This document shows, one piece after another, positions 1-22,338 of a DNA stretch of 22,338 nt; within the stretch, counting starts at the first letter, position 1; every line of letters starts with the position of its first letter. Origin of the DNA: a virus. The DNA lies in the UHGV virus genome UHGV-0114988; one strand, written 5' to 3'. Below the pieces are notes generated by a model. The model ran no database searches, was not told where the DNA came from, and saw only the letters and a list, made by a program, of their open reading frames with translations. A program made the position numbers and the translations under genes.

Positions 1-108
1 CTGCGCTTTGTAGGTGATGGCGTTATCGCGGTAATGATTCAGCCCCAGACTAAGCGCACCACAGGCCACCAGCAGGGCAATGATGACCACGCACAGTACG
101 CGGTTCAT
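1..108 (-). CDS. Rz: Rz-like i-spanin, N-terminal 36 codons (gene continues past window start)
   Basis: Minus-strand translation from ATG at 106-108 gives MNRVLCVVIIALLVACGALSLGLNHYRDNAITYKAQ: an N-terminal TM segment followed by NHYRDNAITYKAQ, which matches the lambda Rz N-terminus as I recall it. Confidence 0.7.
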   Translation of the reverse strand, partial: MNRVLCVVIIALLVACGALSLGLNHYRDNAITYKAQ

Positions 109-109
109 T

Positions 110-208
110 TCACCACCAGCGTATCTGACCGATGAAATAACCGGAGGCCATAATCACAAACACCAGCCAGATAAGAATGAACTTCCAGGTGGATAATTTT
201 TCAGCCAT
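110..208 (-). CDS. Hypothetical 32-aa hydrophobic peptide (MAEKLSTWKFILIWLVFVIMASGYFIGQIRWW)
   Basis: ATG-initiated ORF, single predicted TM helix, GGGAG about 9-13 nt upstream. Its TGA stop lies 1 nt before the Rz ATG, suggesting translational coupling. Below the ORF-track size cutoff. Confidence 0.3.
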   Translation of the reverse strand: MAEKLSTWKFILIWLVFVIMASGYFIGQIRWW

Positions 209-283
209 CACTCGAATCTCCCGAATCAGTTTGCTAAAATCAAACACACTTTCCCCTTTGACTTTTCCAGAGTCAGGAAACAC

Positions 284-318
284 AAAACCCCGCTTGCAGC
301 CAACAAACGGGGTTTTTA
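284..318. terminator. Hairpin AAACCCCG...CGGGGTTT flanked by T-runs on both strands (bidirectional terminator-like)
   Basis: Inverted repeat with about 8-bp stem and 15-nt loop; TTTTT follows on + strand and TTTTGTGTTT on - strand. Sits between the endolysin stop and the small ORF/Rz. Confidence 0.3.
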
Positions 319-406
319 CTTTTATTCACTTAGTTTTTGTCAGTTCGCAGGATTTCGTGTTATCCGTCCGTGTGAGAAAACCGCATTTTTCAGCAAAATA
401 TTCTGC

Positions 407-940
407 TTATCTGTCAATTCCCCAGCACGCCAGCGCACTCTCCTGGTCGCGACGGGATACCTGACCGTAACAGTTGTTTGAGCGAATACGGCAGTCTCTG
501 CCACCGTCCTTAATCCACCAGCGAATCGCTTCGCATGCTCCCCTGCGATCACCTGCATTAATTCGTCTGTAAAACGTCGACGGGAAACACTTACCGGGAC
601 CAATGTTGTACGGACAGAATGACGCGATCCCCGCTTTCTGGGGTTCGGTCAGCGGCACTCTGATGTTTTTCTCCACCCACGCCAGCGCTTTATCACGCTC
701 AATGGCGTTAACCTGGTCGCATTTTTCCTTCGACAACTTCATGCCCGGGACGACAGGTTTGCCATCCACCATGATGGCACCACGGCAGATGGTCCAGATC
801 CCCGCACCATCACGGTATGCCGTGGTGTGGTTACCTTCTTTTTCGTCAAGAAACTGGTCGATGATTTCAGGCGCAGAAGCACCTGCCGCAATCAGCGCCA
901 GAACGGCTACCGATAAACCATAGTGGAGTTTCTGAGTCAC
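407..940 (-). CDS. R: Phage endolysin, T4-lysozyme-like (GH24) with N-terminal signal-anchor-release (SAR) segment
   Basis: 177-aa ORF; hydrophobic N-terminus LSVAVLALIAAGASA, then a catalytic region (EGNHTTAYRDGAGIWTICRG) typical of phage lysozymes. Directly downstream of the holin. GTG start as given by the ORF track. Confidence 0.85.
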   Translation of the reverse strand: MTQKLHYGLSVAVLALIAAGASAPEIIDQFLDEKEGNHTTAYRDGAGIWTICRGAIMVDGKPVVPGMKLSKEKCDQVNAIERDKALAWVEKNIRVPLTEPQKAGIASFCPYNIGPGKCFPSTFYRRINAGDRRGACEAIRWWIKDGGRDCRIRSNNCYGQVSRRDQESALACWGIDR

Positions 941-944
941 CTAA

Positions 945-1160
945 TCACTCTCCCCGGGCAGCCTTGCGACGGTCCTCTTTAATTTTGAAATACAGATTCG
1001 TCAGGTATGTCAGGAACCCCAGACACAGGCTCCCCAAAACCCCGATAGCAGCCCACTGTGACGGAGTAACCTGATCCAACCACTGTAGAAACCAGTAACC
1101 CGCACTGCCCGCAGAAGTACCATAGGCTATGCCCGTTGATATTTTTTCCATCTGATACAT
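945..1160 (-). CDS. S: Class II holin, phage 21 S21-like pinholin (71 aa) with dual-start motif
   Basis: [31 protein letters not shown]...[13 protein letters not shown] closely resembles S21 as recalled. Met1 and Met4 give the holin/antiholin dual-start arrangement. Sits immediately upstream of the endolysin. Confidence 0.85.
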
Positions 1161-1236
1161 ATCCCCGCCCCGACAGACCTGTGCTACCGGAAATAAAAAA
1201 GGCCATCAGTGTTTTACTGATGGCCCTGCCCCGCCG

Positions 1237-1527
1237 TTACAGCATTGTGCCCGGTTCGGGTTGTGTGTCTGTCATATCCGTCACCGGTGACTCCGGCTGA
1301 ATATCACCATTTTCCGTGGTGACATCTTCCGCCTGTGGTTCCGGAAGCAGTTCCGGGGATGGTTCCGGCTGTGCACCAAGCAATTCATCCAGAATGGCAT
1401 CCACTTCTGCATCAAGACGCGCCTCAAGGTTCTGCCGAAGTTGCTGTTTCAGTGCGCTCCGGACTTCTTCAGAGCGCAGGACTTCCTTCACTGCCTCAGC
1501 AGTGACCAGCGATTTTATTTCTGACAT
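1237..1527 (-). CDS. Hypothetical acidic, Pro/Glu-rich protein (96 aa from internal ATG of track ORF 1237..1701)
   Basis: The track ORF begins with an implausible Cys-rich extension; the internal Met (MSEIKSLVTAEAVKEVL...) gives a compact gene between the nanS-p-like gene and the holin. No recognisable domain. Confidence 0.4.
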   Translation of the reverse strand: MSEIKSLVTAEAVKEVLRSEEVRSALKQQLRQNLEARLDAEVDAILDELLGAQPEPSPELLPEPQAEDVTTENGDIQPESPVTDMTDTQPEPGTML

Positions 1528-1564
1528 AGGATTTTCTCGTTGAAAGGGGTTGTCAAGAAAGTGA

Positions 1565-1747
1565 CTACGGAATGAGCGGATCTTCGGGTTTGCTTCCGGC
1601 TGACTGACTGGCGCTGATTTTCTCTGCGGCCCTTTTATCAATCTGCCTGCGCCAGAAATCGCGCACTGCCCTGTACCCACCCGAAAGAAGATACAGCACA
1701 CAGACCGCCGTACAGAAGTACAGCATCACCTGATGAACAAATGTCAT
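1565..1747 (-). CDS. Hypothetical small membrane protein (60 aa)
   Basis: ATG ORF with an N-terminal hydrophobic helix (LYFCTAVCVLYLLSGG) and a charged C-terminus, in the late operon between the esterase gene and the holin. Confidence 0.35.
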   Translation of the reverse strand: MTFVHQVMLYFCTAVCVLYLLSGGYRAVRDFWRRQIDKRAAEKISASQSAGSKPEDPLIP

Positions 1748-1843
1748 AGTTTCTTACCGTTATGGTTGACAATGAGAACTGTTTTCATTTAAAAACCGAT
1801 ATACGAAAGCATCTTTTCTTTACATTCTCCATTGGGATTACCT

Positions 1844-1880
1844 CCGCCAGCTTCCGTTCCTGCCGCTGGCGGCTTTTTTT
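1844..1880 (+). terminator. Hairpin (CCGCCAGC...GCTGGCGG) followed by TTTTTTT on + strand
   Basis: 8-bp GC-rich stem with a large 13-nt loop and a 7-T run; oriented against the minus-strand late genes. Confidence 0.3.
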
Positions 1881-1885
1881 GCCGG

Positions 1886-3877
1886 TTATGATGATGCCCG
1901 GCTTTCGTTAACTTTGACTGTGACCGTATCAAGCAGTACCGGATACGTCGCTTTTGCCCCCGTGATATCTGTCAGCGTCAGCGTATCTGCTGTAAAGCCA
2001 TCATTTGTCCACATCACCAGGTCAAACGCAGACTGCTCTGTATCATCAATCACCGGCACCACTTTTTCGCTGTTATTTCCCGCAAAGCGGAAAACAACTG
2101 TATGCCAGTTATGGTCAAATGCCCCAAATGTGCCCAGTTGCGCATTCGACTCCCCCTTGTGGTACATCAGATTCAGATTTGATGCATCCGTCTGAAGGAA
2201 GAAGGACGCCAGCATGCTGTTTGCTGTCGCGCCTGACGCCCACTGCGACACCGGCCAGTACAGACCAAAGACAAACTGACCGTTAACCAGTTCGACACCC
2301 TCCGGGATCTTAAACCGCACGGCAATTTCACCTCCCTTACTGAGAAGATTTTTTGCCTCCTCCACCGCAACAGTACGGAACATCTTCCAGGAGGTCAGTT
2401 TACCCGGCTGTTTTTCCAGTCGCAGCGCCTTCCTGCCACTGTCATCCGTCACAGTGCCTTTACCACCGGACGCATTCCACTGCTGCTCTGTCCATACACC
2501 ACTGCCACTGTTCGCATCATATCCGGCCACCATTCTTGTTACGGCTTCAGTATGACCGCCTGCAGAAGTACCTGCACCCTGCTGTTGCGTCGGACCCGCA
2601 GAGCCAGACTGTGCATCCCCCGTGGAGGCTGGCGTGGTCGCCAGCGGTGCAGACTGCCCGCTCAGGAACGGCAGCAAACGCCCGGCTCGCACCAGTATCT
2701 CTCCTGCCAGCCGATCTGAAACAATGCCTCTTCGCGCCCAGGAGCTGAAGTGCGTTTTACGATCGGCTGTCGTCCAGTTACCATTACTGCGTGACGCGGC
2801 ACCATAGTATCCCGCCGTGATAATGTCCGGATCTTCTGACGGCTCGTTTGTCGGCACATTCGCACCATGCTCATCCGTCATCAACGGCACAAAGTGAATA
2901 TTCTGCGCCGCCTTGCCTTTATAGCCTCCGTAAACCGCCTCATACTGCACTGCATACTTCGCCTTCCAGTCGTACGTGGTGTCACCGCAAATCCACGGGA
3001 CGCCGGACGTTGTCCCGCCAATACACTGGTCTGCAATATCTGCCAAGTCTGCACGGTATTTATTTACCATGGCAAGAAAAAGTGCATTGTGCTCTGCATG
3101 TCTCCCCGAACTGACATCTTTTTCCCCCTGCATCCAGATCACCGACAACAGCACGTTTTTCGGATTTTTCTTCAGGGCTGCACGCGTTCTGCTGACCAGG
3201 TCACGATACAACGGTTTATCCACCCCCCACAGGGAAGAGCCCGCTGTCGCACCCGACGCCTCATTAAACGCGCCCTCTGCTCCCGCAGTAAATCCCGAAT
3301 CGCCACGTCCACACGGGACAAGAAGGATCCCCGCACGGGCAGGCATAAACGGCAGCAGTTTTTTGGCCACATGCAGGGCATGCCCCACACAGCCATACTG
3401 CCCTTTATTGAGGTCTGCTTTCGGGTGATTCAGATTACTCACGTCCTGCACATCATGCAGACAATGGTCTGCAGGAATAATGTCGTTATATGCACAGGCC
3501 GCACCGCCCGGTGTCACCGTGCTGCGACGCGCCAGTTGCTTAATACGCGGGTCAGGACGATCATACGTATCCGGCAGCGGCAGCCCCTCGCCAAAAGACA
3601 TCGAGTTGGACTGCCCGGCCAGCGCAATGACAAAGTAATATTCCGGTTCGCTGGTGGTGCTGATAACTGTGCCTTCTCCATCCGACGGCTTCACCACCAC
3701 AGGTGTGGTGACATTACCTTCTGCGACAATCGCCTGAATAAGTGCTGCGCCATCATCCGTATACGAAGAAAACGGCCCGCCGTATGGTTGCCATCCTTCA
3801 CGAATTTTTTGAGCAAGCGCATCCGCAAGGTCTGACGGCGATGCCGCCCTGACCACGTCATAGTGTTTAAATGCCAT
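1886..3877 (-). CDS. nanS-p: NanS-p-like prophage sialate 9-O-acetylesterase (SGNH/SASA-type hydrolase), 663 aa
   Basis: GQSN catalytic-serine motif (YFVIALAGQSNSMSFGE) and an N-terminal segment resembling the DUF1737-type region of EHEC prophage NanS-p proteins, from memory. Strong GGGAGG RBS before the ATG at 3877. Occupies the position downstream of Q/tRNA as in Stx-type phages. Confidence 0.75.
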   Translation of the reverse strand: MAFKHYDVVRAASPSDLADALAQKIREGWQPYGGPFSSYTDDGAALIQAIVAEGNVTTPVVVKPSDGEGTVISTTSEPEYYFVIALAGQSNSMSFGEGLPLPDTYDRPDPRIKQLARRSTVTPGGAACAYNDIIPADHCLHDVQDVSNLNHPKADLNKGQYGCVGHALHVAKKLLPFMPARAGILLVPCGRGDSGFTAGAEGAFNEASGATAGSSLWGVDKPLYRDLVSRTRAALKKNPKNVLLSVIWMQGEKDVSSGRHAEHNALFLAMVNKYRADLADIADQCIGGTTSGVPWICGDTTYDWKAKYAVQYEAVYGGYKGKAAQNIHFVPLMTDEHGANVPTNEPSEDPDIITAGYYGAASRSNGNWTTADRKTHFSSWARRGIVSDRLAGEILVRAGRLLPFLSGQSAPLATTPASTGDAQSGSAGPTQQQGAGTSAGGHTEAVTRMVAGYDANSGSGVWTEQQWNASGGKGTVTDDSGRKALRLEKQPGKLTSWKMFRTVAVEEAKNLLSKGGEIAVRFKIPEGVELVNGQFVFGLYWPVSQWASGATANSMLASFFLQTDASNLNLMYHKGESNAQLGTFGAFDHNWHTVVFRFAGNNSEKVVPVIDDTEQSAFDLVMWTNDGFTADTLTLTDITGAKATYPVLLDTVTVKVNESRASS

Positions 3878-4074
3878 GAATCCTCCCGGCCGGGATAATG
3901 TTGTGAGTCAGATAAGGGGCGGGCTGAAGTCCGGAAGTTACAGGACAATGACAGAAGGAAGACTACAGCCCGCAATACGAAAAAGGCCGCGCAGTTGCGC
4001 AGAGTGATTACTGTCGGGTATTATTCGCCAGCTGAAAAATTGATTACTTCACGTTTTGTTGTTTATTCCTTGCT

Positions 4075-4103
4075 GCCCGCGTCTCCCGGCGCGGGCTTTT
4101 TTT
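4075..4103 (+). terminator. Intrinsic-terminator-like hairpin (GCCCGCG-N8-CGCGGGC) plus TTTTTTT on + strand
   Basis: 7-bp GC stem, 8-nt loop and 7-T tract read directly; no U-tract on the minus strand. Confidence 0.4.
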
Positions 4104-4442
4104 GCATGTAAAAAGGCTCCTGCGATGAGGAGCCTGGATATATGCCTAATCTCTGTATACAGCATGATGCCGGGTGCCTCCCGGTGAGTTCAGTATCAGC
4201 ACCTGAACCCGCACCAGATAAGGGATATAACCAACCACCTGTCGCTGATATGCCCCTCCGCACAGGGGGATTCACCATGCCAGTTTCTTTTAACAAATAC
4301 TCAGTCTGACAGGCAACTGTCAACTGACTGAATTGTGAGACATTTAAAATTTTCGGGGCATGACTGATACCCGGCTAACCACCTGATGCTTCCTTTTTTA
4401 GCAACAAACAGGTCCACCAAAGTGAGACAGAAAAAATAAGTG

Positions 4443-4519
4443 TGGCGCGTTGTACTGGATTCGAACCAGTGACCGATTGCTTAGAAGGCAATTGCTCTGT
4501 CCGGCTGAGCTAACAACGC
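4443..4519 (-). tRNA. tRNA-Arg (anticodon UCU), 77 nt
   Basis: Minus-strand sequence GCGTTGTTAGCTCAGCCGGACAGAGCAATTGCCTTCTAAGCAATCGGTCACTGGTTCGAATCCAGTACAACGCGCCA folds as a cloverleaf: 7-bp acceptor stem, anticodon stem ATTGC/GCAAT with loop CTTCTAA, T-arm ACTGG-TTCGAAT-CCAGT, and an encoded CCA. Confidence 0.85.
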
Positions 4520-4630
4520 ATGAAGTTTTCTGTAATCATCCTCGTTTGGTAACTGCCACTGGCTGACACTGAACCAGTGCGATGTCATGTTTTTCTTTCC
4601 TGTTTTATTAATTTTTCCCCAGCAGAAGAC

Positions 4631-4660
4631 AAGAAAAAAGGTTCCGGTGTTATCGGAACC
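4631..4660 (-). terminator. Minus-strand hairpin (GGTTCCG-N7-CGGAACC) followed by TTTTTTCTT; candidate tR'-like terminator or pause structure
   Basis: Perfect 7-bp stem with a U-tract on the minus strand, 30-60 nt downstream of the Q stop codon. Confidence 0.4.
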
Positions 4661-4679
4661 TTTCAGCAGTAAGCATACA

Positions 4680-4685
4680 ATTATA
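4680..4685 (-). promoter_or_regulatory. Consensus -10 hexamer TATAAT on minus strand just downstream of Q (candidate late promoter pR' -10 / Q-utilisation region)
   Basis: TATAAT read on the minus strand 5-10 nt after the Q stop. No convincing -35 was found, so this is tentative. Confidence 0.25.
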
Positions 4686-4689
4686 GACG

Positions 4690-5112
4690 TTATAACCATA
4701 ACATATTTTTTTGTGCGCACACAACCCTTTCAGGTAGTACAACTTCAGGATCCATATCCAACCTTACTCCCTGCAGAGTCAGAGCTCCTTCCAGAAATGC
4801 TTCAGACGCCTTCAGGGATGTCCGTACGCTAAAATGACTACGGTCTATCGCCTCAGCAATTGCACGCGTTGAGAGGCCGCCTATAAAACGTAACCCCAAG
4901 ATCAGCAAATCATCGTACGGGCAAACCATACTCATATGCGCGATGCAGGTATCAATCACCGCTCCATCCTCGTCAGAGCAACCGGGTTTGCCACTGTCGG
5001 TTACGTCCCGGGAAGTAACCGACATTGAGGGCCAGTCAACCATTGAACAGTATTCCTCGCTCGCCGCCCATCGCCCCCACCGCTCCAGAACAAGTTGCAT
5101 ATCTCTACGCAT
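4690..5112 (-). CDS. Q: Late-gene antiterminator Q (phage 21/933W-type Q family)
   Basis: N-terminus MRRDMQLVLERWGRWAA resembles 21/933W-type Q proteins as recalled. Position is immediately upstream of the tRNA/late lysis region. Confidence 0.65.
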   Translation of the reverse strand: MRRDMQLVLERWGRWAASEEYCSMVDWPSMSVTSRDVTDSGKPGCSDEDGAVIDTCIAHMSMVCPYDDLLILGLRFIGGLSTRAIAEAIDRSHFSVRTSLKASEAFLEGALTLQGVRLDMDPEVVLPERVVCAQKNMLWL

Positions 5113-5165
5113 AACGCTGGCCTCTACGTTTTGCTACGAAAAAATTTTCTGAGAACTACGTCTGT

Positions 5166-5185
5166 TTATCCGTGGGTGTGGATAA
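5166..5185. promoter_or_regulatory. Inverted pair of DnaA-box-like 9-mers (TTATCCGTG and TGTGGATAA, the latter the reverse complement of consensus TTATCCACA)
   Basis: Read directly: TTTATCCGTGGGTGTGGATAACG. One perfect and one 7/9 match to the DnaA box consensus. Confidence 0.4.
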
Positions 5186-5204
5186 CGCAGTTCCGATCCG
5201 CATA

Positions 5205-5224
5205 TTGCATGTATCAACATGCAA
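5205..5224. promoter_or_regulatory. Perfect palindrome TTGCATG-N6-CATGCAA (candidate dimeric regulator site)
   Basis: 7-bp inverted arms with a 6-bp spacer, between the DnaA-box pair and the iterons. Confidence 0.3.
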
Positions 5225-5242
5225 AAAGTTGCTAATTCGGAG

Positions 5243-5433
5243 TGGAACCACCTGCCCCCACCTGGAACCACCTTTTCCTAACCTTTCCCTCAATCGACTT
5301 ATATATATATATGGGGTTTCTAGTAGAAAGGCGGTTCCAGTGGTTCCAGTAGTTCCGCCCCGCTTGCCACAAGGTCTGCAAGGTGGAACCACCTTCTCTT
5401 TTAGGTGGTTCCGCATGGTTCCAGCGGTTCCCA
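5243..5433. repeat. Iteron array with central (AT)7 tract; candidate replication origin
   Basis: The 11-mer TGGAACCACCT occurs directly at 5243, 5263 and 5384, and inverted (AGGTGGTTCC) at 5403. Three tandem 9-mers GGTTCCAGT lie at 5333-5356, with further GGTTCC units at 5417-5433. The tract TATATATATATAT lies at about 5298-5312. The array sits immediately 3' of the primase-helicase gene and overlaps its last codons. Confidence 0.55.
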
Positions 5434-7587
5434 AACCTTGCATTTTTTCCCCCCAATTCGCCTTTGGGCACGCTTATACCCGCAATTTTGCAAAACATTA
5501 CTAATTCGCATTTCTTCGCGTTTTCCGATGCGGTCAGGATTTAGCCCAATCGCATCACGCAAAACATCACTTGCGCGTAAAAATTCGCAATTTCGCGGAA
5601 GTTCATTAGTCATCAGGTCGGGCGTGTCGAGCCATTTCTCTACCGTTTCAAGCCAAGCATCCTTGATGGTGTACTGTTCATGGACACTCGCTGCCAGTTG
5701 TTCAGCCTCACGGAACTGGATACCCCCCAGACGCTGAAACACCTCACGAGCCTCAGCCCAAAGTAAAAGGAGATCTCTTTTTATCGCTTTCACGTCGACT
5801 TTCGACACTTCCACGGGGAGCCAGCGACGGTTACCAGTCTTGTCCGCAAGGAATTCGTCCTCATTGGTGGTACCAACGAACAGCAGGCGACGAGGAAACT
5901 GGGTGGCGAACTCCCGGTATTTCGGGATCCAGTTTTCGTGAGTACGCGTCACAAACGCTTTGATTGACTCCAGCTCTTTGGTATTAAGTCCGCGCAGTTC
6001 ACCAATCTCTGCCACCAGCCGACCACGCATTTTTCGAGCGAGATCATCGTCTTTTTCGGCAAAAGAGATTTCAGTAAAAAACGCAGGATCAGGGCTCAGT
6101 GCCTCCACTCCGGAAGACTTACCGCAGCCCTGCGGACCAACGAGGATCGGCACCATATCCGCTTTGATGCCTGGCTCCAGTACTCGCCCCGCCAACGCGG
6201 TCCACATGTACATAGACACCGCACGGGTATAAGGCGTGTCGGCGGTACCGAAGTGCGTATGGTAGAAACATTCGATGCGCGGCACGCCATCCCACTCCAG
6301 TCCGTTCAGCCAGGTGATCGCTGAATCGAATGGTTGTTCATCGGCTGCAAGTAACACCACATCGCGAATAAGTTCACGGCCAACAGGTTTAAATCCCCGC
6401 TTTTCCATCGTGATGCGCAGGCGCGCATAATCCGCATCGGTGAATGCCCGCCATTGTCCGGATCCTGCCGGGGCAAACATGATTTCGTCGCGGAACTGGT
6501 CAAAGCGAATATCGATGTCCACAAAATCAGGACGTACTACTGCTTTGGCTGCGTTGCTGATGGTTGCCTCGATACGCCCCCATTTATCACGCTCGAAAGC
6601 AGGCAGCGGTAAAGGTTCCGCCACTTCGATGCTGGTCAGATCTTCGAAATCGTCGTTGCGGATCCCGATGGCATTCAGGAAATCTCCGTCATCACGATGC
6701 GCGCAACTGGCATGCAGGCATTTAAAATGCCCCTGCTCAAAGCCTGCGGTTCCCGCAGGAAAATAAACTGTGCTTGTTGGATCGCCTCCGCTACTGTGGC
6801 CGTCTTCAAACGGACAGCGGATATATCGTTCACCGTTTGCACCATCCAGCAGCGTCCAGCCATTGGCATCAAGATATTCAGCTGTATCATCCGTCGCGCC
6901 GGGCGTGAATGCTGAACGGTCGCGCATCTTCGTGTTGCCCGCTTCGGTGGTTACCGACACAGGGAGTTGTTCAGCCAGGCGCTGCCACAGCGTTTCAAGC
7001 TGCTCACCTGTAATAGCCGGAGGTTCATCCGGCAAACCACCGTCCCATTCAATACGCGCGCCGCTGCTGTGCGTACCACAGGCAACGAACTGCTGCCCGT
7101 TCGCCAGCAACTCGATAATGCCCATATCCCCCGCCAGGCGATGGATACGCTTACGGAAATCACCATCAACGGCCAGCAGATACAGACACTTATTACTGTT
7201 TGCTCGCCAGCGTCGCGGCGGCGACTCACCCAGAAGTTGCACAAGTGTTTTGCGAATATCTGCCTGAATGTCTTCATCTTCGCTATCGCAGTCCAGCGCC
7301 AGCCAGCCATGGCCTGTACGCACGCAGATGCCATAATCCGGTTCATTCGACCAGCGGGCAAAATCATGCTCAGTAACAACATGCCCGGTCCATTGAGCAA
7401 TACCGGTGACCTGGCGGTCCCGGTTATAGCGACTCGGCGTCTTACCCAACGCTTTCAATTTACTATCAGGGGATATGGTCGCACTGGGGTTACATACAAC
7501 TGGGAGAAGATGAGCAGTCCGCCCCAATACCAGGTCGAAATGAAACCACTCATCAGGCGTAGCTCCCCATGTTTTGCTATCGGACAT
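5401..7587 (-). CDS. Replication primase-helicase: N-terminal PrimPol/AEP-like domain fused to a VirE / P4-alpha-type Walker-A NTPase domain, 728 aa
   Basis: Acidic DxD-type motif (WLALDCDSEDED) in the N-terminal half. Walker A ILVGPQGCGKSSG and surrounding region resemble phage/plasmid primase P4-family C-terminal (VirE-like) domains. AAGGTG RBS; ATG at 7587 directly follows the cro-like stop. Confidence 0.8.
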   Translation of the reverse strand: MSDSKTWGATPDEWFHFDLVLGRTAHLLPVVCNPSATISPDSKLKALGKTPSRYNRDRQVTGIAQWTGHVVTEHDFARWSNEPDYGICVRTGHGWLALDCDSEDEDIQADIRKTLVQLLGESPPRRWRANSNKCLYLLAVDGDFRKRIHRLAGDMGIIELLANGQQFVACGTHSSGARIEWDGGLPDEPPAITGEQLETLWQRLAEQLPVSVTTEAGNTKMRDRSAFTPGATDDTAEYLDANGWTLLDGANGERYIRCPFEDGHSSGGDPTSTVYFPAGTAGFEQGHFKCLHASCAHRDDGDFLNAIGIRNDDFEDLTSIEVAEPLPLPAFERDKWGRIEATISNAAKAVVRPDFVDIDIRFDQFRDEIMFAPAGSGQWRAFTDADYARLRITMEKRGFKPVGRELIRDVVLLAADEQPFDSAITWLNGLEWDGVPRIECFYHTHFGTADTPYTRAVSMYMWTALAGRVLEPGIKADMVPILVGPQGCGKSSGVEALSPDPAFFTEISFAEKDDDLARKMRGRLVAEIGELRGLNTKELESIKAFVTRTHENWIPKYREFATQFPRRLLFVGTTNEDEFLADKTGNRRWLPVEVSKVDVKAIKRDLLLLWAEAREVFQRLGGIQFREAEQLAASVHEQYTIKDAWLETVEKWLDTPDLMTNELPRNCEFLRASDVLRDAIGLNPDRIGKREEMRISNVLQNCGYKRAQRRIGGKKCKVWEPLEPCGTT

Positions 7588-7590
7588 GGG

Positions 7591-7791
7591 TTACACCTTT
7601 TGTCTAGCTGTCACTTCCTGAAAAAGTTTTTCTATCGCACGTACTGTAGAAAAGCGAGGGTCAGAATGAACCCCGGTAAGAAGCCGACTAATAGAAGACT
7701 GCTTCACGCCTGCAATTTCGGCAATTTGGTTTTGGGTATACCCTGAATCAATCAAGCTTTTGACCATCTCTTGTGGTGTTAGTCCGGACAT
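7591..7791 (-). CDS. Cro-like small HTH DNA-binding protein (66 aa)
   Basis: HTH-like segment YTQNQIAEIAGVKQSSISRLLTG. Divergent from the CI-like repressor, first gene of the minus-strand early operon, GGAGA RBS. Confidence 0.6.
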   Translation of the reverse strand: MSGLTPQEMVKSLIDSGYTQNQIAEIAGVKQSSISRLLTGVHSDPRFSTVRAIEKLFQEVTARQKV

Positions 7792-7932
7792 ATTTAAGTC
7801 TCCACTTTCGTCTATAGCGCAAATTTATACGAAAACGGATTACCCAGCAATACAGCAATTCTATGTCATCCTAGATTAAAATATCCGATAACGCATAATC
7901 ACCGTCCCTGTATACAACATGGATGAATCCAA
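7792..7932. promoter_or_regulatory. Divergent promoter/operator region between cro-like and cI-like genes
   Basis: 141-bp intergenic region containing a minus-strand TATAAAT (+ strand 7823-7829), the palindrome TGTATACA (about 7909-7916), and the motif GATAACGCATAATCA (7887-7901) that recurs twice downstream of cI. Confidence 0.5.
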
Positions 7933-8607
7933 ATGATTGATACTACCGATATCCTTTCTCAAAACATCAAGTACCTGATGGACAAAGCCAAGATAAGCTC
8001 GATAACTGAGCTGGCACGTCGGTTACAGCTGAACCAACCAACGCTACACAGGCTGGTATCAGGAGAGGTGAAAGATCCGAAATACGCAACGTTAAAGCAG
8101 ATCGCCGACTACTTCCACGTGTCACCAATAGACTTGGCAGAAAGGAGCCTTCAAGAAATGGAGAAAGAGGACGCGACAGGTATAAAAACGTATATTTCTC
8201 TTAGGTTTAATAAAGTACCTGTTTTGGGAAACACTCAGCTAGGCGTTGGAGGACTTTGGAGCGACACCCAATATTCAGTAGGTAGCAGTGATGGTTTCAT
8301 ATACTGGCCGACAAAGGATGAAGATGCATACGCCCTGAAATGTGTTGGTGATTCAATGATGCCTAGAATCAAAGAGGGGGAGTTCGTAATCGTCGAACCC
8401 AACCACGACTACACTCCTGGTGATGAAGTACTTGTGGTTACCCGGGACGGTGAGGTCATGGTTAAAACCTTCTTGTTCGAACGCGATGGCCTGTTCCATC
8501 TAATGTCTGTAAATGAAGATCATCCACCAGTCAGAGTACCACGCGAAAACATTGAAAAAATCCATTACGTGGCGGGGATCGCCAAATCCGCGCTACGTAT
8601 GTACTAA
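7933..8607 (+). CDS. cI: CI-like prophage repressor: N-terminal HTH plus C-terminal LexA/S24-type autopeptidase domain
   Basis: N-terminal HTH (SITELARRLQLNQPTLHRLVSG); C-terminal GDSMMP (Ser nucleophile) and VMVKTF (Lys) consistent with an S24 Ser-Lys dyad; 224 aa. Confidence 0.85.
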   Translation: MIDTTDILSQNIKYLMDKAKISSITELARRLQLNQPTLHRLVSGEVKDPKYATLKQIADYFHVSPIDLAERSLQEMEKEDATGIKTYISLRFNKVPVLGNTQLGVGGLWSDTQYSVGSSDGFIYWPTKDEDAYALKCVGDSMMPRIKEGEFVIVEPNHDYTPGDEVLVVTRDGEVMVKTFLFERDGLFHLMSVNEDHPPVRVPRENIEKIHYVAGIAKSALRMY

Positions 8608-8640
8608 CCTTTACAGTCTGATAACTTACTTCTGATCAAA

Positions 8641-8670
8641 CCGCTCTCCACAAGGGCGGTTTTCTTATTT
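8641..8670 (+). terminator. Intrinsic terminator after cI (CCGCTC-loop-GGGCGG plus TTTTCTTATTT)
   Basis: 6-bp stem (including one G-U pair) followed by a T-rich run, 34 nt after the cI stop. Confidence 0.45.
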
Positions 8671-8691
8671 GCAAAATAATTCATTTTCGCA

Positions 8692-8721
8692 TTGACACAA
8701 AATCCCATAACGCATATAAAT
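8692..8721 (+). promoter_or_regulatory. Near-consensus sigma70 promoter (TTGACA-17 nt-TATAAA(T)); candidate early-left pL-type promoter, overlapped by operator-like repeats
   Basis: TTGACA at 8692-8697, 17-nt spacer, TATAAA at 8715-8720. Motifs CATAACGCATATAAA (8706-8720) and GATATCGCATAATCA (8724-8738) overlap the -10 and start region; the latter matches the cro/cI intergenic site at 14 of 15 positions. Confidence 0.5.
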
Positions 8722-8756
8722 ACGATATCGCATAATCAATGCATTTTTTAATACTG

Positions 8757-8768
8757 GCTCTTTAACAA
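8757..8768 (+). promoter_or_regulatory. boxA-like antitermination element GCTCTTTAACAA
   Basis: 12-nt identity to the rrn-type boxA core (UGCUCUUUAACAA) as recalled, about 35 nt downstream of the predicted start of the pL-like promoter. Confidence 0.4.
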
Positions 8769-8913
8769 ACTAAACCGCGTGACAGGTAAGCCGCAGTACT
8801 CCTGGCAAAATGAAATGGCACCCGATGGGATCGAGGTAAGCGCCGAGTCCGTATGCGTACGGTAAGCGTAGAGGACAACACCGCGACAAACTGATAAGTC
8901 ACGCAAGTTGAAA

Positions 8914-8944
8914 CGCCCCGACGATGGGGCGCTTAGTTCCTTTT
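8914..8944. terminator. Hairpin CGCCCC-GACGAT-GGGGCG with U-rich flanks (terminator-like, possibly bidirectional)
   Basis: 6-bp GC stem; CTTAGTTCCTTTT follows on + strand and TTTCAACTT on - strand. Lies about 80 nt 3' of the minus-strand gene 9026..9550 and about 190 nt downstream of the pL-like start. Confidence 0.35.
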
Positions 8945-9025
8945 GGGGTGGGGTGAAGATCAGTCCATTGAGTCAATCCGAAGTTCAGCATCTACCACTA
9001 CACCACCACCAAAGAGAACTGCTAA

Positions 9026-9550
9026 TCATCTGGCAGGTTGTAACGGTGCAGGAATTTTGCCACTGACTTCTATATTTCGGGGAAATTTATATTCAGCGGA
9101 GCATTTATGACACTTGAGAATTTTATAAGCGGCATTAGAAGTATGGTATTGAAGTATAGACTTCATACCCGACTCATAGCATGTAGTACAAAGATAATGA
9201 GGCTTGAACTCAGGATCGTCAGTAGGCTTCAGTACATAGACCACCGTATTGGTAATCGGGTGGTACATTTCATAGTTCATTTTCTCACTATCCCAATCCT
9301 GTTTCTTTTCCAGAAGGGATTCGAGTTCAACAATGCGCTGTTTAGCTTCGTTCAAAAGCTCCGTTAGTGCGAATTGTCCAGTACGCGCATCAATTAGTTT
9401 ATCAAGTAGATCGATAGTTTTACTTTTAACATTGTAATCCACCTGCAACGCATTAACTTCTTTTGCTAAATCAACAGCACCTTTCAAAGCACCACCAGCA
9501 CTAGTGGCCGCCTCAGTTATACGCCGTACAAGTCCTTTTTCTTCAGACAT
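9026..9550 (-). CDS. Hypothetical coiled-coil protein with C-terminal Cys4 zinc ribbon (174 aa); moron-like gene opposed to the early-left operon
   Basis: ATG ORF; N-terminal 100 aa predicted helical/coiled-coil; CxxC...CxxC (CTTCYE...CHKCSAEY) at the C-terminus. No family recognised. Confidence 0.55.
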   Translation of the reverse strand: MSEEKGLVRRITEAATSAGGALKGAVDLAKEVNALQVDYNVKSKTIDLLDKLIDARTGQFALTELLNEAKQRIVELESLLEKKQDWDSEKMNYEMYHPITNTVVYVLKPTDDPEFKPHYLCTTCYESGMKSILQYHTSNAAYKILKCHKCSAEYKFPRNIEVSGKIPAPLQPAR

Positions 9551-9570
9551 CTTAATTCTCTCTAAAACTA

Positions 9571-9620
9571 TAGGGGTAAAGAGATATTAGCCGAATTCTC
9601 GCTGTAGGGGTACAGAGAGA
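9571..9620. repeat. Two direct repeats TAGGGGTA(A/C)AGAGA spaced about 34 bp, upstream of the minus-strand gene 9026..9550
   Basis: Read directly at 9571-9584 and 9605-9620; plausible promoter/operator elements. Confidence 0.3.
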
Positions 9621-9678
9621 GCCATCTCGTCTGACGTGGTTAAAACTGACATCCATGTAATTGCTGTGTGTAGCCTTT

Positions 9679-9707
9679 GCCCGCCTCAAGTGACGGGCTT
9701 TTTTATG
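9679..9707 (+). terminator. Intrinsic terminator (GCCCG-N10-CGGGC plus TTTTTTAT) on + strand
   Basis: 5-bp GC stem, 10-nt loop, 6-T tract, about 55 nt upstream of the small ORF at 9764. Confidence 0.4.
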
Positions 9708-9763
9708 TCTGAAAGCGCACTCGCAACAGCGCGCTCCCCGATATGAAAAAAGGAATACAACCG

Positions 9764-9913
9764 ATGAAACCTGAACACATCCATCGACTGACGGGGCGCG
9801 ATGTTCTCCGTTATCGCCGTAAAAACTTCGATTTGATGACCGGTCTGGCCGTTGCCACTGCGCTCGGTCTGATCATCACTTTCATTCTCCTTGTAGCGAG
9901 GACCACAGTATGA
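9764..9913 (+). CDS. Hypothetical small tail-anchored membrane protein (49 aa; alternative start at 9743 gives 56 aa)
   Basis: [49 protein letters not shown]: basic N-terminus, C-terminal TM helix. AAGGA RBS 8 nt upstream. Stop TGA overlaps the ATG of the next gene (ATGA). Confidence 0.4.
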   Translation: MKPEHIHRLTGRDVLRYRRKNFDLMTGLAVATALGLIITFILLVARTTV

Positions 9914-10812
9914 GTTTAGAAACCAGTCTCGAACTTAATAATCAACTTCTGGCACAACATAATGCGCTGCTTGAACGTCTTATCCGCACAATGGCATCAG
10001 GTATTGTTATGCATCCTGACACGATTTCACGAGTGCAGGAATGTCGGGATACAGCAACTGAAGCTGAAAACATGTCAGCGGCAATGACACTGGATGATCT
10101 GGAGTTCAGCGACGTTATCGCACTGGCTGGTTTCTACCCGGTAGCCACCCCTATCACAGAAGACATGCTGCAACGTGCTGTTGCCTACCGTGATGCTGAA
10201 GGCGATAAACGAGTAGTTCAGATTGATGCTCTCGACAGCGCATTGCAGGGCGTCAAACGAGCCAGGGCGCTGCTTAAACCTGCTCTCCTGGACCTGTCCC
10301 GTAACATTCTTAAGTTCTGGGACGACCTGCCAACCATCGGCGAGCGACGTGCTTTTGCCGAGCAGCTACTTGATGCACCTGCAGATGGGCGTGATGAAGT
10401 TAAACCGAAAAAGGCTAGTGACAAAGATGGAGAACGCACGGGGCCGTTTTACGTCAAAAATATATCCGGCACAGCAGCCAGTGAACTCCACACCTTACGC
10501 AAGTTGAACGAGATGCTTAAAAAAGGCCATATCGAGATCAACCGTGTTGAGTACCTTCAGCTGCAGGAAGAATTTGCACGCAGAGACGCAGCAAATTCCA
10601 GCCAGAATAATGACGCCAAAGATGACCATACAATTGATTTCGCGGCACTACGCAAACAAGCTGAAGGGTTGATCCTCCAGTTAGCAAAAGGGGGTTACCG
10701 GGCAGAAGCTATTGCAATTCTGGAAAAACAGGGAGCCAGGAAACTTGGTGAAGTAATGGATGAAAATCTCGCTGAAGTAATCACCCTAGCTGAAAAAGCA
10801 CTGGAGGGTTAA
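9910..10812 (+). CDS. Hypothetical acidic helical protein (300 aa), first large gene of the rightward replication/recombination operon
   Basis: Long ATG ORF in operon context, translationally coupled on both sides. No motif recognised. Confidence 0.55.
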
Positions 10813-10814
10813 TC

Positions 10815-12116
10815 ATGCCAGACGTTCACGCACAACTTTCTCCATCATCAGCGCATCGATGGATGCGCTGCCCAGGAAGTCTGGCGCTGGAGGCCACACA
10901 ACCGGATAAAGAAACAACTTTTGCAATCGAGGGCACTGCAGCGCACGCGCTTGCTGAAAAAGTTCTACGAAACAGGCAAAGCCACCCGGAACACTACGCC
11001 GGATGCAATGTTTCTATGTTTCTCGGCTCATACCCCCTTCGCGAAAATCCTGATGATACATCTGGCCCACAGGTGGATGATGAAATGGTCGAAGCCGTTG
11101 GGCGGTATGTTGATACGGTCTGGACTCTTGCACAGAATAATGAACTATTGGTTGAACAACGTGTTGATTTCTCACATATAACGGGGGTGGAAGAATCTTT
11201 CGGAACTGCCGACGGCATAATCATCGCTGGTAACGAATTACAAATCCACGACCTGAAATATGGCAAAGGCGTCCGCATTGATGCAGAACAAAATGAGCAA
11301 CTACAACTGTATGCTCTGGGTGCGCTCGAACAATTCAGCATGCTGTATGACTTTGAGACTGTAAGATTATTTATTCACCAGCCAAGGCTCAACCACGTTT
11401 CAGAATGGTCATTAACCGTACAGGAACTTCAGTCTTTCGGTGAACGGGCACAGGAGGCCGCAACCAGTGCGATCCTTGTTCTCAATATTGCTGAATGCGA
11501 AGGCATTGAGACACTACCGCTGGAAAACTTCATACCTGGAGAAAAACAGTGCCGCTTCTGTAAAGCAAAAGCTATTTGCACTGCCCAGAAAATGCAGCAT
11601 TTACAAACAGCGGCCAGCGATTTTGAAGATCTGACAAAGCCTGTCAGCGAAATAATCACCAATGCCAGCGCACGTGTACCTCTGTTAACCATTGAGCAGC
11701 TTGCGGAGATCTATAGCCAGGCCGACTTTATTGAATCCTGGCTAAAGGCAGTACGAGACCGGGTTCACAATGAACTCAATGCCGGACATCCGGTACCGGG
11801 GTTTAAACTGGTAACAGGAAAACAAGGTAACCGGGCCTGGAGTGATGAAGAGGCAGCTCGCGCACTTCTGAAGGACCAGTTCAGGTACAAAACTGAAGAA
11901 GTATTCGACTTTAAACTTATTAGCCCCACAAAAGCCGAAAAACTTATCAAAAAGGCCAGTCCGCGCCGTTGGTCAAAAGTCGAGGCACTGATAACACGAG
12001 CTGATGGTAAACCCACCGTCGTTCCCGAGTCAGACCCACGCCCCGCACTCAATATTAACCCTATAAATGATTTCGACGACGTATCCGACGATACGCTAAC
12101 CGCAGACCTCATCTGA
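10815..12116 (+). CDS. PD-(D/E)XK nuclease, Cas4/RecB-like phage exonuclease with C-terminal Cys cluster (family often annotated DUF2800)
   Basis: N-terminal [15 protein letters not shown]-x-K-type motif IHDLKYGKG, Cys cluster [10 protein letters not shown] suggesting an Fe-S or Zn site. 433 aa. Family assignment from memory. Confidence 0.7.
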
Positions 12117-12131
12117 TTTAAGGAAATCCCC

Positions 12132-12680
12132 ATGAAACTGAAGCTGAACAATGTTCGTCTGGCTTTCCCGTCTCTGTTTGAAGCTAAAACTGTAAACGGC
12201 GAAGGCGATCCACGTTTCTCCGCAGTATTTTTAATGTCACCCAAACACCCACAACTGGAAGAAATCCGTAAAGCTATGAAGCAGGTAGCGAAGGAAAAAT
12301 GGGGAGAGAAGTGGGAGTCCATTTATAACCAGCTGGAGAAAAAACTCAATCTGTGCCTGCATGATGGTGATGAAAAAGCAGAGTATGAAGGCTTCCCCGG
12401 TAATTTCTTCCTGAATGCTGCTAACAAAGCGCGCCCTGCTGTTCTTGATCGCGATCGTTCGCCACTGATTCAGGCTGATGGACGTCCCTATGCAGGGTGC
12501 TATGTAAACGCCGTTATCGATATCTGGGCACAGGACAATAATTTCGGTAAACGCATTAATGCCTCACTCGGCGGAGTCCAGTTCCTGCGAGACGGCGATG
12601 CATTCGCTGGCGGCGGAGTGGCAAGCGCTGACGATTTCGACGATATCAGCGAAGGTGCTGATGCTGAAGCACTGATTTAA
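12132..12680 (+). CDS. Phage ssDNA-binding-like protein (DUF2815-type), 182 aa, acidic C-terminal tail
   Basis: N-terminus MKLKLNNVRLAFPSLFEAK resembles DUF2815 proteins that accompany family-A polymerases in phage replication modules (recalled). Acidic tail DDFDDISEGADAEALI is SSB-like. Confidence 0.6.
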   Translation: MKLKLNNVRLAFPSLFEAKTVNGEGDPRFSAVFLMSPKHPQLEEIRKAMKQVAKEKWGEKWESIYNQLEKKLNLCLHDGDEKAEYEGFPGNFFLNAANKARPAVLDRDRSPLIQADGRPYAGCYVNAVIDIWAQDNNFGKRINASLGGVQFLRDGDAFAGGGVASADDFDDISEGADAEALI

Positions 12681-12694
12681 TCCTGCTTCACAGA

Positions 12695-12720
12695 CGCCCG
12701 GTTAAACGCCGGGTGTTTTT
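12695..12720 (+). terminator. Intrinsic terminator after the SSB-like gene (CCCGG-loop-CCGGG plus TTTTT)
   Basis: Stem of 5-7 bp followed by a T5 run, 15 nt after the stop codon. Confidence 0.4.
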
Positions 12721-13063
12721 GCAAAGGGGAATATGCCCAGAGCTACCTGTATTGTTCTGGTTAGCACCCAGTCGCCCTGCTACCCCGATATTGACTCATC
12801 GCCCCCTTCCGGTTTATGCTCACCGAATCTCCCAAATGGAGATCGGGATTTGCAACCCGGAATTGTTAGGGGCGACACCAGACGCGCCAGCGTCTTTTTT
12901 ATTGTCGCAAGCTTTGCCACGTTCGCATTATGGCGGGCTGGCGGGGGCGCTTCGGCGCGCCGGTTTCCTCTAACGCCGGTATTGCAAACCTCGTCAGTTC
13001 GCCACCCATATGAGATTTGCAACTCAGTGGTGGCGGTGAATTTCACCGTTAGAGGTAACTGTG

Positions 13064-13828
13064 ATGGCAACTCAGCTCATCCCCGTTTTCAACGGCGCTA
13101 TCGCCAACGAAACCACCCTGCTCTGCAATGCTCGCGATCTGCACGCATTCCTTGGGGTAGGGAAAGTGTTTGCAGCGTGGATTACATCACGAATTGCAGA
13201 CTATGAATTCGTTGAAAATCAGGATTATATCGTAACGTTTTCCAAAACTGGAAAGCGTAAAAATGTTCTTTGTAAGGACTACCACCTCACTCTCGATACA
13301 GCCAAAGAACTGGCGATGGTGGAGCGCAACGAAAAAGGCCGCCAGATCCGCCGATACTTCATCGAGTGCGAAAAGAAACTTCGCCAGCAATCCTCCACGA
13401 TACTGGCGCCACACAGGGAGTGTCTGCCGAAGATGGTTTACCATCACCGGAGCAAATACAATCCGTACAGGGCTTATGCATGGGACGGAGAGAAAAGCGT
13501 TTACGTCGGGTGCTATCCGACTGTGGATGAGGCTGTCGCTGCTCAGGAACGCTTCTACCGGAACGGCAGCACGAAACGCATTCAGAAGGCGCAGACAGCA
13601 GTCAGTGACGCAGAGAAGGAAATGTTCATCAACAATCTCCGCGCCGTCTGCCATAACTTCCGGCGCATCAATGAAATCTGGCGGGCGCAGTTAATGCCTG
13701 CTCTCGAAAAAATGGATTCGAAACTGGTTTACCAGCTGCATGACCGCTTCAGCGACAGCATGTGCATTCTGCCGACCATAGAAGACCGCATCGGCAGATA
13801 TATTCCGCCGTCACAGCTTCCACACTAA
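13064..13828 (+). CDS. AntA-family antirepressor-like protein with uncharacterised C-terminal domain (254 aa from ATG; track start is GTG at 13061)
   Basis: N-terminal region (ARDLHAFLGVGKVFAAWITSRIADYEFVENQDY ... YHLTLDTAKELAMVERNEKGRQIRRYFIECEKKL) resembles the AntA/AntB N-terminal domain as recalled. AGAGG RBS. Confidence 0.6.
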   Translation: MATQLIPVFNGAIANETTLLCNARDLHAFLGVGKVFAAWITSRIADYEFVENQDYIVTFSKTGKRKNVLCKDYHLTLDTAKELAMVERNEKGRQIRRYFIECEKKLRQQSSTILAPHRECLPKMVYHHRSKYNPYRAYAWDGEKSVYVGCYPTVDEAVAAQERFYRNGSTKRIQKAQTAVSDAEKEMFINNLRAVCHNFRRINEIWRAQLMPALEKMDSKLVYQLHDRFSDSMCILPTIEDRIGRYIPPSQLPH

Positions 13829-13839
13829 TTCCACAATTC

Positions 13840-13866
13840 GCCCCTGCTCAGTCAGGGGCTTTTTAT
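13840..13866 (+). terminator. Intrinsic terminator after the antA-like gene (GCCCCTG-N6-CAGGGGC plus TTTTTA)
   Basis: 7-bp stem and T-run read directly, 12 nt after the stop. Confidence 0.45.
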
Positions 13867-13943
13867 CACCGTTTAATTTACGGAGGACTTCGTTTTGTCT
13901 GAAAACACTGATTTAAAAAAAGCAAAGTATCAGACCTGTAATA

Positions 13944-14543
13944 TCATTTGGCCTGATACTTACTTGCATCTATTTTCAATAATTGGGAATTATACTTCTT
14001 TATAACGCCTCGTCCCGGAAAAAGAAACCAAAACATAAAAGCCATCCATATACACAGCAGCATTAAAACAGCGCTCATTCCTATAAAAACAGCGCCATAA
14101 TTTAACGACCAACAGAAAAATATCAAGCCATCAGCCAAATAAAAGATAGAAACAACTTTAGAACACCAGCGACATCGTTTGTATTTACCTTTGTAGCGTA
14201 TAAAGAATCTATCGTATTTACACTGAATATGGGGTGCTAAATAACCCCACTGCCAAAACGGCATTTTCAATTCAGAATACGTTCTGACATAAATAACTAA
14301 CGTTCTTAATTTCTGGCTACTTATACCTAATATACTTTTTTTAACTTCTCTTTTGATTTCTGCCTTCATAAACTCTACATCAGAAGGCTCAATATGCTCC
14401 GGATAATTCTTCAGAATATGCGAGAATTTTGTTGTTTTCGGTAAAAACCAACTAGCATCTTTAAATAACTTATAAACACCGACTGGTGCAGTTATGGCTG
14501 AAATTATGACTCCAACAAGTGAGATAATATCTTTCGTATCCAT
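13944..14543 (-). CDS. Hypothetical AT-rich membrane protein (about 199 aa from ATG at 14543; track ORF starts at a TTG at 14570)
   Basis: Markedly AT-rich codon usage relative to its neighbours; predicted TM helix at the N-terminus (IISLVGVIISAITAPVGVY) and two at the C-terminus; Lys/Arg/Cys-rich central region. Opposite strand to the flanking replication genes. Confidence 0.5.
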   Translation of the reverse strand: MDTKDIISLVGVIISAITAPVGVYKLFKDASWFLPKTTKFSHILKNYPEHIEPSDVEFMKAEIKREVKKSILGISSQKLRTLVIYVRTYSELKMPFWQWGYLAPHIQCKYDRFFIRYKGKYKRCRWCSKVVSIFYLADGLIFFCWSLNYGAVFIGMSAVLMLLCIWMAFMFWFLFPGRGVIKKYNSQLLKIDASKYQAK

Positions 14544-14569
14544 GTAGCTAATTCTTCGGAGTAAATACA

Positions 14570-16633
14570 ATGTCCAATATACTATGGGGCGACCTGGAAA
14601 CTTTCTGTGAAATATCTATCAATAATGGCACCCATGCGTATGCCGAAGGCGTTGAAGTGATGCTGTTCGCATGGGCTATCAACGACGGGCCAGTAAACGT
14701 GTGGGATATCACTGCCGGTGGTGGTATTCCACACGGCTTATACGAAGCAATCGCAGCCCCTGAAACCCTGCTTTATTTTCATAACTCTCACTTCGACCGC
14801 ACCGTCCTGCGTTATGCAATGCCGCGCCTGGCACCGCCAGTCGAACGTTGGCGCGACACAATGGTGCAGGCGCTGGCGCACGGTCTCCCGGGGTCTCTGG
14901 GGGAACTCTGCGAAGTACTAGGCGTCCCGCAAGACAAAGCGAAGGACAAAGAAGGTAAAGCGCTGATCCAGCTGTTCTGTAAGCCACGCCCGAAAAACAG
15001 CAAACTGCGCCGGGCCACCAGCAAAACCCACCCGGAAGAATGGCGGCGCTTTGTTGCTTACGCCGGACTGGATATCGAGGCAATGCGCGAAGTCTGTAAA
15101 CGTCTGCCGAAGTGGAATTATCAGGGGACAGAACTGGCGCTCTGGCATCGTGATCAGCAGATCAATGACCGGGGCGTCTGCATGGACGTGGAACTCGCAC
15201 GCGCTGCGATCGACGCGGTAGACCAGGAACAAAAGCGCCTGGCAAAGCGTACACAGGAAATGACTGATGGCGAAGTGCAGGCAGCCACACAACGAGACGC
15301 GTTGATTAAGCACATTGTTGAATCCTACGGTGTGGAGCTACCAGACATGCAACGCAGTACTCTGGAACGTCGTATTGCCGACCCCGATTTACCATCTGCC
15401 GTGAAAGAACTGCTGGCTATCCGCCTGCAGGCCAGTACTACCAGCACCAGTAAATACAAGGCACTGATGAAAGGCGTAAGCCACGACGGGCGCTTACGCG
15501 GTACGCTACAGTTCTGCGGGGCGTCACGTACCGGTCGTTGGGCCGGACGGCTATTCCAGCCCCAGAACCTTCCCCGCCCTTCACTCAAACAGGAACAAAT
15601 AGACGAAGGCATCGAAGCACTGAAAGCCGGATGTGCAGACCTGCTGTTTGACAATATCATGGAACTAACCAGTTCAGCGTTACGTGGCTGCATTATCGCG
15701 CCAACAGGCAAAAAGCTGGTGGTAAGTGACTTGTCGAACATTGAAGGCCGTATGCTGGCATGGCTGGCGGGAGAAAAATGGAAACTGAATGCATTCAGAG
15801 AGTACGACGCCGGGACGGGTCCGGACTTATATAAACTGGCGTATGCAAAAGCTTTCGATATTGCACCAGATGATGTTGATAAACACATGCGTCAGATCGG
15901 TAAAGTCATGGAACTCGGTCTGGGTTATGGTGGTGGTGTGTCGGCCTTCATCACTTTTGCACTGGTTTACGGTCTCGATCTCGACGAGCTGGCGAACGCC
16001 GCACTACCAAACATTCCCCGCGATGTTATCCGCGAGGCGAAAAGCTGGTACGACGAATCGGTTAAACGCAAGTCAACCTACGGGCTTTCTGAACGGATAT
16101 TTATCGCCTGCGACTCACTTAAACGTCTCTGGCGCAGGGCGCACCCGGCGACCTGCGATTTCTGGTACGAACTGGAGCGCACCGTCCGCACTGCAATCGC
16201 CACACCGCAAAAAACATTGTATTGCGGCTATCTTAAAATCCGCCGCGATGGCGCGTGGCTGCGCATACAGCTACCATCCGGACGCGCTGTATGCTACCCG
16301 TCTCCGGTTATCGAACAAGGGAATATCACCTACATGGGTGTTAACTCTTATTCGCGTAAATGGCAACGACTCAAAACCTACGGCGGAAAGCTGGTGGAGA
16401 ACGTCACCCAGGCGGCCGCCCGCGACGTTCTGGCCAGAAACATGCCGCTTATCGAAGATGCCGGTTACAGCATTGTGCTGACGGTACACGACGAGGTGAT
16501 CACCGAATCACCTGACACAGAAGATTTCAACGATAAAGCGCTTTCCGCGCTTCTCTCCACTAACCCCGAATGGGCGCCCGATATCCCACTGAACGCTGGC
16601 GGTTTTGAGGCGTACCACTACCGTAAGGATTAA
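14570..16633 (+). CDS. Family A DNA polymerase (T7/PolI-like) with 3'-5' exonuclease domain, 687 aa
   Basis: Exo motifs GDLETF and [12 protein letters not shown]; polymerase motif [16 protein letters not shown], motif [17 protein letters not shown], motif C LTVHDEVI. Confidence 0.9.
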
Positions 16634-16638
16634 CTCCT

Positions 16639-16854
16639 ATGTCATTTAAATACCGGGACAGTCCGCTTTATTACCGGGCTGCGAGGGAGGCTTTGCGACT
16701 TGAACAATCCGGCGAATATGACCGGGCAGCGAAGGTCTGGGCAAAAGCCAACCGCGAATCACATCACGAACTGAATCAGGAATGGAGTGAACGCAGATCT
16801 GATTTTTGCCTGATGCAGAATATGCGTGAAAAGCGTAAGGCGGTCGAAGAATGA
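16639..16854 (+). CDS. Hypothetical small protein (71 aa)
   Basis: ATG ORF tightly packed between the polymerase and the next gene (4-nt overlap). Confidence 0.4.
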   Translation: MSFKYRDSPLYYRAAREALRLEQSGEYDRAAKVWAKANRESHHELNQEWSERRSDFCLMQNMREKRKAVEE

Positions 16855-17150
16855 TCGTTTACGTTGCCGGGCCGATGAGCGGTTACGAGCAATTTAACCG
16901 CCCGGCCTTTCATTCCGCAGCAAAGAGGCTAACGGACAAGGGATATGTTGTGCTTAACCCCGCAACTTTACCCGATGGTTTGACACAGGCTCAGTACATG
17001 GACATCTGCCTCGCAATGCTTCGCTGTGCCGATACGATTTATATGCTCAAAGAGTGGGAGTACTCTGCCGGCGCACGTGCAGAAAACGCGTTGGCAGAGA
17101 AACTGGTATTGAATGTGCTTTTTGAAGAGTGGGATTCAGATGGCCTATGA
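16851..17150 (+). CDS. DUF4406-like (nucleoside 2-deoxyribosyltransferase-fold) phage protein, 99 aa
   Basis: N-terminal MIVYVAGPMSGYEQFNRPAF is typical of this family as recalled. Confidence 0.45.
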   Translation: MIVYVAGPMSGYEQFNRPAFHSAAKRLTDKGYVVLNPATLPDGLTQAQYMDICLAMLRCADTIYMLKEWEYSAGARAENALAEKLVLNVLFEEWDSDGL

Positions 17151-17409
17151 ACGTGAGAGCCTTATCGAAAAGCACCTCGTCGCTGAAGTGAAAAAGGCTG
17201 GCGGTGTGGCCTTTAAGTTCGTATCTCCCGGTCGCCGCTCGGTACCGGATCGCATTGTCCTGCTACCCGGCGGTCGCATCGTTTTCGTTGAATGTAAATC
17301 TCCCGGCAAGCCACCACGGCCTGACCAGTTGCGCGAACATAAACGTCTGCGAAAGCTGGGCTTTACCGTGGTGGTGCTGGATAGCAAGAACCTAGAGAGG
17401 ATATTGTGA
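17140..17409 (+). CDS. VRR-NUC-type small PD-(D/E)XK nuclease (about 89 aa from internal ATG of track ORF 17113..17409)
   Basis: Motif VPDRIVLLPGGRIVFVECK (D...E-x-K) within a roughly 90-aa protein. Confidence 0.55.
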   Translation: MAYERESLIEKHLVAEVKKAGGVAFKFVSPGRRSVPDRIVLLPGGRIVFVECKSPGKPPRPDQLREHKRLRKLGFTVVVLDSKNLERIL

Positions 17410-17546
17410 AAAAATCAGATGAACACTTACAGTTTAAATTACGGATCCCCCGCGCATTAGCGGAGGAGTTAAAGAAAACAGCAAAGAAAAATATGCGTTC
17501 AGTAAATGCAGAAATATTATTCAGACTAGCTAAAGACCTTAAGTAA
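17406..17546 (+). CDS. Arc-like ribbon-helix-helix repressor (46 aa, GTG start overlapping the upstream stop)
   Basis: FKLRIPRALAEELKKTAKKNMRSVNAEILFRL parallels the P22 Arc pattern (FNLRWPREVLDLVRKVAEENGRSVNSEIYQRV, recalled). Below the ORF-track cutoff and GTG-initiated, hence moderate confidence. Confidence 0.45.
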   Translation: MKKSDEHLQFKLRIPRALAEELKKTAKKNMRSVNAEILFRLAKDLK

Positions 17547-17564
17547 CAATTTCGTTACGGTACC

Positions 17565-17879
17565 TTATTTTTTCCCCAAACGATTTTCTACGAGTTCATG
17601 CAGCCTTTCTAAGAGTTCTGTGTTTTTTTCAATATTTTTGCCCCACTCATTAAGCAAAGATTCAGCTTCGCGTCCAAGCCCCATACCTTCAGCTTGGCGT
17701 AGATATAAAAACGCATGAGTATTCTGGCTTTCCAGCTTATTTATTGCAGGAAATGAAGACCTTAAGCGTTGAAGCACCTCTGCATTCAACGAACGACCGT
17801 TAGCACGGGCTGCATTCTCCAATAATTCTTTCAGTTCCGCAGGTAAACGGATCTTCATCTGCGCATCTTCACGACTCAT
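17565..17879 (-). CDS. Mnt/Arc-family ribbon-helix-helix repressor (104 aa)
   Basis: N-terminal KIRLPAELKELLENAARANGRSLNAEVLQRL is an Arc/Mnt-type RHH; length and C-terminal extension are Mnt-like. Divergent from the Rha-like antirepressor operon. Confidence 0.6.
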   Translation of the reverse strand: MSREDAQMKIRLPAELKELLENAARANGRSLNAEVLQRLRSSFPAINKLESQNTHAFLYLRQAEGMGLGREAESLLNEWGKNIEKNTELLERLHELVENRLGKK

Positions 17880-17911
17880 AGTAACTACCTCATAAACTCG
17901 ATTCTCAAAGT

Positions 17912-18169
17912 ATGCACCACGGTGGTGTTGACATCAATAAACCACGGTGGTTTACTGAAATGGACCACAGTGGTTTCATCGAGGTTAACGCTATGGCTAT
18001 TCAGATCACACAGTTACATCAGGCAGATATTTTCGGGTATATCGCAGACATGCTGGAAACAGCAAGACTTCTCAGTTCGCTGGAAAAAGGAGAGCAGTTA
18101 GCTTTTGAATTGATTTATTTTGCGCAGCAGGCCGCAAGGGAAGCTGCAAACAAGCCGTGGGATGAATAA
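17912..18169 (+). CDS. Hypothetical small protein; track ORF is 85 aa but the true start is probably internal (Met28 at 17993, 58 aa), because a promoter and operators overlap the 5' end
   Basis: ORF in the ant-like operon upstream of the Rha-like gene. GAGG RBS precedes the ATG at 17993. Confidence 0.35.
   Translation: MHHGGVDINKPRWFTEMDHSGFIEVNAMAIQITQLHQADIFGYIADMLETARLLSSLEKGEQLAFELIYFAQQAAREAANKPWDE
17915..17975. promoter_or_regulatory. Three palindromic operator-like sites (C)CCAC-n-GTGG(T) interleaved with a + strand promoter (TTGACA-17 nt-TTTACT)
   Basis: CACCACGGTGGTG at 17915-17927, ACCACGGTGGT at 17941-17951, ACCACAGTGGT at 17964-17974; TTGACA at 17928-17933 and TTTACT at 17951-17956. 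Confidence 0.45.
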
Positions 18170-18229
18170 ACAAAACGCGCTGATAGTTGCAGCTACCAGC
18201 GCATCCTTTACTGAATGGAGAACACTTCA

Positions 18230-19009
18230 ATGTCCGAAAGAACTTTAACACTAGCAGGCACTGGTAAGCAACCGATGATGAGCAGTCGCGAGATAGCAGA
18301 AGTGGTAAATAAAAACCATGCCGATGTTTGCCGTGATATTCGTGCAATGCTGGCAAAGCTTTACGGCGGTGATGAGCGCGATTATATCCGTAAAGCCGAT
18401 TTGCTTTACCTTACGAATCAGTGTGTTAATTGCCTGCAGTACAATACCGATAATCCAAACGCATGGGAGTACCAACTTGACTATGAACACTCCGAATGCC
18501 TTGTAACAGGTTACGATGCCGTTCGTCGTATGGCGATGATTAAGCACTGGCAAAAACTGAAAAAAGAAGTCGAGCACCCCCAGTTAGCTATCACTCACCC
18601 CGCACCTGTAATTCAGGTGGATAGTAGAATTGTCCAGCTTGCTCGCGTCATCGCGGAGGCAACCGCATCAGCAACCATGAAAGCGATGTCGGAGGTGATT
18701 GCCCTTCCGACATATCAAGCAGAATCGGCCGCACCAGCTAATTTATCTCATGTTAAAGGTGAATATGTCCCCGTCAGCAAAGCAGCATGGAAAACAGGTT
18801 TATCTGATTCAACATGCCGGAAATTGATCGGCTTCGCCAGGATACCGGTACGTTCAGACACCGGTGTTCGGGGATTGCTCGTTAACCTCCCAGCGATCGA
18901 ACAAGCAGCTCAAAAGCTGTTAAACGAATCGACACCGCCGAAAGGTAACCGCAAGCGCTGGACACATCCGCAGTTTGGCAACTTCACCTACTACACCGAT
19001 CTAATCTGA
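18230..19009 (+). CDS. Rha-family phage regulatory/antirepressor-like protein (track ORF starts at 18215; ATG at 18230 has the better RBS)
   Basis: MSSREIAEVVNKNHADVCRDIRAM matches the conserved Rha N-terminal motif as recalled. Confidence 0.6.
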   Translation: MSERTLTLAGTGKQPMMSSREIAEVVNKNHADVCRDIRAMLAKLYGGDERDYIRKADLLYLTNQCVNCLQYNTDNPNAWEYQLDYEHSECLVTGYDAVRRMAMIKHWQKLKKEVEHPQLAITHPAPVIQVDSRIVQLARVIAEATASATMKAMSEVIALPTYQAESAAPANLSHVKGEYVPVSKAAWKTGLSDSTCRKLIGFARIPVRSDTGVRGLLVNLPAIEQAAQKLLNESTPPKGNRKRWTHPQFGNFTYYTDLI

Positions 19010-19053
19010 CATTATTGCGCGGGATTACCCCGCGCCCTACTGGCTAAAATACT

Positions 19054-20448
19054 ATGGGACAAATTTTCACGCCTCGCCCCTACCAAGATCTAATTATCAA
19101 CCACGAAATAGGTATTTCCCGCTGCAACATCTGGGCGGGCATGGGTATGGGCAAAAGTGTAGCCACTCTGACGGCGCTGGAAGATCTCTTCATGGCGGGT
19201 GCAGAAACACAACCTGCGCTGGTTCTCGCGCCGCTGCGCGTGGCTGCCAGCACATGGCCTGATGAAGCGCTGAAATGGGGGCATCTGCGTAATATTGAGG
19301 TGCAACCGATTGTTGGTAACGCCAAAGCGCGCTCTACGGCGCTGGCGAACAGCAACGCGAGCGTGTTCACCATCAACTACGATAACCTTGTCTGGCTGGT
19401 TGAAGAATTGGGAGAACGATGGCCGTTCGGTACTGTCATTCCAGATGAAAGCACCCGGCTAAAATCCTTCCGGCTGCGAGGTGGTGGTAAGCGCGCGGCG
19501 GCGCTGGGCAAAGTGGCGCACAAGTATGTCCGGCGCTGGATAAATCTCACCGGTACGCCAGCACCGAACGGCCTGGTAGATTTGTGGGGACAATCGTGGT
19601 TTGTGGACCAGGGGCAACGTCTCGGGCGCACTTACGGCGCGTTTACCTCACGCTGGTTTAATTCGATACAGTTTCCGGGACAGAGCTGGACTAAACTGGA
19701 GCCTTTTGCTCACTCACAGGGTGAAATACAGCGAGCATTAGCCGATGTGACCCTCTCGCTGGATGCGGCCGACTGGTTCGATATCAAAGCCCCCATCCAT
19801 AACGTAATCCGCGTGGATATGCCGCCGAAGGCCCGTCAGCAGTATCGTGAAATGGAAAAGGAAATGTTCCTCGAGCTGAATGGCGAAGGCATCGAAGCAC
19901 CTAACGCCGCGGCAAAGACACTGAAATGTCTTCAAATCGCCAGTGGCGCAGTATACACAGACGACACCGGAAGTTGGTCAGAACTGCATGACACCAAACT
20001 ACAGGCGCTGGACAGCATACTGACCGAAGCAGCTGGCGCACCTGTGCTGGTTGCTTATCACTGGAAACACGATCTTGAACGCTTGCTTAAAGCATTCCCT
20101 CGCGGTCGTCACCTCGACCAGGATCCACAGACACTGCGCGACTGGAATTCCGGAAAGATTCCTGTTCTCTTTGCACACCCAGCCAACGCGGGCCACGGCC
20201 TGAACATGCAGGACGGCGGAAATATACTGGTATTTTTCTCACACTGGTGGGACCTGGAGCAATATCAGCAAATTATTGAACGCATCGGGCCAACCCGGCA
20301 GATTCAGGCCGGACACAACCGCCCGGTGTTCATTCACCACATTATCGCCGCCGACACTATGGACGAAATGGTGATGGAGCGGCGCAACTCAAAACGAACA
20401 GTGCAGGACATCCTGCTCGATGCCATGAAAAAGAGAGGTATAGCATGA
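19054..20448 (+). CDS. SNF2/DEAD-like superfamily-2 helicase (464 aa)
   Basis: Walker A GMGMGKS, motif II VIPDESTRLK (DExx), C-terminal helicase domain; typical partner of the polymerase/primase module. Confidence 0.8.
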   Translation: MGQIFTPRPYQDLIINHEIGISRCNIWAGMGMGKSVATLTALEDLFMAGAETQPALVLAPLRVAASTWPDEALKWGHLRNIEVQPIVGNAKARSTALANSNASVFTINYDNLVWLVEELGERWPFGTVIPDESTRLKSFRLRGGGKRAAALGKVAHKYVRRWINLTGTPAPNGLVDLWGQSWFVDQGQRLGRTYGAFTSRWFNSIQFPGQSWTKLEPFAHSQGEIQRALADVTLSLDAADWFDIKAPIHNVIRVDMPPKARQQYREMEKEMFLELNGEGIEAPNAAAKTLKCLQIASGAVYTDDTGSWSELHDTKLQALDSILTEAAGAPVLVAYHWKHDLERLLKAFPRGRHLDQDPQTLRDWNSGKIPVLFAHPANAGHGLNMQDGGNILVFFSHWWDLEQYQQIIERIGPTRQIQAGHNRPVFIHHIIAADTMDEMVMERRNSKRTVQDILLDAMKKRGIA

Positions 20449-20645
20449 GCGAGAAACCCGACGATTTACTCACCCCGGATGAAGTATGCCAAAAGTTAGG
20501 TATTACACAGAAAACGCTATGTGAGTGGAATATTAAGCATCGTCATCGGGCTATCCTGGCTCCAATTCGTTTCAGTGCAAAAGTAGTTCGTTATGAGCGC
20601 CGAAATGTCGACGCTTTTATTCAAAAGTGTCGCAGCCAGTATTAA
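20445..20645 (+). CDS. AlpA/Xis-like small HTH protein (candidate excisionase or directionality factor), 66 aa
   Basis: LTPDEVCQKLGITQKTLCEW HTH-like segment; adjacent to and convergent with the integrase gene, with a 4-nt overlap. Confidence 0.5.
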   Translation: MSEKPDDLLTPDEVCQKLGITQKTLCEWNIKHRHRAILAPIRFSAKVVRYERRNVDAFIQKCRSQY

Positions 20646-22039
20646 CCTCGCCGCCGTAGCAATGCAACCTGCGCAAGTATGCTCCGCTCGTGAGCCTCGA
20701 AAGCTTCGCGCTTCAACGCAATATCTTCCTGCAAAATCTCATCAGAAAAGTCGTAATGTTCTGCCATCGGGTCATCTGACTTGCTGGAGTGGTGAAGGCA
20801 AAGGAGGCTGATTTCCCTTCGGTCTGATCGGGAATAGCCTCTTTCCTTCATCAAGGCAATAACATTGCTCTTAAAGAATTTACGGCACATCGTATTAAAT
20901 GTACCGTCTTTCCCTTTAACAGTCCCATCATGTTTTATTCCTTTTACAGCCCCATCCGGGCTGTATGTTTTCACTAGCTTATCCAGTGATCGTTTTGAAA
21001 ATGGCTGCATTGGATCACGCGGCTGCAAAAATACATAATCCCTGTTGCACTCAGGAACTGAATCACGCCATGCTTTCTGCTCGTCGATAATCCGCCGGAT
21101 CTCCGGCGTTATTGGCAGGCGGAAAGCCTTTTGTGTTTTCATAGCCCCTCGCATGCCGATAACCCCTTCAGGATAAACAATTTCGCCAGTCTCCTCCTGA
21201 ACGTAGTCCCAGCGCAGGTTATGGACATTAATCGGACGAACGCCGGTGATGATCATGAAGCGAACAGCATTCTTCTGGTGTACAGAGGTGCAGGCGGCAA
21301 CATTGAGCCAGAGCCGGGCGATTGACTCAATATCGGTAAAAAGCCGTGTGGGGGTGGGTTTCTGTACGCGGGAGGAAACATAATCATCTGGCAGACTGGC
21401 GGCAACATTGCGGCCATTGCAAAGAGTAGGTGCGCAGAACTTCCAGAACCGACGGAGCTCGGCAAACAACTCCAGGGCGTTATTGTTCGAGCGAGTGGCG
21501 ATCCACTCGTCCAGCACTTCCACCAGCCGATTGTATGTTACGTCGCTGAACACCTCGCGCTCGCCGAACGTGGCTTTAATCCGGTCGATACGCACCCCGT
21601 AGGTTGTGAAACTGTCCGGGCTCAGCTTCTGCCGGGCTACTTTAGCTTTGAGGTCATCCCGGTACATTTCCAGCGCTGCATGTACGGACTCCGCCCGCAG
21701 TCCACCGTCAGCCATACCTAGTGCTTTTTCGCGCGCCAGCTGGATAGCGAGCTCCGGCCACTCGCCGAGCTTTTTACCTTTGAGGCCCATCTTTTTTGGA
21801 AACTCGGCGTAAAATGTAACCTTACTGGCTTTGCTGAAATCGATACGGAGATAGTTCTCTTTTTCGTATTTGGAACGGCGAGCCACGCCGGAAGCAGCGA
21901 GGATGATTTTGGCGGCAGCAACACAGATTTTCATGTGTGCGCTGGTATAGGGGGGTTTACAGGCGTCCCATTTTTCAGATGCGGCTAAAACATCGTCATT
22001 ATTGGGGCTATCCGGATTATGTGTTACAGTGCGCGGCAT
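20642..22039 (-). CDS. int: Tyrosine-type site-specific integrase (about 465 aa from ATG at 22039; track ORF begins at an in-frame TTG at 22045)
   Basis: C-terminal catalytic-region motifs (GVRPINVHNLRW with Arg; LCLHHSS; AEHYDF with the putative Tyr). Terminal position next to a host gene. AAGGA RBS before the ATG. Confidence 0.75.
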   Translation of the reverse strand: MPRTVTHNPDSPNNDDVLAASEKWDACKPPYTSAHMKICVAAAKIILAASGVARRSKYEKENYLRIDFSKASKVTFYAEFPKKMGLKGKKLGEWPELAIQLAREKALGMADGGLRAESVHAALEMYRDDLKAKVARQKLSPDSFTTYGVRIDRIKATFGEREVFSDVTYNRLVEVLDEWIATRSNNNALELFAELRRFWKFCAPTLCNGRNVAASLPDDYVSSRVQKPTPTRLFTDIESIARLWLNVAACTSVHQKNAVRFMIITGVRPINVHNLRWDYVQEETGEIVYPEGVIGMRGAMKTQKAFRLPITPEIRRIIDEQKAWRDSVPECNRDYVFLQPRDPMQPFSKRSLDKLVKTYSPDGAVKGIKHDGTVKGKDGTFNTMCRKFFKSNVIALMKERGYSRSDRREISLLCLHHSSKSDDPMAEHYDFSDEILQEDIALKREAFEAHERSILAQVALLRRRG

Positions 22040-22244
22040 TCTCAATCCTTATCTGCGTAGGCGCAGAAAACAAGCTCACACATACAAGTCTTTTCTACGG
22101 GACAAAATGCAATGTGTTGCGGTTTTGTGTTGCTGGACTGAGTTTATCAAGGTTAAATACACTGGATCAACATACAGTAAGTGAATGACAGTAAAGCATA
22201 CAAACTCGATACAACTTACTGATTTTAAAATAATTTAATGGTAA

Positions 22245-22338
<94 letters not shown>

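Follow-up and report, generated by a model that had tools for sequence, protein, structure and literature searches.

What is the conspicuously AT-rich gene that runs against the replication operon of this prophage, and what does it do there? The window, the 22,338-nt stretch of virus genome UHGV-0114988 that was analysed, carries the gene between an Enc34-type ssDNA-binding protein (SSB) gene and an antA cassette on one side and a family A DNA polymerase (PolA) gene on the other (Table 1). The original prediction described an opposite-strand membrane-protein gene of about 600 bp, flanked by antA-like and polymerase genes, and took it for a horizontally acquired moron inserted into the operon. 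Pfam matches to AntA and DNA_pol_A bear out the flanks, and a GC scan identifies the gene as the lowest-GC stretch of the window (GC 0.333–0.36 in 300-bp windows). As set out below, the most likely role of the gene product is protection of the host cell from other phages, and the favoured form is a single-protein abortive-infection or exclusion factor.

The reading frame at 13944–14543 on the minus strand encodes 199 aa, the size originally given. A TTG-extended version of the frame (13944–14570, 208 aa) is available, and the ATG at 14543 is taken as the real start because all 12 close homologues are proteins of 199 aa beginning there, with no indels among them. This ATG and the PolA ATG at 14570 lie on opposite strands with 27 bp between them, the spacing proposed earlier, and the first ~20 PolA codons overlap the region upstream of the membrane gene. 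The gene has a GC content of 0.345 (GC3 0.33), compared with 0.544 (0.577) for PolA, 0.513 (0.609) for antA, 0.49–0.54 (0.45–0.61) for the surrounding phage genes and 0.499 for the whole window. Comparison with the allele of the closest related prophage, L003 (68% identical), gives a dN/dS of 0.31, indicating that the gene is real and under purifying selection.

Hydropathy places transmembrane (TM) helices at residues ~6–24, ~126–144 and ~152–170, in agreement with the proposed one N-terminal and two C-terminal helices. The predicted layout has the N-terminus outside, followed by TM1 (~6–24), a basic cytoplasmic helical domain (~25–125), a TM2–TM3 hairpin (~126–172) and a basic cytoplasmic tail in which a P176...N185 motif is almost invariant. 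The middle had been called Lys/Arg/Cys-rich: the excess of basic residues stands (22 K/R versus 9 D/E in 101 residues), but the cysteines C108, C124 and C127 are particular to the window allele and are not conserved within the family. The positive-inside rule yields one topology in 7/7 family members analysed (five genera), with the non-membrane mass almost entirely cytoplasmic. In particular, periplasmic exposure in the close alleles comprises five N-terminal residues and a loop of 3–9 residues, and across the family the length of this loop runs from a few to over 20 residues. The conserved residues of the family are cytoplasmic, and P176 and N185 are conserved at ≥90% over the 32 sequences of alignment A7. 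An AF2 model computed with 32 diverse homologues has a pLDDT of 88, a pTM of 0.68 and TM helices of ordinary length; an earlier, poor model, built from 14 sequences, had a pLDDT of only 58 and was discarded.

Table 1. Features of the SSB/PolA junction and of the membrane gene in the window.
Feature	Position	Strand	Basis or detail
Left slot edge: Enc34-type ssDNA-binding protein (DUF2815)	12132..12680	+	PF10991, E 2.4e-44; synteny
antA cassette, inserted DNA relative to L003	12681..13902	+	blastn breakpoints versus L003
Terminator-like hairpin after SSB, in antA cassette	12692-12722		
Promoter-like site in antA cassette	12791-12820		
isrK-like RNA in antA cassette	12827-12900		Rfam match
C4 antisense RNA in antA cassette	12926-13009		Rfam match
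antA	13061-13828	+	AntA PF08346, E 1e-24
Intrinsic terminator of antA cassette	13840-13859 plus T-run		
Terminator-like hairpin across the membrane-gene stop codon	13913..13961	-	arms 13961-13950 and 13936-13925; 7-U run 13921-13915
Membrane-protein CDS, 199 aa	13944..14543	-	ORF, homologue family, dN/dS, hydropathy, AF2 model, alignment A7
Shine-Dalgarno-like GAAGAA, 8 nt before the ATG	14552..14557	-	GGAGGA or GAAGGG in homologues
Conserved upstream block CCATAGTATATTG, candidate promoter	14575..14587	-	-10-like TATATT at 14581-14576
Right slot edge: family A DNA polymerase (PolA)	14570..16633	+	PF00476, DNA_pol_A E 6.8e-14

The membrane gene is monocistronic in the window and in relatives, and it appears to form its own transcription unit with a candidate promoter. 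The upstream block CCATAGTATATTG is embedded in PolA codons 2–6, where the rare codons ATA CTA are used, and is invariant in the window and in relatives L003, L004, L005, L007 and L008. A further copy of the gene, in a genomic island (L009), keeps 13/13 positions of the block, though the PolA start codon and reading frame have been destroyed there. The block is only a putative promoter, because a good −35 is missing: sigma-70 scans of both strands found neither an acceptable −35 nor a confident promoter serving the membrane gene. A further candidate, the extended −10 at 14630–14622, was dropped since it is not conserved in L003 or L004. On the other strand, an extended −10-like site for PolA, TGaGATAAT (14520–14528), lies inside the membrane gene. 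The hairpin at the 3′ end (inverted repeat I4) has an RNA folding energy of −19.5 kcal/mol (z −3.2); its stem is maintained in L003, L007, L008 and L009 with changes on both arms, and its 5′ arm doubles as coding sequence for the conserved C-terminal KYQ. Terminator-like hairpins would shield the membrane gene from plus-strand transcription coming from upstream. Because the gene opposes the early operon, ends in a terminator-like hairpin and is preceded by a conserved block, its production in the lysogen is possible, and we infer from these signals that it is expressed there.

The claim that the gene was inserted into the operon does not survive comparison with relatives. The order SSB/reversed family gene/PolA recurs in prophages of at least five genera (Escherichia, Klebsiella, Citrobacter, Serratia and Morganella), the last four of which share 70–80% PolA DNA identity with the window. 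The slot gene is AT-rich at 12 other loci, in every lineage, and starts 23–46 bp from the PolA start in relatives. Homology within the family runs over the full protein length even at ~20% identity; by hhalign, full-length matches were obtained to the slot proteins of Serratia (probability 98.9%, E 1e-17) and Morganella (probability 95.2%, E 2.5e-8). Comparison with L003, the kind of check that had been proposed, reveals that the extra DNA of the window is the antA/C4-RNA cassette, which also contains a1/b1-like targets; PolA in the two is 92% identical over the first 150 bp and 97–100% over the remainder. The old tie to PolA across genera could instead mean a function in replication or its regulation.

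Occupancy of the slot varies. Among 159 complete E. coli genomes having this PolA, 67 carry a 209-aa allele (22% identical to the window protein), 13 the L003 allele and 7 the window allele. The slot is empty in one relative (L015), holds no ORF of ≥50 aa in two (L011, L012) and is filled by other cargo in five (L005, L010, L016, L018, L019), the alternatives being an 89-aa membrane protein plus Nmad5, or unrelated reversed genes; the three-TM family is the commonest occupant, and a scan of IMG/VR with the close-family profile returned same-slot loci only. In the slot on the far side of PolA, relatives carry a TIR-domain gene. The membrane gene is the least conserved DNA within the replication module: in the L003 comparison its dS is 0.57, versus 0.06 for PolA, 0.10 for SSB and 0.02 for DUF2800, or 6–28 times that of the flanking genes, which argues that old alleles have been swapped into a fixed slot. 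The comparisons indicate a fixed slot at which alleles or cargo are replaced, and not a single acquisition event. They also indicate that the replication module does not need the membrane gene, given the empty slots, the L009 copy, which sits by itself at one end of a CbtA/CbeA island with 59 bp of PolA remnant, and prophage L007, in which the membrane gene is intact while PolA, SSB and DUF2800 are fragmented.

The family extends beyond this slot. The close family comprises 13 proteins at E ≤ 0.01, and 33 clusters at E ≤ 1e-3 were found among 1.84 billion representatives, 190–260 aa in length bar a few fragments; every source labels them 'hypothetical'. The 209-aa allele matches phrog_10579 (PHROGs v4, function not assigned) at E 1.5e-107, the window protein matches it at E 5e-4 over residues 38–192, and 14/14 sequences of alignment A3 match at E ≤ 1; phrog_10579 is a sequence cluster only, of which the window protein is a distant member. 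One member lies in a P4-like satellite hotspot beside psu, preceded by PDC-M36A (L025; 479 aa, PADLOC E 1.8e-47); another, upstream of Q, has a methylase, an HNH gene and a dGTPase defence gene (E 5.5e-144) as neighbours; and further distant members are reversed within a lambdoid Kil/anti-RecBCD operon or next to DUF1367. P4-like satellite hotspots hold anti-phage systems, the TM proteins of which have been read as suicide effectors (PMC9122126). The defence-neighbourhood argument comprises three or four loci and is a weak one, of the guilt-by-association kind. A 424-aa gene lies upstream of the family member in L021 and L022; it is unrelated to PDC-M36A, so a common upstream partner was rejected. 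With a larger gene just upstream in L021, L022 and L025, some members may depend on a partner missing from the window.

Searches of Pfam, PADLOC, PDB and BFVD returned no relative of the membrane protein. Specifically, scanning the protein and 13 close and 32 diverse homologues against Pfam, PADLOC and PHROG gave, apart from phrog_10579, sub-threshold matches to TM hairpins (DUF2207_C, DUF4231, RTasSLATT, FA_desaturase). The searches linked the protein by homology to none of the known exclusion, abortive-infection or defence proteins. PADLOC-DB v2 returned nothing better than E 0.005, and nothing consistent, for the 13 close homologues (alignment A2) and three distant members, and tblastn of the 199-aa protein found no match in 50,697 phage records. 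Neither the RefSeq protein accessions nor the term 'PDC-M36' occur in searchable papers, and papers on Eru-type Stx phages do not cover this replication module.

Taken as a whole, the comparative context points to conflict between phages, to judge from the P4 hotspot, the dGTPase neighbour, the reversed placement in other early operons and the survival of the gene in a decayed prophage. In the proposed mechanism, the lysogen would produce the membrane protein during repression of the early operon; upon prophage induction, opposing transcription would run over the gene. The basic cytoplasmic helical domain of ~100 residues would sense or bind a phage component during infection; the TM hairpin, probably oligomeric, would then compromise the inner membrane. 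An anti-phage role of some kind is marginally probable. For the fuller proposal, a cargo-slot membrane protein expressed in the lysogen and having such a role, we put the chances at about even. The specific version in which abortive infection proceeds through membrane damage is tentative and, by itself, doubtful.

Among the closest known systems is SieB of lambda and P22 (PF14163), which resembles the membrane gene in layout and whose abortive phenotype is established. Like the membrane gene, sieB is a single ~190-aa prophage gene opposing an early operon; in lambda it lies at 34482–35036 (+) amid the leftward N, ral and cIII genes of the pL operon, and, as a moron-like accessory gene presumed to be expressed in the lysogen, it offers a further candidate likeness. 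Its neighbours are N and ral, whereas those of the membrane gene belong to a replication module. PF14163 was matched by 0/32 members in Pfam at E ≤ 10, and hhalign of A7 against lambda SieB gave a probability of 0.2%. By these comparisons the membrane gene resembles sieB in layout and is not homologous to it.

Abortive-infection membrane effectors such as RexB and the two-TM SLATT proteins combine a TM hairpin with a cytoplasmic helical part, as does the membrane protein. The hhalign probability for lambda RexB is 0.1%. The PADLOC model RTasSLATT, whose match is a short cytoplasmic helix, stays below threshold for the window protein (E 0.079) and for 3/13 members (E 0.02–0.08, best 0.021). DUF4231, whose match is limited to the TM hairpin, reaches E 0.024–0.082 in 3/32 members (13.8 bits versus a cut-off of 24.7). 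No sensor enzyme (SMODS, SLOG or UG-type RT) lies beside the gene in the window or at any locus examined. Membership in SLATT was rejected on these grounds, the models being below threshold and no nucleotide-generating or RT sensor being linked.

An unlikely alternative is that the protein blocks entry, keeping related phages that arrive at the cell from passing their DNA or ejection proteins through the inner membrane. T4 Imm, P22 SieA and HK97 gp15 block genome entry in this way and leave the cell unharmed. They too are small phage inner-membrane proteins with little periplasmic exposure; the membrane protein differs in its three TM helices and its cytoplasmic domain of 100 residues. A small inner-membrane prophage protein whose orientation suits expression in the lysogen, with a periplasmic loop that varies in length as a specificity determinant might and with many old alleles together at one slot, is in keeping with such a role. 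Little of the protein faces the periplasm, however, and its conserved residues are cytoplasmic. Moreover, the family is represented in a non-phage island and in a P4 satellite hotspot, places where there would be less point in excluding close relatives. Homology to SieB is lacking, as is homology to Imm, and Pfam, PHROG and BFVD searches detect none to Imm-type exclusion proteins.

It is distinctly unlikely that the gene serves lysogenic conversion unrelated to phages, altering host physiology, stress tolerance or virulence as Bor and Lom do. That a moron-like accessory gene has been retained in a genomic island and in a prophage undergoing decay, and that it matches no defence family, would fit such a role. 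The neighbourhoods, however, are of the defence type and not the virulence type, almost none of the protein is exposed at the surface or in the periplasm, and allele swapping is typical of conflict genes.

We give little credence to the reading with which the locus was first described, that of a foreign gene recently dropped into the replication operon of this prophage. Its composition (0.345 versus 0.50) and strand favour it, as does the occurrence of the exact allele in only 7/5426 complete E. coli genomes. Synteny nevertheless largely refutes it: the family holds the same slot in four further genera, AT-richness persists in every lineage, and the additional DNA in the comparison with L003 is a different cassette. 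The foreign composition and the patchy presence typical of a moron are observed, but the gene is old in its slot. A conserved operon context with normal composition had been named as evidence against acquisition; the context is indeed conserved, but the gene is AT-rich throughout.

A role linked to replication is similarly improbable. The protein could tether replication to the membrane through its basic domain, for which phi29 p16.7 is the model, or the gene and its promoter could act as a transcriptional-interference brake on PolA. The tight and ancient adjacency to PolA, the Lys/Arg-rich middle domain, the candidate promoter within the first PolA codons and the PolA −10-like site within the membrane gene are all consistent with this. 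Against it, some intact modules have unrelated cargo or nothing in the slot, some family members have no polymerase gene in their surroundings, the gene is intact where replication genes have decayed, and its orientation opposes the genes it would supposedly serve.

Highly unlikely is a role as a divergent, partner-less relative or mimic of the ExbB/TolQ/MotA/ZorA stators that closes a phage entry route, by poisoning host TolQR/ExbBD or by forming a pentameric channel, with a face-to-face promoter switch with PolA making exclusion and replication mutually exclusive. The stators share with the membrane protein the order of parts (TM1, ~100-residue cytoplasmic domain, hairpin, tail) and a conserved Pro closing TM3, and they are the top Foldseek matches in PDB, at non-significant values (E 0.9–2.2, TM-score 0.16–0.26). 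Membership in the stator family was rejected, with neither sequence or fold match nor partner gene: hhalign probabilities are 0.9% for TolQ and 0.2% for ExbB, 0/32 members match MotA_ExbB (PF01618) in Pfam, and a single-TM partner of the ExbD, TolR, MotB or ZorB type is absent next to the gene in the window and in relatives.

The chance that the ORF is incidental to functional AT-rich DNA, such as an origin-unwinding region or an H-NS-bound silencer in this lowest-GC stretch of a replication module, is negligible, and coding selection refutes it in practice, given the dN/dS, the preserved frame and length, the full-length protein homology, the confident AF2 model, the low conservation of the DNA and the presence of only short, chance-level two-copy repeats with no iteron array. 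An origin or iterons near the gene were set aside for the same repeats. A holin reading was also rejected: in prophages of this type the lysis genes are on the other arm, at a distance of more than 10 kb, which places the membrane gene outside the lysis cassette, and holin Pfam matches are noise (E 0.25).

If the favoured reading, a single-protein abortive-infection or exclusion factor, is true, the gene represents a single-gene anti-phage family that lacks annotation and is missing from Pfam and PADLOC, and the SSB/PolA junction would be, like the P2 and P4 hotspots, a predictable site for finding defence cargo; the TIR-domain and Nmad5 genes share the same neighbourhood. The family is common in E. 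coli prophages, Stx2a-converting ones included, and an anti-phage result would bear on how Stx prophages shape host phage susceptibility. Without an anti-phage effect, the gene would be an ordinary prophage accessory gene. Three E. coli phages carry the 209-aa allele, unannotated. Testing the hypothesis would cost little, since the gene is small and a prophage carrying this allele has been recovered as phage vB_EcoM-611R5.

Two minor observations concern the antA cassette. The possible TTG-initiated ORF overlapping the 3′ end of the membrane gene does exist (36 codons, 13895–14005, plus strand), but its start and ribosome-binding site lie in the end of the cassette, which L003 lacks, and its frame is broken by stops in L003 and L008; it was rejected as a gene. 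In a further relative, L001, a second copy of the cassette lies downstream of PolA.

The window covers the part of a temperate E. coli phage that carries its early and replication genes. The replication module there has a cargo slot, the space between the genes for the ssDNA-binding protein (SSB) and the family A DNA polymerase (PolA), and the membrane gene in this slot is an accessory gene of long standing that is often exchanged. Related E. coli prophages always carry a minus-strand gene directly upstream of the polymerase gene, and the same family has the same arrangement in Klebsiella aerogenes, Citrobacter, Serratia oryzae, and Morganella morganii, and in 11/11 IMG/VR contigs recovered. 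The original prediction of an insertion into the replication operon is contradicted by this presence of one family in one slot across genera, and by a comparison with the closest prophage, L003, relative to which the extra DNA of the window is 12681-13902 and excludes the membrane gene.

Features of the replication module in the window, and slot occupants of related prophages
Feature	Locus	Position	Strand	Remark
DUF2800 PD-(D/E)XK nuclease	window	10815-12116	+	
Enc34-type SSB	window	12132-12680	+	
Promoter-like site	window	12791-12820		antA cassette
a1/b1-like targets	window	12814-12863		antA cassette; below Rfam threshold
isrK-like RNA	window	12827-12900		antA cassette
C4 antisense RNA	window	12926-13009		antA cassette
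AntA antirepressor	window	13061-13828	+	antA cassette
Strong terminator after antA	window	13840-13859		antA cassette
Membrane-gene ORF	window	13944-14570	-	TTG-extended frame; between antA and polymerase
PolA	window	14570-16633	+	
Slot occupant	L003		-	199-aa allele, 68% identity to window protein
Slot occupant	L004, L006		-	209-aa allele, 22% identity, collinear
Slot occupant	L005	2133-3108		reversed 89-aa two-TM protein (GC 0.40), with Nmad5-family gene (+)

The dS of the membrane gene is 0.57, as compared with 0.06 for PolA, 0.10 for SSB, and 0.02 for DUF2800, and therefore exceeds theirs by a factor of 6 to 28, indicating old alleles in young flanks; identity to L003 falls to 92% across the first 150 bp of PolA. 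Among 159 complete E. coli genomes with the polymerase gene of this module, the window allele is present in 7, the L003 allele in 13, and the 209-aa allele, which is phrog_10579 and whose profile is matched by 14/14 sequences of the combined alignment, in 67. In more distant modules, the slot is empty (L015), lacks any ORF of 50 aa or more (L011 and L012), or is filled by cargo unrelated to the family, which is often AT-rich and reversed (L010, L016, L018, and L019). Across these loci, the slot is fixed and its content is swapped. The 89-aa protein of L005 is unrelated to the membrane-gene family, and the accompanying Nmad5-family gene has a putative role in nucleotide modification. Beyond the polymerase gene, a TIR-domain (CAP12-PCTIR_TIR) gene lies between PolA and the ANR regulator in several relatives (L002 6094-6855, L004 4938-5699, and L026 2093-2854), so the polymerase gene is flanked by cargo slots on both sides, at least two in the module; the window has nothing in the second one (16633 to 16639).

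The antA cassette (12681-13902), which L003 lacks, resembles the immI region of P1/P7. A second copy is present downstream of PolA in L001, a 73%-identical variant is present in some IMG/VR contigs, and the cassette behaves as a mobile module.

The membrane gene is a real gene. Homologues without exception use the ATG at 14543 as start, which yields 199 aa, is at a distance of 27 bp from the polymerase ATG, and is preceded by a Shine-Dalgarno-like element 8 nt 5'. Twelve of 12 close homologues (Escherichia, Enterobacter, Klebsiella, and Citrobacter) have 199 aa and no indels, and comparison with the L003 allele gives dN 0.18 and omega 0.31. As originally predicted, the ORF is AT-rich and encodes a membrane protein on the opposite strand: no other stretch of the window has so low a GC content (GC 0.345 and GC3 0.33, versus 0.544 and 0.577 for the polymerase gene and GC 0.499 for the window), and hydropathy places TM helices at about residues 6-24, 126-144, and 152-170. 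The middle of the protein, described as Lys/Arg/Cys-rich, is indeed basic (22 K/R versus 9 D/E), but its cysteines are peculiar to the window allele. In all members of the family that were examined, the gene is richer in AT than the DNA around it (GC 0.29-0.40 versus 0.41-0.54). A 36-codon TTG-initiated ORF was rejected.

The membrane gene represents a new, unannotated family within a type of element that is already known. Among 1.84 billion representative proteins, a profile search recovered only 33 clusters, of 190-260 aa except for a few short fragments, and every public copy is annotated as "hypothetical". No Pfam family scored above threshold in any of 32 members, PADLOC gave no significant match for the family, and weak SLATT-type matches covered no more than the TM hairpin for DUF4231 and one short helix of the cytoplasmic part for RTasSLATT. 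The hhalign probability was at most 0.9% for lambda SieB, lambda RexB, and E. coli TolQ and ExbB, which were rejected as relatives. An AlphaFold2 model built with 32 diverse homologues is confident (pLDDT 88, pTM 0.68) and comprises TM1, then a cytoplasmic domain of four helices and a short beta-hairpin, then the TM hairpin, and finally a short helix at the C-terminus. The positive-inside rule predicts an external N-terminus and a cytoplasmic bulk for 7/7 members checked, from five genera, and the nearly invariant residues P176 and N185 lie directly beyond TM3.

The membrane gene is also independent of the replication module. The Enterobacter sp. ECC-019 copy sits by itself where a CbtA/CbeA-type island ends, with homologous DNA extending from 39 bp beyond its stop codon to 59 bp into the former PolA. 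The PolA start codon is destroyed there, yet CCATAGTATATTG (window 14587-14575, minus strand), which includes a -10-like TATATT 33 nt 5' of the membrane-gene ATG, is kept at 13/13 positions. This retention suggests, and is the best evidence for, a putative promoter within the first polymerase codons; the candidate has a poor -35. In a Citrobacter arsenatis prophage (L007 3912-7641), the reversed membrane gene is intact (199 aa) amid broken replication genes, with PolA in fragments of 445 and 241 aa, SSB in fragments of 124 and 58 aa, and only 150 aa of DUF2800. A conserved hairpin followed by a U-run spans the membrane-gene stop codon (minus strand), and terminator-like hairpins 3' of SSB and antA would shield the gene from plus-strand transcription.

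PolA codons 3-5 (window 14576-14584), which lie opposite the TATATT, are AAT ATA CTA, with rare E. coli Ile and Leu codons, and are common to most enterobacterial relatives. The hairpin directly after SSB (12692-12722, plus strand; 11-bp stem, -22.9 kcal/mol, then UUUUU) shares its 5' part, to 12713, with L004 and L006 and not with L003. Together with the antA terminator, it raises the question of the route by which PolA is transcribed, for which an extended -10-like TGaGATAAT within the membrane gene (14520-14528, plus strand) is a candidate.

Distant family members occur in the following contexts, one member in each: between psu and cII in a P4-like satellite, after a PDC-M36A candidate defence gene, in a hotspot shown to carry anti-phage systems (PMC9122126); in a lambdoid prophage, upstream of Q, with a dGTPase defence gene, a methylase gene, and an HNH gene as neighbours; adjoining methylase and HATPase genes; reversed within a lambdoid Kil/anti-RecBCD operon; and reversed beside DUF1367, near an integrase gene. 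Three distant members each have a larger same-strand gene about 250-300 bp upstream, encoding a 424-aa protein with no Pfam family (L021 3469-4743 and L022 3475-4749) or, in the satellite, the 479-aa PDC-M36A protein (L025 3260-4699); the 424-aa and 479-aa proteins show no relationship to each other.

From context, the likeliest function, at slightly better than even confidence, is that the inner-membrane protein is made in the lysogen and excludes other phages. The layout matches that of lambda sieB, which is on the plus strand inside the leftward pL operon. The reading of the gene as a moron was wrong in detail as to insertion, and reasonable as to an accessory, probably anti-phage, gene. 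As to mode, we tentatively favour an abortive mechanism, in which the protein would sense from the cytoplasm and then damage the membrane, over a block of phage entry, which we consider unlikely, because the conserved residues and nearly all of the soluble mass are cytoplasmic and because members reside in a satellite and an island, where excluding close relatives makes little sense. A role as replication tether or interference switch is weakened by empty slots, by family members in polymerase-free contexts, and by the intact gene in a decayed prophage.

Prophages near-identical to the window are found at yfhL, some with stx2a. An STnc100 sRNA (4104-4309) and a tRNA (4446-4519) lie within window 4104-4519 (minus strand), between a Q antiterminator ORF (4690-5112) and a DUF1737/SASA-esterase/DUF6645 gene (1886-3877); stx genes are absent at this position in the window, and stx2a is present there in the near-identical L001 prophage of strain 89-3156, the polymerase gene of which (L001 15736-17798) is annotated as frameshifted. 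A second AT-rich (GC ~0.40) opposite-strand ORF (9026-9550, minus strand; 174 aa, no Pfam family) lies just downstream of a LexA-like repressor gene (7933-8607); its place is held by a 189-aa gene in relatives (L008 9789-10358 and L020 9864-10433), and it may be another lysogen-expressed accessory gene.

Follow-up and report, generated by a model that had tools for sequence, protein, structure and literature searches.

The immI region of phage P22, an accessory module that lies in the late operon, encodes two RHH repressors of the Arc/Mnt family, the longer of which, Mnt, has a C-terminal extension and diverges from a promoter with a TTGACA -35 element. The arc gene stands first in the regulated (ant) operon and autoregulates it, a small gene placed before a larger regulatory gene, and there are distinct operators for the two repressors, Oarc and Omnt, in promoters that overlap, -35 on -10. 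The P22 Ant protein acts on several heterologous repressors. In the immI regions of P1 and P7 and in the antirepressor locus of N15, a small ORF, such as icd, is translationally coupled to ant, and control is exerted by the c4 antisense RNA in P1 and by LexA together with a small RNA in N15. Two more systems are pertinent for comparison, namely, the Aca-controlled anti-CRISPR operons, in which a strong promoter under inverted repeats first drives a small gene for an acidic protein, with an HTH-type protein encoded farther downstream, and the Rha/KilA-N/Bro-N domain-swapping network (PMC10111431).

The 22.3-kb stretch of viral DNA analyzed here (UHGV-0114988; hereafter, the window) contains, in positions 17406-19009, two genes of the Arc/Mnt RHH family (46 and 104 aa) arranged tail to tail, followed by three ACCAC-N-GTGGT palindromes around a TTGACA promoter, a 58-aa ORF (orf58) and a gene for a 259-aa Rha-domain protein. 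The best explanation of the locus as a whole, one that we consider reasonably probable, is an immI-related cassette in which the RHH proteins gate a promoter that fires in a burst upon entry of the phage DNA. The features of the locus are as follows.

17406..17546, + strand: arc-like gene, 46 aa; Pfam Arc (PF03869), 39.2 bits (cut-off 20.4), E 6e-10
17565..17879, - strand: mnt-like gene, 104 aa; Pfam Arc, 46.6 bits (cut-off 20.4), E 3e-12
17909..17937, - strand: candidate leftward promoter of the mnt-like gene, predicted from sequence; -35 TTGATG (17937..17932), -10 CATACT (17914..17909)
17915..17927: putative operator O1, CACCAC-G-GTGGTG (core 17916-17926); abuts the rightward -35 element, within the leftward promoter spacer
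17928..17956, + strand: rightward orf58-rha promoter, predicted from sequence and conservation; TTGACA (17928-33), 17-nt spacer, TGg-TTTACT (TTTACT at 17951-56)
17938..17954: putative operator O2, 17-bp perfect palindrome TAAACCAC-G-GTGGTTTA; between -35 and -10
17963..17975: putative operator O3, GACCAC-A-GTGGTT (core 17964-17974); at the expected transcription start
17993..18169, + strand: orf58, 58 aa, acidic, orphan family; 72-100% identical across genera
18172..18207: GC-rich hairpin between orf58 and rha; stem conserved, terminator-like on the - strand
18230..19009, + strand: Rha-like gene, 259 aa, member of the Bro-N network; Phage_pRha (PF09669), residues 17-112, 38.3 bits (cut-off 29.9)
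19017..19035, + strand: GCGCGGG-ATTAC-CCCGCGC, GC-rich hairpin marking the right cassette edge; -15.3 kcal/mol, z -2.8

Judging by sequence similarity, both RHH proteins are true homologs of P22 Arc and Mnt. The short protein matches Arc sequences in the PDB with E-values between 2e-5 and 1.7e-4, its recognition strand (Q9-K11-R13) being aligned with Q9/N11/R13 of Arc, and its best PHROG match, phrog_795, is the one to which P22 Mnt belongs. The long protein shares 49% identity with P22 Mnt over residues 1-37 (E 2e-11), matches 1MNT by sequence (E 3.8e-5) as well as Arc, and has an RHH N-terminal domain (recognition strand, Q7-K9-R11) followed by a variable C-terminal segment of ∼60 aa; among its relatives, the same N-terminal domain is combined with at least five unrelated C-terminal tails. 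When the RHH sequences are aligned with P22 Arc and Mnt, five residues (R13, P15, N29, R31 and E36) are the same throughout; the DNA-reading residues alternate along the N-terminal beta-strand, after which come R-x-P and the helix-turn motif G/N-R-S/T, as expected for the family. The arc-like gene is the last cistron of the early (replication) operon. Its GTG start overlaps the stop codon of the VRR-NUC gene, and in every locus this start overlaps the preceding early gene, be it VRR-NUC or SNF2, or lies within 1 nt of it. The mnt-like gene is convergent with the arc-like gene and divergent from orf58; in the window, 18 nt separate the ends of the two RHH genes, and in other loci these ends overlap by 4-32 nt; no structure lies between the genes. 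No toxin domain and no co-directional toxin gene that would point to a toxin-antitoxin module was found, the neighbors of the mnt-like gene being the convergent RHH gene and the divergent orf58.

The palindromes are non-random and, within the window, local. There are exactly three copies of CCACNGTGG in the window, at 17917, 17942 and 17965, compared with 0.24 expected, and three copies were reached in none of 100 shuffles; the 11-mer ACCACNGTGGT is present in three perfect copies, with no one-mismatch copy elsewhere in the window. In 11 class I spacers (see below), taken from four genera, no variation is seen in the three half-site pairs, the two hexamers of the rightward promoter or the leftward -10 element, and the central base of each palindrome is free to vary. 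The O2-O3 spacing ranges from 23 to 31 bp among the alleles, so that cooperative or looped binding should not be assumed. The rightward promoter appears to be of the extended -10 type, with the TG at 17948-49 supplied by the right arm of O2; the default promoter scan does not call it in the window because TTTACT lacks the usual A at position 2, and in locus L026 the scan calls TTGACA-18-TAGTAT in the homologous place. The candidate leftward promoter, with O1 inside its 17-nt spacer, is below the scan threshold and weak by consensus; within its -10 element, TATG is invariant in the 11 class I alleles, and most of the alleles have CATAAT. A LexA-like motif, TACTG-N10-CAGTg, at 17953-17972, one mismatch from the consensus frame, is composed of the -10 element plus O3 and is missing in all the other class I alleles; it is considered coincidental, and LexA control was accordingly rejected.

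The original prediction had recognized the Arc-like gene at the end of the replication operon, the Mnt-like gene, the three palindromic sites and the TTGACA-17-TTTACT promoter, all of which are corroborated by the profile matches, the counts and the conservation given above. It had also suggested that the annotated start of the ORF at 17912-18169 is probably wrong, and indeed the conserved gene starts at 17993, encodes 58 aa and is preceded by a GAGG Shine-Dalgarno sequence at 17982-85; the sequence upstream of the latter is wholly replaced between alleles, and RefSeq annotates the 58-aa form in the relatives.

Control by the RHH proteins is supported by the comparison of ∼20 distinct alleles from Escherichia, Salmonella, Serratia, Yersinia and Xenorhabdus. 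These fall into two classes: in class I, the strand QFKLR in the short RHH protein and QMKIR in the long one accompany three ACCAC-N-GTGGT palindromes, and in class II, QLRVR in both proteins accompanies three CTCAC-N-GTGAG palindromes in the same positions, with TTGAC(A/T) kept and the remainder of the spacer replaced. The reading positions are Q/K/R in class I and Q/R/R in class II, compared with Q/N/R in Arc and H/N/R in Mnt, and within each class one recognition strand is common to the short and the long protein. What separates the classes is K or R in the central reading position, N or T in helix B and, in each half-site, the two outer base pairs. The association between the RHH strand and the palindrome is perfect, to be read as two classes only, that is, one switch event among tightly linked genes; a third specificity class was sought among the ∼20 alleles and not found. 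In the comparison of the window with the E. coli SI-NP020 locus, identity is ∼97-98% in VRR-NUC and again from the orf58 Shine-Dalgarno sequence onward, and both RHH genes together with the operator region are replaced, so that these elements are exchanged as one block next to unchanged regulated genes (orf58 100%, Rha-like protein 98%). Both E. coli and Salmonella have the same orf58 allele in combination with each of the two classes. Because the RHH genes and the operators are replaced together and the downstream genes remain ∼98-100% identical, we strongly infer that the promoter is repressed through binding of the RHH proteins to these operators, and the gating by RHH repressors that had been proposed earlier is thereby supported at the sequence level. 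The two natural classes could serve, as they stand, for studies of DNA recognition by RHH proteins.

The cassette was detected in 19 of the 158 related E. coli prophages; in the remaining 139, it is absent. Its slot is elsewhere filled by other genes, including, in relatives, a cytosine methyltransferase or other accessory genes. A TIR-domain gene is found in the slot that neighbors the cassette slot in relatives. The GC content of the cassette is 39-46% compared with 51-57% in the flanks, and it has its own promoter and, in some loci, its own terminator. Taken together, the sequence features indicate that the cassette is a self-contained, horizontally exchanged regulatory unit related to the P22 immI region. 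When representative genomes were scanned, the orf58 profile retrieved one Serratia locus and the Rha-like protein as the query gave no match; among the deposited isolated phages, none has orf58 and none has the full-length Rha-like protein.

The earlier description of the module as immI-like stands in part. The homologous RHH repressors, the promoter with a diverging long repressor gene, and the small first gene preceding a larger regulatory gene in an accessory module are all shared with P22. The annotated P22 mnt operator, ATAGGTCCACGGTGGACCT, has a 9-bp core, CCACGGTGG, in common with the operators here, and the positions agree as well: O3 corresponds to Omnt in Pant (center at +41 here and +43 in P22, counted from the start of the -35 element) and O2 corresponds to Oarc (+18 and +15, respectively). 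The placement of the arc-like gene, however, is different, outside the regulated operon and at the end of the early operon; instead of distinct Oarc and Omnt sites, there is a single operator type in three copies, with no Oarc (TAGA) site; and the recognition residues of the two repressors are identical. Furthermore, the promoters are arranged back to back through their -35 regions, the first cargo gene does not encode an RHH protein, the second is not homologous to ant, and the cassette is located in the early region, adjoining int. The host phage, which had been described as otherwise lambda-like, is so only in its cI/cro switch, whereas the replication module is of the PolA/DUF2800/SNF2 type. 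The P22 immI design thus appears to exist, rearranged and as a mobile cassette, in an unrelated enterobacterial prophage family with PolA/SNF2 replication modules.

Under the mechanism that we favor, both RHH proteins would recognize all three palindromes, which share the core ACCAC-N-GTGGT and reach up to 17 bp, via the same Gln-Lys-Arg residues of the beta-strand, with O2 covering the spacer and extended -10 element of the rightward promoter, O3 covering its start site, and O1 covering the spacer of the back-to-back leftward promoter that would drive the 104-aa gene. In a lysogen, the Mnt-like protein produced from this autoregulated promoter would silence orf58 and the Rha-like gene. The Arc-like protein would be made only after infection or induction because its gene is the last cistron of the early operon; at that stage, early transcription would run head-on, with no terminator, into the mnt-like gene, and the short RHH protein would occupy the same operators, shutting both promoters. 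The cassette promoter would then fire only briefly, after DNA entry into a cell that lacks both repressors, as P22 Pant does, and later the cargo genes would be reached only via read-through from the early operon. This division of labor between the RHH proteins and the burst-on-entry timing are proposed by analogy. The timing model is taken from P22, where arc lies inside the regulated operon, unlike the arrangement here. If the short RHH protein also represses, the promoter might be rarely used; alternatively, this protein could antagonize the long one instead of repressing. A more elaborate scheme, which we regard as rather doubtful, is a hand-over switch, undescribed in phages, with two repressors and one operator type, in which convergent transcription combined with operator competition or heterodimer poisoning would couple the lytic or lysogenic state to orf58, itself a new broad-range antirepressor or counter-defense protein. 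In any case, paired short and long repressors with one specificity pose a testable question on the lysogenic-lytic hand-over.

With respect to the cargo, identity across loci shows that orf58, rather than the Rha-like gene, is the most conserved component. The orf58 product has no match in Pfam, PHROG or PADLOC, and its family comprises only 11 clusters among 1.84 billion representative proteins. The AF2 model is a two-helix hairpin (helices 10-28 and 34-53; pLDDT 76) for which the fold search yielded nothing below E 4. The possibility that this is a cryptic Arc, with the strand-helix-helix structure and the position of the first operon gene as in P22, was rejected given the 0.4% probability in the hhalign comparison with the RHH alignment and the acidic composition. 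As the conserved payload, orf58 is the most likely place for new biology.

The hairpin that follows orf58 resembles, in its geometry, the sar terminator at the arc stop codon of P22: the T-run on the - strand overlaps the orf58 stop codon, and the - strand RNA is predicted to fold with -25.9 kcal/mol (z -3.8). The loop is hypervariable, with one compensatory pair among 10 alleles, and the evidence from G-U wobbles on the choice of strand is mixed. In P22, the small antisense RNA sar is made from a promoter at the beginning of ant and ends at this terminator; for a possible counterpart here, default and permissive scans of the - strand detected no acceptable promoter at a consistent position, and Rfam gave no match.

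The start of the Rha-like gene is most likely at 18230, which yields the 259-aa protein, and not at 18215. The N-terminal Rha winged helix (approximately residues 13-116) is followed by a low-confidence linker and a conserved C-terminal domain (approximately residues 176-259) that is modeled as an excisionase (Xis)/MerR-type winged helix and is not matched by any Pfam model. The Phage_pRha N-terminal domain is a feature in common with the Bro-N network, and in the same slot of the relatives this place is taken by KilA-N or Bro-N, with ANT or other C-terminal domains: the same C-terminal domain as in the window is joined to KilA-N in locus L028 and to Bro-N in L030, and the ANT domain is joined to KilA-N in L020 and L049 and to Rha in L051. 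The Xis/MerR-type C-terminal domain distinguishes the protein in the window from this network, and for the Rha plus Xis/MerR-type architecture no functionally tested network member is known. The small ORF directly upstream of an Ant-type gene, with a 20-nt overlap in the ANT-domain variant of Serratia L020, recalls the P1/P7/N15 loci; however, control in the latter does not involve RHH repressors, and orf58, with no PHROG match, is not detectably Icd-like. The most likely role of the cargo would be a trans-acting regulatory or entry function that is independent of the immunity type of the phage itself, antirepression of resident repressors being one possible variant.

Several other readings of the locus need to be weighed against the RHH-gated cassette. 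Binding of the palindromes by the Rha-like protein, by cI or by a host factor, with the RHH genes being an unrelated antitoxin or partition remnant, could be suggested by the score of the mnt-like protein just above the FitA-like RHH antitoxin cut-off (28.2 compared with 27 bits), by PHROG names that include ‘partition protein' and by the two winged-helix domains of the Rha-like protein. Yet changes in the palindromes track the RHH class and are independent of the Rha-like protein and of cI; neither a toxin nor a ParA gene is present beside the two RHH genes, the ‘partition' label is also attached to the bona fide P22 Mnt, and the operator core is that of the P22 mnt operator, so this reading is extremely improbable. 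Autoregulation by the Rha-like protein, in particular, was rejected by comparison of alleles, given that the palindromes in the window and in locus L001 differ next to Rha-like proteins that are 98% identical. The same comparison sets the locus apart from the Aca-controlled operons, which it resembles in the promoter under inverted repeats, the small acidic first gene and the downstream HTH-type gene, because here the repeats co-vary with the upstream RHH pair. A function similar to that of these operons, with the orf58 protein produced in a burst upon entry so as to inhibit a function of the host or of a resident prophage and the RHH proteins limiting expression in the manner of Aca repressors, would fit a small, acidic, helical protein without a DNA-binding signature that is encoded first behind an operator-bearing promoter with a consensus -35 element and represents the invariant part of the cargo; domain swapping affects the second gene. 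The independence of the cargo from the immunity type and the methyltransferase, accessory and TIR-domain genes in the same or neighboring slots of relatives point in the same direction. However, these arguments are architectural, the orf58 family is extremely narrow, with no homology or fold match to known inhibitors, and in acr-aca operons it is the downstream HTH protein that acts as the repressor, which is not the case here. No anti-defense homology was found for the cargo and no PADLOC match to a defense system for the cassette; we deem this function quite unlikely.

The original prediction had favored a Rha-type antirepressor, and the corresponding scenario is that the Rha-like protein or orf58 inactivates a cI-type repressor, such that loss of the Mnt-like protein induces the prophage, as with P22 ant. 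This would be in keeping with the immI-like regulatory frame and with the KilA-N plus ANT or Rha plus ANT proteins that occupy the slot behind orf58 in Serratia and related loci, and the PHROG families that match the N-terminal domain are labeled ‘anti-repressor'. The label is a propagated annotation, however, carried by P22 rha even though Ant is the real antirepressor of that phage, and such labels on Rha, KilA-N and Bro-N proteins should not be taken as evidence of function. The Rha-like protein shows no similarity to P22 Ant (BLASTP E 1.1), Pfam finds in it only Phage_pRha and neither ANT nor P22_AR (P22_AR_N/P22_AR_C), the match to P22 Rha itself is limited to 35 N-terminal amino acids, and both of its domains are predicted to be winged helices of the DNA-binding type. 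An AntA-domain protein encoded elsewhere in the window (13061-13828) was considered as an Ant homolog and rejected, pairwise similarity being nil. Moreover, the cI-type repressor of the window (7933-8607) contains an S24 self-cleavage domain, so that induction needs no antirepressor; the cassette is missing in most of the related E. coli prophages; and the cargo retains 98-100% identity between phages with cI proteins at 26% identity, a pattern that is nevertheless compatible with a protein that, like Ant, hits several heterologous repressors. On balance, antirepression of this kind appears rather unlikely, and the RHH-gated cassette with a trans-acting cargo remains the preferred reading.

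The possibility that the rightward promoter of the cassette drives the excisionase-like gene was considered and rejected, given the terminator that separates the two in loci with the cassette immediately upstream of that gene. The right-edge hairpin in the window lacks a T-run, which makes read-through into SNF2 possible, and its counterpart in loci with the cassette behind SNF2 has a T-run and is called as a terminator.

The window covers the half of a temperate prophage that carries its early and integration functions, and the RHH cassette (two RHH genes, their operators and the cargo, orf58 plus the Rha-like gene) lies in it among the following features:

7591-7791, minus strand: Cro-like HTH gene, oriented away from the cI-like gene
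7933-8607, plus strand: cI-like repressor with S24 self-cleavage domain, oriented away from the Cro-like gene
From about 9740, plus strand: long rightward operon (DUF2800 nuclease, Enc34-type SSB, AntA-domain protein, DNA polymerase A, PerC/ANR, DUF4406, VRR-NUC)
17406-17546, plus strand: arc-like gene (46 aa, short RHH protein), Pfam Arc 39.2 bits, cut-off 20.4
17565-17879, minus strand: mnt-like gene (104 aa, long RHH protein), Pfam Arc 46.6 bits, cut-off 20.4
17915-17927, 17938-17954 and 17963-17975: palindromic operators O1, O2 and O3
17993-18169, plus strand: orf58 (58 aa)
18172-18207: hairpin between orf58 and rha, with a conserved stem, a 6-nt hypervariable loop and one compensatory pair
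18230-19009, plus strand: Rha-like gene (259 aa)
19017-19035: GC-rich hairpin at the right edge of the cassette (equivalent in Salmonella locus L016, 4015-4032)
19054-20448: SNF2 helicase, downstream of the region under study
20445-20645: 66-aa HTH_17/AlpA-like gene, after SNF2
20642-22045: convergent tyrosine integrase

The two RHH genes of the original prediction, a 46-aa Arc-like and a 104-aa Mnt-like one, both score above the Pfam Arc cut-off and both match P22 Arc and Mnt in a search among solved structures. The two proteins and P22 Mnt alike belong to phrog_795, and P22 Mnt shares 49% identity with the long RHH protein across the first 37 residues. The genes lie tail to tail, 18 nt apart in the window and with a 4-32 nt overlap at other loci, and RNA folding detected no structure between them (z -0.3). 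The early operon ends with the arc-like gene, whose start overlaps or abuts the stop of the preceding early gene, which is VRR-NUC or SNF2 according to the position of the cassette.

The three near-identical palindromes originally noticed in the control region are borne out by counts: the window has CCACNGTGG at three places (17917, 17942 and 17965), all within 57 bp, compared with 0.24 occurrences expected, and the 11-mer ACCACNGTGGT is present in three perfect copies, with no one-mismatch copy elsewhere in the window. O2 is a 17-bp perfect palindrome. The promoter proposed along with them, TTGACA-17-TTTACT, is present in the sequence and is rejected by the default promoter scan because its -10 hexamer has no A at position 2; its TG extended -10 comes from the right arm of O2.

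Comparative evidence is the decisive line for pairing the RHH proteins with these palindromes. In Escherichia coli SI-NP020, the flanking genes VRR-NUC and SNF2 (98%) are conserved with respect to the window, as is the cargo, with protein identity of 100% for orf58 and 98% for the Rha-like gene; in place of the window's RHH pair and intergenic control region there is a diverged block with 41-49% protein identity. Loci of Escherichia, Salmonella, Serratia, Yersinia and Xenorhabdus were gathered from assemblies in IMG/VR, Logan, NCBI and JGI, and their about 20 distinct alleles fall into two classes, with a perfect association between RHH class and operator class; two classes, however, represent a single switch event in genes that are linked. 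Class I, that of the window, combines ..LQFKLR.P in the short and ..QMK(I/V)RLP in the long protein with three ACCAC-N-GTGGT sites, matched at 10/10 bases in every allele; class II, that of SI-NP020, combines ..PQLRVRIP in both proteins with CTCAC-N-GTGAG sites that occupy identical positions and are perfect in loci L026 and L033. The inner CAC-N-GTG is common to both classes, which differ at the outer two base pairs of every half-site. In the alignment, the variable recognition position corresponds to Asn11 of P22 Arc, with Gln9 and Arg13 retained, and helix B changes with the class as well (RS.NAE to RT.T(A/S)E). The recognition-strand positions of Arc are base-contacting residues, as established from the Arc-operator co-crystal 1PAR.

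This co-variation strongly suggests that the RHH proteins bind the palindromes and that it is they, rather than the Rha-like protein or cI, that read them; the latter two were ruled out because neither co-varies with the sites across the alleles. Within each cassette, the short and the long RHH protein share one recognition strand, so that both apparently act on the same sites. Furthermore, in both E. coli (the window versus L001) and Salmonella (L016 versus L017), a single orf58 allele can accompany class I or class II, which argues that the RHH pair together with the operators is an exchangeable specificity unit, similar to an immunity region.

In an alignment of class I spacers (11, from four genera), the columns invariant in 11/11 are TTGACA, GTGGTTTACT, TATGC left of O1 and, in each operator, the ten bases of the half-sites, with the central base free (G, C, A or T). 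The spacing between O1 and O2 is constant at 25 bp and that between O2 and O3 varies from 23 to 31 bp. On the minus strand, TATGC reads as the leftward -10 (CATACT in the window, CATAAT in most alleles), the leftward -35 TTGATG stands back to back with the rightward -35, and O1 is located inside the leftward promoter spacer. This pattern of conservation supports the assignment of both putative promoters; at the homologous position in L026, the promoter scan calls TTGACA-18-TAGTAT. A candidate LexA box at 17953-17972 was rejected: TACTGAAATGGACCACAGTG fits the TACTG-N10-CAGTA frame with one mismatch but is composed of the -10 plus O3, and the other class I alleles are without it, so that the match is probably coincidental.

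Compared with the annotated record of P22, in which Pant is TTGACA-17-TATATT, the window promoter is Pant-like in build, but all its operators, at the two positions used in Pant and at a third, are Mnt-type sites. Oarc lies between the hexamers of Pant, with its centre at +15 from the first -35 base, compared with +18 for O2, and Omnt lies at the start site, centred at +43, compared with +41 for O3. The P22 mnt operator ATAGGTCCACGGTGGACCT has the 9-bp core CCACGGTGG in common with O1 and O2, and no Oarc-type TAGA site is present at the window promoter. Moreover, arc is the first gene of the regulated operon in P22, unlike its counterpart at the end of the early operon here. The original observation is confirmed and its interpretation holds in part: the RHH pair, the build of the promoter and the operator core agree with P22 immI, but the position of the arc-like gene, the lack of Oarc and the cargo without likeness to Ant do not. 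As a whole, the cassette is a circuit of the immI type in which two repressors share one specificity, the Mnt-type operator is triplicated and the cargo is different and uncharacterised.

In P22, Arc provides shut-off and Mnt maintenance, and the mechanism proposed for the cassette is a rewired form of this logic. In the lysogen, the long RHH protein, produced from an autoregulated leftward promoter, would sit on O2 and O3 and keep orf58 and rha silent; in an infected cell without either repressor, the rightward promoter would fire immediately. Early transcription arriving at the end of the operon would then yield the short RHH protein, which, having the same specificity as the long one, would shut both promoters, and would simultaneously collide with the mnt-like gene. 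The analogy with P22 points to this timing and division of labour between the two proteins; it is possible that the short RHH protein plays the opposite role, that of an antagonist of the long one.

The two hairpins flank rha. In geometry, the one at 18172-18207 resembles P22 sar: its minus-strand T-run covers the stop codon of orf58, just as the sar antisense-RNA terminator spans the arc stop; a search for an antisense promoter at this hairpin gave no acceptable candidate, and an Rfam search gave no match. The hairpin at 19017-19035 has no T-run in the window, where SNF2 follows, which would let early transcription reach SNF2; where the cassette is the last unit before an excisionase-like gene, the right-edge hairpin has a T-run and is called a terminator.

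The suspicion that the start of ORF 17912-18169 is wrong proved justified: the true start is at 17993, and RefSeq annotates the 58-aa form. The sequence upstream of the orf58 Shine-Dalgarno is unrelated between alleles and that downstream is about 97-98% identical. The most conserved part of the cargo (72-100% identity), orf58 has no match in Pfam, PHROG or PADLOC, belongs to a family with just 11 clusters in 1.84 billion representative proteins and was not found in deposited isolated phages. The predicted structure is an acidic two-helix hairpin, for which a fold search gave no match; an RHH protein was ruled out. The Rha-like protein is a member of the Bro-N network; Phage_pRha, KilA-N, Bro-N, ANT and other domains are listed together as one domain-swapping network (PMC10111431). 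In relatives, the Rha slot is occupied by KilA-N or Bro-N with the same C-domain, or by KilA-N/Rha with an ANT domain, and in the ANT-domain variants orf58 overlaps the downstream gene.

The cassette is AT-richer than its surroundings (39-46% GC versus 51-57% in the flanks) and has a promoter of its own. In related prophages, which in E. coli adjoin yfhL, the VRR-NUC/SNF2 interval is a variable cargo slot (window 17409-19053, L002 3407-4786, L003 3411-4164 and L001 7811-8572) that contains the RHH cassette, a cytosine-5 methyltransferase with a 106-aa gene, or an unrelated minus-strand gene (236 aa, unknown function). SI-NP020 carries a TIR-domain gene in another slot, after the polymerase gene. 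The cI-like repressors of the window (7933-8607) and L001 (172-801) are only 26% identical despite almost identical orf58, rha and SNF2, and therefore this prophage family is mosaic for immunity type.

The role of a Rha-type antirepressor originally assigned to the cargo is not supported. The cargo shows no similarity to P22 Ant; the PHROG 'anti-repressor' label is no evidence because P22's own rha bears it; the phage cI is predicted from its S24 domain to cleave itself; the cargo is 98-100% identical between phages whose repressors share 26% identity; and the cassette is present in only 19 of the 158 related E. coli prophages. Taken together, these observations make a dedicated antirepressor of the phage's own cI unlikely; the cargo may be a broad-range antirepressor.

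The 'partition' and 'anti-repressor' labels of P22 mnt and rha are propagated family names, contrary to known biology. They appear in the RefSeq P22 record NC_002371 as 'partition protein ATPase' (14519-14770) and 'anti-repressor' (39575-40180), and the same two recur on the PHROG matches of the window. The anti-repressor label is also found on PHROG matches of the AntA-domain protein (13061-13828), encoded by a second Bro-N-network gene within the replication operon, without RHH control; pairwise comparison of this protein with P22 Ant gave no similarity.

Elsewhere in the window, a 174-aa gene alone on the minus strand between cI and the start of the early operon (9026-9550), with a phrog_1244 match (unknown function) and paired Cys motifs near the C-terminus, could be a lysogeny-expressed accessory gene. 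A 663-aa protein (1886-3877, minus strand) combines DUF1737 and DUF6645 with a carbohydrate esterase domain of the SASA type; it is probably a tail-fibre enzyme or one that modifies O-antigen. Finally, the mnt-like protein has a shuffled C-terminal extension: at least five tails, unrelated to each other and 40 to about 100 aa long, occur on one RHH N-domain (window 17565-17750 and the same region in loci L012, L016, L017, L020, L025, L026, L049, L051 and L055), and the tail type varies independently of the specificity class.
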